Of a stretch of 64,000 bases of DNA, positions 1-64,000 are shown one piece after another. Numbering within the stretch: position 1 is the first letter of the stretch; each line of letters opens with the position of its first letter. A program made the translations under genes and the position numbers. The notes beneath the pieces are model-generated. The model was not told the origin of the DNA. It ran no database searches and saw only the letters and a list, made by a program, of their open reading frames with translations. Origin of the DNA: Oligoflexia bacterium (lineage in GTDB: Bacteria > Bdellovibrionota > UBA1018); the NCBI GenBank assembly GCA_963758495.1, contig CAVWVI010000003.1, positions 1,376,001-1,440,000 of the forward strand, in the 5' to 3' direction.

Positions 1-808
1 ATTGAGTTGACGCATGATCAGGAACTTTATTGACCGTATCTCCGCCATCCAAGTGGGTAAACCGAATTTCAAAGCCCTGATCTAAGGCACGATGAAGAAA
101 ATCCAACGAAGCAAGAATCGCATTGGTTCCTAAATGTGGATATGAGCTATGTGCAGATTTTCCATATGAAAGCAGATCGATTTTGCGATTGAATCCTCGA
201 GCATCTCTTTCGATCATTTGATATCCAATAGATACACGATAAATATTTAAACATTTATGAGCGTACACTACTTTTAATTCTGACGGTTCTCCAACAAGAA
301 CATATTTTGGATTGAGCGCCATGGACTTAATCAAATATTTTGCTCCAAACATTCCAATTTCTTCACCACAGGTGCCCACTAAATAAATTGGATTCTTCAG
401 TTTTTTTTCTCTAAATTTTTGAACTGCATGTAATTTACAGAGAAAATCCAGTTTTACATCTGCAGTGCCTAATCCAAAAATTTTTCCATCTTTTAGCGTA
501 ATGCCAAAAGGATCCGCCCCTGTTTCGGTCCAATTCTCTTTTATCCCTGGACTGACAGTATCCAAATGAGTATTCAGTAAAAGCCCTTTTCGAATTTTTC
601 GATCGGAAAGAGGATCTCCTAAAACACCAATCACATTAAATTGTCGTTTGGAAATAAGCTCATTTGAATGGGTGACATGCTGAATCTGGGTCTTCAGACC
701 TCGATCTTGCATCAAGGCCGTTACATAATTTGCAATTTCTTCATTCCCATTTACGCTGACAGAATTAATTCTAATAATCCGTTTTGCATCCTCTAAAAAG
801 CGCTTCAT
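1..808 (-). CDS. M20-family metallopeptidase (ArgE/DapE-like), 3' end runs off the window
   Basis: Not in ORF track. Manual translation from ATG at 808: MKRFLEDAKRIIRINSVS...LLNTHLDTV...GLGTADVK...CGEEIG...VGEPS, i.e. the M20 metal-binding motifs HxDTV, DxK, EE and GEP. GGTGG RBS upstream. Confidence 0.85.
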   Translation of the reverse strand, partial: MKRFLEDAKRIIRINSVSVNGNEEIANYVTALMQDRGLKTQIQHVTHSNELISKRQFNVIGVLGDPLSDRKIRKGLLLNTHLDTVSPGIKENWTETGADPFGITLKDGKIFGLGTADVKLDFLCKLHAVQKFREKKLKNPIYLVGTCGEEIGMFGAKYLIKSMALNPKYVLVGEPSELKVVYAHKCLNIYRVSIGYQMIERDARGFNRKIDLLSYGKSAHSSYPHLGTNAILASLDFLHRALDQGFEIRFTHLDGGDTVNKVPDHASTQ

Positions 809-819
809 TTTTTTACCAC

Positions 820-2241
820 CTATTTAAAATTTTTCTGAGCTTTACTTACGTCAAGAAGTGCCGCTTCTATATAAGAACAGACCCGATCTACATCATCCTG
901 CGTCATGACACCCAAAGGTGGGAGCATACGAATAAAATAAGGGCCATGACCACAATAAAAGGCAACAACCCCGTGATCAAAAAGGCGCATTAAAACAGAT
1001 TTAACTTCATTCATAGTTCCGCTGAAGGGGGCGAAGGCGATCATGCCTCCGATCGCTCTTATTTCTTGGATCATACCTTTGCAGGAAGTTAAGGATATCT
1101 TCTCGAGCTGCTGGGTAAAACGTGAGGACAATTGTTCAATTTTACCTTCTTTACCTAAATAGCCTCCCTCAGAAAGCAGTTCAATAACGCGACGAGCTGT
1201 TCGTAACGCTGCAGTACTTCCAGAAAAAGTTCCTGCGACCAACCCAGCTTGAGGATTGTACTCTTCTGTATAGAGAACCATACAGGACTGAAGCATTTTT
1301 CCTAGAGTAACTACATCCATGTACTCATTTAAAAAAAACTTTTGATAGGCAAACATCTCGCCTGTTCGTCCGAAGCTTTGAATTTCATCCGCCCAAATTG
1401 CCAAACCGTACTTTTTCGCTTCTTCAAAAACACGAACATAAAAATCACGAGGGGCATATTGAAATCCCCCTTCCCCTTGAATCAACTCAATCATCAGTGT
1501 AGCAAATTTATCAGGATAGCGAACCAACAACTCACGCATCGCGTTAAGAGTTGCATCGATGCTAGCCTCTAATCCTATTTTTGGATTATAAAAAGGAAGA
1601 TAATGAACTTCTCCATAAACGGGCTGGCCTTGTCTATAACTTGGATTATCTGTAATTTCCTGCATTGCAGTAGACCGCCCTGCAAAGCAATCCTTAAATG
1701 CTAGTACTTTAGTAGCAGGGAATTTTTTTTGTCGAATGATCTTCAAAGCAACTTCATTGACCATCGTCCCACTACACATCAACCAGCCATGCTTGAGCCG
1801 ACTTCCTGCACCTACTTGAGCAAGAACTGCAGTCAAAACGGCCTTCATTTCAATGCCAGGCTCTAAATTCCCTTGCATCACATCAGATGGCAAACCATCA
1901 ATCATTTCTTCGATCATTGCGGGATGGGAATGACCAAAAAAATTAATCCCAATCCCAGTAATCATATCGAATTTGACACTACCATCCAGTAATTCAATCA
2001 GAGGGCCGTTACCTAATCCCGAAGCTAAAAACGGAAAATAGAGGTCCCTTCCCCGATCCTGACAAAACTCACGGATCTCTTTCAGATAGGCTTCCCTTAA
2101 TTCCGGAGAAGAAGCACATGGCTTCACCCCTTTCAGCTTTGAACTTCCCTCAAAAATAGCTGCAAGAAGTTCTTTTTTTGCTGAAAGAAAACGAGGGGAT
2201 TTCCGTAAAGTGGCGGATTCAGTCGTCAGCTCAAGTCTCAT
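820..2241 (-). CDS. PLP-dependent class III aminotransferase (ArgD/GabT-like)
   Basis: Motifs FGHSHP, FAGRS, ELIQGEGG, DEIQSFGRTG, TLGK (PLP lysine), GTFSG. Confidence 0.88.
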   Translation of the reverse strand: MRLELTTESATLRKSPRFLSAKKELLAAIFEGSSKLKGVKPCASSPELREAYLKEIREFCQDRGRDLYFPFLASGLGNGPLIELLDGSVKFDMITGIGINFFGHSHPAMIEEMIDGLPSDVMQGNLEPGIEMKAVLTAVLAQVGAGSRLKHGWLMCSGTMVNEVALKIIRQKKFPATKVLAFKDCFAGRSTAMQEITDNPSYRQGQPVYGEVHYLPFYNPKIGLEASIDATLNAMRELLVRYPDKFATLMIELIQGEGGFQYAPRDFYVRVFEEAKKYGLAIWADEIQSFGRTGEMFAYQKFFLNEYMDVVTLGKMLQSCMVLYTEEYNPQAGLVAGTFSGSTAALRTARRVIELLSEGGYLGKEGKIEQLSSRFTQQLEKISLTSCKGMIQEIRAIGGMIAFAPFSGTMNEVKSVLMRLFDHGVVAFYCGHGPYFIRMLPPLGVMTQDDVDRVCSYIEAALLDVSKAQKNFK

Positions 2242-2312
2242 ATGAAAAGCTCCAATGAAATAATCAGGATGAACGGCACTCGGGTGTTCTAGAATACTTT
2301 TCCTGAAATATC

Positions 2313-3170
2313 ATGAAGTTATTTTTGTTGCAAGATCCTGCCCTGGACGAGTATTTTCACAAAATGGCTGGCCCAATAGTTTGTATCATTCGCATTTTCC
2401 GCATTTTTATGATTTCGACTCTACTTCTAGGTAGTAGCTATCCAGTCTACGGATCTGAGTGGCAAGATACCAAAGCTCTCTATGATTCAGGTAAATATGA
2501 GGAAGCGCTTCAAACTCTCCAGAAGAACCCTCGCAGTGACTTCAGTTACAATTACAATCTAGGCACCATCTACTTTCGAATGGGACAACTCGGTAGCGCA
2601 GTCGCCTATTTAGAAAAAGCGAATCGCAATCATCCTCATGATCCAGATATTCAGTTTAATCTCTCTGTCGCAAAATCAGCTCTTGGACGATCCATTGGCG
2701 CTGATCACCTCGACCCATCCTCTAATGGGTTTGAACAAATTGCGGATCGAATTTCTTTAGATGAAGTGCGCGCAATATTAGGATTACTGGGAATGATCGT
2801 CGTGCTCCTTTGGATTCGCGTCTACCTCAACACTAGAAATATACAAATGACTTTTCTGCAGCCCGCTGGACTTTTAGTACTTTTAGGGTTTTCCATGACT
2901 TTCGGAATTTACGCCATTCAACGGTATACAGCGGACCATCCTTCCGCTATTTGTTTGGAAAAAGGGATGATACGAAGCGGACCTGGTGACAATTATATTG
3001 AATTAGCCCAAACAGAGGCCGGATCAAAACTGCGACTCCTGGGTCCCTCTGCTTCAGATCAAAATCATTCGAATCCGATTGCTTCCAAACCTCCAGAAGT
3101 TTGGCAACAAGTTCGTTATTCAGTTGATGGTATAGGATGGATTAAGGCATCACATCTTTTGGTCCTATAA
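2313..3170 (+). CDS. BatE-like TPR membrane protein with C-terminal SH3-like domain
   Basis: TPR (YNLGTIYFRMGQLGSAVAYLEKA), two TM helices, IRSGPG...WQQV...GWI SH3b pattern. True start may be further downstream. Confidence 0.7.
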   Translation: MKLFLLQDPALDEYFHKMAGPIVCIIRIFRIFMISTLLLGSSYPVYGSEWQDTKALYDSGKYEEALQTLQKNPRSDFSYNYNLGTIYFRMGQLGSAVAYLEKANRNHPHDPDIQFNLSVAKSALGRSIGADHLDPSSNGFEQIADRISLDEVRAILGLLGMIVVLLWIRVYLNTRNIQMTFLQPAGLLVLLGFSMTFGIYAIQRYTADHPSAICLEKGMIRSGPGDNYIELAQTEAGSKLRLLGPSASDQNHSNPIASKPPEVWQQVRYSVDGIGWIKASHLLVL

Positions 3171-3171
3171 A

Positions 3172-3891
3172 TTGGTAAATATGAGGTATTTAACTATGCA
3201 AAAGCTCATTAGCTTGACTTTAACACTCGCCTTTTTGTTTCTATTTTCTAATTGCTCTACAACTCCAGTCGATGAAAATGATCCGGGCGCCCTCTTAAAA
3301 GAGGCCGAGTCTGAAATCAACAGCGATCACTATATTATTGCTATTGATAAGCTGAGAGTGATTAAAAATAAGTTCCCCTATTCGAAATATGCAATTGATG
3401 CCCAATTGAGGATAGCAGATGTTTACTTTTTACAGGAATCCTATGCTGAAGCTGCTGCATCCTACGAAGCTTTCAAAGATCTTCATCCAAAACACGAAAA
3501 AGCTTCATATGCGGTATTTCGAGCTGCAAAGTCCTATTATCATGACATGCCCAGCACGGTCGCCAGAGATCTCACAACTGCCCATAAAGCACAAAGTACA
3601 TATAATGATTTTTTAAGACTTTATCCCGGAGCACCTGAAGCAGTCGAAGCTCAAAAAGACCTGGCTGAGGTCCGAAATCTCCTCGCCCAAAAAGAACTCT
3701 ATGTAGGGGATTTTTATTTTAATAGGAATTTATACGATTCTGCTAAACCTCGTTATGAAAAGGTTATAGGATTATATCCAGAGACTGATACTGCCAAATC
3801 AGCTCAAGAGAAATTAGCTCAAATTGAGTTAAAAACCAAAAAGGAGGCTTCTTCTCAAAATGCAGAATCTCCCAAGTCCACAATCAAATGA
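3172..3891 (+). CDS. bamD: outer membrane protein assembly lipoprotein BamD
   Basis: Lipobox LFSNC, FPYSKYA, TPR repeats, LAQKELYVGDFY. Start probably at a downstream Met. Confidence 0.85.
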   Translation: MVNMRYLTMQKLISLTLTLAFLFLFSNCSTTPVDENDPGALLKEAESEINSDHYIIAIDKLRVIKNKFPYSKYAIDAQLRIADVYFLQESYAEAAASYEAFKDLHPKHEKASYAVFRAAKSYYHDMPSTVARDLTTAHKAQSTYNDFLRLYPGAPEAVEAQKDLAEVRNLLAQKELYVGDFYFNRNLYDSAKPRYEKVIGLYPETDTAKSAQEKLAQIELKTKKEASSQNAESPKSTIK

Positions 3892-4639
3892 TCATTTAAG
3901 CGATCGACACATCCAGGACCTTCTTTCTCGCCGGAACTTTTCTCAAGCAGAAACCCTGATTCGTCAACGCTTAAAAAAGGAACCTCATAGCCCTGATGTT
4001 CATTATTTACTCGGTGTTATGTATTACTTTCAAGGGAACGTGAGTCAAACTGTAGAAAATCTCCGCAAAGCGCTTTCAATCGATCCAAGACATACGGACG
4101 CAGCTATCTGCCTATCCGTATTATTCAATGATATTGGAAAATATGATGACGCCAAAAAGGTCTTCGAGCAAGCGAATCATTCGGTAGTTCATAAGCAAAC
4201 TGGAGGAGACCCTGGAATTGATCGAAAATTTGCAGTTAAGCATTTAGAACTCGCTGATCTTTATTTCCGCTATCGTCGTTATGATGAAGCTATCGAGGAA
4301 TATAGTAAAGCGATACGTCTTGATCCAACAACTCTGGATATTCGAATTCGTAGGGCAAAAGCTTATGCTAAAAAGGGCTTCTTAACTCGCTCCATTCAAG
4401 AACTCCAACAACTCAAACGAGAGCAACCTTATTTCATTCCCGCACGCATTCAGCTCGGTTTACTCCACTACAGTCAAGGCAATGTCCTTGATGCAGAACT
4501 GGAGTGGGAAAATATCGTTGCAATCGAACCCGAAAATCGGGAAGCCCTTGCCTATCTTCAAATGGCCAAAAAAACTAGAGCGAATCCAACAGGTAATCCA
4601 GAATCTTTCCCAGACGCTATGAATCACCTGATCAGATAA
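3860..4639 (+). CDS. TPR repeat protein
   Basis: Multiple TPR units (HYLLGVMYY...ALSIDP; AIRLDP; IVAIEP). Confidence 0.8.
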   Translation: MQNLPSPQSNDHLSDRHIQDLLSRRNFSQAETLIRQRLKKEPHSPDVHYLLGVMYYFQGNVSQTVENLRKALSIDPRHTDAAICLSVLFNDIGKYDDAKKVFEQANHSVVHKQTGGDPGIDRKFAVKHLELADLYFRYRRYDEAIEEYSKAIRLDPTTLDIRIRRAKAYAKKGFLTRSIQELQQLKREQPYFIPARIQLGLLHYSQGNVLDAELEWENIVAIEPENREALAYLQMAKKTRANPTGNPESFPDAMNHLIR

Positions 4640-4642
4640 AAC

Positions 4643-6244
4643 TCATTTTGCGGTTGGAACTATCGAAGTCAGTGTTCCTATTGTCTTAAGAAATTGAATT
4701 TCACTTTCCAACTCTAAAGGATTATTTGAATTTAATTTTAAAATCTTGGATCTAATCGCCCCACCTGGATCTATGAAAGTAATTTTTTTAGATATTGGAG
4801 CCGAATGGCCTTTTCCTCGAAGTGATTTCTCACAAATGTAATTCATCCCTTCTTCGAACTGTTTGGAATTGATTCTTTTGGAAGGATCGGTGTTCACTGC
4901 TGCAGCTATGAGATGCTCAAAAGGGTCTAAGGCGGGGCTTTCAGCTTCTTCTTTGATGAAGTGATTGAGTGCAGCACTTTGACACTTCAAAAAATCACTA
5001 TAAAGATGACGCTCATCATCAATGAGGTTTTCGCATTTTGTTACCCAACTTTCCTGATCTGGTTTCATCATTTGATAAGCAATAGTAGCAGCAGCATAGA
5101 CATCAGTCTTAAAAACGTTTTCTTTTTTTTCGGTCTCATTCAGTCCATTCCAATATAGATTGTCTTGACCTGAATCCACTAACATTTTGAGAAACTCTGG
5201 AGCATGCATTCGTGTAGTCCCTCCTTTGAAGATTCTGGGTTCTTTATTACGAATGCTTTCCTCTGGATAATCACTTGTATCAAAATCACTAATGGCTAAT
5301 TTTGGCTTTTTAGCCGCTAAGTTCACTAAAATATTTTCTTCTTTTAAATCTCCATGGTGAATCCCTAGCTCATGAAGTTTTCTAAGCCCTACGCTAAGTT
5401 GATGGATCAGATCTAGTCGTTGAAGGTTTGTAATTTTTTGAAATTCATTTGTTTCAACCATTGCATTAAATAGATCTTGAGCATACATCGTTTGAATAAT
5501 CTGATCTTCTCCTACGTGATAAGTTTCAACAATGCCCGTGAGTTCTTTGGCTGGAATATCCATGATCTTTTTTAGAATTTTTTGTTCATTGATGAACTGT
5601 GGAGCTCTATCGCTCCGCTTAGGTTTGAGGGTGAGCCTTGCCAATTTCGACCAACTTCCATAGGAAGTGATTTGGTGGGCGATTTTAGTAGCGCCATTCC
5701 CCAATGGGACGGGTTCAAATTCTAAATAGATTCTACCTTTCTCATCTAATTCAAAAACCACGGGTGTGGTCTTCCCCTGTTTATTGCGAATAATGAAAGG
5801 CGCCGGCACTTCTGTGCCCGCTCTCCACTGTTCTTGATTGGACTCAATATAGTCGATAAGCCTATAAACTTCAGAAGGATTGATATCTGATTTATAGATA
5901 CTATCTATCTTTTTTAATGCTTTTAGAAAATTATTTTCAAGGGCGGGCAGTTTAGTCTGTGGAGTAACTTGAGCGGAAGAGTGAAACGAAATACAGGAAT
6001 GATTTGGAGTTTGGTGAATCACTTTTAGAGAATGTAGATATTTTTTGAGAAATTCAAGTTCTTGAATCACTTGAGCATCTTCAGTTTTATTTTTTTGGAG
6101 TTCCTCTATCTTCTTTCCTGTCTTGCTGAGCTCCATGTCTGATTGCAATTGAATCTCTGAAAAACAAGGAGGAATCAGAGTAACCCAAAAGAAGAGGAAG
6201 CAAATGAATATTTTTTTTGGAGATAAGATTATATTTGACACCAT
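4643..6244 (-). CDS. secreted Hanks-type (eukaryotic-like) protein kinase, paralog A
   Basis: N-terminal hydrophobic signal. LGNGATK loop, HGDLKEENIL, DFD, HAPE, DVYA, DPSKR. Confidence 0.85.
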   Translation of the reverse strand: MVSNIILSPKKIFICFLFFWVTLIPPCFSEIQLQSDMELSKTGKKIEELQKNKTEDAQVIQELEFLKKYLHSLKVIHQTPNHSCISFHSSAQVTPQTKLPALENNFLKALKKIDSIYKSDINPSEVYRLIDYIESNQEQWRAGTEVPAPFIIRNKQGKTTPVVFELDEKGRIYLEFEPVPLGNGATKIAHQITSYGSWSKLARLTLKPKRSDRAPQFINEQKILKKIMDIPAKELTGIVETYHVGEDQIIQTMYAQDLFNAMVETNEFQKITNLQRLDLIHQLSVGLRKLHELGIHHGDLKEENILVNLAAKKPKLAISDFDTSDYPEESIRNKEPRIFKGGTTRMHAPEFLKMLVDSGQDNLYWNGLNETEKKENVFKTDVYAAATIAYQMMKPDQESWVTKCENLIDDERHLYSDFLKCQSAALNHFIKEEAESPALDPFEHLIAAAVNTDPSKRINSKQFEEGMNYICEKSLRGKGHSAPISKKITFIDPGGAIRSKILKLNSNNPLELESEIQFLKTIGTLTSIVPTAK

Positions 6245-6268
6245 AATGGTAAGTAGTTCCTTTAGGAC

Positions 6269-6295
6269 TTATCGGAAAACAGGAAAGACTCTGTA
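6269..6295 (-). promoter_or_regulatory. putative sigma-28 (FliA) promoter for kinase A
   Basis: TACA-N15-TCCGATAA on the minus strand vs consensus TAAA-N15-GCCGATAA. Confidence 0.4.
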
Positions 6296-6304
6296 GGTCA
6301 AAAT

Positions 6305-6331
6305 TAAATAATTTTTAAATTTATCCGATAA
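6305..6331 (+). promoter_or_regulatory. putative sigma-28 (FliA) promoter for kinase B
   Basis: TAAA-N15-TCCGATAA. It ends only 6 nt before the ATG, which implies a leaderless transcript or a later start. Confidence 0.4.
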
Positions 6332-6337
6332 GCCAAT

Positions 6338-8263
6338 ATGAGGTTTAAGGCTAGACAATTATCTCAAATAACATTCTTTTGCTTTCTAGTCTCTTGCATT
6401 ACCCCCATTTATCCGTGTTTTTCAGAAACCCCTTTAAATTTTGAACAGGAGCGAGCTTCTACTCTCAAAAAAATAAAAACGCTTCGCGAAAAAAGAGAAG
6501 GAATTGTGTGGAGAGCACAAATGCTTTCAAATAGAAACAAAGGTCAAGATGATCAAGTTCTCCAAGAAATCAAGATACTTAACAAATATTTACAAACTCT
6601 CCAAGCACTCAGTCAAAACCCAAACCAACCCTGTATTTTATCTCAATCTACATCCCCCTCACCTACTGTAAATGATGATTTATCTTCTATTGATAGAAAT
6701 TTTTTAATCGCATTAGAGAATATAGATCAGGTCTATAAATCAGAGATCAATCCTTCCGAGATATACAAACTCATTCATTATATTGAATCTAATAAAGAAA
6801 CCTGGTTCGCTAACGCTAAAAAGAAAGTGCTCCCTCTTCCATTTATTTTTCGTACTAAATCAGGAAAAACTACTTCGGTAGGTTTTTCGATAGATAGAAA
6901 AAATAGAATCTATTTAGAGTTTGAAGATAGCTTACTGGGAAAAGGTGCCACAAAGATCGCCCACCAAATCACGGCTTATGGAAGTTGGACCAATTTAGCG
7001 AGGATTAAACTCCGAGATACTAAAAAAGATGCCAGGTCCCAATTTGAAAATGAGCAAAGAATGTTAGGAATTATTTCCAATCTTCCCAGCACGGAACAAA
7101 TAGGGCTAGTAGAAACTTACCATTTAGGGAGCGAACAAATCATACAAACCATGTACCCTCAAGACTTAAAGGCAATCATGGAGGATCAAAAACAACTCAA
7201 AAAGCTGCCAACACAACAAAAACTAGAACTGATCCATCAACTCAGCTTAGGACTAAAGACATTGCACGAGTCTGGCATTAACCATGCCGATTTAAAGCCT
7301 GCAAATATCTTAATAGACTTAACAAAACAGAATCCCAAACTAGCTATTAACGACTTTGATCTAGCTTACCTACCTAAAGAACACATGAATGAAGACAGAC
7401 CTGCGGACGGTACTCCTTATATGATGGCTCCAGAAATACTCAAGGAGTTCATAAGTTCAGATCCCGACTTCACAAGTTCAGATTCCAATCAGAGCACATG
7501 GAAGAACACTTGGAGTGGAATCACGAATGAAGAAAGAATAGAAAATGCATTAAAAAGCGATACCTATGCTGCTGCAACCATCGCCTATCAAATGATGAAA
7601 CCAGGCAATACCAATTGGATCAAGGAATGCGTAGGCCCAGATGATAAGAGTAATCTTTATAAAGATTTTATAAAGTGTCAAAGTGTTGTTCTCAATCGCT
7701 TCATCAAAGAAGAATCTAAAAACCCGGTTTTAGACCCTTTTGACCACCTCATAGCGGCTGCTGTAAATCCAGATCCCCTACTCAGAATTACTTCAAAGGT
7801 GTTTGAAGAAGGGGTCGCCTATTTGCAATCCAGGTCTGAAATAAATCCGACGATGTCTTCCATTTCAGCGAAGTCTCCCATTTCGATGAGGTCTTCCACT
7901 TCGGCGAGACCTTCCACTTCGACAATGTCTTCCACTTCGACAAGGCGTCCCCCTTCACTGTCTTATTATGCTCAAATGACAGATTCCGATGCACAAGCAA
8001 GCATTAAAGGCCGAAATGCCGGTACTTATTTAGTTCACAGGGGTGAAGCTACTGAGAAGGATAGCCTAACTCTTACATTTATAGATCGGCAGGGGCTTCC
8101 TAGATCCAAACTATTAAAAATAAATCCAAATCAGCCCCTAGAATTGCAAAATGAAATTCAGTTTCTTACGGCCATAGGCACTCTCAAAACAACATTTGGA
8201 AATTACATCACACCCGCCCAAAATACCGGTAAGATAAAACTGGATCCTTTAAAAAATGAGTAA
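6338..8263 (+). CDS. secreted Hanks-type protein kinase, paralog B, with S/T-rich linker and SH2-like C-terminal domain
   Basis: Signal peptide. LGKGATK, HADLKPANIL, DFD, GTPYMMAPE, DTYA. C-terminal YYAQMTDSDAQASIKGRNAGTYLVHRG...LTLTF. Confidence 0.85.
   Translation: MRFKARQLSQITFFCFLVSCITPIYPCFSETPLNFEQERASTLKKIKTLREKREGIVWRAQMLSNRNKGQDDQVLQEIKILNKYLQTLQALSQNPNQPCILSQSTSPSPTVNDDLSSIDRNFLIALENIDQVYKSEINPSEIYKLIHYIESNKETWFANAKKKVLPLPFIFRTKSGKTTSVGFSIDRKNRIYLEFEDSLLGKGATKIAHQITAYGSWTNLARIKLRDTKKDARSQFENEQRMLGIISNLPSTEQIGLVETYHLGSEQIIQTMYPQDLKAIMEDQKQLKKLPTQQKLELIHQLSLGLKTLHESGINHADLKPANILIDLTKQNPKLAINDFDLAYLPKEHMNEDRPADGTPYMMAPEILKEFISSDPDFTSSDSNQSTWKNTWSGITNEERIENALKSDTYAAATIAYQMMKPGNTNWIKECVGPDDKSNLYKDFIKCQSVVLNRFIKEESKNPVLDPFDHLIAAAVNPDPLLRITSKVFEEGVAYLQSRSEINPTMSSISAKSPISMRSSTSARPSTSTMSSTSTRRPPSLSYYAQMTDSDAQASIKGRNAGTYLVHRGEATEKDSLTLTFIDRQGLPRSKLLKINPNQPLELQNEIQFLTAIGTLKTTFGNYITPAQNTGKIKLDPLKNE
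7850..7939 (+). repeat. 5 x 18-bp degenerate coding tandem repeat (TMSSIS/AKSPIS/MRSSTS/ARPSTS/TMSSTS)
   Basis: Units acgatgtcttccatttca, gcgaagtctcccatttcg, atgaggtcttccacttcg, gcgagaccttccacttcg, acaatgtcttccacttcg. Confidence 0.85.
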
Positions 8264-8355
8264 GCATTCAAGTCACAACTCAAGCCAAGAAGGGCTTTTG
8301 TTGTGGCCTGTTTCCTGTGGCCTGAATACTTACAAAAATTATAAATAATAAAATT

Positions 8356-8914
8356 TCAACAATTTAAACTCTTGACGGTCAAAGACGGCGGAATATTTTT
8401 AATAGAAATGGCCGAACTCCCCATCTCTTCAAGCTCATTGGCAATGCCCACGCTCTTTTGGGCATTCAGAGTTACGAGATGCGCTCTCAGCTCTTTAAAC
8501 ATCTCATGTTTAATGCTGTATTCATTTTCCTGAAGCACCACTTGCTTCGCAATTTGCTGTTTCAAGTTAATGACAAGCGGAGCTTTCAAATTGGCAGTCA
8601 TTTTTGTAATATCTTCAGAAATGGTCAGGATTGAAAAGACTGCTGATTGATTCACATTTTCCAATTTGAGTTCTCGGAGCTCTGCCGCAGAAAGACGCAC
8701 TGCATAATCCGGTTTAAATAGCTTCGGCTCTAAAAGCGGAAATGCTATTTCTGGATTCTCCAAAGACTGGAGCCATAAAATAAAAATTTCATCGCCAGGA
8801 TCAACCAAACAAAATTTCTTATACTCCGGGAATCCTAAAATCCCCTGAGGAATCTGAATTGTTTCGTCGATCACCGACCTTGAGCTGTCCAAAACGTCCT
8901 GTTTTTATGATCAC
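8356..8914 (-). CDS. fliW: flagellar assembly factor FliW (apparent +1 frameshift near 8870)
   Basis: GILGFP...WLQS...TANLKAPLVIN motifs, adjacent to csrA. Canonical N-terminus MIIKTGRFGQLKV starts at GTG 8914 in a different frame from the body. Confidence 0.88.
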
Positions 8915-8947
8915 GCTCACCCTCTTGGTTTAGTTCTGGGTTTCAAC

Positions 8948-9172
8948 CTACCCCTTTAAAACCTTTGATACCTGGGCCATCGCTATGGGAGCCTTCACAG
9001 CTTCCTTATTTTGTTCCTGAATAGCTGCATAGACTTCCTCACGATGAATTTTTGTTTCTTTAGGGGCTTGGATTCCCAAGCGAACTTGTTTGCCTTTAAT
9101 TTGAACCACTACAACTTTGATGTGGTCATCAATAGCAATGCTTTCCCCCAGCTTTCGGGTCAATACTAACAT
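8948..9172 (-). CDS. csrA: carbon storage regulator CsrA
   Basis: MLVLTRKLGESIAI...VRLGIQAPKETKIHREEVY. Confidence 0.97.
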   Translation of the reverse strand: MLVLTRKLGESIAIDDHIKVVVVQIKGKQVRLGIQAPKETKIHREEVYAAIQEQNKEAVKAPIAMAQVSKVLKG

Positions 9173-9283
9173 AAGATCTCCATCTTTTCGTAAGGCGAGT
9201 ATTCCATTACCGGAAGAACGTTTAGACTAACGCCCTGCCACTTGCAACTTTTTTCTCTTCGCGTCACGGTTTTTCGCAAAAAT

Positions 9284-10240
9284 TTATTTTAAAAACTCCA
9301 ATAAAGTCGGTTGGATTAATCTTTTTGAGCTTGCCAAGGCGCTTCTAAATACCATCTCCTCCTTACTGAGATCGCTGACTACTTGAGCCATGTCAGCATC
9401 TTCAATGGACGAACTGAGCATTGCATTTGTAATATTATGCCGCTCGAGAGCTTGCTCGGTAGACTGAAGTCCCTGGAGGCGAGATCCCAATTTTGTGCGA
9501 GTAGCAACCAACTTTGAATGCATCTGATCAAAGCGATCTAATGTATTATGAATACTCTCCATGCTTCCCGTCAGGAGAGCGATTCTAAAATTTTGCAATT
9601 CATCAAAAATATTTACATTTTCTATAATATCTTCGTCACTCTCTCTTTGATTCAAATCACTGTAAAGCCCCTGCTCTTGCGACGATAGCTTAGGATGAGT
9701 ATTAAAGGCTTCAACTCCCGGGACATTAAGAGTTAAGAAAACATCATCCGCAATTTCAACCATCATTTGGTGATCGTCGCCTAGGTATTTCCCTTCCGGA
9801 CTCACAGGCGGTTTTTGCGTCTTATAGCCGCCAAAAAGATAACGCTCTCCCACTCTCCTATTTCCGACAGAAACGGCTTGCTTATATAGTTGACCTATCT
9901 CTTCTGAAACACCTAAACGGGTGCTCTCGCTTGAACTGGCTCCACTGGATTGGCTAATTGCTATCTCTTTAGCTCGCAGCACAATATCTACGAACTCCCC
10001 TAAAGCTTGATCCGTATTATTTAAAAAAGTCTCCGCTATCTTTGCATTATACTGATACTGGTCATTTTTTATTTTATCCGTTCTGAGCTCCAAAACTTTA
10101 GCTGCACCTACTGGATCATCCGAGGGTTGATTCAGTTTTTTCATAGTTGCTGATTGTTGTTGCAACTCTTCCATTCGACCTCGACTTCGATTGATATTGT
10201 CTCGAATCGAATCGTAATTTGAATGTTCAGTTACTCTCAT
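9284..10240 (-). CDS. flgL: flagellar hook-associated protein 3 FlgL
   Basis: PSDDPVGAAK, RYLFGG, C-terminal TLLEFLK; follows flgK. Confidence 0.93.
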   Translation of the reverse strand: MRVTEHSNYDSIRDNINRSRGRMEELQQQSATMKKLNQPSDDPVGAAKVLELRTDKIKNDQYQYNAKIAETFLNNTDQALGEFVDIVLRAKEIAISQSSGASSSESTRLGVSEEIGQLYKQAVSVGNRRVGERYLFGGYKTQKPPVSPEGKYLGDDHQMMVEIADDVFLTLNVPGVEAFNTHPKLSSQEQGLYSDLNQRESDEDIIENVNIFDELQNFRIALLTGSMESIHNTLDRFDQMHSKLVATRTKLGSRLQGLQSTEQALERHNITNAMLSSSIEDADMAQVVSDLSKEEMVFRSALASSKRLIQPTLLEFLK

Positions 10241-10250
10241 TTATTTTCCT

Positions 10251-11675
10251 TTAATCTCTTTTCAATGCCATGACCGTTTTCAGCATTTCATCAGCCATCT
10301 GAATTACTTTTGCTGAAGCATCAAAAATATGTTGATACTGTAATAAATTTGCCGTTTCCTCATCAATTGAGACACCCGATATTTGATCACGTACTTTATT
10401 AAGCTGGGTCATAATATCTTTTTGTTGATTTAAGACGAACCGATTTCTAGAACTTGAAACGCCTACGTCACTCACAATCGAGTTATACCACTCATCCATT
10501 GTAAAATTACCGTCGCCCATGCACTTTTCGTTCTGTAATTGAGAAATGGCAATCGCAATCCGATTATCACCTGGAGAGTCTGGAAGTACCGCCGTCGCCA
10601 TATTATTGACGCTCGATTCTATCTCGTCTGAGAGTGAAATAAATTCGGCGGCTCGCTCTTTGTCTGTTAACTGCTGAAAAAAATCAACCGACTGCGCTCC
10701 CTCTGGAGTGACGCCTTGAGAATGAATTTCATTCACTGCCTCTGTCAGAGAATATGCCATATCATCAAGCCGATTAGAAATGGTCGTCAGCGTATGATCC
10801 CGTGCTTCAAGTAATGCGCCTAACTTTCCACCCTGAATCTGATGAGTGATGGTTCCCCGCGCATTTCCAGAGCTTACGACATCAAACGCCCCTTCTTGTT
10901 TACCCTGGCCATCGGCGCCTGTCCGCTCTACTGAGAGGCTCTCAGCGGCTCCTGATGATACCAAAGGCCCAACGCCTTTAATATCAACATTAAAATTGCC
11001 GTGCTTATCTTTATGCATAGTCAAATCCAAATAAGAGGCAAGTTTCTTAAGAGCTAAGTCTCGTTTATCCAAAAGATCATTGGGTTGGCCGCCGGCAATT
11101 TCGCCTTCTCGAATTTTTTCATTGAGTACCGCTATTTCACCCGAAAGAGAATTCATCTCTCTCGTATAACCTTCTATTTTTGCGTCAATGTGCCGACGAA
11201 TCTCTTCTACTTCGCTGTGGAGTCGATGAAAATCATTTACCATGGACTTGGTAGCCTCTCGAACCGACTCACGACCGGCTGGGCTTTCAGGCTCTTGAGC
11301 TAGTTTTCTAAACTCATTGAAAAATCTCGAAACCAGACGATTTAAGCCATCCCCATTCATTTCATTAAAAGTATCTTCGACCTGCTTGAGAATAAGGTCT
11401 TTTTCTTCATGATGGGCAAGCTCACGTTGAGAGTTTCTAATTTGTTTTTCTATATATTCATCATTTACTCTCTCGACTCTAGCTACCTTGGTACCGAAAC
11501 CAACTGCGTTTTTTCCCCATCGCCCGAGCATAGGATCACAGTTTTCCGTAATCACCCGCTGCCGTGAATACCCCTCCGTATTGGCATTAGTAATATTATG
11601 CCCCGTGGTGGCAATAGCAGTCTTTGCTGCAGTTAAGCCGGAATGGCCAATAGTCATGATATTCGGAATTGCCAC
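10251..11675 (-). CDS. flgK: flagellar hook-associated protein 1 FlgK
   Basis: GHNITNANTEGYSRQR, PNDLLDKRD, SGVSIDEE. Confidence 0.95.
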   Translation of the reverse strand: MAIPNIMTIGHSGLTAAKTAIATTGHNITNANTEGYSRQRVITENCDPMLGRWGKNAVGFGTKVARVERVNDEYIEKQIRNSQRELAHHEEKDLILKQVEDTFNEMNGDGLNRLVSRFFNEFRKLAQEPESPAGRESVREATKSMVNDFHRLHSEVEEIRRHIDAKIEGYTREMNSLSGEIAVLNEKIREGEIAGGQPNDLLDKRDLALKKLASYLDLTMHKDKHGNFNVDIKGVGPLVSSGAAESLSVERTGADGQGKQEGAFDVVSSGNARGTITHQIQGGKLGALLEARDHTLTTISNRLDDMAYSLTEAVNEIHSQGVTPEGAQSVDFFQQLTDKERAAEFISLSDEIESSVNNMATAVLPDSPGDNRIAIAISQLQNEKCMGDGNFTMDEWYNSIVSDVGVSSSRNRFVLNQQKDIMTQLNKVRDQISGVSIDEETANLLQYQHIFDASAKVIQMADEMLKTVMALKRD

Positions 11676-11682
11676 GGATCTC

Positions 11683-12195
11683 CTATGCCTCCTTGGAAAT
11701 CAGCCTAGATGCAGATGGCCCATTAGCCTTCTGCCCTCGCTGGGTATAAGTGTTTGATTTGGGAGTGGCTTCCTCCAAAATATTTTTTTTCATTTGATCA
11801 ACATGACAAAGAGATTGTTCAACCAAAGCAAGATTATCCCTATTTTGCGCTGATATCCTTTGAATGAGAATCGTCAAAGCATTGAATATACTTCTTAATT
11901 GAGCGGCACTTTTTACATCACTATTTTCAATTTCGATAATAATATAAGGCAAAGTGAGATCGCGACATGGCTTTTTCCACAAAAGTGCCAGCTCCATTGT
12001 TAATTTTAAACGCATTGATTCGGTTTGATGAATTTCCTCAATAAGCGTTTGCTTCGAGTTCGTCACCGCTTCAATAGCCTTAAGATCGGCTTGCACGAGG
12101 GATTCACGTTCGAGTCGCACCACGTCTAAAAGCTGGCGATGCAATCCCGTGAGTTTTTGTAAAACTTGGTAAATCTGACTTACACTATTTTCCAC
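11683..12195 (-). CDS. flgN: flagellar export chaperone FlgN
   Basis: Helical ~170-aa protein between flgM and flgK with C-terminal TYTQRG. Confidence 0.8.
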   Translation of the reverse strand: MENSVSQIYQVLQKLTGLHRQLLDVVRLERESLVQADLKAIEAVTNSKQTLIEEIHQTESMRLKLTMELALLWKKPCRDLTLPYIIIEIENSDVKSAAQLRSIFNALTILIQRISAQNRDNLALVEQSLCHVDQMKKNILEEATPKSNTYTQRGQKANGPSASRLISKEA

Positions 12196-12279
12196 GTCGC
12201 AATCCTCCTGATTGCTCCGGGCTATTTACCGCAATATCCGTAATTTCCTTCTTTAAATCCTTTTAAAGAGAAATTACTT

Positions 12280-12306
12280 CTATCGGCTGAACCGAGCCCT
12301 AACTGA
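12280..12306 (-). promoter_or_regulatory. putative sigma-28 promoter upstream of flgN-flgK-flgL
   Basis: TCAG-N15-GCCGATAG on the minus strand, the expected position for late flagellar genes. Confidence 0.55.
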
Positions 12307-12648
12307 TCAGCCAATACCTGACATTCTTAAATGATCATCTACTAATCGGTCTGCAATAGATTCGCCATCTATTTTATAAGTCCCATCAGCAATCTTTCGT
12401 TTAAGATCTGCTACACGATCTTCTCTCACATCGGGAGTTTCTGATGCTAATGCTTTAGCTTGTGCAAATTCTTTACTTTTAGATGAGATCTCTGTTTTAG
12501 CCCCTGAATAGATATCCCTATCAACACCTGCTGGAGATGCCTTCTCTGATTGTTTTGCTTCATGAGTAGCTGCTGCACGCCCACTGTGCTTGGCGCCGGA
12601 AGCTTCTCCGCTTGGAATTGGATTATTTCCCGGATGATTCACCTTCAT
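12307..12648 (-). CDS. flgM: anti-sigma-28 factor FlgM
   Basis: PDVREDRVADLKRKIADGTYKIDGESIADRL. Confidence 0.92.
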   Translation of the reverse strand: MKVNHPGNNPIPSGEASGAKHSGRAAATHEAKQSEKASPAGVDRDIYSGAKTEISSKSKEFAQAKALASETPDVREDRVADLKRKIADGTYKIDGESIADRLVDDHLRMSGIG

Positions 12649-13055
12649 GGCTTCTCCTTAGTTGGGACTCCATGCCCCTGAGATAAATTATATCCCTGAG
12701 TTCCTAGATAAGCAATCACCTGATCTGCCAAACCGATCCCTCCATGATGGGCTGCTTGTTCGGCATATTCAGAATCCATCATTCCCCTGTAGATTTCCGT
12801 AGCAGGGGATTCTAAATCCAACTCATTCTTAGGCACTGTTTGCCGCATCACTTTCAACATGTAATCAATAAACATCGTTTCGAGACCTTCTGCGGCCTTT
12901 AAAACTTCTGGAGCAACCTTGGATTTATCAATATTTGGAACTACTTTTGCCGGTGTAGTAGGTGCAGACTGAGCATCCCTACCCCAGTCAAGTCGATCTC
13001 TCAATGAAGGTGAGGGAGAAAAGGATGGCCCACCAAAACCGATGGATTTTGTCAT
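12645..13055 (-). CDS. flgJ: single-domain rod-binding FlgJ-like protein
   Basis: AAEGLETMF..MLKVMRQTV...MMDSEYA...GIGLAD; no muramidase domain. Confidence 0.85.
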   Translation of the reverse strand: MTKSIGFGGPSFSPSPSLRDRLDWGRDAQSAPTTPAKVVPNIDKSKVAPEVLKAAEGLETMFIDYMLKVMRQTVPKNELDLESPATEIYRGMMDSEYAEQAAHHGGIGLADQVIAYLGTQGYNLSQGHGVPTKEKP

Positions 13056-13279
13056 CTTTCCCCCCTCTGTCGCAGTTTCAATCCTCGGTCGCCATTCTCA
13101 GCTTCCATGCTGATTTGGGCTGAATCAAGACGAATTAGACCTACCATCCTAGCGGGCCGTTGTTCCTGTCCTGTTTCCTGGATTGAGTCACAATTAAGTG
13201 ACTCTTTTTGTTTGCCTCTTGCATCTTCCCTAATGCTTGGGCGTCCGAGCTGCTTCCTACGACAATTTGATAAACTCAC
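13052..13279 (-). CDS. small hypothetical ORF coupled to flgI and flgJ
   Basis: GTGA overlap with the flgI stop and ATGA overlap with the flgJ start. No recognisable motif. Confidence 0.3.
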   Translation of the reverse strand: MSLSNCRRKQLGRPSIREDARGKQKESLNCDSIQETGQEQRPARMVGLIRLDSAQISMEAENGDRGLKLRQRGER

Positions 13280-14364
13280 ATCACCACCAGTTCGGCCTGA
13301 AGTGCACCGACTTCCTTAAGAGTCTGAAAAATCGCGGTGAGATCTTTTGATTGTACTCCTAGTGTATTCAATGCTTTCACTAAATCAGAAACACTTGTGC
13401 CTGATTTTATTTCTGCAACACGTTCAGGCTTTGCACCTTTGGGTGCACCTTTAATCTCTATTGCTAAATCTCCATGTGATATCGCAACGGGGGTAATTCC
13501 AATATGTTCCCCCATTACGACAGTACCTGTCCGTTCATTCAGAACAACTCGGGCTTTAGAATCCTCGTTAATATTTATATTCTCAAGTAGTGCAAGGAGT
13601 TCAACAGAATTACCTTCATAATTGAAAGGCACTACAACATCTACCGTTCCACTATCACGTGCCCTTGCATATTTTCCCCCAAGTTCGCCATTAATGACCG
13701 CTGCAACTCGGGCTGCAGTTGTAAAATCAGAATGATGTAATGCGAGTCTAAAATTCTTTTTACTTGCAAAATTGAAGTCAAAGTCTTTTTCAATCGTCGC
13801 ACCTGAAACTACTCTACCCATTGTAGGGAAATTTTTTGATGATCCATCAGCAACACTCCCAATACTCACAGGACCTTGCGCAACAGCATAGACGTTCTGA
13901 TCTCCGGCTCGAAGAGGAGTTACCAGCAACATCCCACCTTCCAAACTCGCTGCATCTCCAATAGAGCTAGCAGTCACATCTAGCTGATTTCCAACTCTAG
14001 CAAAGGGGGGAAGTTTTGCTGTCACAATGACTGCTGCAGCATTTTTAGATTTTACATTGGCATTACTCTGTATATCTAAACCTAATTTTGTAAATAAACG
14101 AGTAAGAGACTGACTCGTAATATCCGTACTGGAATCACCGGTTCCTTTTAAACCTACGACAATTCCATAACCAATCAAAATATTTTCTCGAACCCCTTTG
14201 ACCGTAGCTAAGTCCTTTAATCTCGCGGCTTCGCTCGTTTTTGGCAAAAAAACGGTAAATAAAACGACAGCGATAAAAATAATGACGATACTGATTTCTC
14301 TAATGTGCGACTTCGACACGATATTCATATATTTTTCCTGAATTAATAGCACCCGTATCATCAT
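13276..14364 (-). CDS. flgI: flagellar P-ring protein FlgI
   Basis: ARLKDL...GVRENILIGYGIVVGLKGTGD, NERTGTVV, GALQAEL. Confidence 0.96.
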   Translation of the reverse strand: MMIRVLLIQEKYMNIVSKSHIREISIVIIFIAVVLFTVFLPKTSEAARLKDLATVKGVRENILIGYGIVVGLKGTGDSSTDITSQSLTRLFTKLGLDIQSNANVKSKNAAAVIVTAKLPPFARVGNQLDVTASSIGDAASLEGGMLLVTPLRAGDQNVYAVAQGPVSIGSVADGSSKNFPTMGRVVSGATIEKDFDFNFASKKNFRLALHHSDFTTAARVAAVINGELGGKYARARDSGTVDVVVPFNYEGNSVELLALLENININEDSKARVVLNERTGTVVMGEHIGITPVAISHGDLAIEIKGAPKGAKPERVAEIKSGTSVSDLVKALNTLGVQSKDLTAIFQTLKEVGALQAELVVM

Positions 14365-15235
14365 TAATATCTGCTGGCCTCACTATACCCACAACACTAA
14401 TCGTTCTCGGCGGACCTTGTTTATATGCGATACGTTTAGTTGTTTTAATTTTGTAATTTCCATTTGAAAATCGCTCTAAAATTTCGCCCATCATCACGTC
14501 ACCTACTTTCAAAGAAATGGATGGATAAATATCAACTTCAGAAAAATTAACTTGAGTCATGGCCACTTTTCCCGTTTTTTCAACTATTCCTTTTTCAACT
14601 GTTCGAGGAGGAGTTGGCGCAGAACCTGGAGGAGTCAAAACAGGAGGCGCCCCTGTATCTGGAAGGGAAGGGGTCTTCTCTGGTGAGGCAGCTGAACTTA
14701 AAAGGTGATCTTTTGCACTACGTTGATCTCTGAGTAAAACGAGCTCTCTCGCTTTTTCTCTAGGAGAGAGCATGCGCTTTATTTCCGAACCAATATCGAG
14801 AAATAAATCATTTTCAATAGTTACACTAATCAGCTCTCCAGCAATACGAATTTTATTTTTAGTAAAATAATAATTTGTTTGTCCAGTAGAGGCCCACAAA
14901 GAGCCCTCTTCCTGAGATTGATCAATAAAATCATCTTTCGTAGCGCGCATGCCATTTTTATAAATTCTTTTTTTCTCAGGTTGCATCATGGAGTTCGTCG
15001 AACTAGAAATAGACGGTGTCTCGGGAATCATAGTTACTCCTGCGCGACTTCTTCCTGTTGAAGTTGGTTTTATTGAACCCATCTCTTCTTCATCAAAATT
15101 ATTTCTTTCGAGAGTGGAATTTTCATCGGAACCTTCTTGCTCTGGTTTCAGATTCTTAAATAGCTTTCCACACCCAGTTGAAATAAGAATCACCGTCGTT
15201 AAAACTAAGATCATACCTGAATAAAGCTCTCTCAA
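14300..15235 (-). CDS. flgH: flagellar L-ring lipoprotein FlgH (long, with Pro-rich insertion)
   Basis: Lipobox STGC, GSLW, NGNYKI, GIVRPADI; lies between flgA and flgI. Confidence 0.85.
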   Translation of the reverse strand: MRELYSGMILVLTTVILISTGCGKLFKNLKPEQEGSDENSTLERNNFDEEEMGSIKPTSTGRSRAGVTMIPETPSISSSTNSMMQPEKKRIYKNGMRATKDDFIDQSQEEGSLWASTGQTNYYFTKNKIRIAGELISVTIENDLFLDIGSEIKRMLSPREKARELVLLRDQRSAKDHLLSSAASPEKTPSLPDTGAPPVLTPPGSAPTPPRTVEKGIVEKTGKVAMTQVNFSEVDIYPSISLKVGDVMMGEILERFSNGNYKIKTTKRIAYKQGPPRTISVVGIVRPADINDDTGAINSGKIYEYRVEVAH

Positions 15236-15984
15236 AGCCGCACCTCTACAATTCCACCACTACGTAATTGCCCGGAAAACTCTCGTTTATTTTTATTTGT
15301 CATGACTCTAATTTGACGTTTTAAATACCCCGGCTCCTCTGCAACACCCAAGGTACTCAACGTAAGTCCTCCAGAAACTAAATGGATACGAACAGAGTCT
15401 CCTCTTCGGATATCTGGAATACGCCTGGCCGCCGTACTCAGAAGAAATTGCCCTTCTAAGATCGTCTGATTTGCCTCTAAGCCATTCACATCCATATGAG
15501 CTGGCAGCATGAGTCCTCTATACTCATAGGCTTGGCCATTTGCGACATTAACTGGCTGAGTTATAAATTGATCAGAACTCAAAACTTCTCCAGGATGAAT
15601 TCTTCGCAACGAAATTTTGGCAGGCATCCATGCAGCAAAACTGATCCACACTTCACTATAATTCGTGGAATTTCCAGAATCTCTAGAAAATCCATCCAGT
15701 GTAAGTGAGAAATGTGCATTGCCTTTACCATCAGTATCTAAAAAAGTAACTGCATTGATCTCTTGATTTAGCCCTCTCTCCGCCCCTCTCAAAGGACCTA
15801 TTAAATCTACTTTTGCATTTCCGAAATTTTTAGAAATTTCCTTCTTTAAAATAAAATTCAAATCAGTCCTTAGGTCCATTCCAAATGACAAGTTTAAAAA
15901 TAACAAGTATTGAAAAAATAAAAAAGTGAAAGTTAAATTGATGGCTTGTCGCCAGTGGCTTGAAAGTTTCCCCTTATTTAACAT
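15232..15984 (-). CDS. flgA: P-ring formation chaperone FlgA
   Basis: IRRGDSVRI...GVAEEPG...IRVMT SAF/FlgA C-terminus; operon position. Confidence 0.85.
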   Translation of the reverse strand: MLNKGKLSSHWRQAINLTFTFLFFQYLLFLNLSFGMDLRTDLNFILKKEISKNFGNAKVDLIGPLRGAERGLNQEINAVTFLDTDGKGNAHFSLTLDGFSRDSGNSTNYSEVWISFAAWMPAKISLRRIHPGEVLSSDQFITQPVNVANGQAYEYRGLMLPAHMDVNGLEANQTILEGQFLLSTAARRIPDIRRGDSVRIHLVSGGLTLSTLGVAEEPGYLKRQIRVMTNKNKREFSGQLRSGGIVEVRL

Positions 15985-16756
15985 TTACCGTCGCTCCCAG
16001 CATCTGATCCGCAACTCCCATTACTTTTGTTCCCATTTCATAAGCGCGTTGAGTCGTAATCATGTCCACCATGCTATTGGCAACATTCACATTTGAGCCT
16101 TCCAATGCTCCTTGTTGAATTAAGCCCAGCCCATTTTCTCCTGGAATCCCCTGGACTGGAGCACCACTAGACAGCGAAGCTTTATAGAGACTATCTCCCA
16201 TCGCCATTAAGCCTTGTTCATTTTGAAAACCCACTAATTGAATTTGTCCCAAAATCACACTATTACCGCCGGGCATCAAAGCAGAGACTTCTCCCGTATG
16301 ATTGACGGTTATATTCAATACATTATTAGGAATTGTAATTTGAGGAACAAGCTTTGCCCCATTAGAAAGCTGAACAATTCCTTGAGAATCAATATGAAAT
16401 GCCCCTGCGCGCGAATACGCCAATTCTCCTTGGGGAGTCGTAACGGGGAAAAACCCAGGGCCTTCAATCATAAAATCAAATGGGTGATAAGTCATTTTAG
16501 CCGGGCCTGGTTCAAAGTTTTTATGGGCTGCACCCACTTTTACTCCCATTCCCACCTGAACACCCACAGGAGTTTGACTTCCAGCACCGAGTGCGCCACC
16601 AGGAGCTTTGATTGTTTCATACATTAAATCGTGAAATTCGGTGTTTGTGCGCTTATAACCATCGGTATTAACGTTTGCGAGATCATTGGCGATATTCGCA
16701 ATTTTGGTTTGCTGCGCCTCAAGACCCGTGGCAGCAGTGGTAAGCGCTCGCATCAT
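15974..16756 (-). CDS. flgG: distal rod protein FlgG
   Basis: ANDLANVNTDGYK, FHDLMYE, LEGSNVN, QRAYE; 260 aa. Confidence 0.93.
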   Translation of the reverse strand: MMRALTTAATGLEAQQTKIANIANDLANVNTDGYKRTNTEFHDLMYETIKAPGGALGAGSQTPVGVQVGMGVKVGAAHKNFEPGPAKMTYHPFDFMIEGPGFFPVTTPQGELAYSRAGAFHIDSQGIVQLSNGAKLVPQITIPNNVLNITVNHTGEVSALMPGGNSVILGQIQLVGFQNEQGLMAMGDSLYKASLSSGAPVQGIPGENGLGLIQQGALEGSNVNVANSMVDMITTQRAYEMGTKVMGVADQMLGATVNVK

Positions 16757-17622
16757 AATTTGCCAACCTCATTTACTTCTTTACCCATTAATTCTCCGTA
16801 AGTTTTGAGAGCTTTCAAATCTTGCTCAAAAAGACGATTTGCCTTAATCATATTGGTCATTTCTTCAATCGGATTCACATTCGAAGTTTCAACCATACCC
16901 TGACGTATTTCTGTATGATTCGGACTTATTTTATTTAGTATATCTTTATTTTCAAAAAGTTGACCTCCAGATTTATTTATTTTCTTGAGATCTTGAAATT
17001 CACTCACACTTAATTTTGCCACTCGCTCATCACCCGCATAAATTTCCCCCTGACTATTTATTGTAAAATGAGCGCCTCTATCCTTGAGATTAATAAATCG
17101 TGCGGCAATATCATCTGATTGTCGACTTGCCAGATTCGTTTTAGCAGAACTGGCATTGCTTGGCATAGCACCTGATATCCCACTTAGTTCAGCGGCAAGT
17201 ACTGGAAACCCTTCTGAGGTGACAAGGCGCCCATCAGAAGCTACTTTAAGACTTCCTTGTCTCGTGTAACGTATTCCATTCGGAGTACTTACTTCAAGAA
17301 AGCCGGGTCCATCCATTGCTACATCAAACTGTGATTGCGTGACACTTAGATTCCCTTGCCTAAAGTTAGTATAGGTTCCGTCCAGAATGACATGAGATTG
17401 ATCGCGCCCATCTAGGGGGTAAAAGTCCTTATCTTTAATCGCACCACGAGGAATATCTAAAGATCCATGGTCTCTTTCAACTGTTGTTAAATATTCTTTA
17501 AACGTCGGTAAGTCTTTTTTAAATGCAGGGGTATCAGAATTAGCTAAATTATTTGCAACGATATCTAGATTTTGAGACTGAACGGAAGCCCCTGCTGCCG
17601 CAGTCCACATTCCTGTAGCCAA
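16753..17622 (-). CDS. flgF: proximal rod protein FlgF
   Basis: ANNLANSDTPAFK, YTRQG, ETSNVNPIEEM; precedes flgG. Confidence 0.88.
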   Translation of the reverse strand: MATGMWTAAAGASVQSQNLDIVANNLANSDTPAFKKDLPTFKEYLTTVERDHGSLDIPRGAIKDKDFYPLDGRDQSHVILDGTYTNFRQGNLSVTQSQFDVAMDGPGFLEVSTPNGIRYTRQGSLKVASDGRLVTSEGFPVLAAELSGISGAMPSNASSAKTNLASRQSDDIAARFINLKDRGAHFTINSQGEIYAGDERVAKLSVSEFQDLKKINKSGGQLFENKDILNKISPNHTEIRQGMVETSNVNPIEEMTNMIKANRLFEQDLKALKTYGELMGKEVNEVGKL

Positions 17623-17654
17623 ATGTTTTCTCTCCTTCTCTAAGCATAACCTTT

Positions 17655-17670
17655 AGCAATCGGCATGCCT
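17655..17670 (-). promoter_or_regulatory. putative sigma-54 promoter of the flgF operon
   Basis: AGGCAT-GCCGA-TTGCT (GG-N10-GC) about 33 nt upstream of the flgF start. Confidence 0.65.
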
Positions 17671-17805
17671 AAATAAAACTTAAATAAAATCGCTTAAAAA
17701 CCTAACCGGATTAGGTATTTTTTTCTACTTAGGTAAAAGTCGCATCTTTGAAGGAAGTTTTTGCCTGTTTGCGAAGTACTTTTTCCATGTTAAGGTCCTG
17801 TCACT

Positions 17806-18669
17806 ATGATTCGACTTCTTGCTAAGCCAGTTGCTGATGCCATCCAAACTGAAATTCGGATACGAACTGGGAATTTCATTCAAAAATATCAAAGAAAACC
17901 CCATCTCTCAGTGGTCTTAGTTGGTCAAGATCCTGCTAGCATGATCTACACTCGTAAAAAGGGCGAAGCAGCAATCGCTTTGGGCATGGATCATCAAACC
18001 ATTACTCTCCCTCAAGATACCACCCCCACTGAAGTCAAATCCGTTATAGACTTACTTAATCTGGATCCGAAGGTAGATGGCATTTTAATACAAAGACCCC
18101 TGCCTCATGGCTTTAAAGAAGAGGAAGTTTTATACTGGGTTGCTCCTGAAAAGGATGTGGATGCCTTTCACCCTGTAAATGCCGGAAGACTTTTTTTAGG
18201 ATTACCGTCATTTCAACCCTGCACACCCGCTGGAATCATGGCGCTCCTTAAATATTATAAAATTAATCCTGCAAGTAAAACTGCATGCGTCGTGGGTCGA
18301 AGCTCAATCGTAGGAAAACCGATGTCTGCCCTTCTTCTGCAGGCTGATGCAACAGTGTTACAATGCCATAGTAAAACTCCTGAATTACGAAACTTCACAC
18401 GACAAGCAGAGATTTTGATTGTCGCTGCTGGGAAAATGGGCCTGATTGATCAAACGTATATCCGAAAAGGTGCCATCGTAATTGACGTTGGAATGCATAG
18501 AAATTCAGAGGGAAAGGTAGTCGGAGACGTTCAATATGAAAGCGTCGCAGAAATCGCTTCAGCTATAACGCCTGTTCCGGGTGGTGTGGGGCCTATGACC
18601 ATTGCCATTCTTATGCAAAATACAATAGTGTCAGCTGAACGAAAAGAAAGTGAATCATCCTCTCCCTGA
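17806..18669 (+). CDS. folD: bifunctional methylene-THF dehydrogenase/cyclohydrolase
   Basis: KDVDAFHP, PCTPAG, VGRSSIVGKP, TPVPGGVGPMT. Confidence 0.97.
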   Translation: MIRLLAKPVADAIQTEIRIRTGNFIQKYQRKPHLSVVLVGQDPASMIYTRKKGEAAIALGMDHQTITLPQDTTPTEVKSVIDLLNLDPKVDGILIQRPLPHGFKEEEVLYWVAPEKDVDAFHPVNAGRLFLGLPSFQPCTPAGIMALLKYYKINPASKTACVVGRSSIVGKPMSALLLQADATVLQCHSKTPELRNFTRQAEILIVAAGKMGLIDQTYIRKGAIVIDVGMHRNSEGKVVGDVQYESVAEIASAITPVPGGVGPMTIAILMQNTIVSAERKESESSSP

Positions 18670-18749
18670 AGAACTTTTTAAAGAAGAACTTTTTTAAAGT
18701 TGAGGAGCCAGACCTAGACACAAGCCTTCCCCAGGTGTAGATACATTTT

Positions 18750-19865
18750 ATGTTGAAGAGAACTGCCTTGTTTGAAGAACATCAACGTCTTGGGGGCCGA
18801 CTGATTGATTTTGGAGGATGGGAATTACCTGTCCAATATTCAGGCGTGATGGATGAACATCTTGCTTGCCGAGCTACCGCCGGCCTATTCGATGTCAGTC
18901 ATATGGGAGAAGTTCACATCGAAGGAGCGGATGCCGAAAATTACCTGAATTTCTTAGTGACCAATGATGTTTCTCGGCTTGCTATCGGCCAAGCGCAATA
19001 CACCGCAATGTGCCATGAAACGGGAGGGATCGTTGACGACCTCGTTATTTACCGTCGTGCATCAGATCGGTTCTTAGTCGTAGTCAATGCGAGCAACACA
19101 GATAAAGACTACCGCCACATGAGCTTAGTTCAACAGCAGTTCCAATCTAAATGGAAAGATCTAAGGATTTCCAACGAGAGCCCGAATTACACTCAGATTG
19201 CGATCCAAGGTCGGCAAGCTGAAGCCATTTTGAGCAAAATAACAAGAGTCTCACTCAATTCTATGCGGACTTATTGGTTTGCAGAAGGTACAGTTTTAAA
19301 CGACATTCAAGCACTATTAGGCAGGACGGGCTATACTGGCGAAGATGGCTTTGAAATTTATATTCCATGGGAAAGGGGTCCGGCTGTTTGGCGAGCGCTT
19401 CTTGAAGCAGGATCACCCTTAGGGCTCAAACCGTGTGGCCTCGGAGCGCGAGATACTTTGCGTTTAGAAATGAAGTACCCCCTTTATGGAAATGAACTCT
19501 CCGACGAAACTCACCCCCTCATTGCCGGTTTAGGCTGGGTTACTAAACTGAATAAAGGTGACTTTATCGGCCGCAGTTCCATCCTACAAGCTAAAGAAAA
19601 GGGAATGAATCGACAACTCATAGGAATTAAGCTTCTCGATCGCGGTATCCCTCGTCATGGATATGAACTATTCGATTCAGAAGGAATTCAGCGAATTGGA
19701 GAAGTGACCAGCGGAACTCAATCTCCTTCACTCAAACAAGCCATCGGAATTGGCTACGTAGATCTTGCGCATAGCGCAATCGGCTCCAGACTTACGGTAG
19801 ATATTCGCGGCGTCAAGACTCCAGCCGAAGTCGTGCCCACCCCCTTTTATAAAAAACCTTATTAA
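18750..19865 (+). CDS. gcvT: glycine cleavage T protein
   Basis: FDVSHMG, RTGYTGEDGFE, GLGARDTLRLE. Confidence 0.97.
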   Translation: MLKRTALFEEHQRLGGRLIDFGGWELPVQYSGVMDEHLACRATAGLFDVSHMGEVHIEGADAENYLNFLVTNDVSRLAIGQAQYTAMCHETGGIVDDLVIYRRASDRFLVVVNASNTDKDYRHMSLVQQQFQSKWKDLRISNESPNYTQIAIQGRQAEAILSKITRVSLNSMRTYWFAEGTVLNDIQALLGRTGYTGEDGFEIYIPWERGPAVWRALLEAGSPLGLKPCGLGARDTLRLEMKYPLYGNELSDETHPLIAGLGWVTKLNKGDFIGRSSILQAKEKGMNRQLIGIKLLDRGIPRHGYELFDSEGIQRIGEVTSGTQSPSLKQAIGIGYVDLAHSAIGSRLTVDIRGVKTPAEVVPTPFYKKPY

Positions 19866-19905
19866 CGAATGACTATCCAAAATGAATATCCTATGAGGAG
19901 GATTT

Positions 19906-20292
19906 ATGAAATTCCCTGAAAATTTAAAATACACTAAAGACCATGAATGGGCGCGGCTTGATGGGAAAACGATCACCATTGGGATTACCGACCACGCACA
20001 AAAGGCACTCGGCGACGTAGTCTATGTTGAGCTTCCTACCGTTGGCCGTGTTTTGAAAAAAGCTGAAACATTTGGTGTGGTCGAAAGCATTAAAGCCGTC
20101 TCTGATCTTTATGCCCCCGTGGCAGGCAAAGTAACCGAAGTGAATACCCAACTCACAGACAACCCAGCACAGATTAACCAAGATCCTCAAGGTGCGGCTT
20201 GGATGATTAAGATGGAATTAACAGATCCAGAATCTACAAAAGAACTGATAGACGCAGTGAGCTATGCAAAATACGTAGAAACCTTAAAATAA
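19906..20292 (+). CDS. gcvH: glycine cleavage H protein
   Basis: HEW, GITDHAQ, VESIKAVSD lipoyl motif. Confidence 0.97.
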   Translation: MKFPENLKYTKDHEWARLDGKTITIGITDHAQKALGDVVYVELPTVGRVLKKAETFGVVESIKAVSDLYAPVAGKVTEVNTQLTDNPAQINQDPQGAAWMIKMELTDPESTKELIDAVSYAKYVETLK

Positions 20293-20369
20293 GGTCGCCA
20301 CGGCGAACGCCGTTCAACTTGAGTTAAAGTTGACATTTTCATGCGTTAAGAGGAAAAATTCTCAAACTT

Positions 20370-20948
20370 ATGAAAAAATCAACACTCGTACTTTTAGGTC
20401 TCATTACTCTTATTCTAATTTCGCTTAGCTGGGGGGTTTCAACCTCTAATCGACTCGTCACTCTAGATGAAGGCGTTAAAGAAAAGTGGTCGCAGGTTGA
20501 AAATGTTTATCAACGCCGTCTGGATTTAATTCCAAATCTGGTAAATACCGTCAAAGGTTATGCCAAACACGAGGCTCAGGTTTTTGAAGAAGTCACTCGG
20601 GCGAGATCCCAAGCGGGACAAGTTCGGGTCAATAACGTGGATGATTTGAAGAAATTTGATCAAGCACAGGCACAACTCAGTGGAGCTCTTTCTCGTCTCC
20701 TTGTCGTAGCGGAAAATTATCCACAACTTAAAGCAGACCAAAATTTTCTAGAACTTCAATCCCAACTTGAAGGCACTGAGAATCGCATCACCGTAGAACG
20801 AATGCGCTTCAACGAGTCCGCACGTGAATACAATACTTACCTTCGCCGTTTCCCTGAGTCCATAGTTGCAAACTTTAGAGGATTTCACGAACGACCCTAT
20901 TTTCAAGCAGACGTAACTGCGAAAACTGCACCCAAGGTTGAATTTTGA
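20370..20948 (+). CDS. lemA: LemA family protein
   Basis: YQRRLDLIPNLV, ENYPQLKA, LEGTENRI. Confidence 0.95.
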   Translation: MKKSTLVLLGLITLILISLSWGVSTSNRLVTLDEGVKEKWSQVENVYQRRLDLIPNLVNTVKGYAKHEAQVFEEVTRARSQAGQVRVNNVDDLKKFDQAQAQLSGALSRLLVVAENYPQLKADQNFLELQSQLEGTENRITVERMRFNESAREYNTYLRRFPESIVANFRGFHERPYFQADVTAKTAPKVEF

Positions 20949-21802
20949 TGCAAGCACTGAGAGTATGGCTGATTGTATTGGCTCTAGCGTCTACTTCTAT
21001 TGTTTATGCTGAACCACCTCCCCTGCCAGCGCCTCCCACCTCTTATGTTTTAGATGAACCGGGTGTCCTCGATGCAAAAACGCTCGGTTCTCTCCAAGCC
21101 CTTCTCAGCAGGCAAGATAGCGTCACTGGCGAGCAGGTGGTTTTTGCTATTTTTAAAACACTTTCTCATCAAGATTTGGTGACTTGGACCAACCAAGTTT
21201 TTCAACACTGGAAGATAGGTCAAAAAGGAAAAGACAACGGGGTACTTCTCGCATTGTATTGGCAAGATCACAAAGCGAGAATTGAAGTTGGGTATGGACT
21301 TGAATCCCGTTTAACAGACGCAAAATCGAAGTGGATCATCAACGAATATCTTATCCCTGAATTAAAAAGCAACCATCCCAATGCTGCACTCACTCTCACG
21401 GCAATTCAAATTCTTAAAACTCTCAACAGTCCCTTAATTCAAAACGGAGAAGCTGAGAAAATTTTGCAACAGGGTGGAAATCCTGTTCATCTTACAAACA
21501 CGCCATTGACATCTGCTCATCCCCTCGTTTGGTGGCTCTTAGGGTTTATCCTTTTCTTTCTCTTCTTTAGAATATTCTTCGTTGGCGATTCTCACTTCAC
21601 TCGTGGAAATGAAGAGGGGAGCCACAACTCCTGGACTGGAAAAAACCGTCGCTTTCGAAATAGAAGTAGATGGTGGTGGGGCGGCGGGGGTGGGGGCTTC
21701 GGCGGTGGGGGCTGGGGCGGCGGAGATGGTAATGGGGGTGGGGGTGGCTTTAGTGGAGGCGGCGGCTCTTCTGGTGGTGGCGGTGCCAGTGGCGATTGGT
21801 AG
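20945..21802 (+). CDS. TPM-domain (YgcG-like) protein with Gly-rich tail
   Basis: WKIGQKGKDNGVLL, RIEVGYGLE, C-terminal GGGGSSGGGGASGDW; usual partner of LemA. Confidence 0.93.
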   Translation: MMQALRVWLIVLALASTSIVYAEPPPLPAPPTSYVLDEPGVLDAKTLGSLQALLSRQDSVTGEQVVFAIFKTLSHQDLVTWTNQVFQHWKIGQKGKDNGVLLALYWQDHKARIEVGYGLESRLTDAKSKWIINEYLIPELKSNHPNAALTLTAIQILKTLNSPLIQNGEAEKILQQGGNPVHLTNTPLTSAHPLVWWLLGFILFFLFFRIFFVGDSHFTRGNEEGSHNSWTGKNRRFRNRSRWWWGGGGGGFGGGGWGGGDGNGGGGGFSGGGGSSGGGGASGDW

Positions 21803-21820
21803 AACTGATTTAGCCAAAGG

Positions 21821-23293
21821 TTATTTGGTCAAAGGGAGTTGAATTACAAATCGGGTATTCGGGCTATCTACATCCTCAAACAAAGATCCTCCATGCGAAT
21901 CAATAATTCCCTTGGCGATACTGAGGCCCAAACCGATTCCGCTTCCAATTTCTTTAGTAGTGAAAAATGGATTGAATATGCTATCTCGAAAAACTTCAGG
22001 AATACCATTTCCAGAATCAGTCACAGAGATTTCAACATGTTCATTCCGGTTATAAACATCGATTCTGACCCACTTTTCATTTGACTTGGGTGACTCGGGT
22101 GACTCGCGTGACTGAAGCGATTCAGGCAACTCAGAAACAGCATCAAAAGAGTTATTGAGCAAATTCAGGATTGCTTGCTCAATCTCGACAAATCGGCATT
22201 TCAGCTCAACTGAATCCACTTGAGAACAGATTAACTTCACATTGCCTTTTTGATACCGCCGCTCACACAGAGCTATTGTATCTTTTATAATTTGTTTAAT
22301 ATTGACCTTGATGGGAGGGGTCTTTACAGTGTTCGGAGAAGAAAAAGTAAGTATCCCACTAATGATAGTGGCCATTCTATTGGCTGTCTGAGTAAGACTT
22401 TCTGTCATTTCCTTAACGATAGAAGATTCGACTACTTCTCCCTTCTCAGCCATGATTTGTAACTCTTCCAAGGTTAAAGCGATCACTGTCAACGGAGTAT
22501 TGATCTCATGTGCAATTCCGGCACACACCTTCCCTAATGCCGCCATTTTCTCAGCACGAACCAACTTTTCTTGCTGCTTCTTGAACTGTTGGGTGCGCTC
22601 TTCAACAATAGCCTCAAGCTGATCAAAAAGACCTTTCAAAGAAACCCTCGTTGTTTCAAGCGCCTGCCCCAACTCAGCGATTTCATCACTACCCGACCAA
22701 ATAAAGCTTTGATTCAAAACTCTATCGGCTAGTAATCGAGCATGAAAATGAATGCGCTTTAATCGTGATATAATTCGTATATTTATCAATAATGCTAGAA
22801 TTATAAAACAAATTGTAAGTTGAATTCCAAACTGAAAAAGATGAATAAAAGACGACCAATATATTTTAGACCGATATTTTGCCGAAGAAAATTCAACATG
22901 AACTTTTCCGATATTCATTCCATCATGCATAATCGGCAGCTCTTTGACTAAACTTTCACCACTTCTACGACTCTCACGCACTGTATCCAAGAACGACCTG
23001 TTCTGACTATCAGTGACAGAAACTCTCACGACTCTATCATCTGTCATAATTGCTTCTGATAGCTTCTTAAGCGAGGCTTTATCAAAATTCCACAATGGAA
23101 ATGAGGAAGATATACTTAAAATCTCGGTAATTCTATTATGATCCTGATTGGATTCGTTCTGGAGGCTTTTGCGTGTATAGATGCTTGAAAATATGAAAAC
23201 CAATGCAGTCGGAATAACTAATCCAATAAAAATACCACCCAAAACCACCGATTTGATTCTTAAATTTTTCCATATTAAACTTGGATTAGTCAT
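21821..23293 (-). CDS. membrane sensor histidine kinase (two TM, HAMP, HisKA, HATPase)
   Basis: AHEINTPL, NLLNNSFDA, DSGNGI, PFFTTK, GLGLSI. Confidence 0.93.
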   Translation of the reverse strand: MTNPSLIWKNLRIKSVVLGGIFIGLVIPTALVFIFSSIYTRKSLQNESNQDHNRITEILSISSSFPLWNFDKASLKKLSEAIMTDDRVVRVSVTDSQNRSFLDTVRESRRSGESLVKELPIMHDGMNIGKVHVEFSSAKYRSKIYWSSFIHLFQFGIQLTICFIILALLINIRIISRLKRIHFHARLLADRVLNQSFIWSGSDEIAELGQALETTRVSLKGLFDQLEAIVEERTQQFKKQQEKLVRAEKMAALGKVCAGIAHEINTPLTVIALTLEELQIMAEKGEVVESSIVKEMTESLTQTANRMATIISGILTFSSPNTVKTPPIKVNIKQIIKDTIALCERRYQKGNVKLICSQVDSVELKCRFVEIEQAILNLLNNSFDAVSELPESLQSRESPESPKSNEKWVRIDVYNRNEHVEISVTDSGNGIPEVFRDSIFNPFFTTKEIGSGIGLGLSIAKGIIDSHGGSLFEDVDSPNTRFVIQLPLTK

Positions 23294-23308
23294 TTAAAAA
23301 ATACTCAT

Positions 23309-24400
23309 ATGATTAAGAATAATTATACTTTATTTATACAAGTGTATATTAATTTGGTTCGACAAACTTCAAAATATTTTCAATTGAAAGTATTCGTTTA
23401 CCTTATTTTGAGCGCAAGCCCATGTTTTGCCCAAGACTTAACGTGGCTCGGGCCTAGCGATGGACCAAGAGCAGAAACCAAAAAAAGAATTACTTTTATT
23501 GGGTCTGACTTAAAAAATGGAGGAATCGCGGCAGTTTATCGCTCCTTTGAAACTGCCGCCAATAAAGTCGATTGGAGCGTGGCTACCTTTGATGGAGAAG
23601 GAAACTTAGAAACTCTTAAAAAACAAATGATTGTTGCGATAAAATCACACCCTGATGGAATGGTCGTTGCCGGACTCCCTGAGGAATGCATGACAGATTT
23701 GTCGACATGGATCAGACATTCGCAAATTGCTCTGGTGGGCTGGCATTCGGCGGCAAAAGCTGGACTCTACCACAAGCTCTATGTAAATGTATCCACCGAC
23801 CCCATCGAAGTAGCCAAAATCGCCACCGACTACGTCATCCAACATACGAATGGGCCAGTAGGTGTCGTCATTTTCAATGATAGTAGCTTCGCAGTGGCGA
23901 ACGCCAAGACAAAATGGATGATCGAGGCACTTGCAAAATGTAACCGTTGCAAAATTTTAGCAGTAGAGGACCTTTCAATTTCTAGTGTGGAAAAAGATAT
24001 TCCTGAAGCCGTGATTCGTCTAAACAAAAAATTTGGTCATACTTGGACTCACAATTTAGCAATTAATGATGCTTATTTTGACAGCATGAATTTTTCTCTC
24101 TCCAACATTGGAAGAACTGATATCGAAAATATCTCTGCTGGAGACGGCTCAAACAAAGCATTGAGTCGTATCAAATCCGGCTCGTCCCAACAAGTTGCAA
24201 CAGTAGCGGAACCTTTGAAAATCCAAGGATGGCAACTCGTAGATGAGCTCAATCGTCTTTTTTCAGGAGCACAGCCCAGCGGGTTTGTTACGAAGCCCCT
24301 GCTGATTACTTCCCCAATATTGGAGCAAATGGGAGACAAAGACATTGATTTGATACTCGGGGATTATAAAAAGGCATATTTATCGATATGGAAGAAATAG
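23309..24400 (+). CDS. periplasmic sugar-binding-like protein (RbsB-type fold)
   Basis: Signal-like N-terminus, DGEG, LAINDAYF, SAGDGS, TVAEPL...GWQLVDELNR. True start may be downstream. Confidence 0.8.
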   Translation: MIKNNYTLFIQVYINLVRQTSKYFQLKVFVYLILSASPCFAQDLTWLGPSDGPRAETKKRITFIGSDLKNGGIAAVYRSFETAANKVDWSVATFDGEGNLETLKKQMIVAIKSHPDGMVVAGLPEECMTDLSTWIRHSQIALVGWHSAAKAGLYHKLYVNVSTDPIEVAKIATDYVIQHTNGPVGVVIFNDSSFAVANAKTKWMIEALAKCNRCKILAVEDLSISSVEKDIPEAVIRLNKKFGHTWTHNLAINDAYFDSMNFSLSNIGRTDIENISAGDGSNKALSRIKSGSSQQVATVAEPLKIQGWQLVDELNRLFSGAQPSGFVTKPLLITSPILEQMGDKDIDLILGDYKKAYLSIWKK

Positions 24401-24471
24401 CTTTATGCGAGGAGCGATTACAGAAAGAGTAATGAATAGGGGCAGACTATGCTAACCTTAAGTGATAGAAG

Positions 24472-24771
24472 TCAGGCATGAGACTTGGGTGCAAGATCTC
24501 GGTGCTTGTGTGATATCAATACTGTTCTACCTTCTATGCTCGAATCTGGCATGAGAGCTATCTGGAATCCGTCAACTGATTGGATCTCTTGGAGCCCGTC
24601 CACATGCATTTTTTTTAGTTTAAATGGATCTTTAGTCTTTACTTTAGCTCGAGCCTCTTCAAAATTTTCAGCCGCAACAAAAAAATTTACGTGAGATTCG
24701 TAAATGCCATCACCGATTTCAGAATCATAATAACCACAATGCACAAGAAATAATTTCATTAAAATACCCAT
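24472..24771 (-). CDS. DUF1543-like small protein
   Basis: KLFLVHCGYY...ESH...FVAAE...HVDGLQEI..VDG pattern. Confidence 0.65.
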   Translation of the reverse strand: MGILMKLFLVHCGYYDSEIGDGIYESHVNFFVAAENFEEARAKVKTKDPFKLKKMHVDGLQEIQSVDGFQIALMPDSSIEGRTVLISHKHRDLAPKSHA

Positions 24772-24780
24772 TTTTAAATA

Positions 24781-26218
24781 CTAGCGTTCAAGATCATACG
24801 TTTTGCGAATCTTACTACCTTTTCCAATTTCAGGCAATCTGGCGTGTAGTTTGAAGACGGATTTCTCAACTGCCACCTTGCACGGATTATTTTGCTGAGA
24901 ATCAAAGTAATTTTTGAGTGCTACCTGCATCTGAAGTGAATAATCTAGAGCTACATCTCCCGCGCTAGGAGCCTGGTATTCACAATTTTTTGGGTCAATA
25001 CTACCAAATGGGGTAATCCCTTGTAAATTCCGAAACCAATTCATCTTTTGTTTATCTGAACACTGAATACTACCACCCGACCCTATCATTGGAGCAACAA
25101 TGGGATATTGTGCAGTTGAATGACAGCTTAAACAAGATGATGCTGGATTATCTACTGGGCCATTTAATCTTTTGCCCCAACCAAGATGCACTAACGCATA
25201 CGTTGGCGCCAGAGGACTAATATAGCTTTCAACAGGACGTGCTCCCGTAGTAAATTTTTCAAGCGTAAGTGTTGGATCGTTGCCCCACATCAAACCAACA
25301 AGTTTCATTTTATACCAGGGGATTATCTGACTGCTTTTTGAAATCATAAGCAAATGTTCCAAATACCCAACCTGTTTCTTCTGCTCTTTTGCTACGGATA
25401 GCAAAATCGATTTGTAGTACTCGAAGCTGCTGAATAGATTTCAGTCCATTGCTTCTATTAACTACAAAGCCGGATACCCTAGGAGAATCTGCTAAAATAT
25501 CAGGCCCATCAAACTCCTCTGATCTAGCGTCAGTGAGTAATAGTTTAACAACTGCAGAACCCTCAGGTAATTGACTCTTAGAAAGATCAGGTAAATCACC
25601 CCTCCAAATTTGCCCAATTGAATAGGCCGCTGTAGCATTATAATAGCCTACCGCGTAGTTATTTACAGAAGCACCCTTTCTAAGGCCTAACTCAGGCCCA
25701 ATAATGGGTCGTTCATCTGTCAGACCATGAACAAACTCTCGAGGGTGCTTTCCTGTTGTCATCCACGGAATATGGAACCATTTATGTTTAGAGTTAGCTT
25801 CCGCATACCAATCTGATTTAATCATGCCGTCGTATACGTACTTTAAAAATGAATCAGCATAGCGCTCCGCTTCATTATTTTTTTTGAAGTCAAACTCATC
25901 CCAAGGATACTTTTCATGAACTGCAGATGACGGATAATTCTGAGATAAAATAAACCGCGATCCAGAATAATTTTCTTGCACCTCAGATACAAAGTCAGGA
26001 TAGCGACCCGAACATTGAGCGACAAATTTGCCAGTCGAATTCGGCTTTCCATATGCATCCACTCGAAGGCAAATGGCGTCTTTTGAACATCGAAGGGAAG
26101 CAGGTTCAGGCAATGGAGATGACGTTCCAGTAGCGCTACAAGTTCGAGTAACGATGACATTTAAAATTAGACAGTTAAAAAGCAGAAGAAATAAAAAATA
26201 TTTATATATTATCTTCAC
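24781..26218 (-). pseudogene. secreted protein with CxxCH motif, split by a +1 frameshift at G4 run 25318-25321
   Basis: Removing one base joins ...GWVFGTFAYDFKKQSDNP to WYKMKLVGLMWGNDP...NPASSCLSCHSTAQ. Confidence 0.8.
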
Positions 26219-26343
26219 CGTAGTTCAATCCTACAGTGATTCATTTACTATAAAAATTAAAATTATAAAAATAATAGAAAATCATATGTCGGATACTACT
26301 TAAATTCAGTCTGATTAGTGCCTACAAAGATTTTTAAATGTAA

Positions 26344-26414
26344 ACTGTTCTAACTTCTATTCCTCGAATCTGGCATGAGAGATATCTAGAATGCGTCATC
26401 CGCTTGGATCCCTT
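26344..26414 (+). repeat. degenerate ~70-bp direct copy of 24521-24590 (fragment of the DUF1543-like gene)
   Basis: actgttcta-cttctat..ctcgaatctggcatgagag.tatct.gaat.cgtca...ttggatc.ctt is shared. Confidence 0.85.
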
Positions 26415-26624
26415 CCAGGCGGCACAATGGGTGAATGGTGACTTTGACGCAATAAAATCACATTAAAAATTTAAATCTTTCTAATAACAAATATTAATAC
26501 CTAAAGGGTCATCAAGCTGCTTATTTAATATAACTAACTGAAAGTACAGTGTTTTATTTTTTTTACTTGAGCATGGATATTGCTTTATAGCACCCTATAA
26601 ACGGACACAGGAGCCCAACCAATT

Positions 26625-27281
26625 ATGATAAATGCCACTCAAACAGTTTCATTCAAAAAAATATTTTCTCAATCAATCTGTCTACCGAGAATTCAAACTG
26701 ATCACCTCGATTTAGAGGAACTAACGGACGAAGAAGCTAGCTGTTTCTTTAGACGTGAGAATATAAATACGCTTACTAAATCAGTGATGTGGGAAACTCA
26801 CGTAAATACCCAAGAATCATTGAATTATATTCAAGAGCTTCGAAAAGTGGATCCACTCGAAAAGGATCAACTTTTTCTTTGCTGGGGAGTAAAAGAGAAG
26901 GGAAGTTCTTCTCTGATTGGATCTGTAAATTTAACTCAAATTGGGCCTATTTGTGCTCAAATTGGCTTTGTTTTTCATCATGACTGGTGGACCCGAAGCC
27001 TGCCAGTTGAAGCATTGCGAGCAATCCTTAATTGGAGCTTTTCAGAGTATCCTTCATTTGAACGAGTTCAAGCAACATGTTTGCCTAGTAGCGTCGATTC
27101 AACATCCCTACTCGAACGAACGGGCATGACCTGTGAAGGGACAAATCGAGCCATGATGAAGATTCAAGACAAAATCGTTGACTTCAACTGTTACGCTATG
27201 ACTCGGAAACAATGGCAAAATATGACTTCCTCTTCAGGAGCATGGACTCTATTTCAACACCAAATGGAAGGGCATATTTAG
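26625..27281 (+). CDS. RimJ/RimL-type GNAT N-acetyltransferase
   Basis: IQTDHLDLEEL, LIGSVNL, AQIGF, RVQA, STSLLERTGMTCEG. Confidence 0.85.
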   Translation: MINATQTVSFKKIFSQSICLPRIQTDHLDLEELTDEEASCFFRRENINTLTKSVMWETHVNTQESLNYIQELRKVDPLEKDQLFLCWGVKEKGSSSLIGSVNLTQIGPICAQIGFVFHHDWWTRSLPVEALRAILNWSFSEYPSFERVQATCLPSSVDSTSLLERTGMTCEGTNRAMMKIQDKIVDFNCYAMTRKQWQNMTSSSGAWTLFQHQMEGHI

Positions 27282-27415
27282 AAAACCCGCACACTCATTG
27301 AGCTGCCGAATGAATGAAGCTCGCAGGCTACCTTATAGGAAGGTAGCTTCGTTATGTCAGAATTTTTGAAGGCAACAACCCCCACCACCTTACTTAATAA
27401 GAGAATCCGTTTTTT

Positions 27416-27644
27416 AACTTGAGGTCACAGTCCGTGATCTCAAGTTTTCTTTTGGTTTCAATAAGTTATTATACTTTCCCAATCTTGAGGTCACAGATTG
27501 TGACCTCAAGATTACCCTTAACTTTAATTACTTAGTACGCTTCTCAAACTTGAGATCACAATCTGTGATCTCAAGTTTGCCTTTAATTTTAATTAGTTAG
27601 TTCGTTTTTTCAAACTTGAGATCACAGATTGTGATCTCAAGTTT
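27416..27644. repeat. array of four ~31-bp palindromes (CTTGAGRTCACA-N3-YGTGAYCTCAAG) separated by 34-35-bp AT-rich spacers
   Basis: Units start at 27416, 27482, 27547 and 27613 (period 66/65/66). Central triplets are GTC, GAT, ATC, GAT. Confidence 0.95.
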
Positions 27645-27652
27645 TGCCAAAC

Positions 27653-28585
27653 CTAAAGTGCGAAGAGTAACTTCTGGATTATTTCCACAGTTTCGCAGAC
27701 TGAATTATCCCTCTCAATCGCAGTAGCAATCTTATTATAGGCGTGCATGACAGTGCTATGATCCTTCCCTCCAAAGGACTTTCCAATTTCCTTAAAGCCA
27801 ATACCAGTGTGTTTTCGAACAAGATAGATAGCAATCTGTCGCGGAAGTACAACCTCTCGCACGCGAGAGGGCGCTTTTAAGTCTTGGACTCGCAATCCAA
27901 AATATTTGGCTACAGTCTGATGAATTGAATTGATTTTAGAGTGAACTTTTTTCCCATGAATAAGGTCACCCATTTCTTTTGCTTTAAGTTTATCATTTGA
28001 ACCAAATGCATCTTGTTCTTGAGGATGACTAAACCTGTCATCAACATCAACAGTCGTTGGTTTGTGCAGAACCGATAATGCAGGTGCATTATTAGACGAT
28101 TTCTCCATTAAGAGTTGTTGGATTCCACTCAGTATCATTTTGAATTGACCATCCTGCTTTTGCTCAAGTTGCTCCAATCTGGTCTCAATTTCATCTAATT
28201 TCTCTCTTGATTCGATACCTATACCAGACAGTTGTCGAACTTCTGCAAAAGAGCGCATGATCGCAATATTCACCTGAACTGCTCGACCATTATCAAGAAC
28301 GCTCGAAAGCATTGCAACTCCATGCTCAGTGAATGCATAAGGAACAAAGCGGCGTCCTCCATGCTTTAAACTAGATGACACAATATGTATTTCTAGATCT
28401 TTGCTTTCCTCTAGGGTCAACTTAAACATGAAATCAGGAGGAAATCGGTCGCGGTTTCGTTGAACTGCTTGGTTCAGTACCCTAGTCTGAGTTTGGTAAA
28501 ACTCAGCTAGATCATTATCTAAAACCACTTTATGTCCTCGAACCGCATAAATTCGCCGTTTAATTTCACTAACGGATAACTCCAT
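27653..28585 (-). CDS. ORF6N-domain protein fused to DnaA domain IV (DnaA-box-binding HTH)
   Basis: N-term IYAVRGHKVVLDNDLAEFY...LNQAVQRNRDRFPPDFMFKLT...PYAFTEHGVAMLSSVL. C-term PRQIAIYLVRKHT...EIGKSFGGKDHSTVMHA. ATG at 28585 has a GAGGG RBS (ORF track starts at 28606). Confidence 0.9.
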   Translation of the reverse strand: MELSVSEIKRRIYAVRGHKVVLDNDLAEFYQTQTRVLNQAVQRNRDRFPPDFMFKLTLEESKDLEIHIVSSSLKHGGRRFVPYAFTEHGVAMLSSVLDNGRAVQVNIAIMRSFAEVRQLSGIGIESREKLDEIETRLEQLEQKQDGQFKMILSGIQQLLMEKSSNNAPALSVLHKPTTVDVDDRFSHPQEQDAFGSNDKLKAKEMGDLIHGKKVHSKINSIHQTVAKYFGLRVQDLKAPSRVREVVLPRQIAIYLVRKHTGIGFKEIGKSFGGKDHSTVMHAYNKIATAIERDNSVCETVEIIQKLLFAL

Positions 28586-28705
28586 TTTTAATCCCTCAAA
28601 GCGCAATGAAATGCCACATCGACTTGCAGTAGTCTAGTTATTTCAAACCACATTTATTTTGCCATCAAAATCACTTAAGAGAATACTTGTAGTTCCAGAT
28701 AGTCC

Positions 28706-28811
28706 ATTTTTGCGGTCACATTTTGTGACCACAAAAATACAATAATCCATTTATCAGCCTAAAATTAATGAAAATATCAACATTTTGTGGTCACAAAATG
28801 CGACCGCAAAA
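28706..28811. repeat. inverted pair of palindromes related to the downstream array
   Basis: ATTTTTGCGGTCACA-TTT-TGTGACCACAAAAAT (28706-28738) and TTTTGTGGTCACA-AAA-TGCGACCGCAAAA (28783-28811). The second is the reverse complement of the first with 1 mismatch. Confidence 0.9.
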
Positions 28812-28977
28812 ACTAAGTGAAAAAATTCTTAACTTAAATTAACTCAAAATTACTCGACATAGACTAGCACTTGATAGAATGCTTCAAATCGGTGTAGTGC
28901 TTATAATTTAAATACAACCGTATCGTCGAATCACTCAAATAAAATGATTAAATTTTTGAGAATAGAAGGCAGATAAA

Positions 28978-29886
28978 ATGCATCAAAAAGCAAAGCCATC
29001 TCCTTGGCATTCACTCTCTCTTTCTATTGTTGCGCACCTTCTCGTTTTATTGATCGCTATGTTTCTAATCCGGATTCCACCTCCTCAAGATAAATATATT
29101 CCATCCATTCAAGTTGAACTGATAGAAAATAAGTCTCACGAAAAATCATCATCAAACGGAAAAAAAGACCACCCTTTAACAAATCAAAGCTCAACTACAG
29201 CTCACACTCAACAGAATGGACACAAAAAACATGTTTCAATCAAAGACCTTGGCATTCATATTCATGGTTTGAAAAAAGAAAAGAACGAAGGAGAGGGTAA
29301 TCCAAGCGATCTATTAGATGGAACTGGTTTTCAAGCCGGTAATAGCTACAAATCCGCAACTGATAAAAACGTCACTCTCTACCATTACATTTATCAAGCC
29401 ATTGATAATAATCTCACTTACCCCTCAGAGTTCATCGACGCGAAGTTTCAAGGAACAGTGGTCACTCAGATCTATTTTGATCAAACCGGGGCGTATCTGC
29501 GCTCCAACTCCAAGTTCCAGTCTCCGCATCCTTACCTTAAAATTCATGTGATTAGAACTCTTCGAAAGGGGCTCGTTAACGCCGTCCCTGAAGCGATTAA
29601 TAAAATCCGAAAACCTTTTTTTCTAAACTGCTCTTTCCGCTTTTATTTCACTGAGAACGGTAACCAGGATCTGGTCAAATCTCAGAAATTTATCGTTGGA
29701 AATCAGCTATTTTTCTATCGATCCGTCCATAAATCAGCACTAGAGTGGGATCTGGGCCCCCTTCATGGGGTAGGGCCACTCGCAAATTTAAATCTTCTTT
29801 GGTTTTTCGAAAAGGGCCACGACCTTCTGTCAAAAAAAGTTAAATTCAGTCCACTCGAAAAGTATCAGGATGATCCCGAATGGTAA
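28978..29886 (+). CDS. TonB/TolA-like energy-transducer family protein
   Basis: N-terminal TM with SxxxH (SIVAH), low-complexity linker, YP...GTV...F...G TonB_C-like domain. Confidence 0.6.
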   Translation: MHQKAKPSPWHSLSLSIVAHLLVLLIAMFLIRIPPPQDKYIPSIQVELIENKSHEKSSSNGKKDHPLTNQSSTTAHTQQNGHKKHVSIKDLGIHIHGLKKEKNEGEGNPSDLLDGTGFQAGNSYKSATDKNVTLYHYIYQAIDNNLTYPSEFIDAKFQGTVVTQIYFDQTGAYLRSNSKFQSPHPYLKIHVIRTLRKGLVNAVPEAINKIRKPFFLNCSFRFYFTENGNQDLVKSQKFIVGNQLFFYRSVHKSALEWDLGPLHGVGPLANLNLLWFFEKGHDLLSKKVKFSPLEKYQDDPEW

Positions 29887-29909
29887 GTAGTTCCTTTAGG
29901 GCTGTTGAC

Positions 29910-29981
29910 AAGCACTGCAAGGAGTCCTATTGCGCCGTAAAGATTTGGATTCCCGGCGCAACAGGACTCCTTGCAGTGCTT
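29910..29981. repeat. long hairpin (28-bp arms, 1 mismatch, 16-nt loop); REP/MITE-like or bidirectional terminator
   Basis: AAGCACTGCAAGGAGTCCTATTGCGCCG ... CGGCGCAACAGGACTCCTTGCAGTGCTT, between convergent genes. Confidence 0.85.
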
Positions 29982-30029
29982 ACCCCGAATGGTAGCTTTC
30001 TCAAAAGACTTGAGACTTGGCTTCAACAG

Positions 30030-30434
30030 TCAATCGACGAATAATCGAATCCCCAAAGTGTCGCAAAGAATTCTCATATCACCATCCCTCGACCATAATT
30101 CAGCATTCAGTTTTTTAGCAGTGAGTGCGATTAGAGCATCATTTTGAAGTGACGCAAGATTCGGCCCTTTATGTGTATTCCAAAAAAGCTTACGAATCAA
30201 ATCTGCTGCACTAGACCAATCTTCCTCATCAGGAGGAGCGGCCACAGGGGCTATACTTTTGTTTAAACTCAACTCCCAAGGTGAACCGGGACGCACTCCT
30301 CTACGAAGTTCATGCAGTGTAACAGGTGAAATAATGGGGGCTCGACCTGAAAGAAGAGCATTCCATGTCTTATCATCGATAGCGCCTCTTAAACGACGAA
30401 TGATGATATTCGTATCAATCAAGAGAAAGCTCAT
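30030..30434 (-). CDS. vapC: PIN-domain (VapC-like) toxin
   Basis: LIDTNII, ELRRG, NDALIA, SRD acidic tetrad. Confidence 0.88.
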   Translation of the reverse strand: MSFLLIDTNIIIRRLRGAIDDKTWNALLSGRAPIISPVTLHELRRGVRPGSPWELSLNKSIAPVAAPPDEEDWSSAADLIRKLFWNTHKGPNLASLQNDALIALTAKKLNAELWSRDGDMRILCDTLGIRLFVD

Positions 30435-30697
30435 CGAAGGCTTTCTAGGTCAAAATCATTCAAATCAAAGTTTTCTTGTATAGCAGTCATCCACTTATCA
30501 AATTCAGATCGCGCTAATTTCTCTCTCACAAGATCATTTATAATTTCAGACTCTGTCATGCTTGAAGGATAAAGCTCTTTAAGTTCCCGAACTTTCGATC
30601 GTGGAATACGCCCCGAAAATACTTTGGTCTTTGTTTCAGTGGCTGACCTTAATGATTTTCGACCCGCTGGCTTAGTTCGAGCCAATAGTTTTTTCAT
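30431..30697 (-). CDS. putative antitoxin
   Basis: 88 aa, ATGA overlap with the PIN gene, RHH-like strand-helix-helix pattern, acidic tail. Confidence 0.7.
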   Translation of the reverse strand: MKKLLARTKPAGRKSLRSATETKTKVFSGRIPRSKVRELKELYPSSMTESEIINDLVREKLARSEFDKWMTAIQENFDLNDFDLESLR

Positions 30698-30725
30698 GTC
30701 TACAATATTACAATACTTGTAGACA
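30697..30725. promoter_or_regulatory. putative TA operator inverted repeat
   Basis: TGTCTACAA-N11-TTGTAGACA abutting the antitoxin start codon. Confidence 0.65.
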
Positions 30726-30778
30726 AATAATCAAGACCCTTTATATTGATCTAGAAGTCGCCGATTGAGACGACCACC

Positions 30779-33667
30779 TTATTCATAAGACTCAACAGGA
30801 GGACACCCACAAATTAAATTGCGATCCCCCAAGACATTATTAATTCGTCCGACTGAGGGCCAAAATTTATTATCACGAACGGAAGGCATTGGAAAAACCG
30901 CTCTCTCTCTCGAATAAGGAAAAGTCCATTCGGTTTTCACTGCCACTTCCATAGTATGAGGAGCATTTTTTAATAAATTATTCTGTCTATCCGCTTTACC
31001 TTTTTCGATTTCAGCAATCTCTTCACGAATCGAAATCATAGCGTCACAGAATCGGTCCAACTCTGCTTTAGATTCGCTTTCCGTAGGCTCAACCATCAAT
31101 GTACCTGCCACTGGAAATGAGATGGTCGGTGCGTGAAAACCATAATCCATCAACCGTTTCGCCACATCCTCGACTTCTACCCCAGAAGTATTTTTTAGAT
31201 TTCTTAAATCGAAAATACATTCATGAGCAACATATCCATTCTTCCCTTGATAAAGCACCGGATAATATTCGCTTAAACGTTTCGCTATATAATTAGCATT
31301 GAGAATTGCAACCTGAGTGGCTAGTGTGAGACCAGCGGCTCCCATCATTGAAATATACATCCAAGAGATAGGAAGAATACTGGCGCTTCCCCATGGAGCA
31401 GCAGAAACAGGGCCAATTCGCGTTTGATTCTCACCAAAAACAACTGGATGGCCAGGTAGAAATGATGCCAAGTGAGCTGCAACTCCAATAGGACCCATTC
31501 CAGGTCCTCCACCCCCGTGAGGGATACAAAATGTTTTATGCAAATTGAGATGACAGACATCGGGTCCAAATTCGCCAGGTCGACAGAGGCCAATTTGGGC
31601 ATTCATATTGGCGCCATCCATGTAAACTTGTCCGCCATTTTCATGAATGATAGAACAAATATCGCGAATGCCTTCTTCAAACACCCCGTGAGTAGAAGGA
31701 TAAGTGACCATAAGAGCAGCAAGCTGATTGCGATGCTCATGTGCTTTCACTCTTAAGTCTTCCAAATTCACATTTCCGCTCTCGTCACATTCCACTACAA
31801 TGACTTTTAACCCCGCCATCACCGCACTTGCCGGATTCGTACCATGTGCAGATTTTGGAATCAGACAAATATTTCGATGCTGCTCCCCACGTGAAGCATG
31901 ATATTTTCGGATGACCAGTAAACCTGCATATTCACCCTGCGATCCCGCATTAGGCTGCAAGGAAACTGCAGAAAATCCGGTAATTTCTTTTAACATATCT
32001 TCCAACTGTTTCAGCATGATTCGATAACCCGCCACCTGCTCTAATGAAACAAAGGGATGGATTTTGGAGAACTCAGGCCATGTGATCGGTAGCATTTCAC
32101 TGGTAGCATTTAATTTCATGGTACAGGAACCCAAGGGGATCATGGAATGGGCTAAAGAAAGATCTTTGGACTGCAATTTAAAAATATATCTCAACATCTC
32201 TGTTTCAGATCGATGAGTATTAAATACAGGATGTTTGAGGTAAGAACTTTTTCTATAATGTGAAGATCGAAATAATTTGGCTTCCTGATGAGGGAGTTCT
32301 GCTAATTTAAAATTAAATTTTTTCTGTGCAGGTTGTGCAAATACCTCTAAAAGCTCTTGAATGTCTTCCTCAGAAGTAGTCTCATCTAATGAAATAGTTA
32401 AAATTCCTGCATCTAGAACTCTTAAATTGATTTGTCGGGCTCGTGCCTGACCTAAGATCGCCTCCATCTCTTTCTGTCCGACAGAAACCCGCAAGGTATC
32501 AAAAAAATAATGATCACCTGTTTCATAGCCCAGACGTTGGAGTCCATCACTCAATAAAGATGCGAGCCGATGAATCCTTTCTGCAATTTTAAAAATACCT
32601 TCAGGGCCATGATATACAGCGTACATTGAAGCAATAACCGCCAAGAGAACCTGAGCCGTACAGATATTGCTAGTTGCCTTGTCTCTTCTGATATGTTGCT
32701 CACGGGTTTGTAGCGCAAGACGGATCGCTGCCTTTCCGTTTACATCACGAGAGACTCCCACGATACGTCCCGGAAGTTGGCGCTTAAATTCTTCTTTAGT
32801 TGCAAAAAATGCGGCATGAGGACCTCCAAACCCGAGAGGAACACCAAAGCGCTGAGAATTTCCAACAGCAATATCGGCTCCCAACTCTCCAGGAGGAGTT
32901 AAAAGCGCAAGACTTAAAAGATCCGCCGCCATCACCACCCAACCACCCTGTTGGTGAACTTGATCTATGCATGCCTTGTAATCATGAATGACTCCATCCG
33001 TTGCAGGATATTGAAGAAGAGCACCAAAAATGGATGTATTTCGTTCAAGCTTTCGATGATCACCGACGATGATTGTAATACCCAAAGGCTCTGCACGGGT
33101 TCTCACTACGGCAAGTGTCTGCGGATGACAGCTCTCCGAAACAAAGAATGCTCGATTTAAATCTTTTCCACTCATGGCAAAACACATCGCCATAGCCTCA
33201 GCAGCGGCCGTTCCTTCATCGAGCATCGAGGCATTAGCAACCGGGAATCCCGTTAACTCCATGATCATCGTCTGAAAATTAAGAAGAGCTTCGAGTCGTC
33301 CTTGCGCTATCTCCGCTTGGTAGGGCGTATACTGAGTATACCAACCTGGATTCTCTAGTATATTTCTTTGAATCACAGGTGGGGTGATGCAATCGGCATA
33401 TCCCATTCCAATATACGAGCGATAAACTTGATTCTTTAAGGCTACCTTTTTGAGTTCAGCTAAGACTTCAAACTCACTTCGACTCGGACCTAGTTGTAAT
33501 TTCTGTCGAGTACGAATCTGCTCCGGAACCGTATATGAAACCAGTTCTTCAAGAGATTTTAAACCAAAATATTGGAGCATTTTCTGAATATCATCCTCAC
33601 GGGGTCCTATATGACGATTAACAAATGAGTCTGAATGCTCCAACGACGGTCTTATTTTATGATTCAT
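30779..33667 (-). CDS. gcvP: glycine dehydrogenase (P protein, single chain)
   Basis: [32 protein letters not shown]. Confidence 0.98.
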
Positions 33668-33728
33668 GAGAAATTACTCATATCAAACTTTTTTATAAAA
33701 AAAAGCCTTGACGTAAATTCTCATAAAG

Positions 33729-34166
33729 TTGCTTGTGATGTATCGTTCGCTGGGGGTATGTTATTCCGGTAACTTCGATAGCGTAATGCGGGATAACTCA
33801 CTTCAAATGCAAAATAGATCTTTTGATACAAGAACTGCTATTTCTACAGCAAAGACGTCAACTCATAAATCATCTACAGCGAAGGCGACGCCCGCTAAAG
33901 ATGATTTAAGTCGCACATTTAATACAGCTTTAGTTTCAACTCAAGCAGGGGGAAAAAGAGATTTTTCCCATGAGCTTTTTGAGCTCACTCAACAAGCTCC
34001 TTTTAAAGCGATCCTCAGCGCAGTCAGACAGCTCGCTCGAGTTCAAGGAATCGATGAGCGACTCGCTGCAGAACAGGTGATTGAAACCTTTCGCAAAGTG
34101 GATAATGTTTGGAAAGACTATGTCTTTCAAGAAGGACTGGATCGTATTCGTGGACCGAGAAGATAA
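33729..34166 (+). CDS. hypothetical protein
   Basis: Open frame in an otherwise intergenic gap; start uncertain. Confidence 0.55.
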   Translation: MLVMYRSLGVCYSGNFDSVMRDNSLQMQNRSFDTRTAISTAKTSTHKSSTAKATPAKDDLSRTFNTALVSTQAGGKRDFSHELFELTQQAPFKAILSAVRQLARVQGIDERLAAEQVIETFRKVDNVWKDYVFQEGLDRIRGPRR

Positions 34167-34189
34167 TGATTCTGCTCAAGGGATTTTCC

Positions 34190-35029
34190 TTAGGTTTTTA
34201 ATATAAAATCCCAGGGAACTTGAACTTCACGGTTCTGATCAATCATACCCTTAGGTGGATTAGGGAATGGACCTGCTTGATTAAAAGCACCAATAGCAGC
34301 AGCATCTAAATCACTGATACCAGATTCACTCACGAGTTGAACTCGAGTAATTTCTCCGGTTTCATTTAAAAAAACGAGTACTCGAGTGAGGTGCTCCATA
34401 TCACTTGCTAACTTGCGACCCGATCGATGGAACTGTAAAAGCTTTTCTCTAAGAATAGGAATCCAGGCTTGATCTAAACGACTCCTAATTCTTTGAAAAT
34501 ATCCATAATATTTGTACTCTCTTGTATTCAAAGCAGTGCGGTCAGATTCTTTCATACCGTCAACAAAATCCTCTGGACGAGAGCCCAACGTTGCCCAATT
34601 GGGCTGATCCAAATCTGCTTTTGGCGCACGCGGAATAAGAGGTAATCCCAAACTACTGATAGAAGTTGATTTAACGGGTTCATTTACAGACCGATTCAGA
34701 GACTTTTTTGGCATTTTGGGGGTCGATCCCATTGCCGTCATCTTATTTTTACTCACGGTCTCACGATCTACGGTTTGATTTTGCCACCCTAAAAAGGATT
34801 TTGGCTCTGGAGTTGTCACTTTATTGCCAGGAGAGGTCTGTACTATTTTGTTGCGAGTTTTATCTAAGGGCTGCGGCAGTTTCTTCGTCTGCGTAGGAAT
34901 CAAATTGACAAAAAGAGGTGGGTTAACCCGATTTTTGGCTGCTTGCTGCTTTATTATAATTCCACATATTCCAAATACGATGAAGAATAAAACGTGTAGA
35001 ACTATTGATCCGAATAAAAAGCGACGCAG
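34190..35029 (-). CDS. TonB family protein (probable CTG start at 35029)
   Basis: T.LNTREYKYYGYFQRIR...W, SG...LD..A..A...AGPFPNPP. In-frame upstream TM helix LRRFLFGSIVLHVLFF with an AAGGGAG RBS before CTG. Confidence 0.8.
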   Translation of the reverse strand: MRRFLFGSIVLHVLFFIVFGICGIIIKQQAAKNRVNPPLFVNLIPTQTKKLPQPLDKTRNKIVQTSPGNKVTTPEPKSFLGWQNQTVDRETVSKNKMTAMGSTPKMPKKSLNRSVNEPVKSTSISSLGLPLIPRAPKADLDQPNWATLGSRPEDFVDGMKESDRTALNTREYKYYGYFQRIRSRLDQAWIPILREKLLQFHRSGRKLASDMEHLTRVLVFLNETGEITRVQLVSESGISDLDAAAIGAFNQAGPFPNPPKGMIDQNREVQVPWDFILKT

Positions 35030-35077
35030 ACGTCAACTCCCTTGTTAGATGTATTACTACTCTAAAGGGGATCGGTA

Positions 35078-37762
35078 CTATTCCTGATCTTCTTTAAAAA
35101 AATCACTTTGACTCTCAGATTTCATCGGTCCGGTACCGACTGTTTCCGTAGGCTGAGTTCCTTCAACAAAAGCTTCTTTAATTGCAGTAGACGAATTCGG
35201 AGAGGCTAATTTGCCCGAAGTTGCATCAATACTCGCAAAAACAACTCCAGGCGGTACTATAAAATCAGCCTCAGGATAAGATTTAATGGCTTCTTTCATA
35301 AAGCTAAGCCAAATAGGAAGGGCCGCTCGTGCTCCGGTTTCTAATGGCCCAATACTTTTTTGATTATCAAATCCAACCCATACACCAGTCACTACTTGGG
35401 GAGTAAATCCCATAAACCATGCATCTAAATAATCATTCGTAGTTCCAGTCTTACCCGCGGACATACGACCCAGATTCTGAGCACCATGTCCGGTTCCAAA
35501 TGTAACCACCTCTTTCATGAGATGGGTCATCACAAAAGCAATACGTGGGTCTAACACTTGACTAGGATCGTCTGGCAACGGGTAAGTAGGAAAGACCACC
35601 TTAGAAGAAACGGGCTGCACCTGGTTTTGCGCCTGGTCAATACTGCCAGAAACCTTGGTATTGGTATTGGTATCGGTATCGATATCCGACTTGGAACTGA
35701 CAGGGATTTGCTTTTCAAGTGACAATGGCCGAAGGTCTGCCTCTTCCAAAACTTGACCTTCTCTACTCATTACCTTTGAAATAAAAATAGGAGTCACTTT
35801 TTTACCTAGCCTAGGGAAAAGAGCATAAGTACGGGTCAAGTCGATCAGCGACATCGAAGCACTCCCTAGAGCGATGGATAAATCTGCGTTGAGCTGAACA
35901 TTCATACCCAGTCGTTTTGCATACTCAATCACATAGGGCACTTGAACAGCTTGAAGAATTTTAATGGTTGGAATATTTCTGGACTTAATGAGGGCTTGTC
36001 TAAAAATAGTATCACCATAAAATTTTTCTTCAAAATTGCTCGGCTTCCAAGAACCTATTCCGTCAGAATCTCTAAAAACGATGGGAGAATCTAAGATGAC
36101 AGAGGCAGGAGTAAATCCTTTTTCTAATGCTGATGAATAAATAATGGGCTTAAAGGCAGACCCCACCTGTCGAATCGCTTGAGTCGCGCGATTGAATTCT
36201 GATTTATCAAAATCATAACCTCCTACCATTGCCAAGACACTACCGGTTTTTACATCAATCGAAAGAAGACTTCCTTGCACTACAGGCTCTTGCTCAAGAG
36301 CTACTTTTACAGGTCCATTGGGTTCTAAGTCACTTCCACTCCCTGCCAAACTCACCCAAATCACATCACCTTTTTTGAAAACATTTGACGGCAAACTAGG
36401 CTCGAAGCGTGGGGTCTGGGGATTTTTGTCATTACGGGGAGCCTTTGCCCAACGCATTTGATCAATGGATAACTCTCCTTGAATAGCACCTATCATCACA
36501 TGTGCAGTTTTATTTCGATTATCGAAGCTAGTCACCACCGCTTGATACATTTGATCTGGCTCAAGAAGTTCAGCGTCTGATTGCATCCCCGCAAAATGCA
36601 TCGCCTCAATCGAGTCCAGGCGACCATCTGGCAGAAATAATTTAAAATGAAGTCTATTCTCAATTAAGGCTATTCTCGACTCCTTAAGAAAATTCTCAAT
36701 TTCCTTTGTGTTATTGAGAAATTTAATGGGCCCCCGATAGCCATTCCGTTTATCAATAGCAAGAAGACCATCACGAACCGCTTTCTTTGCAGCGAGAGAA
36801 AGTTCCGCATTGGTCGGGACCGTAACGGTTAAGCCCTCTTCATAAACTGCCTTCTCTCCATATTTTTCAACTAAATATTTTCTAATATGCTCTACATAAT
36901 AAGGAGCAAATCGATTATTCAGATCATCCCCATGAAAAATTTTCAGGGATTGGGCCGCTGCTTCTTTCATTTGCGCTTGCGTAATATATTTATTATCAAC
37001 CATACGACGTAAAACATAGAGTTGACGTTCTTTTGCCTTCTTTGGACTTAAAAGTGGACTATATTTACCTGGCGCCTGTGGCATTCCGGCAAGAAGTGCT
37101 GATTCCGCTAAGGTGATTTCGGAAATATCTTTTCCGAAATAGGTCCTACTTGCTGATTGAACCCCATAGGCACCATGTCCTAAATAGATTTGATTCAAAT
37201 ATAAATAAAGGATCTGCTGTTTAGTTAGATTTTTTTCAATTCTGTTAGCTAAGATTAATTCCTTAATTTTTCTATCTAGACTTTTTTCTCTTTGTTCCGA
37301 GATCAATAAAAGTGACTTCGCAACCTGTTGGGTAATCGTACTACCACCCTGTACGACACGACCCGCTTTAAAATTAGCTATTCCAGCCCGTATAATGCTA
37401 AAAACATTTACGCCAGGGTGTTCAAAGAATCGATCATCTTCCGCAGAAACAAATGCCTTAACTATACTGTCAGGAATTTTGTCATAGGGGATGAGATAAC
37501 GGCGCTCTTTAAAAAACTCACCTATTTCTGCTTCCCCTTTTCCACCCGTGCCAAACACTTGAGTGACACCTAAGGGATGGTAATCTGCTACGGTAATAAT
37601 TTTTGGTAAATTACGGGAGAAATACCAGTAAATTCCAGTTGCACCTACCATAGCTAAAAGTGTTCCAGCCACCAATGAAATAAAAAAAGCTTTCACAATC
37701 CAATCGCTCTCTTTTTGTTTTAAAGAGCTAGGCTCCATCCTCTTTTGAGAATCCATTCTCAT
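35078..37762 (-). CDS. mrcA: class A penicillin-binding protein 1A
   Basis: EDDRFFEHPG, GGSTITQQ, RKIKE; SAFK, SRN, KTGT. Confidence 0.95.
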   Translation of the reverse strand: MRMDSQKRMEPSSLKQKESDWIVKAFFISLVAGTLLAMVGATGIYWYFSRNLPKIITVADYHPLGVTQVFGTGGKGEAEIGEFFKERRYLIPYDKIPDSIVKAFVSAEDDRFFEHPGVNVFSIIRAGIANFKAGRVVQGGSTITQQVAKSLLLISEQREKSLDRKIKELILANRIEKNLTKQQILYLYLNQIYLGHGAYGVQSASRTYFGKDISEITLAESALLAGMPQAPGKYSPLLSPKKAKERQLYVLRRMVDNKYITQAQMKEAAAQSLKIFHGDDLNNRFAPYYVEHIRKYLVEKYGEKAVYEEGLTVTVPTNAELSLAAKKAVRDGLLAIDKRNGYRGPIKFLNNTKEIENFLKESRIALIENRLHFKLFLPDGRLDSIEAMHFAGMQSDAELLEPDQMYQAVVTSFDNRNKTAHVMIGAIQGELSIDQMRWAKAPRNDKNPQTPRFEPSLPSNVFKKGDVIWVSLAGSGSDLEPNGPVKVALEQEPVVQGSLLSIDVKTGSVLAMVGGYDFDKSEFNRATQAIRQVGSAFKPIIYSSALEKGFTPASVILDSPIVFRDSDGIGSWKPSNFEEKFYGDTIFRQALIKSRNIPTIKILQAVQVPYVIEYAKRLGMNVQLNADLSIALGSASMSLIDLTRTYALFPRLGKKVTPIFISKVMSREGQVLEEADLRPLSLEKQIPVSSKSDIDTDTNTNTKVSGSIDQAQNQVQPVSSKVVFPTYPLPDDPSQVLDPRIAFVMTHLMKEVVTFGTGHGAQNLGRMSAGKTGTTNDYLDAWFMGFTPQVVTGVWVGFDNQKSIGPLETGARAALPIWLSFMKEAIKSYPEADFIVPPGVVFASIDATSGKLASPNSSTAIKEAFVEGTQPTETVGTGPMKSESQSDFFKEDQE

Positions 37763-38802
37763 GGGTTGCCACTCCTTTCAGAGTCGATTTCAGGCAATCC
37801 CACTAAACGTCGGATTTCTGAAATATTTTTAATGATCGCCCTTTTACCTTGAAACGCGGCATCAGTTCTTTTTTGAAAGTCCATATAACCTATTCCAAAA
37901 ACATTGGGTCTGATCACCAGATCAGCTTGTTTAAGCTCATCTAAAGCGGGCGCCTCATCAGCACTATTCAAAACATCAACTACGATAATAGGCCCCATTC
38001 CCAAATTCTTTGCCTCAGTAATCAGGAAAGGGCGAGTACTTCCTGCAGACACACCTTCGCCTGGATTGTCATTACGTGGGTTATCATTACCCTGATTGGC
38101 GTTATCTAAAAGATCTCCTGGCGTAAAAACTTCTGGATTAGCAATTGCTGCACGAATAATTTGGGTCACTTTGCCATGATCTAAAACGACAGGAACTCCG
38201 GATTCTTTATTTTGGATTGCGATACGAATTGGAATTTTCGCTTCGCTTAAATCTTTATTTTTAAATATTTGTTTGAGTTGTTCTTCTAGTTTTTTGCCAT
38301 CTGACAGATTACTTTTACTATTTGAAAAAAATTTCTTTGGACTACGAAAGAGACTTTCTTTAAAACTCAACAAGCCCCACTCAAACTGATTAATACTACT
38401 ACTCATCGCATACAGCGTCCCAACGAGACTCCCCATTTCGGTAGCTAAAATAGCGCCGACAGGAATCTTCGCATCTTCTAAAGCCTGAAATACACCGACA
38501 TAAGCAAAACCACGCGCCAATCCAGGGCCCAGCACTAATATGACAGGTCGGAGCTTCACAGGTTCGGGCCCGTACGTGGGAGAAATCATGGACGCAGGGG
38601 GGCCGTATGAATCAGGAGAATGAGTAGAATCTCCTGGATCTCTTGGACCAGCTGGATCTCCGGGTTCAGCGACTCCTGTTGCACCTACGAGAGGAATAGG
38701 AATTGAATTTGGCGGATGAGGTGAGATCGTAGGCTTTTGCGCCGTTGCACACCCTTGTCCAACAAGAATACATAAAAAAAAGATTAAAATATTAATTCGC
38801 AT
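37759..38802 (-). CDS. patatin-like lipoprotein, probably catalytically inactive
   Basis: Lipobox-like GQGC. VLGPGLARGFAYVGV present, but ATEMG replaces GxSxG. Start MRINIL at 38802 preferred. Confidence 0.75.
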   Translation of the reverse strand: MRINILIFFLCILVGQGCATAQKPTISPHPPNSIPIPLVGATGVAEPGDPAGPRDPGDSTHSPDSYGPPASMISPTYGPEPVKLRPVILVLGPGLARGFAYVGVFQALEDAKIPVGAILATEMGSLVGTLYAMSSSINQFEWGLLSFKESLFRSPKKFFSNSKSNLSDGKKLEEQLKQIFKNKDLSEAKIPIRIAIQNKESGVPVVLDHGKVTQIIRAAIANPEVFTPGDLLDNANQGNDNPRNDNPGEGVSAGSTRPFLITEAKNLGMGPIIVVDVLNSADEAPALDELKQADLVIRPNVFGIGYMDFQKRTDAAFQGKRAIIKNISEIRRLVGLPEIDSERSGNP

Positions 38803-38852
38803 TTTTAGTTCGCATTTAATTTCGCATTTAATTTCGCATTTTAACGATGATC

Positions 38853-39587
38853 TCAGCGTAATTTCCAATGAGCGAGAAACTCCTTATTTCCTTCAGTGCC
38901 CATGATCGGAGATTCTATCAAGCCGCACCGAATCAATCCAAGAGATTCTCCAAATCGGGACACGCGATCCACCGCTTCTTGTCGATCGATTTCGGAAGTC
39001 ACAATGCCACCTTTACCGACTTTCTCTTTCCCCACCTCAAATTGAGGCTTGATTAATGTAATCCAATCTGTCGAAGGGAGTGAGAATTGTAACAAGGCTG
39101 GTAAAATTTTCTCCACGGAAATAAAGGAAACATCCATGACAATCAAGTCAACTTTTTCCCCGATTTGCTCAAACTCCATATATCTTGCATTCACTTTTTC
39201 TTTCACGATAACACGTGCGTCATTTCTCAGAAGCCAATCCATTTGATTGTGTCCTACATCAATTGCATGAACACGCTTCACTTGACGCAATAAGAGGACA
39301 TGAGTAAATCCCCCGGTTGATGCCCCAATATCCAATGCGACTTTTCCGGTCACATCAATTTTAAATGTATCTAAGGCCGCTTGTAATTTTAAACCCCCTC
39401 TAGAAACATAGGGGTGATCTGACCCACGAATGCGAATATTTACGGATTCAGAAACTGAATGACCCGGCTTTACTGCTGGATGATCATCGACTAAGACTTT
39501 CCCCGCCAGGATGAGACTTTGGGCCCTTGCACGCGTGGGAGCCAAGCCTTTCTCAACTAAGAGCTGATCTAGCCGCTTCTTTACCAT
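38853..39587 (-). CDS. tlyA: TlyA family RNA methyltransferase
   Basis: RLDQLL, YVSRGGLKL, DIGASTGGFT, DVSFIS, LIKPQFE, GNKEFL. Start MVKKR at 39587. Confidence 0.95.
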   Translation of the reverse strand: MVKKRLDQLLVEKGLAPTRARAQSLILAGKVLVDDHPAVKPGHSVSESVNIRIRGSDHPYVSRGGLKLQAALDTFKIDVTGKVALDIGASTGGFTHVLLLRQVKRVHAIDVGHNQMDWLLRNDARVIVKEKVNARYMEFEQIGEKVDLIVMDVSFISVEKILPALLQFSLPSTDWITLIKPQFEVGKEKVGKGGIVTSEIDRQEAVDRVSRFGESLGLIRCGLIESPIMGTEGNKEFLAHWKLR

Positions 39588-39621
39588 TATTTTGAGTATG
39601 ATTCTGTTTTGGAGTTTTAGC

Positions 39622-39903
39622 TCAGTTTTTTTGATTCCCAAAAGGCTGGAGTTCAGAATGACCTTCTGCATTAGGTTTCATGAGTATTTCCACTCGCTGT
39701 TCAGCAGAACTTAAATACTCCTGGCAAACCCGAGTGAGCCTGACACCATCCTCAAACTGCTTTAAGGACTGCTCTAAACTTAATTCGCCACTTTCTAATC
39801 GCTTAACGGCCACCTGGAGCTGCTCAAGGGCTCCTTCAAATGTTGGCTTTTCTGGGGCTGAATTTGGATTTGGATTTGAACTTGAATCTGGCAAAGTACT
39901 CAT
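39622..39903 (-). CDS. xseB: exodeoxyribonuclease VII small subunit
   Basis: TFEGALEQL..V..LESGELSLEQSLKQFEDG..L...C...L..AEQRV. Confidence 0.95.
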   Translation of the reverse strand: MSTLPDSSSNPNPNSAPEKPTFEGALEQLQVAVKRLESGELSLEQSLKQFEDGVRLTRVCQEYLSSAEQRVEILMKPNAEGHSELQPFGNQKN

Positions 39904-39972
39904 ATTGCAAACAGTCCTATCATGACCGAATAAAAGCTCAAGGGGTTCCTTTTTTGGTTTTCTAGCGAAACT

Positions 39973-41583
39973 CTAATACGGTCCCACCACATTGATCACT
40001 CCGGGCGAAGACACATTTAACTCTGACCAAATTACATTTTTATTTTCATCGGTAACTTGAGTCACGACAGGACCTTCTGGAATCTCAACTCCTAAAAATC
40101 GATTTGAGTCCCCTATAAGCGGGGAATTCACATGAAGATCATTTTCTGGTGAAAACGTATAGGTCTCTGGCACTAATGAAGTAGAAGAGGGAATCGATCG
40201 GACACTGGGAATAAAAGGATAACCAGGATGGCTATTCACTAAATGAGGCAACGCAGCAACTACCACTCCACTCGATGAACTCACCCCTCCCTCAAGCTGA
40301 CCTAAATAATCTCGGATCTGCCAAGAAGGAATGCGAAATAGGGAGACCTGATCCATATTTCCTGGAGCCATTCGATAACGATGCGTAAAGCCAGTGCTCC
40401 CTTTATCCGTTTCTATAAAAAATGGATAATCACTGAAAGTCAGTACGTTATCCAGTGCAAAAGCACCTACTGGATCTGTACTCGTAACGGCAGACGCTTG
40501 CCCAATGACTCTCACGATTACATTTTTTAGATAATTTGCCTCTCCAGAGGGTCTGTTATTCACACTCAAGACCTTCCCAGTCAAGCTACTACTAGTAATC
40601 TCAGTCAAATCCAAATAAGTCGCTGTCCCTGCCATAACAGGAAAAGTGACAGCTCCGGTACCATAACCTGTTCTCGAAGTGAGATAAATTAACTGGGCCC
40701 CTGGCGCAGCATTTAACATCACAAAATAGCCACCCATTTTCGAGCTGTAATCAGCTCTTGGAGGATCTTGATTATCCAAAAAAAGAGGATGTTCTGCTCG
40801 CCCTGAAAACTCTACATCCCATCCACTTGGAAATTTTCCAAAAACTATTCCTGTCTGGGATTGGAGAGTCACTCCTGCTAGTCTTGCGAGTGTTAACGCG
40901 GTGTTATTTGAAAGAAGGGGAACTACATCTGACTCGCTGGGCTGCAAATTACTCCAACTCACTGTAGACCAATGAGAGGGGGCAATCGATACTTGCCAGC
41001 CTTTTGAACCTTCTTGAGTAATCCACTCGGCCTTAACATCTTCAATTTTTATATTGGATTGAAAGGCTTCTACAAAGGGAGCTAAAGAGACATTTTCTTG
41101 AGCACTGGTGGGTGTTACTGGATCCTCTGTGGGATTCTGGGGATGCGCGGCTGTCAGAGTTAATGGGGCACTTTCTGGCTGAGTATTCTCTGAAACTTTT
41201 TGAGTTTCCATTGCAAGCACGGCGGGTACAACCGTGATGGGTGCTACTAATCTACGCTGTTGAAATCGAGTAAAAACGGAACGAGGTACACCCGCAAGAA
41301 TAGGGTCTCCCTTTGTGTTAAACTGAGCAACTAAACTCTCGTAACTGATTTGCTGCGGAATCCACCCATATCTAAAATGAGCATCATCTTGAAGCATCGC
41401 AAGATGTTTACCTAAAGACTCAAATTCTTGATTTGCTAAGATATGATGAAGCTCAGTGAGGGTATCATCTGATTGATCAACTACTGTCAAAGTCGGGAGG
41501 GTAACAGCAAATGCCTCTGTTGGTATCATTAAACGTAAAGCAAGTAGCAGATTAAGTAATTGTAATTCTTTCTTTTTGCTCAA
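39973..41583 (-). CDS. hypothetical exported beta-rich protein
   Basis: Signal-like N-terminus (EAFA), carboxypeptidase-regulatory-like segment LTGKV...VRV.G....TDPVGAF. Confidence 0.65.
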   Translation of the reverse strand: MSKKKELQLLNLLLALRLMIPTEAFAVTLPTLTVVDQSDDTLTELHHILANQEFESLGKHLAMLQDDAHFRYGWIPQQISYESLVAQFNTKGDPILAGVPRSVFTRFQQRRLVAPITVVPAVLAMETQKVSENTQPESAPLTLTAAHPQNPTEDPVTPTSAQENVSLAPFVEAFQSNIKIEDVKAEWITQEGSKGWQVSIAPSHWSTVSWSNLQPSESDVVPLLSNNTALTLARLAGVTLQSQTGIVFGKFPSGWDVEFSGRAEHPLFLDNQDPPRADYSSKMGGYFVMLNAAPGAQLIYLTSRTGYGTGAVTFPVMAGTATYLDLTEITSSSLTGKVLSVNNRPSGEANYLKNVIVRVIGQASAVTSTDPVGAFALDNVLTFSDYPFFIETDKGSTGFTHRYRMAPGNMDQVSLFRIPSWQIRDYLGQLEGGVSSSSGVVVAALPHLVNSHPGYPFIPSVRSIPSSTSLVPETYTFSPENDLHVNSPLIGDSNRFLGVEIPEGPVVTQVTDENKNVIWSELNVSSPGVINVVGPY

Positions 41584-41813
41584 GTTAAGACCCTCGTTTC
41601 GATATCTACCTAAAAACTGTTCGGTAGCAAAATTTTTTGTCTTAATTTTTTACATTTATTTCGCAGTGCGTTCATGACTTGATTTAGCTTGAGTCCTTCC
41701 TAGACTTGTCGCGCCTTCTATTATGCTAAGGGCTAACAATTAAAATAACAAGGATTTCTAAGCTGCCTGTGCGGCAGCGAACTAACGTAACTACTTACTT
41801 AAATTCTAGCGGT

Positions 41814-42287
41814 CTAACCCAGTTTTTGATGGAGACAACATCGTTTATATTTTTTTCCGCTACCACAGGGGCAAGGGGCATTCCTAGGCACTTCCTGATT
41901 GACGGAAGCTTGAAATAGAGAGGTAGTGAGTGGAATGACCTTAGGTGGCGAAGGCTCTTGCTGCCTTGGAGGTTCTGCCTTTGTGGATGCAACTTCCACT
42001 TCGACATCTTTTGGTTCTGCTCGAGTCAGTAAAGAAGGCGATACACGCCAGTGATGGCCATCCTCAGCACAAAGGCTTACGCTTTTACGATTTAGTCGAA
42101 GAATGGTGCCAGTAACCTTCTTTCCGAGTTCTGAAGTAAAGCTGACCTTGTCTCCTGGTTGCAAGTCCAACATCTGATGGTGGGCCTTCGCATCTCTGAT
42201 GAATCGGAGCCTTTCAATAACTTTTCTATTCAGTTCGATCAGCTCTTCTTCGGAAAATAACGTGAGATCTATTTTTAGAGTAGACAT
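41814..42287 (-). CDS. SEC-C zinc-motif protein with SH3/KOW-like domain
   Basis: PRNAPCPCGSGKKYKRCC; LQPGDKVSF...WRVSPSLL. Confidence 0.85.
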   Translation of the reverse strand: MSTLKIDLTLFSEEELIELNRKVIERLRFIRDAKAHHQMLDLQPGDKVSFTSELGKKVTGTILRLNRKSVSLCAEDGHHWRVSPSLLTRAEPKDVEVEVASTKAEPPRQQEPSPPKVIPLTTSLFQASVNQEVPRNAPCPCGSGKKYKRCCLHQKLG

Positions 42288-42478
42288 GCCCTAGTATATT
42301 CAAGACAACGACGCTGGGATCAAGAGCAAAAGAGCGATGAAGCCATTTGAGTAAAACTCTGACATCTCTTTGCGACTGTACGAATCATGCTTATCAAAAT
42401 AGTATATCCAAAAACCAGGTAACATCCCGGCTCGGCTTATTTGTCTACAGGCACACTCCATGACCTCCCGGAGGATTT

Positions 42479-42820
42479 TCAGGCCAATTTCTTTAGTCTC
42501 TTTTCAATGAATTGATTTAAACTCTCTCCCTCGGCATTGGCGCAAATAGCTAAATTACGATGCAGAAAAGGGTCAATCCGCAGAGGGATCTTTCCAGAGA
42601 ACTTCTTTGAAGCAAGTGCTGGCGGAAGGGGTTTGCCTTCAGAGTCTAAAGACTCAAGGTACACATCAATTGCCTCATGAGCGTTTGCGGCAGCTTCTTC
42701 AATAGAAATCCCATCAGTGACACAACCAGGAAGCTCTGGGACTCTAGCTACATAGCATTTATCTTCATCACTCCATGAGATATCAATTTTATACTTAATA
42801 GGCGCTTTCTTGTGCTTCAT
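42479..42820 (-). CDS. hicB: HicB family antitoxin
   Basis: YVARVPELPGCVTDG, FSGKIPLRIDP.LH, SLNQ. ATG 42820 has a GGAGG RBS. Confidence 0.92.
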   Translation of the reverse strand: MKHKKAPIKYKIDISWSDEDKCYVARVPELPGCVTDGISIEEAAANAHEAIDVYLESLDSEGKPLPPALASKKFSGKIPLRIDPFLHRNLAICANAEGESLNQFIEKRLKKLA

Positions 42821-42830
42821 ATGCCCTCCA

Positions 42831-43049
42831 TTAGGGTAATAATACCTTCTGAACATCTTTAATTTGATAAGGCTTGAGTTGGACACGTCCCGCAATTACA
42901 ATGAGCATTTGAGTCCCATTACTCCACACCTGATGGCTCCCATTCTGACGAAGGGAATACCAACCCAAGCGGCCGAGTAGTGTGATCAGCTCATTTCCGT
43001 CAATTGTACCATTGCTTAGCTTAGCAAGAAGCTTATCGGTTTTGCTCAC
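42831..43049 (-). CDS. hicA: HicA family toxin
   Basis: LLGRLGW...RQNGSHQVW, LKPYQIK; upstream of hicB. Confidence 0.88.
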   Translation of the reverse strand: MSKTDKLLAKLSNGTIDGNELITLLGRLGWYSLRQNGSHQVWSNGTQMLIVIAGRVQLKPYQIKDVQKVLLP

Positions 43050-43051
43050 AA

Positions 43052-43080
43052 AATGATGATATCAAAACGATATCATCATT
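43052..43080. promoter_or_regulatory. putative hicAB operator
   Basis: Perfect inverted repeat AATGATGATATC-N5-GATATCATCATT immediately upstream of hicA. Confidence 0.7.
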
Positions 43081-43300
43081 ACAAGCGTACTTTCAAGGGA
43101 AAATTAAGTGTCCCTCTTTTTCACATCAAGATGAATGCAAATGTGGAGCTAAGGAAAGATTGCTATGAGGAAACTAAGCAAACTCCTGTTATTCCCACAG
43201 GATATTCAAAAAACGCTCTGCGTTTTCTTCGATTTCCTGTTGAAATAACAAGATTTTACCTTGCACTTTCATTTAGAAGGGAGGAACAAGGACAGGAACT

Positions 43301-43720
43301 TCACTCCCGCCCAGCAATCTGCTGTCGAATAATGGATCTCTGCAATTTGAGCTGATACTCTTTAAAGTGATGCTCGTCCAGCTCAGCATTTTTCAAAGTT
43401 TCTTCAGCCAATTGCTGAGCTTTACGAGCGCGATCTACGTCGATTTCACTCTTGAGTTCAAGCGTTTCCGCTAAAACATTCAGTTCATTGTTCTTCATCT
43501 CAAAAAAGCCCGCTGAAATAACTCCTTCAACTACTGGCTTTCCAACTGAGTGATATCTGAATAAACCTGTTTGAAGCGAACCCACCATAGGAGCGTGATC
43601 AGGCAAAATTTCAATTTGTCCTTCGCTCCCTGGTAGAGTGACTTCCTCTACTTGAACTCCTTCAACTAAACGTCTTTCCGGAGAAAGAATACTGAGTTTA
43701 AAACCAGAACCCATGGTCAC
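43301..43720 (-). CDS. atpC: ATP synthase epsilon subunit
   Basis: SPER, LPGSEG.I.ILPDHAP; follows atpD. Confidence 0.95.
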   Translation of the reverse strand: MTMGSGFKLSILSPERRLVEGVQVEEVTLPGSEGQIEILPDHAPMVGSLQTGLFRYHSVGKPVVEGVISAGFFEMKNNELNVLAETLELKSEIDVDRARKAQQLAEETLKNAELDEHHFKEYQLKLQRSIIRQQIAGRE

Positions 43721-43734
43721 TTCTCCTCGTCAGA

Positions 43735-45183
<1,449 letters not shown>

Positions 45184-46116
45184 TTAACCTTTTTGGGATT
45201 CGCTACCTGAAATGATTTCTAAGAGCTCCTTCGTAATACCAGCCTGTCGCTGCTTATTGTACTGAAGGGTAAGTTTACGAATCATCTCACCTGCATTTTT
45301 AGTAGCATTTTCCATTGCCGACATTCGAGCGCCATGCTCTCCTGCCTGCGATTCTAATAAAATTCTAAAACATTGAATTGCAAAATTCTTCTCTAAGAGC
45401 TGTTTCAAAACTTCTTCTTTACTTGGCTTTACAATATAATCTGGCTGATCATTTGAACCAGAAATCTCTTCTTTTGTACCTTGTGGTGTACCTTGTGGTT
45501 TACCTTCGTTAGGAATACAGCTCAAAGGTAAAAAGGGCTCAACAACTACATTTTGAGTCGCTGCGTTTTTAAACTCATTATAGATCAGCTTAATCTCATC
45601 AAACTCGCCTTTGAGATAACGATCCACCAAAGCATCTGCTAAAAACTTGGCTTTTGAGAATTCAACTTTTCCGCTCGCCTCTTGATAATACGCAGCTATT
45701 TTCATCTTTCTATTTTTAAAGAAATCATGACCTCTGCGTCCAACAAAAGCTAATTCCACGGAAGTAGCTTCATTAGCGTTTGCTTGAATCCACTTCAAGC
45801 AGCTTTTAATCACGCTACTATTAAAACCACCACAAAGTCCTCTATCGGAACTCACAACTACGAGAAGAACTTTTTTAGTGTTTGAAGCGTCAGTCGCTTT
45901 TTCCCTTTTCATCAAGGGAAACTGATCTGACAACTCAATCACAGAAGAAAGTTTGCCAATCAACTCCAATATGCGCTTAGCGTAGGGACGTTGATTTTGA
46001 ATGGCTTCTTGGGCTCTCCGAAGTTTTGCCGCAGAAACCATTTTCATTGCGCGAGTTGTTTGCTGTGTATTCTTCACAGTTGCAATACGCTTTTTGAGAT
46101 CTTTGGTACTCGCCAT
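45184..46116 (-). CDS. atpG: ATP synthase gamma subunit
   Basis: AMKMVSAAK, SDRGLCG, RQAGITKEL. Confidence 0.98.
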   Translation of the reverse strand: MASTKDLKKRIATVKNTQQTTRAMKMVSAAKLRRAQEAIQNQRPYAKRILELIGKLSSVIELSDQFPLMKREKATDASNTKKVLLVVVSSDRGLCGGFNSSVIKSCLKWIQANANEATSVELAFVGRRGHDFFKNRKMKIAAYYQEASGKVEFSKAKFLADALVDRYLKGEFDEIKLIYNEFKNAATQNVVVEPFLPLSCIPNEGKPQGTPQGTKEEISGSNDQPDYIVKPSKEEVLKQLLEKNFAIQCFRILLESQAGEHGARMSAMENATKNAGEMIRKLTLQYNKQRQAGITKELLEIISGSESQKG

Positions 46117-46137
46117 GGATTCGCCTATTCCGTTTCC

Positions 46138-47649
46138 TTACGCTACAAATATACCGTCAAATTCCTTCAAAGCCTGTTGAATCTTAGCTTTCAACACATC
46201 TTCAATTTTTCCAGAGCTCACAATATCCTTAAATATTTCCGGATATTTCTTATCGATGAAAGAAGCAAGCTGTTGTTCATATTCATGCAACTTCTCAAGA
46301 GGATATTTATCCAAATAACCCTGAGTTCCTGCAAAAATAATAACCACCTGACGCTCAACTGGCATCGGAGAGTATTGTCCTTGTTTCAAGATCTCAGTCA
46401 AACGCTGTCCTCGCGCCAACTGCTTCTGAGTAGCTGGATCAAGATCGCTCCCAAATTGAGCAAATGCCGCTTTTTCTCGAAACTGAGCCAAATCAAGACG
46501 CAGAGTGCCTGCTACCTGTCTCATCGCTTTAATCTGTGCACTGCCTCCCACACGAGAAACTGATAAACCCACGTTAACAGCAGGTCGTACACCAGAGTAA
46601 AACAAGTCTGTTTCTAAGAAGATTTGACCATCGGTGATTGAAATCACGTTGGTTGGAATATAAGCAGAGACGTCACCCGCTTGAGTCTCAATAATAGGGA
46701 GAGCAGTGAGTGAACCTCCGCCCAATTTATCTGATAATTTCGCAGCACGTTCTAATAAACGAGAATGCAAATAGAATACGTCGCCCGGATAAGCCTCACG
46801 TCCTGGAGGACGACGAAGCAAGAGGGAAAGCTGTCTGTAAGCTTGAGCTTGTTTAGTCAAGTCATCGTAAACAATGAGAGCATGTTTGCCGTTATCTCGG
46901 AACCACTCACCCATAGTCACGCCTGTGTAAGCCGCTAAAAATTGAAGGGGAGCTTGCTCTGCTGCCGTCGCAGCCACAACGATCGTATGTTCTAAAGCAC
47001 CGTTTGCCCGAAGTTTGTCAACCACTTGGGCAACCGTAGATTGCTTCTGCCCAATAGCTACGTAAATACAAAATACGCCTCTGCCCTTTTGATTAATAAT
47101 GGTGTCTAGAGCAACAGCCGTTTTGCCAGTTTGACGGTCACCAATAATCAATTCTCTTTGTCCTCGACCGATAGGAATCATGGAGTCGATTGCTTTTAAA
47201 CCGGTCTGAAGTGGTTCCTTGACAGACTGTCTTTCAACAATCCCAGGTGCCTTAATTTCAACTTTACGAAATTCTTTTGCGTTGAGATCACCCTTGCCAT
47301 CGATAGGTAAGCCCATCGCATTCACTACACGGCCAAGAAGGGCTTCACCGACAGGAACCTGAACGATCTTATTTGTACGCTTAACTGTGGAGCCTTCCTT
47401 GATGAGTGTGTCATCTCCTAGGATTGCAATACCCACACTCTCCTCTTCCAAATTCAAAATCATTCCGCTCACGCCGCCACCGAAGTCTACAAGCTCTCCT
47501 GCCATTGCCTTTTCGAGGCCATAACATTTAGCGACTCCGTCTCCAACGGAAACCACAGTGCCGGTCTCAGAGACATCCAGTCTCTTTTCAAAATTCGACA
47601 ACTGTGTTTTCAAAATCTGTGTAATTTCTTCAGGGCGAATTTTCTGCAT
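46138..47649 (-). CDS. atpA: ATP synthase alpha subunit
   Basis: [30 protein letters not shown]. Confidence 0.99.
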
Positions 47650-47681
47650 ACTTTCCTCGAAACAAATTATCTCGTGATCTA

Positions 47682-48242
47682 CTAATGAGCGCCGGGTAAT
47701 CCAGCGACAAAACTATCACGGAGTTTTAGAAGTTGAGAACGAAGCGTACCATCATAAGTAACTCCATTCACGGTGACTTTCATTCCTGCCAAAAGCGAAG
47801 GATCAGTGGAAACTCGGAAAGTCACCTTTTTTCCAAATTTATGACTAAATACCTTCACCAAAGTACCAATATCTACATCACTCATTGGCTCAGCAGCAAC
47901 CAGTTTACCTGCTACACCACCATCCAATGTGAGACGAATAGAACCAAATGAATCTTTTATCCGACTTAAAATTGAGAGCCGTTTCTTTTTTGTCAAAAGT
48001 ACTAAAAATTCGCTCAAAAGCTGAGATAATTCGAGCTTTTTTGCAAATTCTTGAATGACTTCAATTTTCTCACGTGCAGTTGTCAAAGGACCATAAAGGG
48101 CTACTTGAGCATCTTTAGAGTTTTCCATCATGGATTGAAATAAATCCATTTGCGCTTCAATTTGCTGAGTGTCCTCTGCAGACAACCCTCTCTCCTGAAC
48201 TGCCTCATATAATGCTTTTGCGTAGGAATTTGCTACACTCAT
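47682..48242 (-). CDS. atpH: ATP synthase delta subunit
   Basis: YAKALY, DPSLLAG...YDGTLR. Confidence 0.93.
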
Positions 48243-48715
48243 TGCACAATCTCCATCTGCTGAGAAAACTCTTGGCGAATTCGAGCTTGATCATCACCGG
48301 TGAGTCGCTTTTTCAGCAAACATTCTGCTCGCTCTAAAACTTGCGCACTCCACTCTGAATAGAGTTGCCCTTTAAACTCAATAAATAATCCATCTGCTGC
48401 ATTTTTCGCATCGACTGCTGCCATTGCGGCAATTCGACGAGCTTCATTCACAATTCGTTGTTTCATAGCAACAGTATCTTGTTTTGTTTGCTCTCTTAAT
48501 GCGGAAACCTCTACGTCAATTGCTTTAAGCTTTGCGGAAAATTCATCATATTTTTCTTGAGCCTGATGAAGTTGTTCGCGCACTCTTTGAAGTTCGTCAC
48601 GAATTGAATGATGTCGCTGAGAAACGAAATGGATCACAGGCTGCCGAAGCTTGTAGACCATGAAACCGACCAGAATCAAAAAATTTATACTTGAAGTAAT
48701 TATCGGATCCATCAC
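48239..48715 (-). CDS. atpF: ATP synthase F0 subunit b
   Basis: INFLIL TM followed by coiled coil; operon position. Confidence 0.88.
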   Translation of the reverse strand: MMDPIITSSINFLILVGFMVYKLRQPVIHFVSQRHHSIRDELQRVREQLHQAQEKYDEFSAKLKAIDVEVSALREQTKQDTVAMKQRIVNEARRIAAMAAVDAKNAADGLFIEFKGQLYSEWSAQVLERAECLLKKRLTGDDQARIRQEFSQQMEIVQ

Positions 48716-49155
48716 TCTTTCCTTAAAAGTAACTTATCAGAAATATTTTGAGCTATCACTTCAACGTCAGCTTCTAATTGTTTTTTCAATAACTCGCGTT
48801 GACGATTTACAGAATCAGCCGCATTCTGCGTAATGATTTTGGCTTCCTCTCGAGCATGACCTAACAACTCGGACTCTTGTTTTCTAGCTTCAGCAAGAGC
48901 TAAATCATATGCCTTTTTAGCAGCCAACCGTTCGTCTGCAAGCAAACGTCTATATTCATCCAATTTCGCATTTGCCTGAGACATGAGTCGCTCTGCAGCT
49001 TCTTTATCTTCAACCGTTCTCTTATGCCGAGACTCAAATAGTTTAAGAAAGGGTCGAAAATAGAGGCGAGACAGCATTACAAACACGAATGCAATGAGTC
49101 CAAGCTCGAGAAAAAATGAATTGTCTAAACCAAGCTGGTCAAGAAGTGCGTTCAC
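48712..49155 (-). CDS. ATP synthase F0 subunit b'
   Basis: TM followed by FRP...R and coiled coil; second b-type gene. Confidence 0.85.
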   Translation of the reverse strand: MNALLDQLGLDNSFFLELGLIAFVFVMLSRLYFRPFLKLFESRHKRTVEDKEAAERLMSQANAKLDEYRRLLADERLAAKKAYDLALAEARKQESELLGHAREEAKIITQNAADSVNRQRELLKKQLEADVEVIAQNISDKLLLRKE

Positions 49156-49319
49156 ATCACGCTCCAGGCAATCAAGGCCATATTGTTTCGGAAACTAAAT
49201 TGCTGGCTAACACACAGCTCAAGCGGTGGTCAAGACAACATTTTATTAATTTACAAGACAGCTACCATTTTATGACAAAAAGCTCAAGACAAGAACTGAA
49301 CTACTATGCACTTCGTCTG

Positions 49320-49718
49320 TTAGGCATCACTTAATACTGACGCCTCTGGAGATATGGGTTGATGAGCCATTTTACTGCTCCCCTCAAAAATAACCCCTTC
49401 GTCTACACTTAAACTAGGAGTAAGAATGTCACCTCGAAAAACTGCCGGGCGGTGTATTTCAACGCGGTGCTTGGCTCGCAAGCTGCCGTTGACTTCACCA
49501 CTAATAATAATAACTCCTGCGTCAATTTGAGCATCCACTCGCGCCCCTTCTCCAATAATCAATGTATCAGGAGTATAAATTTCGCCTCTAAAAGTGCCGC
49601 CGATTCGAACCGTTCCATGGAAGCAAAGTTTTCCCTCAAACTCACAACCCTGATCAATCACAGCCGTTATAGCGCCATGCGTTAAAGGTACACTTAAGTC
49701 TTTTGATCTATTTATCAT
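49320..49718 (-). CDS. bactofilin (polymer-forming cytoskeletal protein)
   Basis: VIDQGCEFEGKL...VRIGG.F.GEI...IGEGA.V...G.V.G...FEG beta-helix. Confidence 0.93.
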   Translation of the reverse strand: MINRSKDLSVPLTHGAITAVIDQGCEFEGKLCFHGTVRIGGTFRGEIYTPDTLIIGEGARVDAQIDAGVIIISGEVNGSLRAKHRVEIHRPAVFRGDILTPSLSVDEGVIFEGSSKMAHQPISPEASVLSDA

Positions 49719-50674
49719 TTCTTAATTTGCATCCCTTCCAAAATCCGATCTAACTCTTGACGAGAAGCATAGTGCAGCACGATTTTACCACGCCGCTCTG
49801 AACCTTTAATTTCAACTTTAGTTGACCAAAATCTAGCCAACTCCTGAGAAAGGTTCGTGATCCTCTGAGCAAAAGCAGTCTTAGGATGAGGAGAGATCTC
49901 TTCTGTTCCTTTTTGATCTTTTGATGCTTTTTTCATAGCATCCACTAGAGCCTCAGTCTCTCTGACACTCAATTGCTCTTTAATCACCTGAGTACGCGCT
50001 CGAATACGCAGATCTGCTTCTTCTAATCCCAAAAGAGCTTTTCCATGACCAAATGTGAGAATCTGATTTTTTAGATCATCTATAATGACTTCTGGCAAAC
50101 GCAATAGACGAAGGTAATTAGCCACCGTTGCCCGTTCTTTGCCCACTCGATCTGCAACCTCTTCTTGGGTCAGAGAAAAGTCCTGAATGAGCTGAAAATA
50201 AGCTAATGCTTCATCTACACAATTAAGGTCTTGTCTTTGTATATTTTCAATAAGTGCAAGTTCAAGGGTTTCACGATCCGTAGAGCGACGAATAACGATG
50301 GGCACTTGTTTAAGTCCAGCCATTTTGGCGGCCCTTAAACGCCTTTCTCCTGCAATGAGTTCAAGACCGTCTTTTTCAGTTTTGCGTACAACGAGAGGTT
50401 GAATGATTCCACTGGTTCGGATGGATTGCGCAAGTTCTTTTAAATGAACTTCATTAAATTCTCTTCTGGGCTGAAAGTGATTTACTTGAATGTCGTCCAC
50501 TGATGCCATGCTGATTCCCATGTGTCGATCCCGATTGGAACTTTCAGATGGGGTAGACTTCAGTGCTGAGGAGGGAGTAGGACCAAATGCAGATCCCCCC
50601 GCCGCGAGGTGCGGTGATTGTGCATTAGGTAGCAATGAGGCTAAACCTTTACCAAGAACAGTTTTTTGTGCCAT
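49715..50674 (-). CDS. parB: chromosome partitioning protein ParB
   Basis: LGKGLASL, GIIQP, IAGERRLRA, ENIQRQDL, HTH. Confidence 0.97.
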   Translation of the reverse strand: MAQKTVLGKGLASLLPNAQSPHLAAGGSAFGPTPSSALKSTPSESSNRDRHMGISMASVDDIQVNHFQPRREFNEVHLKELAQSIRTSGIIQPLVVRKTEKDGLELIAGERRLRAAKMAGLKQVPIVIRRSTDRETLELALIENIQRQDLNCVDEALAYFQLIQDFSLTQEEVADRVGKERATVANYLRLLRLPEVIIDDLKNQILTFGHGKALLGLEEADLRIRARTQVIKEQLSVRETEALVDAMKKASKDQKGTEEISPHPKTAFAQRITNLSQELARFWSTKVEIKGSERRGKIVLHYASRQELDRILEGMQIKK

Positions 50675-50697
50675 GCGTTAACAATCTCCAAAATAGG

Positions 50698-51564
50698 TTA
50701 AGAACTACTGACTAGAGTATCATTATGATGAGTGGACCTTAAATCAGACTTACTTTGATTGTGAGTGAGCTGAGACTGCGCTAAACCCACCTGATTTTGA
50801 TTTTGTGCAAGTACTTCTTTTGCAAGATTCAAATAAGCTAAGCAGCCCTTTGAATCGATGTCATAAAGTACAATCGGCTTCCCAAAACTGGAGCACTCAC
50901 TCAGACGGACATTTCTAGGAACAACGGTGGTAAAAACCTTATCCTTAAAATGAGAGCGGACTTCTTTGACGACCTCATTTGCTAAGTTGTTACGACCATC
51001 GTACATCGTCAAAACGATCCCCTCTTGTGTGAGGTTCGCATTTAAATTTTGCTTGACCAACGATACGGTGTGCAAAAGTTGAGTCAGCCCTTCAAGAGCA
51101 AAATACTCACATTGCATAGGAACTAAGAATGAATCTGCTGCGGTCAGGGCGTTGATTGTAAGCAGACCCAAAGAAGGTGGGCAGTCAATCAGAATAAAAT
51201 CGAACTGATTTTTAATCTCAGCAATGGCCGCTTTCAACTTGCCTTCACGTGCAAATGCACCTACCAATTCGATTTCAGCACCCGCCAAGTCACCATTTGC
51301 AGGAGCGAGAAATAAACAGTCCATTTCCGTAGGCCGGATTACTTTGGAAAGCACAGTTTCAGCAATCAAAGCATGATAAATAGTGTCACCGTCTCCTATT
51401 GCTGCGCGATCAATCCCAAAAGCAGAACTTGCGTTGCCTTGAGGATCAAAGTCTACGACCAAAGTTCTTTTTTCAGCAATAGCCAAGGAAGCTGCTAGAT
51501 TGACAGTAGTAGTAGTCTTTCCCACACCTCCCTTTTGATTTGCGATCGCAATCACTTTGCCCAT
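50698..51564 (-). CDS. parA: chromosome partitioning ATPase ParA/Soj
   Basis: NQKGGVGKTT, DPQGNAS, DCPPSLG. Confidence 0.97.
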   Translation of the reverse strand: MGKVIAIANQKGGVGKTTTTVNLAASLAIAEKRTLVVDFDPQGNASSAFGIDRAAIGDGDTIYHALIAETVLSKVIRPTEMDCLFLAPANGDLAGAEIELVGAFAREGKLKAAIAEIKNQFDFILIDCPPSLGLLTINALTAADSFLVPMQCEYFALEGLTQLLHTVSLVKQNLNANLTQEGIVLTMYDGRNNLANEVVKEVRSHFKDKVFTTVVPRNVRLSECSSFGKPIVLYDIDSKGCLAYLNLAKEVLAQNQNQVGLAQSQLTHNQSKSDLRSTHHNDTLVSSS

Positions 51565-51771
51565 CGATACTCCTTAAAAATGCTAATCTAGAGGCGCTTA
51601 TTAACGCCCCTAGATAAGTATGGTTGTGGTTGGTGTGGATAATCAAACTTTTTGGACCGCCAGAGCGGTTACCTCCACTCAAGGCTAGCCGCGAATAATC
51701 GTGTTAGCAAGTGGTTTCTTCAAGAATTTTCAGGGTTAATCCGAAACTCAAACCTTTAAATAAAACTAGAC

Positions 51772-51787
51772 TGTTCCACGTGGAACA
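51772..51787. promoter_or_regulatory. parS site (perfect)
   Basis: TGTTCCACGTGGAACA matches the TGTTNCACGTGNAACA consensus and lies next to parAB. Confidence 0.92.
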
Positions 51788-51801
51788 GGAGCGCATACTC
51801 A

Positions 51802-52446
51802 TTAGGTGTTTTTTAAAATCCGTCGTAACTGAACAATGCAGCGTTTTTTCTGCTCAGGCCCTACCGTATAAAAATGTTCCGCCTCAAGAATCAGTTCTTT
51901 TCGAAATCGGGTCTGCTGAAAAGCTTTCCACTCTTCCTCCCAGCTCGGACCTTTAAATAAAACTAGACTGTTCCACGTAGAACATTTTTGAATCCAACTG
52001 TAGATTCGCTCCACCGGACCTACTGCTCTCGCCATGATGGATTGAACAGAATGCATTTTTAAGTAGGCTTCTGCTCGAATTGGCGCAACCTTGACGTGAG
52101 ATTTCAACCCCAAAAGATCCAATGCTCGTTCAAGATACTCAGCTTTTCTCTTCTCTGATTCTGCCAGTACCCACTCATCTCCTCGAACCAAGGCTGCAAG
52201 TATACCTGGAATCCCGACTCCAGAGCCTAAATCGAGCGCAGGGTATTTTACTTGGTTTATTTTTAAAAGCTCTAAAACATCCACAACATTTCCATAGTAG
52301 AAATCTAAGGGAGAAGTGAGTCGAGTTAGATTTTGAAGTTCATTCTCTCTTAGGATGATTTCATAGAATGAAAGGATTCGTCCAATGACTTCATCTGTAA
52401 GTCCGTAAGCATCCCTTAATAAGTATTGTTTTAATTCTTCAGACAT
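51802..52446 (-). CDS. rsmG: 16S rRNA m7G527 methyltransferase
   Basis: NLTR, LDLGSGVGIPG, RAE, ARAV, KG; between mnmG and parA. Confidence 0.95.
   Translation of the reverse strand: MSEELKQYLLRDAYGLTDEVIGRILSFYEIILRENELQNLTRLTSPLDFYYGNVVDVLELLKINQVKYPALDLGSGVGIPGILAALVRGDEWVLAESEKRKAEYLERALDLLGLKSHVKVAPIRAEAYLKMHSVQSIMARAVGPVERIYSWIQKCSTWNSLVLFKGPSWEEEWKAFQQTRFRKELILEAEHFYTVGPEQKKRCIVQLRRILKNT
51969..51984. promoter_or_regulatory. parS site (1 mismatch) inside rsmG
   Basis: TGTTCCACGTAGAACA. Confidence 0.8.
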
Positions 52447-54328
52447 GTTTTTTCTGTTCTTTATTAGAGTGCATTTTAAGATAAATCATCAAATTCGCGA
52501 CTGCCGCTGGGGTAACTCCCGCCATCCGAGACGCTTGCCCGATTGTTTCAGGTCGAGTCTGCCTCAAACGTCCTTTAATTTCATTCGAAAGACCGGGAAT
52601 TTCATCAAAATTAAGCATCAACGGAATTTTGGTCATTTCGCTTTTTCTGACCCCTTCCATGAGCTCTAAATCTCGTTTGATATAGCCTTCATATTTTGTC
52701 TGAATCTCGACCTGCTCTTGGATATCATGTTCGACATCTATTCCTGGAAATCCAAGCTCGCAAAGTCCTGCCCAATCCACTTCTGGCCTACGTAAAAATG
52801 CTTCAGCTGAAACCCTATCTTTTAGCGGGCTCATTCCCTGATTTGATAACCAACCATTCACTTCTTTGGTAGGTAAAAAATGAAATCCGGCTATTTCCTT
52901 ACGCCATTTTTCAATGTTATTTCTTCGCTTCTCAAAAAGTGCATACTGATCATCACTTAAAAGACCTAGCTTATGCCCTGCCTCACTTAAACGAAGGTCA
53001 GCGTTATCTTCTCGCAATAACAATCGATACTCTGCCCGGGAAGTAAACATACGATAAGGCTCATCCGCACCTTTTAGAACCAAATCGTCCGCCAAAACCC
53101 CTATATATCCATCCGAACGAGATACAATAAACGGATCACGCTCTTTCACAACTAAAGCCGCATTAATTCCAGCAATCAGCCCCTGGGCTCCCGCTTCTTC
53201 ATAGCCAGAAGTTCCATTGATTTGACCCCCAAAAAACAGCCCTGAAATATCTTTAGATTCAAAACTTGCGCGAAGCTGCCTTGCATCGATGCAATCGTAT
53301 TCCACGGCATAGCCGTAGCGAACAAAAACAGCCTTTTCGAGGCCTACTATCGAATGAACGAATTTCTCTTGAACATCTCTAGGTAGACTTGTGGAAATCC
53401 CATTCACATAGACTTCTTCTGTCGTAAGCCCTTCTGGCTCGAGAAAGATTTGGTGCCGATCTCGCTCTCGAAACCGTTTTACTTTATCTTCGATAGAAGG
53501 ACAGTAACGAGGTCCAAGTCCCTGAATCATTCCCGTAAACATAGGAGAACGGGAGAAGTTCTCCTCAATAATCTCGTGAGTTCTTGCATTAGTGTAAGTA
53601 ATAAAACAGTTAATCTGAGGCAGTACCGGAAAGGTAGGGGGCTTATAGTAAAAAGAGAAAGGAATCGGCCTTTCATCACCTGGTTGGGGCTCTACCTGAG
53701 AATAGTTAATACTATCCCGATGCAATCGAGGTGGCGTTCCTGTTTTCAGCCGCCCCAAACGAAAGCCAAGCCGTTCCAAGCTTCCACTTAATCCTAAAGA
53801 TGCTTGATCTCCTAGCCTTCCTCCTTCCGTCTGTTCAAACCCTGTAAACATGACGGCCTTTAAAAAGGTTCCAGAAGTAATCACTACGGCTCGGCAGTGA
53901 ATCTGGCTCTCGTCTGAAAGCTGAACTCCTAGAACGCGCTTTCCATCCGACAGAATTTCAGTCGCTTCCATGGGAAGTAGGGTTAAGTTTGGAACTTCGA
54001 GCAAGTATTCTTGCATTCGCTGAGCATAAAGAGCCTTGTCGCATTGTGCGCGTGATGATCTGACAGCAGGTCCTTTGCTAGCATTGAGTCGACGGTATTG
54101 AATCGCTGTCTTATCGGTGTTCATACCCATCACCCCACCGAGAGCATCGATTTCCTTAATGAGTTGCCCTTTAGCCAACCCTCCCATTGCGGGATTACAC
54201 GACATAAAACCAATTCGACTAAAATTTAAAGAAAGAAGTGCCGTTGAACAACCCATCCGCGCAGCGGCGTGAGCAGCCTCACAGCCAGCATGGCCTCCTC
54301 CAATAACGATAACATCAAAACTTTTCAT
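52439..54328 (-). CDS. mnmG: tRNA uridine-5-carboxymethylaminomethyl modification enzyme MnmG (GidA)
   Basis: GGGHAGCEAA, SCNPAMGG, KTGTPPR, GPRYCPSIEDK, GQINGTSGYEEA. Confidence 0.99.
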   Translation of the reverse strand: MKSFDVIVIGGGHAGCEAAHAAARMGCSTALLSLNFSRIGFMSCNPAMGGLAKGQLIKEIDALGGVMGMNTDKTAIQYRRLNASKGPAVRSSRAQCDKALYAQRMQEYLLEVPNLTLLPMEATEILSDGKRVLGVQLSDESQIHCRAVVITSGTFLKAVMFTGFEQTEGGRLGDQASLGLSGSLERLGFRLGRLKTGTPPRLHRDSINYSQVEPQPGDERPIPFSFYYKPPTFPVLPQINCFITYTNARTHEIIEENFSRSPMFTGMIQGLGPRYCPSIEDKVKRFRERDRHQIFLEPEGLTTEEVYVNGISTSLPRDVQEKFVHSIVGLEKAVFVRYGYAVEYDCIDARQLRASFESKDISGLFFGGQINGTSGYEEAGAQGLIAGINAALVVKERDPFIVSRSDGYIGVLADDLVLKGADEPYRMFTSRAEYRLLLREDNADLRLSEAGHKLGLLSDDQYALFEKRRNNIEKWRKEIAGFHFLPTKEVNGWLSNQGMSPLKDRVSAEAFLRRPEVDWAGLCELGFPGIDVEHDIQEQVEIQTKYEGYIKRDLELMEGVRKSEMTKIPLMLNFDEIPGLSNEIKGRLRQTRPETIGQASRMAGVTPAAVANLMIYLKMHSNKEQKKHV

Positions 54329-54422
54329 GAGGAGGGCAGAACTACCATTAGACGTCAGTTCTTGTCAACCATTGGATCCCCTGCTTGAGTAATCGCCTTA
54401 GATTTGGCAGAGTCACCTGGAC

Positions 54423-54773
54423 ATGGAACACGAAACTACCCAAAAAGAGCGAAATATTGCAGTGATCATGCACCTTAGCCCTCTCATGGGAGTCCTCATA
54501 CCCTTACTTGGATTCATTATTCCTATTGGACTATGGTATTTCAAAAAAGAGGAGTCTGAATTTATCAACGAAAGAGGAAAAGAAATCTTCAACTTCATGA
54601 TTACTGCTCTCATTGAAACCGCGGTTTCAATGGGGCTTACCTTCATCTTAATTGGTTATCTTTTCCTGTATTTAATCGGTCTGTATGTCGTCATTTTCTC
54701 TATCATTGCCGCTCTAAGAACCAGCGAAGGCGAAGAATACCGATACCCTTTCATCATAAGATTAATTAAATAA
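54423..54773 (+). CDS. DUF4870/Tic20-like small membrane protein
   Basis: A...HLS...P...W..K..S.FI...GKE..NF...YRYPF.IR. Confidence 0.85.
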   Translation: MEHETTQKERNIAVIMHLSPLMGVLIPLLGFIIPIGLWYFKKEESEFINERGKEIFNFMITALIETAVSMGLTFILIGYLFLYLIGLYVVIFSIIAALRTSEGEEYRYPFIIRLIK

Positions 54774-54811
54774 TATCAATTAAATTAGGTACTTATTTTA
54801 TTTTTAAAGAA

Positions 54812-54850
54812 TAAGAAGCACCCTGTTCTTTTCGAAAAAGGTGCTTCTTA
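54812..54850. terminator. probable bidirectional terminator hairpin
   Basis: TAAGAAGCACC...GGTGCTTCTTA between convergent genes. Confidence 0.7.
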
Positions 54851-54857
54851 CCTGATT

Positions 54858-56435
54858 TTACATCAAAGGACTACTCGACTGATTTTTATCAGCCAACTGC
54901 TTCGCCCCCGTATCGAGATTCTCATGGAAAGCATTATAGATTTCCGACAGATCTTCCACAGTCATCGTAATTGTGGAACCTGCCTTACAACTATCGAGCT
55001 GTGAAACCTTGACTTTCAGAGAAACTAAACCGGAGTTTCCAATCATTTGCTCTCTTTGGATCATGTCTCCTACTTCCAGGATACAGCTTCCATTGGAACC
55101 ATTATCATAGGTCTTGCCGGAATTACTCGATACCAAGAAAACATACCGATCGTCTTTAAGGGCTGCCTCAAATCCTGTATTCATCGGAGTGCTATTCTGT
55201 CGATCCTGTGTAACCTGCTCAACCTGACTTGCCAGTTGATCCTGGACCTCCTGATTCACTGCTGTGGAACCTGAAGCCTGGTTTGAAACATCCGCGGCTG
55301 CCTGGGCAGTTTCCGCCGCAGCTCGGGCGGAATCGGAAGCAGCCTGTGCCGCTTGCGCAGCTTCAGCGTCTACCTGAGCCCGGATTTGCTGAGCTTCTTC
55401 TTCAGACTCAGCCGCCGATACTCGATCAGCATTCGCCTGCCTAGCAGCTTCTCTCGCTGCTTCAAGCCTGGACTCCCAGGCCACTTCCAAATTGGAGGCG
55501 ATAATCCAATCCACTAGAGCATAGCTAGGACGATAGTAGTTTCTGGCCCAGTATCCATAAGGACGCCAGTACCATCCCGAATAGTGATGGTACCAACCAT
55601 AAGAAGGCCAAGGGTTATTATTCCAATAGTTATATCCCCAAATTGGATTATAGGGATTGCCGTAACCCCCGCCAAAAAGGGCAAATTCAAACGCACCGAA
55701 AACTAATGAGCTTTCATAAAATCGAAGGGGTGAATGCCAGTATTGGCAGCCAAAACTCCCGTAGCTTCGATTGAACGACAAATTGCCGTTGATCAAACTA
55801 CTATGATACGAATAATTTCGAACTACGATCGATTGATTATTCCGAATCACGATTTTTTCGTTGAAGGTCTGATTGCCGCGCTGGACTGTCCGGCTTCCGT
55901 CAGCATGATAATTGATTTTCGTACCCCCATAAGCTTCCGAAGTCGGCTTCCCGGCAGAATCAAAAGAAGTCGTTCTTCCTCCCGAATGCACCACTTGCGA
56001 ACCATCCTGATGCACCACGGTTCTCGATCCATCTGCGTAGTGGCGAACTTCGCCCCCTCTCGGTAATGGCTCAACGTGATGAGGTGCGGAAGCGGGTGGG
56101 GCTGGTGGATTATGTGCCACCGGTGGGTTGTGTGGCCCGGAAGGTTGTCCGGGAGGATTGTGAACTACGGGCGGATTAACGTGTGAAGGTGGGTTAACAT
56201 GCGGAGGATTAATATGCGGGGGTGGGTTAACGTGGGGTGGCGGATTAATGTGCGGTGGCGGATTGACGTGTGGAGGTGGATTAATGTGCGGGGGTGGGTT
56301 GACGTGTGGAGGTGGATTAAAATGCGGCATTGAGCCTCCTCCCCCAAAGTGAGGCATCGCCAAAGTGGAGGAAGTGCCACCTAGCAAATTGGCAATGATC
56401 AATAGACCGAAAGCTTGGATTGATGTGAATTTCAT
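54858..56435 (-). CDS. exported protein with Pro/His repeats, aromatic-rich segment and Ala-rich coiled coil
   Basis: Signal peptide from MKFTSIQ (56435; ORF track starts at 56561). (H[V/I]NPPP)n, YHADGSRT repeats, W/Y-rich region, C-terminal domain with two Cys. Confidence 0.75.
   Translation of the reverse strand: MKFTSIQAFGLLIIANLLGGTSSTLAMPHFGGGGSMPHFNPPPHVNPPPHINPPPHVNPPPHINPPPHVNPPPHINPPHVNPPSHVNPPVVHNPPGQPSGPHNPPVAHNPPAPPASAPHHVEPLPRGGEVRHYADGSRTVVHQDGSQVVHSGGRTTSFDSAGKPTSEAYGGTKINYHADGSRTVQRGNQTFNEKIVIRNNQSIVVRNYSYHSSLINGNLSFNRSYGSFGCQYWHSPLRFYESSLVFGAFEFALFGGGYGNPYNPIWGYNYWNNNPWPSYGWYHHYSGWYWRPYGYWARNYYRPSYALVDWIIASNLEVAWESRLEAAREAARQANADRVSAAESEEEAQQIRAQVDAEAAQAAQAASDSARAAAETAQAAADVSNQASGSTAVNQEVQDQLASQVEQVTQDRQNSTPMNTGFEAALKDDRYVFLVSSNSGKTYDNGSNGSCILEVGDMIQREQMIGNSGLVSLKVKVSQLDSCKAGSTITMTVEDLSEIYNAFHENLDTGAKQLADKNQSSSPLM
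56160..56330 (-). repeat. ~9 x 18-bp degenerate coding repeat H[V/I/F]NPPP
   Basis: Visible in the translation PHFNPPPHVNPPPHINPPP... Confidence 0.9.
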
Positions 56436-56651
56436 TCGTTTTACCTGTTTTACCTTTGCTTTTGATTCGAGAATTTCGACTGACTGTGACTGGAATGACG
56501 CGTGAGTTCGAGAAAGCCCCCCTTTCTTCAGTTGCGCGTCAATATTTGCCGCTCGTCGCAAATTGTCAAAGGTAAAATAACGCTCGATGACAAGTTTATT
56601 TAGTGTCGCTTCGTGAGTTTCTGGGTCGAAGCTTTCGATAGTGGAGAAGAC

Positions 56652-58133
56652 TCAGAAATCCGATGAAATCCGAGGACGAGACAATACCTCATCCGCGTAC
56701 TTAAAAAACTGCCCCAAACCTTGATCGTTTTCCTTATTAACATTAAGGTGTCCATACCATCTGACCTTTTCTTCTCTGTCAGACATGAACTCTTTTCCTA
56801 GTTTTCCAAAAAATTTTCCCAAAGGACGTCCTAGTTCAGAACGGGTATCAAAAAGCGCCATTTCCCAGGGATGGTTCCAAGATCGTATCCTTTTTTCAAT
56901 TTTTTCAAGTTCTTCTTTTGATAGCTGGCTCAAGAACAACTCGGGGTTGAGGTCATCCATATCGTGAATCAAAGCATTATGACGAAACCGATCTCTTAAT
57001 TTTTCAACATTGCGCTCCGGACCATATGAATTCTTCAGCCATTGGATAAATTGATCAGCAAGCAAATCCTTCGGCTGTCCACCAAAAACAGGTGGATCGT
57101 ACTCAAATCCATAGGGTGCCCAAATGTACCCTCCATACTCATACCCCATACCGTATTCGTAACCAGTCCAGGCTTTAAGGGTTATTTGTGCATTAGGATT
57201 TTCTGTAAACTTTCGTAGAAGTTCGATATTGGCCATCATGAATTTGGCGGTAAGTCCTGCTCCCCTCAGCGAACGATCTTTCATGAAAATCTGCTCAATA
57301 CAAAGGTGAGGAAATCCTCCCCCAATCAGAGTCATTTCTGCCATTCCAGCAAAATCACCCTTTTGATTTTTAAAGCGAAGTGAAAGTTTCATGGATTCAA
57401 TTGGCCAGCCTTTTTCTGGACTTCTTCGAGTGATCTCCACTTGCGTTGACCCTGTTTCCAAGAGATTTTGGAATATTTTATCTATCACTTCTTGAGTCAA
57501 GTGTTCAACATGGGCTATCAGTGAATGTATTAAAGAGTGGTTATTGTCATTGTCTCGCTTTTGCTTGATTTTGCTTAATTCAGCGTTGATTCCACCGTTT
57601 TTAGATCCCACGATACCCATGGAATCCGTGAGACACTCCGTCTCAGCTTTTTGCTCCTGGTGTGAGCGGTTTGAAATAACGTGCTCGAGAGCATTGAGTG
57701 CTATCTCCGTGAGCACCTTTTCGTAATCCACATGAGGAGCGTCCCCAATGTGTTCTAAACCTCGCCAGATCTCACCATAGAGTTTGATGAGTTCGATTTT
57801 ATCAGTCATTTCTTTGAGCTGATTCGTGGGCTGATGAGTGGCCTCATGAGTTCCTTTGCTCTTCAGTTCTTCATATTGCTCTTCAGCCTTTTTCCTCAAA
57901 ACGTCGATCTGACTTGCGGATTTCTCAAGAGCAAACGAGACGATTCTTTTTTTGGCTTCATCTGAACGCACATTCGGAATATAACAGGCTGCGTACGCAA
58001 CATTGTCCCGAACGTATGTTTTAGCTTCTTCAAGTGGATTGTTTGCAAAACTAGCAATTGGAATAAAAATGGAAACAAAAACGAAAAATGTAGCCTCTAC
58101 GCACCACCTTAAACCCCATTTAGTATCCAGCAT
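56652..58133 (-). CDS. exported hypothetical protein with GNAT-like C-terminal half
   Basis: Signal peptide (ASFA); LRGAGLT...ITLKA...GGYIWAPYGF. Confidence 0.6.
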   Translation of the reverse strand: MLDTKWGLRWCVEATFFVFVSIFIPIASFANNPLEEAKTYVRDNVAYAACYIPNVRSDEAKKRIVSFALEKSASQIDVLRKKAEEQYEELKSKGTHEATHQPTNQLKEMTDKIELIKLYGEIWRGLEHIGDAPHVDYEKVLTEIALNALEHVISNRSHQEQKAETECLTDSMGIVGSKNGGINAELSKIKQKRDNDNNHSLIHSLIAHVEHLTQEVIDKIFQNLLETGSTQVEITRRSPEKGWPIESMKLSLRFKNQKGDFAGMAEMTLIGGGFPHLCIEQIFMKDRSLRGAGLTAKFMMANIELLRKFTENPNAQITLKAWTGYEYGMGYEYGGYIWAPYGFEYDPPVFGGQPKDLLADQFIQWLKNSYGPERNVEKLRDRFRHNALIHDMDDLNPELFLSQLSKEELEKIEKRIRSWNHPWEMALFDTRSELGRPLGKFFGKLGKEFMSDREEKVRWYGHLNVNKENDQGLGQFFKYADEVLSRPRISSDF

Positions 58134-58349
58134 CTAACTTACCCCATATTTACATTAGAATGAATTGAACTTTTGATCTCGGAGATCCATATCTCATATA
58201 TAAATTTATCATATATATTAACTTCTTATCCAATCCTATTTTCTGAAAACCCTTTACGATAGGCTCAGATTTCGCTAGAATTATTTCTAGCCAAGCAAGC
58301 CACTCGACACAAACCGGTTTTTTATCCACCTGCTAGTACGGAGTTAGAA

Positions 58350-59288
58350 ATGAGAAATATCTTTAAGAATAACACCAAAAAAGCCATCCCAGCATTGCTC
58401 TTACTGTTTCTCAGCAGCTCCATATTCGCCGGAGGTGGCAGCAGCGAAAATGAGGCAAAGCATATTTACACCCCAGGTGAATGGGGCTTCTCTTCGGATC
58501 ACTTGCCAATTGGAGCTAAAATTCAACTAGGTCAGGACTCTGTACGCATCGCTAGTTTCAACGTGCTCAACGAAAACTTCAAAAAGTCGATCAAAGCAGG
58601 ACAGAAGCTGGAGGGAAGTACTTTAGATCAACTATCCGAGGACGAGCGGAACAAGGAAAATCTGAATATCATCATTTATTCTATGAACCATGACAAGGTA
58701 GGAATTTTTTGCCTTCAAGAAGTGAATTCAAAATTCTTCAACTTACTATCCAATGCTTTGGACTCCACTCAATACGCGATCAAGCGTGCGCAAAGCGGAA
58801 CTAAAGATGACTACGGTCTGATCATCTATGACAAAACTAGATTTGAGGAAAACACGACTCAAGAGGACTGGGAAAAAATCGAGGCCTACTCCGGTAAAGA
58901 GGGTAAGAAGAATAAATACATTCATGATCTTTCTCTCATTCATAAGAAAGGGCATGAAATATTCCATTTCATTAATACCCACGCGGAATTTCAAGAAGGA
59001 GATCATCTGGCTCAATACCTCAATCGAGTCAATGGCCCTGTTGTAGCAATGGGGGACTTAAACCTTGGCTTTCATACAAAAACGCCGAAGACCCATATTG
59101 AACATGACCTTATGCAACAATTACCGCACTACCACTTGCTGAAGGACCACTCTACCTATACTCATGTGAGTACGGATCAGAATCTGGATGTATTTGACCA
59201 TATTCTTTACAAAGACCTGACGATCTTGCCCGATCCAGAATTAGTTCAATCTATGCGTAAAACATTTACTCTTAAAAATAGAAATTAA
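58350..59288 (+). CDS. secreted endonuclease/exonuclease/phosphatase (EEP) family protein
   Basis: SFNV, CLQEV, NTH, MGDLN, FDHI. The SDH motif appears permuted to the N-terminus (FSSDHLPI). Confidence 0.85.
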   Translation: MRNIFKNNTKKAIPALLLLFLSSSIFAGGGSSENEAKHIYTPGEWGFSSDHLPIGAKIQLGQDSVRIASFNVLNENFKKSIKAGQKLEGSTLDQLSEDERNKENLNIIIYSMNHDKVGIFCLQEVNSKFFNLLSNALDSTQYAIKRAQSGTKDDYGLIIYDKTRFEENTTQEDWEKIEAYSGKEGKKNKYIHDLSLIHKKGHEIFHFINTHAEFQEGDHLAQYLNRVNGPVVAMGDLNLGFHTKTPKTHIEHDLMQQLPHYHLLKDHSTYTHVSTDQNLDVFDHILYKDLTILPDPELVQSMRKTFTLKNRN

Positions 59289-59371
59289 ATGCATTGAAAA
59301 TGCTTGGCTATAATTCACCCTATTAAAATTAACACAACTCCTATAACAGAAAATAAGTGTAGGGTGGCCCC

Positions 59372-60109
59372 ATGAAAGAAGAAAAAAATCATCAACACCG
59401 AGTCATTTTAGTTTCAGGAGCAAATAAAGGAATTGGATTTGAGCTATGCCGACAATTTGCACAAAAAGGGCTCTCCGTGATCTTGACAGCCCGAGACTCA
59501 GATCGAGGAAATGCCGCAGTCAATCGACTTAAAAAGGAGAGCCTCACCACTATTTTCTGTCCACTCGATGTCAGCGACGATTCTTCCGTCGATCAGTGCT
59601 TTCAGTTTGTGAAAGAAAAATTCGGGCGCTTAGACTATCTGGTAAATAATGCAGGAGTCCTCTTTGATTCAATGAGTAATCCGCAAAACCATGGCAGCGC
59701 ATCCATCCTCAAGACCAACCTCGACGTCATTCGTAAATCCATTGAAATCAATACCTTCGGAGCGATCCGCATGGCTCAACATTTTGCTCCACTGATGTTA
59801 AATAATAAATTTGGCCGTATTATAAACATCTCCAGTGGAATGGCGCAATTGAGCGAAATGAATGGTGGTTGGCCCGGATATAGAATCAGCAAAGTTGCTT
59901 TGAATGCTGTCACCCGAATGTTAGCAGATGAACTCTCAAGCACTCCTATTACTGTCGTGTCTGTTTGTCCCGGCTGGGTAAAAACCGATATGGGAGGTCC
60001 GCAAGCTGAGATTCCTGTTCAAGAGGCCGCAGAGCATATTGTACGAACGATGCTGGAATTCAATAACACGGGAGAGTTCGTTCGATTTAATAAACAGATT
60101 GATTGGTGA
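59372..60109 (+). CDS. short-chain dehydrogenase/reductase (carbonyl-reductase-like)
   Basis: SGANKGIG, NNAG, ISSG, YRISK, CPGWVKTDMGG. Confidence 0.95.
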   Translation: MKEEKNHQHRVILVSGANKGIGFELCRQFAQKGLSVILTARDSDRGNAAVNRLKKESLTTIFCPLDVSDDSSVDQCFQFVKEKFGRLDYLVNNAGVLFDSMSNPQNHGSASILKTNLDVIRKSIEINTFGAIRMAQHFAPLMLNNKFGRIINISSGMAQLSEMNGGWPGYRISKVALNAVTRMLADELSSTPITVVSVCPGWVKTDMGGPQAEIPVQEAAEHIVRTMLEFNNTGEFVRFNKQIDW

Positions 60110-60157
60110 ATTTTTGAGTGCTTCCATTAATATATACTTAAATAAAACCTCAAAAAA

Positions 60158-61333
60158 CTATAAGTCCATTTCACGTAACAGCTTTTGTATCGGCAAAACC
60201 CAGGTGTCTTCAATTCTCTTTTCCTGATCGTCCATCGTAACAACGACAGGTGTGTAATTCTCCCCAATATACCGGGAGAATTCGCGTAGGGGTCGTATGT
60301 CTCCTGCGGTCAGATTTGAACTCGCTTTAACTTCGATTGCCCAGACATGGTTCCTAAGCTTTATTATGAAATCAATTTCGAGCCCTCCTCGGGTCCTAAA
60401 ACTGGAAATTTCGATTCGCTCATCCTTGGACTGGGCCGACTGTATCAGTTGGTTAAACACCAAATGCTCCGCCAGTAATCCAATTCGATCAGATGATGCA
60501 ACAAAATTTCCAAGGATTCCATTGAGGACCCCCTGATCGAAAAAGAAGAATTTAGGGTGTTTTACTAAATCTGCGCCTTCAGTATAAGTACACGGGAGAA
60601 CTTTACGCGCTACCAAAGTGTCTTCAAGAATCTCAAAAAATCTGACACACGATTGGCGAGAGACTCGAGCTTTGGTGGATACCTTGCTCAAATCAAGAAC
60701 TTTGCCTGAGTTTTCAGCAGCGACAAAAATAAAGCGTGAGAACCCCTCAAGGTTACGGGTAAGTGCTTCGGCTTGGATTTCTTCAGTTAAATAGGTTGCA
60801 GCATAGCTCTCAAGTAACTTTTCCTGAAATTTCCTTTCGTTTGATAAATAAGGTTCAGGAAGAAATCCCATTTCCAGCCCTTTTTTTATATCAACATTAT
60901 ATTTTAATTCATTCCCGGCCAACGGGCCAAGTTGAAAGGTAAAAATTCTACCGGGAAGAAGATTTGCTCCTCCTCGCCGTAATTTTCGAGCACTGGAGCC
61001 TGAAAGAAAGAATTTTAGATTTCCCCACTTATCAGGTCGATCTAAGAGACTTTGAACTGTATTCAGCAGAGTTGTTAATTTTTGAACTTCATCAATAAAA
61101 ACAGTGAACTGCTGCTCAAATTTCCCGCCACCAGGAAGAAATGCTTTCAACTTCTGCTCAAGCAACCCAGGATTACTAGAAAATGCCAAATATTCCGATT
61201 GATTAGCAAGATTAATCTCTAAATCAGGCGACAGTGTGCGGATTAACGTGGACTTCCCTACTTGGCGTGGACCGAGTAAAAGAACACTTTTTGGAGAAGC
61301 TTCAAGACTTTTAGATATCAATCTGTTAAGCAT
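60158..61333 (-). CDS. AAA+ ATPase with DUF4143 / PD-(D/E)xK-like C-terminus
   Basis: GPRQVGKST, IDEVQ, SGSSA, LPGR, PKFFFFDQG, EIDF...AIEVK. Confidence 0.9.
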   Translation of the reverse strand: MLNRLISKSLEASPKSVLLLGPRQVGKSTLIRTLSPDLEINLANQSEYLAFSSNPGLLEQKLKAFLPGGGKFEQQFTVFIDEVQKLTTLLNTVQSLLDRPDKWGNLKFFLSGSSARKLRRGGANLLPGRIFTFQLGPLAGNELKYNVDIKKGLEMGFLPEPYLSNERKFQEKLLESYAATYLTEEIQAEALTRNLEGFSRFIFVAAENSGKVLDLSKVSTKARVSRQSCVRFFEILEDTLVARKVLPCTYTEGADLVKHPKFFFFDQGVLNGILGNFVASSDRIGLLAEHLVFNQLIQSAQSKDERIEISSFRTRGGLEIDFIIKLRNHVWAIEVKASSNLTAGDIRPLREFSRYIGENYTPVVVTMDDQEKRIEDTWVLPIQKLLREMDL

Positions 61334-61424
61334 ATGGACAAATTTACATACTTTTTAGCCAAAAAGCTATCGACTTGCATGTTTTTTTATAGCTTCAGGT
61401 ATGTTTTAAGTATTCAGAGGAAGC

Positions 61425-61490
61425 TTGACGTCCTCCCCTGCCTAAAGGCTGGCCTTGCGGCCACCTGCCCAACGCAGGAGGGGATTCCCT
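61425..61490 (-). mobile_element. IS200/IS605-like right-end remnant
   Basis: Minus strand reads GGAATCCCCCTCC...GCCTTTAGGCAGGGGAGGACGTCAA, resembling tnpB-element right ends that terminate in TCAA (pattern recall). Confidence 0.5.
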
Positions 61491-61508
61491 TAAGCGACTT
61501 TCGTCGCT

Positions 61509-63223
61509 CTTAGCGACAATGTAAGAAAGCAACGTCCCCTCAGAGCTGCGGTACTAAGACCGTAAGCTTTGTGGGCTAATCGCTCAATGGGCCTCAATCT
61601 GGGGAGTGGTATAATAGAAACTGCTTCGTAAAGTAGTTTCAACCAGTCTAACCAGCGTGCCAAGGAGGGAACGTTGTTATGAACTATTATATTGGAATGG
61701 ATGCACATGCAGCAACAACAACCGTCGCAGTCGTGGATGAAAAAGGGAAAAATATTGATCGCCAAAATTTTGCCACTACAGAGGCAAATTTACTTGGATT
61801 CATAAGAAAGATTAAGGGGAAGAAGTTCCTGACATTTGAAGAAATGCATCTGGCTCAGTGGTTGTATATCATACTAAAAAAAGAGGTAGATCACCTGGTA
61901 GTTTGTAATCCTGTTTATGTAGCTGAAAAACAGGGAGCAAAAACAGACTTTAGAGATGCTCTACATTTAGCTCAGGAACTTAGAACGGGGCATTTGGTTG
62001 CCGTTTATCATGATGAAAGTCACTGGATCCAGCTGAGGGTTCTAGTGTACGGCTATTTGGCCTTAGTAGAAGAAATCATTCGAACTAAGAATAGACTGAA
62101 GGCAGTATTTAGATCCGAGGCGATCGATACATCACAAACAGATTTTTATGAAAAAACGAGAGACCGATTAAAAGAACTGTCTCATGAGAGTGCACGGTTT
62201 GTTGCTGAGAATCTTTATTGGCAGATTGATGGTTTAGAGAAAAGAAAACGAGAATACCGTGAGGTTCTTCAGCGTAATTCTAAAAAATATAAACCTATTA
62301 AAAATCTCATGACTATTCCCGGGATTAGTACGGTTCGAGCAAGTATTATCACAGCTGTAGTTTGCACACCGCACCGTTTTAAGAATAAACACCAATTCTG
62401 GGCTTATTGTATGTTGGCAAGACATATCCAAATGAGTGATGGAAAAATCTATGGAAATAAAAAAATTCATGGAAGGGCAGATCTAAAAGAAGTTTTTTTA
62501 GGAGCAGCCGAAAGTGCAATGAGAAGTGAAGGGTTCTTACGAAATTATTACGAAGAACAAAGAAAAGAGATTCCTTATCAGGACGCTAAAAGGGCTCTAG
62601 CTAGAAAAATTGCGGCACTCAGTATAGCCCTTCTTAAGAATAATGGAACTTATCAAGATGACTATGAAAAGCAACAAGAGGAGAAAGCTCAATTTCGTAA
62701 AATGCTAAATAAAGACGTTTGAAAACATTTCAAGTAATCTGATTACGCATGGAAAATAGGCGTATCCTGAAGACCGAATTTGTTCCTCCTTGTAGGACGT
62801 TCAAACTGAAGGTCAGTGGAAGATCTCTGGAAGGGATACTGATTGCTTGGGATGGGGGATGAGGCCCATTAGGAAGCGTGGTCGTCTAACGATAAGACAG
62901 GCCCAAAGGTAGCGACTGGCACGCCCCCGTATTATATCCAAAATTGTCATGGCACGGGCTGTATTCAAAAATACGTATTGTTCGGTCGACGATTTTTTCA
63001 CAGGCGAATGAAGGCGTGTTTAAACGGACTTTCTATTTAGACAATTGAAAAGCAATCATAAAAAAGTGGTCCCTCTATTGAAGATCGTATTTGCGTCGAT
63101 TTCACTTACGAATCAGATTCTGAGCTAGTGCGGAGTCCAGGGACGCCAGCGTTGATCATTAAAATATCAACAAAGGTGATTGGAGATGTGTATCAAAAAT
63201 CGCTTGCTTTCTTACAGGCACTT
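61509..63223 (+). mobile_element. IS110-family (IS1111-like) insertion sequence
   Basis: Transposase plus perfect 13-bp subterminal IR TGTAAGAAAGCAA (61520-61532) / TTGCTTTCTTACA (63204-63216). CTT core at 61509-61511 and 63221-63223. About 500 bp non-coding right end. Confidence 0.8.
61679..62722 (+). CDS. IS110 family DEDD transposase/recombinase
   Basis: YIGMDAH, TFEE, NP, KTDFRDA, TIPGI, RF...AY...SDG. AAGGAGG RBS. Confidence 0.93.
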   Translation: MNYYIGMDAHAATTTVAVVDEKGKNIDRQNFATTEANLLGFIRKIKGKKFLTFEEMHLAQWLYIILKKEVDHLVVCNPVYVAEKQGAKTDFRDALHLAQELRTGHLVAVYHDESHWIQLRVLVYGYLALVEEIIRTKNRLKAVFRSEAIDTSQTDFYEKTRDRLKELSHESARFVAENLYWQIDGLEKRKREYREVLQRNSKKYKPIKNLMTIPGISTVRASIITAVVCTPHRFKNKHQFWAYCMLARHIQMSDGKIYGNKKIHGRADLKEVFLGAAESAMRSEGFLRNYYEEQRKEIPYQDAKRALARKIAALSIALLKNNGTYQDDYEKQQEEKAQFRKMLNKDV

Positions 63224-63659
63224 TCGATTGTGATTAGTCCTGCATGATCTTTGACAACTTCACGTTGCTTGGATTGAGCCGGACCTTCGCTAACGGATAG
63301 CGCCGATGTTTTACCAACTAAATAAAGCTACACACTCAGAGGCGCTAAGCACGCCCTAAAAAATGCTGCAGGGGACCTACAGGGAGCACTCCCTTGTCTA
63401 ATTTCACTGCCTAGAGGCGGAGGTGATGCCAAATTCTGGGCGCACGAAGGCCCTTCCATCCCCATCGAGGGGAACAGAAACAAAAATTTCTTCTAAAAAT
63501 GACCTGTTTTTAAAGTGTCTGATTCAAAATGCGGATTTGGGTTCCAAATAAATCGACCCGATTCCAAACGCAAGCCGAACTTGCGTACTCACAAATAAAA
63601 AACCCCGCATATTATCAAGGGGTTACCATTTTTAAAGCTTCAACAATCATCATTTAATT

Positions 63660-63736
63660 TGGAGCGGGCGAAGGGGCTCGAACCCTCGACCTCAAGCTTG
63701 GGAAGCTCGCACTCTAGCCAACTGAGCTACACCCGC
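63660..63736 (-). tRNA. tRNA-Gly (anticodon CCC)
   Basis: GCGGGTGTAGCTCAGTTGGCTAGAGTGCGAGCTTCCCAAGCTTGAGGTCGAGGGTTCGAGCCCCTTCGCCCGCTCCA: cloverleaf, TTCGA T-loop, encoded CCA. Confidence 0.97.
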
Positions 63737-63845
63737 GTTGGGTATGAACCCTACTGCAGTTCCTTTCCAAAATCAACAACTTACATCTCAACGCCGCATC
63801 AGTCTACAATTTGCTCATTAACCCACTCTTTGATATGTTTACCCA

Positions 63846-64000
63846 ATGGCAAAATTGACTTCTCGGAACCCTGCAACAAACGAAATCATCCAAGAAATTG
63901 AAGTCACTCACGCAGAACATCTGCCGGAAATCTTTCAGCGGGCCCATGCGGCTCAAATTCATTGGGCAACATTTCCCATACGCAAACGGAGTGAGTTTTT
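63846..64000 (+). CDS. aldehyde dehydrogenase family protein, N-terminal fragment
   Basis: MAKLTSRNPATNEII...RAHAAQIHW...IRKR is the typical ALDH start; runs off the window. Confidence 0.75.
   Translation, partial: MAKLTSRNPATNEIIQEIEVTHAEHLPEIFQRAHAAQIHWATFPIRKRSEF

Follow-up and report, generated by a model that had tools for sequence, protein, structure and literature searches.

The ORF6N–DnaA domain IV gene and its flanking palindromes

The window (the whole stretch of 64,000 nucleotides analysed here, to whose numbering positions refer) carries at 27653..28585, on the minus strand, the gene of P0001, a 310-aa protein that the ORF list, Pfam, PADLOC and AlphaFold define as an ORF6N–coiled coil–DnaA domain IV fusion. 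The ORF6N domain (28298..28555, minus strand; C3:1404298-1404555 on the contig) matches PF10543 over profile positions 2-86 of 86 (E 4e-30), its 104.3 bits lying above the curated cut-off of 27.8. The DnaA domain IV, the DnaA-box-binding domain (27728..27934, minus strand), matches PF08299 (E 1e-27, 96 bits), keeps the R…PRQ and KDHSTVMH motifs, and matches the fold of 1j1v with Z 17.2 and an rmsd of 1.3 Å over 94 aligned residues. These are the only two Pfam families in P0001, the AAA+ domain III and domain I thus being absent, and the true dnaA of the genome is found at C3:1441426-1442941. In the AlphaFold model a long helix lies between the ORF6N domain and the DnaA domain IV; fold searches with the ORF6N domain gave no clear match, and those to winged-helix DNA binders were weak (Dachshund Z 5.9-6.4, Mbp1 Z 4.2). 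The fusion of ORF6N to DnaA domain IV had not been mentioned in the earlier note on this DNA. Residues 3-157 match PADLOC PDC-S05 (E 7.6e-47), and the PHROGs match is 'anti-repressor' (E 3e-25). The gene is surrounded by metabolic genes, a converging acetyltransferase gene and a PIN toxin-antitoxin-like pair; no phage gene is represented among the 8 proteins scanned around the locus, and no transposase or integrase adjoins it among the neighbour proteins scanned.

The gene is flanked by six non-coding palindromes with 11-bp arms and a 3-nt centre (no strand assigned), whose 25-nt cores start at 27419, 27485, 27550 and 27616 (spacing 66, 65 and 66) and at 28710 and 28785. Downstream, d1 (27419..27443) has 9 of 11 pairs, d2 (27485..27509) and d3 (27550..27574, 78 nt past the stop codon) are perfect, and d4 (27616..27640, 12 nt past the stop codon) also pairs at 11/11; upstream, u1 (28710..28734, 124 nt 5' of the ATG) has 10/11 and u2 (28785..28809, ~200 nt 5' of the ATG and inverted relative to u1) has 9/11. 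A 131-nt duplication accounts for d1-d2 and d3-d4, its units being 80% alike; d3 and d4 are inverted to each other, with 34-nt arms that are 100% complementary, and the arms of d2-d4 extend to 15-16 perfect pairs. Translated, the six copies give NLRSQSVISS, ILRSQIVTSR, NLRSQ(S/I)VISS, NLRSQIVISS and, twice, LRSHFVTTK, just as the earlier note had read them.

Such structures could act as RNA hairpins, either as a terminator for the converging acetyltransferase gene or as a protein-bound site in the mRNA, which we regard as very unlikely. Folding as DNA gives stable hairpins (-14 to -15 kcal/mol), and d1 and d3 are terminator-like on the plus strand, facing the acetyltransferase gene (3 matches against 1.2±1.1 in shuffles), but coding-strand mismatches are A·C in 40 cases and G·T in 17, the opposite of what G·U pairing would lead one to expect in an mRNA. 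Mismatches in the flanking copies (A·C 18, G·T 16), the occurrence of copies in both orientations and inside reading frames, and an Rfam search that returned chance hairpin matches alone, all below the gathering score, point in the same direction. A promoter scan stayed at chance level (4 against 4.7).

The gene itself contains, at 28372..28396 (minus strand), a decayed palindrome that codes for LEIHIVSSS and retains 4 of 11 pairs; its left arm is one base off register, which, judging from the sequence, is what a compensated one-base slip would leave. No other part of the gene aligns better to the repeat than 28396-28368 does in the one-gap alignment reported before (22/30 columns), and none of 200 shuffled genes comes up to 22, while ungapped identity to any flanking copy is at most 14/25. 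The description of the flanking palindromes as copies of the gene's own segment therefore needs amending: since the in-gene segment is no longer palindromic, they are homologues of the family site and not copies of the present segment. An independent short contig (run X1, depth 2), which may come from a related sample, covers 28267-28417 with zero differences, so that an assembly error does not explain the decay. The run X1 contigs show no variant letters, which at depth 2 says little on allele switching.

The in-gene palindrome across the ORF6N family

Palindromy of the ORF6N coding segment in homologues had been named as a check of the original proposal, and it is nearly universal: at least 9 of 11 pairs are present in 189 of the 193 non-redundant non-fusion genes found by protein search. 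LRSQ[IF]VTS-type segments, given in the earlier note as a family motif, are palindromic in 68/68 parsable loci of 80, with 10-12 of 12 pairs and one fixed frame, and the alternative-frame form named with them also exists (ELVTICDRF, in 2 of 120 database proteins among the matches listed). The I/F variation of the segment in the family corresponds to the two orientations of the palindrome centre. When the same peptides were recoded synonymously, at least 10 of 11 pairs arose in 0.19%, against 90.6% observed (256 genes; 9 of the 265 non-redundant genes were not parsable and were left out), and the symmetry of the palindrome is therefore not forced by the protein sequence. Symmetry of the centre was also considered as an argument for duplex DNA and was rejected, positions 1 and 3 being complementary in 70% against 71% from composition.

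A DNA-pattern search returned at least 123 sites in at least 120 loci. Among the 123 matches listed, 83 lie within ORF6N genes and 18 within 500 nt of one, 13 of these 18 being 45-112 nt 5' of the domain; the remaining 22 have no ORF6N gene in the available flanking DNA, which for 40 of the 120 loci listed amounts to 300 nt, and the neighbours of 17 of these 22 orphan sites are unrelated genes. Tandem in-frame copies of the palindrome are present in some ORF6N genes. The 120 loci were excluded from the 193-gene counts of palindromy and flanks and from the 170-gene code counts below, and were included in the recoding and mutual-information tests and in the close-pair contrasts. The family is very large, 7,995 of 8,000 scored candidates being matches.

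A two-residue code in the predicted recognition helix

The AlphaFold model and covariation with the palindrome bases together predict a recognition helix at residues 34-43 (28457..28486, minus strand), which includes R35 (28481-28483) and Q39 (28469-28471). Residues 35 and 39 form one face of this helix and have the highest mutual information with the palindrome outside the segment itself. Counted over the 340 arms of 170 genes, position 6 is G in 201 of 202 arms where residue 35 is Lys (K35) and A in 109 of 138 where it is any other residue, while residue 39 goes with two further bases, i.e., Gln with CA (172/178), Glu with CG (64/64), Lys with TC (38/40), Arg with GC (33/46) and Leu with TT (12/12). 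Under leave-one-out testing the accuracy of the code was 91% and 97%, where the baselines were 67% and 51%. Pairing Gln with A, Glu with C, Arg or Lys with G and Leu with T follows the usual side chain-base preferences and is expected for reading through the major groove. Even the synonymous Ser codon of the left arm tracks residue 39 (TCA with Gln in 85/86, TCG with Glu in 32/32), and no such dependence is seen for Ser codons in other parts of the gene.

The association persists among close relatives. In 35 disjoint pairs with at least 80% backbone identity, residue 39 and position 3 changed together in 13 of 14 and both remained unchanged in 21 of 21 (p ~1e-8), and for residue 35 the corresponding figures were 13/13 and 21/22 (p ~1e-8). 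On the best family tree, whose branch support is poor, the traits change 40-49 times; the 3-4 tree-based independent pairs on supported branches are all concordant, and are too few for significance.

The palindrome lies ~30 codons (~90 nt) downstream of the helix codons, and this corrects the notion that it encodes the recognition segment: it encodes residues 64-72, some 30 codons past the predicted helix 34-43, in a stretch that is poorly ordered (pLDDT <50 from ~residue 69) and of low confidence in both models. We envisage that helix 34-43 reads each half-site, presumably in a dimer or oligomer, with residue 39 setting bases 3-4 from the centre and residue 35 setting base 6. Ordinary ORF6N genes would thus carry their cognate site in frame, ~90 nt from the helix codons, an arrangement in which site and reader could travel and switch jointly.

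Loss of the in-gene site and cognate copies outside the gene

Enrichment of palindromes near ORF6N genes, another check that had been proposed, was confirmed, with 31 copies in 18,688 nt upstream and 12 in 18,665 nt downstream (16.6 and 6.4 per 10 kb) against a background of 2 in 326,426 nt beyond 1 kb of ORF6N genes (0.06 per 10 kb). The copies are concentrated within 100 nt of the gene ends, and 7 of the 31 nearest upstream copies appear to lie in frame, inside an N-terminal extension. A flanking copy is nevertheless the property of only 38 of the 193 genes, 155 having none within 600 nt. The predicted covariation of the flanks with the in-gene copy was borne out in part: it is not seen in overall identity (p 0.05-0.5), but at the code positions, a test selected after that of overall identity, flanking copies of ordinary genes score 2.60 out of 4 for agreement with the helix of their own gene, above the 1.91±0.16 obtained by permutation (0/5000). 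All four positions match in 20 of 53 flanking copies and one or none in 10 of 53; arrays therefore mix cognate and sister sites, and the non-cognate members may be what earlier alleles left behind or may serve sister proteins.

At the studied gene, all six flanking copies are of the Q39 type, d1 and u1 included, and 3/6 belong to a sister class; d2 has G at position 6. The type predicted for R35/Q39 is exactly that of d3 and d4 (half-site TTGAGATCACA). These best cognate copies sit 3' of the stop codon and not at a promoter. A second ORF6N-DnaA-IV fusion in the genome, the K35/E39 paralogue C3:1461185, has also lost its in-gene copy to decay, and in the array before it 4/8 copies, the nearest included, are of the predicted TCGCA type, 4/8 are of a sister class and 0/8 are of the Q type. 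Of the parsed fusion genes, 3 of 8 retain the in-gene site, compared with 189 of 193 other genes (p 2.6e-6) and, within the same order, 36 of 38 non-fusion genes.

Wherever the in-gene site is lost (≤7/11 pairs) and a flanking copy exists, the nearest outside copy is of the cognate class (7/7). Besides the two paralogues, these cases are G107:C464 (R39, three outside copies with weak scores), G085:C318 (E39, the cognate copy cut by the contig end), G085:C397 and L100 (both Q39) and L125 (L39, a class present in 6 of 170 genes). They span five classes, with a joint chance of ~1.5e-6 if independent, which holds only in part, 5 of the 7 coming from one bacterial family and 2 of the 7 having been found by inspection. 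Two borderline genes with 8/11 pairs (L200 and L203) have no outside copy, and G107:C260, whose contig starts inside the gene so that the upstream side is missing, has no downstream copy. In the C3:1461185 paralogue and in G107:C464 the amino acids of the segment no longer track the helix, while the outside DNA still does.

That non-coding copies track the helix after the coding copy has decayed separates a DNA-level from a protein-level explanation. On the latter, the palindrome would perfect itself by template switching, which copies changes between the arms, the code would reflect covariation within the protein, and the outside copies would be by-products of local duplication. Changes in the right-arm bases do alter amino acids showing covariation with residues 35 and 39, the arms of d2-d4 and the inverted 34-nt copies of d3 and d4 are as perfect as such a process would make them, and a dead remnant near oriC (see below) retains a perfect palindrome of a rare class. 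However, this explanation does not account for the seven of seven cases above and leaves the pile-up within 100 nt of gene ends unexplained, and the covarying segment is of low confidence in both models; we consider it unlikely.

Self-recognition also fits these seven cases better than donor cassettes or a freely mobile repeat would. Silent cassettes that diversify the segment by gene conversion or inversion had been one of three options in the earlier note, and there is something to be said for them: read in frame, the copies give segments typical of the family, the 8 members of the paralogue's array are varied, and the I/F variation fits inversion of the centre. Yet the in-gene copies of both paralogues have decayed beside 6 and 8 intact neighbours, homology arms are absent beyond the palindrome (6-14 of 30 bases alike), most genes of the family lack a nearby copy (155/193 within 600 nt), and flanking copies show no greater overall identity to the in-gene copy of their own gene than to those of others (p 0.05-0.5). 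Moreover, converting the segment alone would break its match to a helix 90 nt away, and the run X1 contigs showed no variant letters, although depth 2 makes this a minor point. Donor cassettes are in our opinion highly improbable.

Taken together, the six outside copies of the helix-predicted type after internal loss suggest a real self-docking signal, and we hold, with a probability of about 70%, that the ORF6N domain binds the palindrome as duplex DNA, in a site that is normally located within its own gene and has here moved outside. Several observations speak against this: the fold matches of the ORF6N domain to winged-helix DNA binders are weak, many flanking copies are not cognate, overall identity to the own in-gene copy gave no significant signal, the best cognate copies lie past the stop codon, and the borderline genes L200 and L203 lack an outside copy. 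This retains, from the option that the protein recognises the DNA encoding its own recognition segment, the recognition of DNA that encodes part of the protein, on the strength of the helix code and the 7/7 rescue, and drops the recognition segment. In the fusion gene, d3 and d4 (and more weakly the other four) would have taken over from the decayed in-gene site, the outside cognate sites having probably multiplied through local duplication. The most likely purpose is self-restraint, in which the protein would dock on its own locus and repress or sequester itself, much as may occur in BstA/aba.

Distribution of the palindrome in the genome

A pattern scan of the genome counted 15 palindromes with these dimensions, where five block shuffles gave 0-2, and a relaxed profile scan found 15 sites >19 bits confined to three places: 6 at the studied gene, 8 before the paralogue C3:1461185 and 1 at C3:1449614. 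With no strong site elsewhere in the genome, there is no sign of a regulon. A different inverted repeat (29910-29981) has 74 sites in the same genome and shows what a dispersed mobile repeat looks like there; the many dispersed intergenic copies of REP/MITE-type elements are not seen for our palindrome (15 strong sites, three places).

These figures bear on the idea that the palindrome is a target of recombination or insertion, or a tiny mobile unit moving with ORF6N genes, the outside copies being scars of earlier ones. The orphan sites (22 of the 123 listed), those examined sitting between unrelated housekeeping genes, the remnant beside oriC that starts exactly at the palindrome, the tandem in-frame copies of some genes and the commonness of non-cognate flanking copies would all suit it. 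The absence of genomic dispersal (15 strong sites at three places vs 74) and of an adjoining transposase or integrase speaks against it, and it does not account for the helix code. We therefore judge it quite unlikely as the main explanation, although it can be compatible with self-docking as a side effect. Of the mobile palindrome proposed earlier, the weak form, propagation with ORF6N genes, survives, and dispersal does not.

Fusion genes and the replication origin

Of 127 genomes of the class, 5 carry the fusion, in ten genes altogether, and these 5 belong to the family of the source organism; a sample of the phylum had the fusion in 4 of 401 genomes, and a database search gave at least 11 further fusion proteins among the 120 matches listed. 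A metagenome scan with the fusion alignment returned plain ORF6N matches only, over the N-terminal part. In a quick tree, 21 of 23 fusion or remnant domain IVs were separated with a support of 98 from 20 native DnaA domains, and the fusion is thus not a recent capture from the host's own dnaA.

Seventeen DnaA boxes precede dnaN at the GC-skew turn, and the palindrome at C3:1449614, 288 nt from the first of them, starts a 55-64-nt remnant of ORF6N coding sequence; it is perfect, of a class rare in our data, and cognate to neither paralogue of this genome. Both paralogues are within 46 kb of oriC. A fusion gene or palindrome occurs 227-288 nt from the DnaA-box cluster in all three fusion-bearing genomes with an assembled origin (3/3): in this genome (G000) the remnant adjoins the cluster, in G075 it has next to it a palindrome, a domain-IV remnant and a fusion gene (277 nt), and in G107 the fusion (G107:C260) occupies the dnaA place of the ancestral dnaA-oriC-dnaN order, 227 nt from 17 boxes. 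Neither palindrome nor ORF6N gene was found by dnaN in the 30 other genomes of the family, 28 of which had at least 1.4 kb available. No perfect DnaA box is present at either fusion locus of this genome.

The added DnaA domain IV should let the fusion also bind DnaA boxes, and lacking an AAA+ domain it cannot open the origin. Tentatively, and as a possibility that we rate well below the docking of ORF6N on its palindrome, ORF6N may be a widespread self-addressed DNA-binding system with a fast-switching two-residue code, of which this lineage has a two-handed, origin-binding variant. The ORF6N end would occupy its own palindromes while domain IV held DnaA boxes, so that the protein could tether to oriC or block it, whether as a replication brake on infection or stress or as a selfish origin-hitchhiker, and the palindrome array would keep the protein in check. 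The oriC-side site of this genome, a gene remnant cognate to neither paralogue, speaks against this reading, and the oriC link may record only where the fusion arose, at the old dnaA-oriC junction.

Relation to known systems

Binding sites inside the gene of their own binder occur as the lambda O iterons and as intragenic operators, and recognition codes with residue-base covariation are found in the LacI and C-protein families. Unlike lambda O iterons and intragenic operators, the ORF6N site is an in-frame palindrome kept at one fixed position family-wide and in many phyla, dictates amino acids, and switches class among close relatives. Silent-cassette gene conversion and diversity-generating systems differ in that shared homology arms are absent here (6-14/30 bases on each side). 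The domain IV has the same fold as that of DnaA (PDB 1j1v, 3pvp, 8btg) and keeps the R…PRQ and DH[ST]T…H motifs, whereas the AAA+ domain of the DnaA initiator is lacking from P0001.

The nearest system in logic, as far as its main text describes it, is BstA/aba, a KilA-N-like DNA-binding defence protein whose aba element overlaps its own gene and acts as DNA, with cognate pairs among variants (Owen et al. 2021, PMC8585504); both have a short cognate DNA element tied to the gene of its reader. The aba element measures 63 bp, overlaps the translation start and ends in short direct repeats, and the string 'palindrom' is absent from that main text (PMC8585504), whereas the element described here is a 25-27-bp palindrome, mid-gene or outside, with a two-residue code. 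A prophage location and abortive infection are traits of BstA, and our gene has no phage genes among the 8 proteins scanned. The matches of the ORF6N domain to KilA-N-like folds are weak (Mbp1 Z 4.2, Bqt4 Z 4.4, Dachshund Z 5.9), and a variant-specific pairing of protein and DNA would here correspond to the strong statistical residue-base code.

A single PDC-S05 gene cut T7 and T5 plating ~1,000-fold in E. coli B; in the accessible text of that account, a cold-seep preprint, the tested gene is given a Virulence_RhuM domain, is not stated to be ORF6N, and neither a palindrome nor a DnaA domain is mentioned (10.1101/2024.09.26.614923). P0001 resembles PDC-S05 in that residues 3-157 match its models (E 8e-47), and a possible defence role is hinted at by this PADLOC label and the one tested RhuM-type member. 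With the ORF6N and Bro-network domain-swapping proteins (PMC10111431), P0001 shares an N-terminal ORF6N and a variable C-terminal domain, but its C-terminal partner is DnaA domain IV, unlike those described in the available text for Bro-network proteins and phage antirepressors such as Gifsy-1 AnrP (PMC10111431; PMC4825925), which describes no DNA site for ORF6N/antirepressor proteins. In contrast to phage antirepressors, the P0001 gene is chromosomal, among housekeeping-type genes, and phage collections contain few close relatives of it (5 of 50,697 records; 2 viral loci). The main texts of open-access papers and bioRxiv gave no account of ORF6N palindromes or of an ORF6N-DnaA fusion. New are the pattern of in-gene loss with rescue from outside, a DnaA-IV fusion restricted to one family and the link of that fusion with oriC, and the label of a new system used in the earlier note is fair for candidate status.

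If the proposed self-docking is true, a very large uncharacterised family, which so far has antirepressor and defence candidate labels, gains a DNA target and a simple residue-to-base code. The present locus is a natural control that intact genes cannot give, with a decayed coding copy and non-coding copies that track the helix, and it bears on the question, raised for BstA/aba, of how a cognate DNA element restrains its protein (PMC8585504, main text). Finally, the DnaA-IV fusion points to a possible link between the ORF6N system and the control of chromosome replication.

Other loci in the genome

Outside the window, behind the ATP synthase c gene of the same contig, lies a second paralogue of the ORF6N-DnaA domain IV fusion (G000:C3:1460482-1462099), which is preceded by eight palindromes of at least three classes, set in a repeated unit of approximately 230 nt, and whose in-gene palindrome is decayed. 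A REP- or MITE-like inverted repeat with 28-bp arms, found in the window at 29886-29990, occurs at 74 sites in this genome, and one copy is located no more than 1.4 kb upstream of each of the two paralogues. Possibly the leftover of a third such fusion is an isolated DnaA domain IV fragment (G000:C3:1535849-1535983), which has a stop codon at its end and is adjoined by a small helix-turn-helix-like ORF.

Close to the origin, a remnant of ORF6N coding sequence (G000:C3:1449614-1449680) opens with a perfect palindrome of the ORF6N type that belongs to a rare class; the oriC cluster of DnaA boxes is 288 nt away from this palindrome. The dnaA gene itself (G000:C3:1441426-1442941) is broken in this assembly by a frameshift, possibly a sequencing error, and is encoded on the strand opposite to dnaN, roughly 8 kb away from it, a separation common to some genomes of the family, while in others the two genes adjoin.

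Within the window, two overlapping minus-strand ORFs of 302 and 207 aa (24781-26218), neither with a Pfam match, look like a single gene split by a frameshift, and a PIN-domain gene with a small overlapping ORF upstream (30030-30697) is probably a VapBC-type toxin-antitoxin pair.

Palindromes in relatives

An internal deletion in a close relative of the window's fusion gene (G085:C397, locus L403) has taken out the greater part of the coiled coil and domain IV; this relative has also lost the in-gene palindrome and carries a cognate copy upstream. Eight records, mostly labelled Acidobacteria (L034, L015, L025, L047, L054, L062, L147 and L231), have additional in-frame copies right at the N-terminus of the ORF6N protein. 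A RhuM-family gene (L253:1525-2382) contains its own in-gene palindrome, with 10-bp arms and a 5-nt centre, and an ORF6N-type copy lies 13 nt from the gene end. Judging from this locus, the in-gene palindrome may extend to the RhuM-type genes of the PADLOC defence candidate PDC-S05 as well.

Follow-up and report, generated by a model that had tools for sequence, protein, structure and literature searches.

What is the function of four regularly spaced palindromes that lie directly behind a gene for an ORF6N–DnaA fusion protein? The locus is part of a window of 64,000 nucleotides, the whole stretch of Oligoflexia bacterium DNA analysed here (contig CAVWVI010000003.1). The fusion gene (27653..28585, minus strand) encodes 310 aa with the order ORF6N domain, long helix, disordered linker and DnaA domain IV (PF10543 + PF08299); an alternative TTG start upstream, at 28606, would give 317 aa. 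The palindromes are 31 bp each (units 1–4 at 27416..27446, 27482..27512, 27547..27577 and 27613..27643) and alternate with spacers of 35, 34 and 35 bp (27447..27481; 27513..27546, between units 2 and 3; 27578..27612), none of these elements having an assigned strand. A first-pass annotation of the same DNA had described this arrangement, and coordinates and arm-pair counts bear it out, as they do the distance to the stop codon, which unit 4 adjoins: 8 bp lie between position 27644 and the TAG at 27653-27655. Two further copies, likewise without strand, lie upstream of the gene: copy 5 (28710..28734) is a match to a degenerate palindrome pattern, and copy 6 (28785..28809) joins one Q-type half to one E-type half, types that are defined below. 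The degenerate pattern has 6 matches in the window, whereas 100 shuffled versions gave 0.00 on average and 0 at most.

Of 14 possible arm pairs, 12, 14, 14 and 14 are complementary in units 1 to 4. The inner sequence is GGTCACA-GAT-TGTGACC in unit 2, GATCACA-ATC-TGTGATC in unit 3 and GATCACA-GAT-TGTGATC in unit 4, while unit 1 is a hybrid of the half-sites GGTCACA and GATCACG with one further mismatch. The central triplets are GTC, GAT, ATC and GAT, including the alternation in units 2–4 that had been seen before, and units 3 and 4 together constitute an inverted repeat of 34 nt without mismatch. Changes in the arms are compensatory (GAGG..CCTC and GAGA..TCTC), again as described earlier. All three pairs of spacers are homologous (shuffle p 0.0025, 0.001 and 0 of 2000): spacer 3 is a near copy of spacer 2, a likeness that was already recognized, and spacer 1 is homologous to both. 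Since the spacers are mutually homologous, the array is the product of tandem duplications of a ~66-bp unit.

Several other loci in the window were recorded. Two overlapping minus-strand ORFs (207 and 302 aa, 24781-26218) have no Pfam family and may be one frameshifted gene. A PIN-domain gene and a small gene upstream of it (30030-30697), 1.5 kb from the fusion, resemble a VapBC toxin–antitoxin pair, and an IS110-family transposase is located at 61679-62722. A sigma-70 scan returned 4 sites, with 4.7 expected, so that no promoter could be placed.

In its dimensions (repeat 31 bp, spacers 34–35 bp, period 66 bp) the array resembles CRISPR arrays, and it had been called CRISPR-like; it differs from them in its homologous spacers, its symmetrically varying repeats and its four units only. 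A search of the spacers against phage sequences gave 41 records at E up to 10, the best listed having E 0.02, and none is significant. We dropped the likeness and rejected a CRISPR array because the spacers duplicate each other (p at most 0.0025) and have no significant phage match. The accompanying statement that cas genes are absent holds locally and fails genome-wide, a cas1 gene being found at C3:548925, ~855 kb off. Next to it are ~29 copies of a repeat that is unrelated to the palindrome, and the palindrome does not occur at that locus. A region of 114-bp tandem repeats adjoins the host CRISPR array (L005:5095-8010).

A REP-like repeat, scattered over the genome and unrelated to the gene, would also consist of palindromic, intergenic units with similar spacers, and this explanation is almost certainly wrong. 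The host genome (3.66 Mb, 92% complete) holds 15 strong palindromes with at least 9 of 11 arm pairs, all situated between −47 and +11 kb of oriC in three clusters: 6 at the array (−46 kb), 8 before a paralogous fusion gene (+10 kb) and 1 at 288 bp from the first DnaA box. Fourteen of the 15 lie beside two ORF6N genes, which supports the linkage that the first-pass annotation had proposed. In 74 other genomes of the family the pattern is present 0–5 times per genome. With so few copies, placed near oriC in the host, the REP reading is refuted.

Read as codons, the units spell LRSQ(I/S)V(T/I)S, an internal motif that follows the ORF6N core. From relatives, further genomes and viral contigs we collected 316 ORF6N genes, of which 220 were retained after removing duplicates, one truncated gene and near-identical genes; the 213 genes not flagged as fusions are called plain here and include three fusion-type genes missed by the flag. 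In 200 of these 213 genes the DNA encoding the motif pairs at 9 or more of 11 arm positions, in agreement with the earlier view that the symmetry is maintained. Coding copies have 10.5 arm pairs on average, compared to 4.8 after synonymous recoding and to at most 7 at a control position. We defined the cognate palindrome of ORF6N genes as a 25-bp core, TTGAG-N4-CA-N3-TG-N4-CTCAA, whose inner bases track two residues, a and c, of a helix in the protein. The array units fall within this definition, with units 3 and 4 obeying both rules on both halves, and at the level of sequence they are shown to belong to the palindrome family built into ORF6N genes.

The mismatched pairs of the coding copies (A-C 36 and G-T 25 on the sense strand) have no RNA wobble bias, and their centres are balanced between reverse complements (AAT 80 and ATT 69, ATC 9 and GAT 7, AAA 10 and TTT 7). 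Both properties are as expected of a site in double-stranded DNA whose centre is not read. They bear on the proposal that the array is co-transcribed with the gene and processed to guide RNAs bounded by hairpins, or that it is a mere terminator between convergent genes, which we regard as very improbable. The start of the array 8 bp past the stop codon speaks for such a transcript, as does its strong folding (z −12), though this is expected of any palindrome, and units 1 and 3 score as terminator-like on the plus strand. A side role in termination could remain. Against it, mismatches are without G-U bias, the spacers duplicate one another and lack both a significant phage match and a second site anywhere in the host genome, and Rfam returned 23 hairpin matches, all sub-threshold. 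Palindromes also occur inside genes and upstream of them, the latter being true for 52 of the 78 copies outside coding sequence. The processed non-coding RNA suggested in the first-pass annotation is therefore not upheld.

The same annotation had offered phased binding sites and inversion substrates as further options. Binding is the best of the three; phasing fails, and we rejected it, since the period of 66/65/66 bp corresponds to 6.2–6.3 helical turns and sister arrays are spaced by 59–147 bp. As to inversion, the 3-bp centre was probably inverted during evolution, and nothing indicates a programmed switch; the opposite orientation of the triplets in units 3 and 4 (GAT/ATC) is most easily explained by an earlier inversion or by inverted copying.

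Which protein would bind such sites is indicated by a correlation within the ORF6N genes themselves. Across 200 genes and both halves, the half-site bases track residues a and c of the helix T-a-b-L-N-c. Lysine at position a goes with G in 218 of 220 half-sites, arginine with A in 78 of 110 (G being tolerated in 32 of 110), and phenylalanine or methionine with A in 34 of 34. At position c, Q is paired with CA (188/196), E with CG (86/86), K with TC (44/48) and R with GC, AC or CC (54/60). The rule for position a is visible even at a synonymous base, where AGG:AGA is 86:2 with K and 2:30 without K. On a tree built without helix and motif, at least 73 changes are counted for residue c, 78 for the site class and 80 for the two combined; 21 of 26 sister pairs obey the c rule and 18 of 22 the a rule. 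An independent-pair test restricted to well supported branches comprised 4–6 pairs only, too few to reach significance.

The code was further tested on non-coding copies and on a gene with a decayed copy of its own. Copies outside the coding sequence agree with the c residue of the neighbouring protein in 88 of 156 half-sites (permuted mean 53, maximum 79); for the a rule, agreement in 106 of 156 half-sites stays below the permuted maximum of 109. In the fusion protein the predicted recognition helix is T-R-V-L-N-Q-A-V-Q-R (28457..28486, minus strand), with R at position a and Q at position c. Its T-R-V-L-N-Q predicts GATCACA-N3-TGTGATC, which is exactly the sequence of units 3 and 4, the predicted cognate sites. 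Eleven of the 12 half-sites at the array locus score as compatible with c = Q. In unit 2 and in the upstream copies, G stands in place of the A that R prefers. For ORF6N, a widespread domain without established function, the two-residue site rule makes a direct assay possible and provides a small DNA-binding scaffold that can be programmed.

We compared the ORF6N head with proteins of known structure. The domain (28298..28555, minus strand) matches PF10543 with 104 bits (curated cut-off 27.8) and the PADLOC profile PDC-S05 with E 7.6e-47, the latter being the only PADLOC match of the fusion protein. A PDB sequence search with the ORF6N profile found no match, and Foldseek found none for the model (pLDDT 85) against the PDB at E 0.001. 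Fold neighbours from VIA-align are Dachshund (Z 6.4), pSK1 Par (Z 5.0), Mbp1 (4.2) and RacA (4.0), all middling (<8). The alignment with pSK1 Par bound to centromere DNA (8csh) spans 53 residues at rmsd 2.1; the RacA structure is 5i41. Helix 2 of RacA and Par is described as inserting in the major groove (PMC11500499), with K15 and R19 on helix 14-23 as the base readers of RacA (PMC4914108). Given a gap-free range before the helix, residues a (34) and c (38) would fall on K15 and R19 in our model; this register was taken from the end-points of the aligned ranges (model 18–100, chain −1 to 54). Like RacA and pSK1 Par, the protein likely acts as a dimer that places helix 2 in the major groove to read both half-sites.

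In the fusion gene itself, the coding copy (28372..28396, minus strand) is decayed, with 4 of 11 arm pairs and LEIHIVSS in place of LRSQIVIS. The motif is kept in 37 of 100 fusions and in 200 of 210 plain genes; its loss in 63/100 as opposed to 10/210 implies that the fold does not need it. Outside copies, 78 in total, occur at 56 of the 220 genes, 14 of them coming from the host genome. Six lie at the array gene, while 210 of 220 genes have none or one. Fusions with a lost coding site and both flanks assembled have 3–8 outside sites, and the one other such fusion with a decayed site has a tandem array of at least 3 sites with duplicated spacers; where the coding site is intact, at four loci, 0–1 outside sites are present, although these are small numbers. 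The outside sites may substitute for the decayed coding copy. IHF, parS and DnaA-box motifs were searched by their consensus sequences. An exact IHF-like motif adjoins 7 of 79 outside palindromes, compared to 0.5 in shuffles, and an exact IHF-consensus match at 28775-28787 overlaps upstream copy 6. Spacer 1 contains an IHF-like 13-mer (27456-27468, one mismatch) that is present in oriC too, a weak lead; since no single spacer of the array is significant (p 0.07–0.6), the IHF motif is a lead only.

The in-frame reading of the units as the protein motif raises the idea that they are silent cassettes or inversion substrates which rewrite the motif of the gene, an idea also nourished by the nearly equal frequency of reverse-complement centres in coding copies, indicating that centres flip in evolution. 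We consider it highly unlikely. The gene's own copy matches the units at 10–14 of 25 bases and their flanks at 2–10 of 20, the match of motif and helix is held across the family, where cassette swapping would break it, the motif is located in a low-confidence loop of the model and lost in most fusions, and the neighbours scanned encode no recombinase or reverse transcriptase. Operator or anchor sites are very likely what the array provides.

The second DNA-binding part of the fusion protein is domain IV (27728..27934, minus strand; PF08299). The full-length model places it (pLDDT 88) behind the ORF6N head, a 65-residue helix (100–164) and a disordered linker. With numbering from 1J1V, the box-reading positions R399/P423/D433/H434/T435/H439, described for DnaA in PMC7561715, are R/K/D/H/S/H in the fusion: the equivalents of R399, D433, H434 and H439 are kept, T435 is replaced by S and P423 by K, and this K is also found in the host DnaA. 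Domain IV is 59% identical to that of the host DnaA over 90 aa. The fusion scores 107 bits versus 344 for TIGR00362, below the DnaA equivalog cut-offs, and domain IV alone is present.

Among the sequences that we examined, 100 distinct fusion proteins were identified by a profile search, and an Atlas cluster of 68 fusions is commonest in Bdellovibrionota. We sampled 401 genomes of the phylum, scoring up to 6 candidates in each, and found full-length fusions in the window's family only. A metagenome scan with the fusion alignment, using patterns from domain IV, yielded 80 DnaA-type loci with no ORF6N gene among them, 23 of which served as an outgroup. A scan of viral contigs with the fusion found no relative, no phage or plasmid record in tblastn covered 80% of the fusion protein, and a viral library search gave single-domain matches only. 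Matches in BFVD indicate that many uncultured phages encode small proteins consisting of little beyond DnaA domain IV. Other domain arrangements were noted: P0187 is a 673-aa protein with five domain IV matches, P0171 and P0201 have two tandem ORF6N domains each, and several loci comprise runs of ORF6N genes with differing helices.

Where the fusion genes lie suggests a target for domain IV. The 17 perfect DnaA boxes of the host oriC (C3:1449926-1450372) lie 7 kb from dnaA, close to the minimum of the GC skew and before a gene that is, by eye, presumably dnaN. No perfect DnaA box was found at the array itself. The order contains 10 fusion genes in 5 of 116 genomes. Of the 9 that can be placed, 7 lie within ~60 kb of oriC, directly or by synteny, and 2 elsewhere; two of the 7 are <1 kb from the box cluster, and all 7 occupy ~4 distinct sites within one family. 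Among the 63 plain ORF6N loci of the order, 27 can be placed, and the single match near oriC maps onto the fusion gene itself; the flanks of this control are shorter than those of the fusions. A palindrome or fusion is present at 3 of 17 oriC loci of the family, several of the other 14 ending early at contig ends, and a same-genus genome with both oriC flanks assembled has neither. The fusion system is accessory, not core.

In addition to its fusion genes the host carries parA, parB and parS, with parB, parA and a parS-like palindrome (51772) at window positions 49715-51990 and a degenerate second copy near 51968 in a duplicated stretch. The paralogous ORF6N–domain IV fusion (C3:1460482-1462100) has its 8 upstream palindromes in duplicated blocks, two of whose spacers hold exact IHF-consensus matches. 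Four of these sites fit the paralog's own K..E helix and four fit R-class helices. Half of the paralog's sites, as well as the oriC site, fit helix classes absent from the 92%-complete host genome. This speaks against the docking reading given below and suggests that part of the palindromes are remnants or belong to sister proteins that the host lacks. The oriC site is a lone perfect palindrome (C3:1449614-1449638, 288 bp from oriC) without an ORF6N gene; the same flank bears a fusion gene in two relatives, and the site is likely a relic. The host dnaA (C3:1441420-1442848) reads as frameshifted near 1441930, probably by an assembly indel, as other genes are split likewise. Stand-alone domain IV fragments were seen at C3:1535849-1535989 and L074:1929-2141; one has a stop, and the other is a short ORF just after a palindrome beside oriC.

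The reading that we favour, at slightly better than even confidence, is that the palindromes are sites for the ORF6N head of the neighbouring fusion and that domain IV binds DnaA boxes and links the locus to oriC. Counting against it are the middling fold scores, the a rule's result on non-coding copies, the G in unit 2 and the upstream copies, the sites of helix classes that the host does not encode, the two fusions placed away from the origin, the few distinct positions of the other seven and the shorter control flanks, the family oriC loci with neither palindrome nor fusion, the host's parA, parB and parS, and the lack of a perfect DnaA box at the array. The gene is flanked by 2 sites upstream and 4 downstream, an arrangement that suggests autorepression: binding would repress the fusion gene, perhaps by looping, and hold the protein at its own locus. 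The target of domain IV would be TTATCCACA. The retention of its box-reading residues and the origin-proximal position suggest binding to oriC boxes in cis, and the chances are about even that the docked protein reaches the 17 boxes, competes with DnaA and damps or times initiation; as it lacks an AAA+ domain, it would compete with DnaA and could not open the origin. More tentatively, accessory two-headed proteins of this kind might tether their own gene to oriC, the tether controlling initiation in cis and keeping the element there. In such a tether the tandem arrays could possibly be the anchor, and the palindrome code would normally reside within the gene's own coding sequence. A tether would be a kind of origin regulator without described precedent, coupled to a natural readable protein–DNA code, and the fusion with its sites near oriC points to accessory action on replication initiation in an uncultured lineage, likely of the Bdellovibrionota.

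A simpler account, which we regard as rather unlikely, takes the palindromes as plain autoregulatory operators of a gene that captured domain IV through a local duplication of the dnaA 3′ end, so that its proximity to oriC is historical and no bridge exists. When compared with 23 other DnaA proteins as well, the domain IV of the fusions joins the DnaA of its own family (branch support 96). Isolated domain IV fragments occur close to the origin of the host (G000) and of G075, and 2 of the 9 placeable fusions map elsewhere, as this account would have it. It is opposed by the conservation of the box-reading residues over 100 divergent fusions (R399 in 100, H434 in 98, D433 in 90) and by the finding that fusions cluster on the ORF6N tree (9 changes, 72.5 when shuffled) yet occupy ~4 origin-proximal sites. 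Such clustering, combined with ~4 sites, is fitted better by repeated settling near oriC than by one local accident.

We also weighed an abortive-infection or addiction factor that halts replication by covering oriC, with the array as a sink or as a self-immunity element like aba for BstA, retaining the protein until phage infection releases it; this appears distinctly improbable. This alternative draws on the match of ORF6N to the PADLOC candidate PDC-S05, one member of which lowered phage plating up to 1000-fold according to a cold-seep preprint, and on BstA: this protein contains a KilA-N-like domain and prevents DNA replication, and its gene is overlapped by cognate cis elements. The 3–8 outside sites of fusions that lack a coding site and have both flanks assembled would suit it as well. 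However, the domain that the preprint gives for the PDC-S05 member assayed is RhuM and not ORF6N, aba is no palindrome and has direct repeats at its ends (PMC8585504), a diffusible inhibitor would not need a gene near oriC, and no full-length fusion was found in the phages, plasmids and viral contigs searched. We retain docking at the palindromes with a link to oriC as the preferred reading.

The literature search, in the portions of text that it covered, found no description of the coding palindrome, the helix code or the fusion, and the supplements of defence-screen preprints may list ORF6N tests. With other ORF6N proteins (PF10543, PDC-S05, KilA-N-like fold) the fusion shares the domain and the palindrome family, and it differs from them in the fused domain IV, the decayed coding palindrome, the 6 outside sites and the position near the origin. 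BstA/aba is similar in that a KilA-N-like protein has a cognate DNA element at its own gene and acts on replication, and in that variant proteins pair with variant elements, as described in PMC8585504. It differs in that aba, by the same account, is a 63-bp, prophage-borne element with terminal direct repeats, whereas the element here is an inverted repeat of 25–31 bp, and the fusion gene is chromosomal with no integrase among the neighbours scanned. With DnaA (PF08299; 1J1V) the fusion has in common domain IV and its box-reading residues, and it lacks the AAA+ domain and domain I. A further, possible likeness is to RacA/ram (B. subtilis), pSK1 Par, RocS and RicO, MerR-type winged-helix anchors of origins and centromeres with a DNA-reading helix 2 followed by a coiled coil and a disordered part; RacA binds clustered palindromes near the origin (PMC4914108, PMC11500499), and RicO is described in a preprint. 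The second anchor of these proteins is DivIVA or the membrane, and their sites are spread over the origin region. In the fusion a C-terminal membrane or DivIVA anchor is absent and the C-terminus is DnaA domain IV, a predicted reader of DnaA boxes, its sites flank or lie inside its own gene, it has no PDB sequence match, and it is accessory (5 of 116 genomes of the order). We therefore liken the fusion to these origin anchors and, as its second anchor differs from theirs, do not count it as a member of their group.
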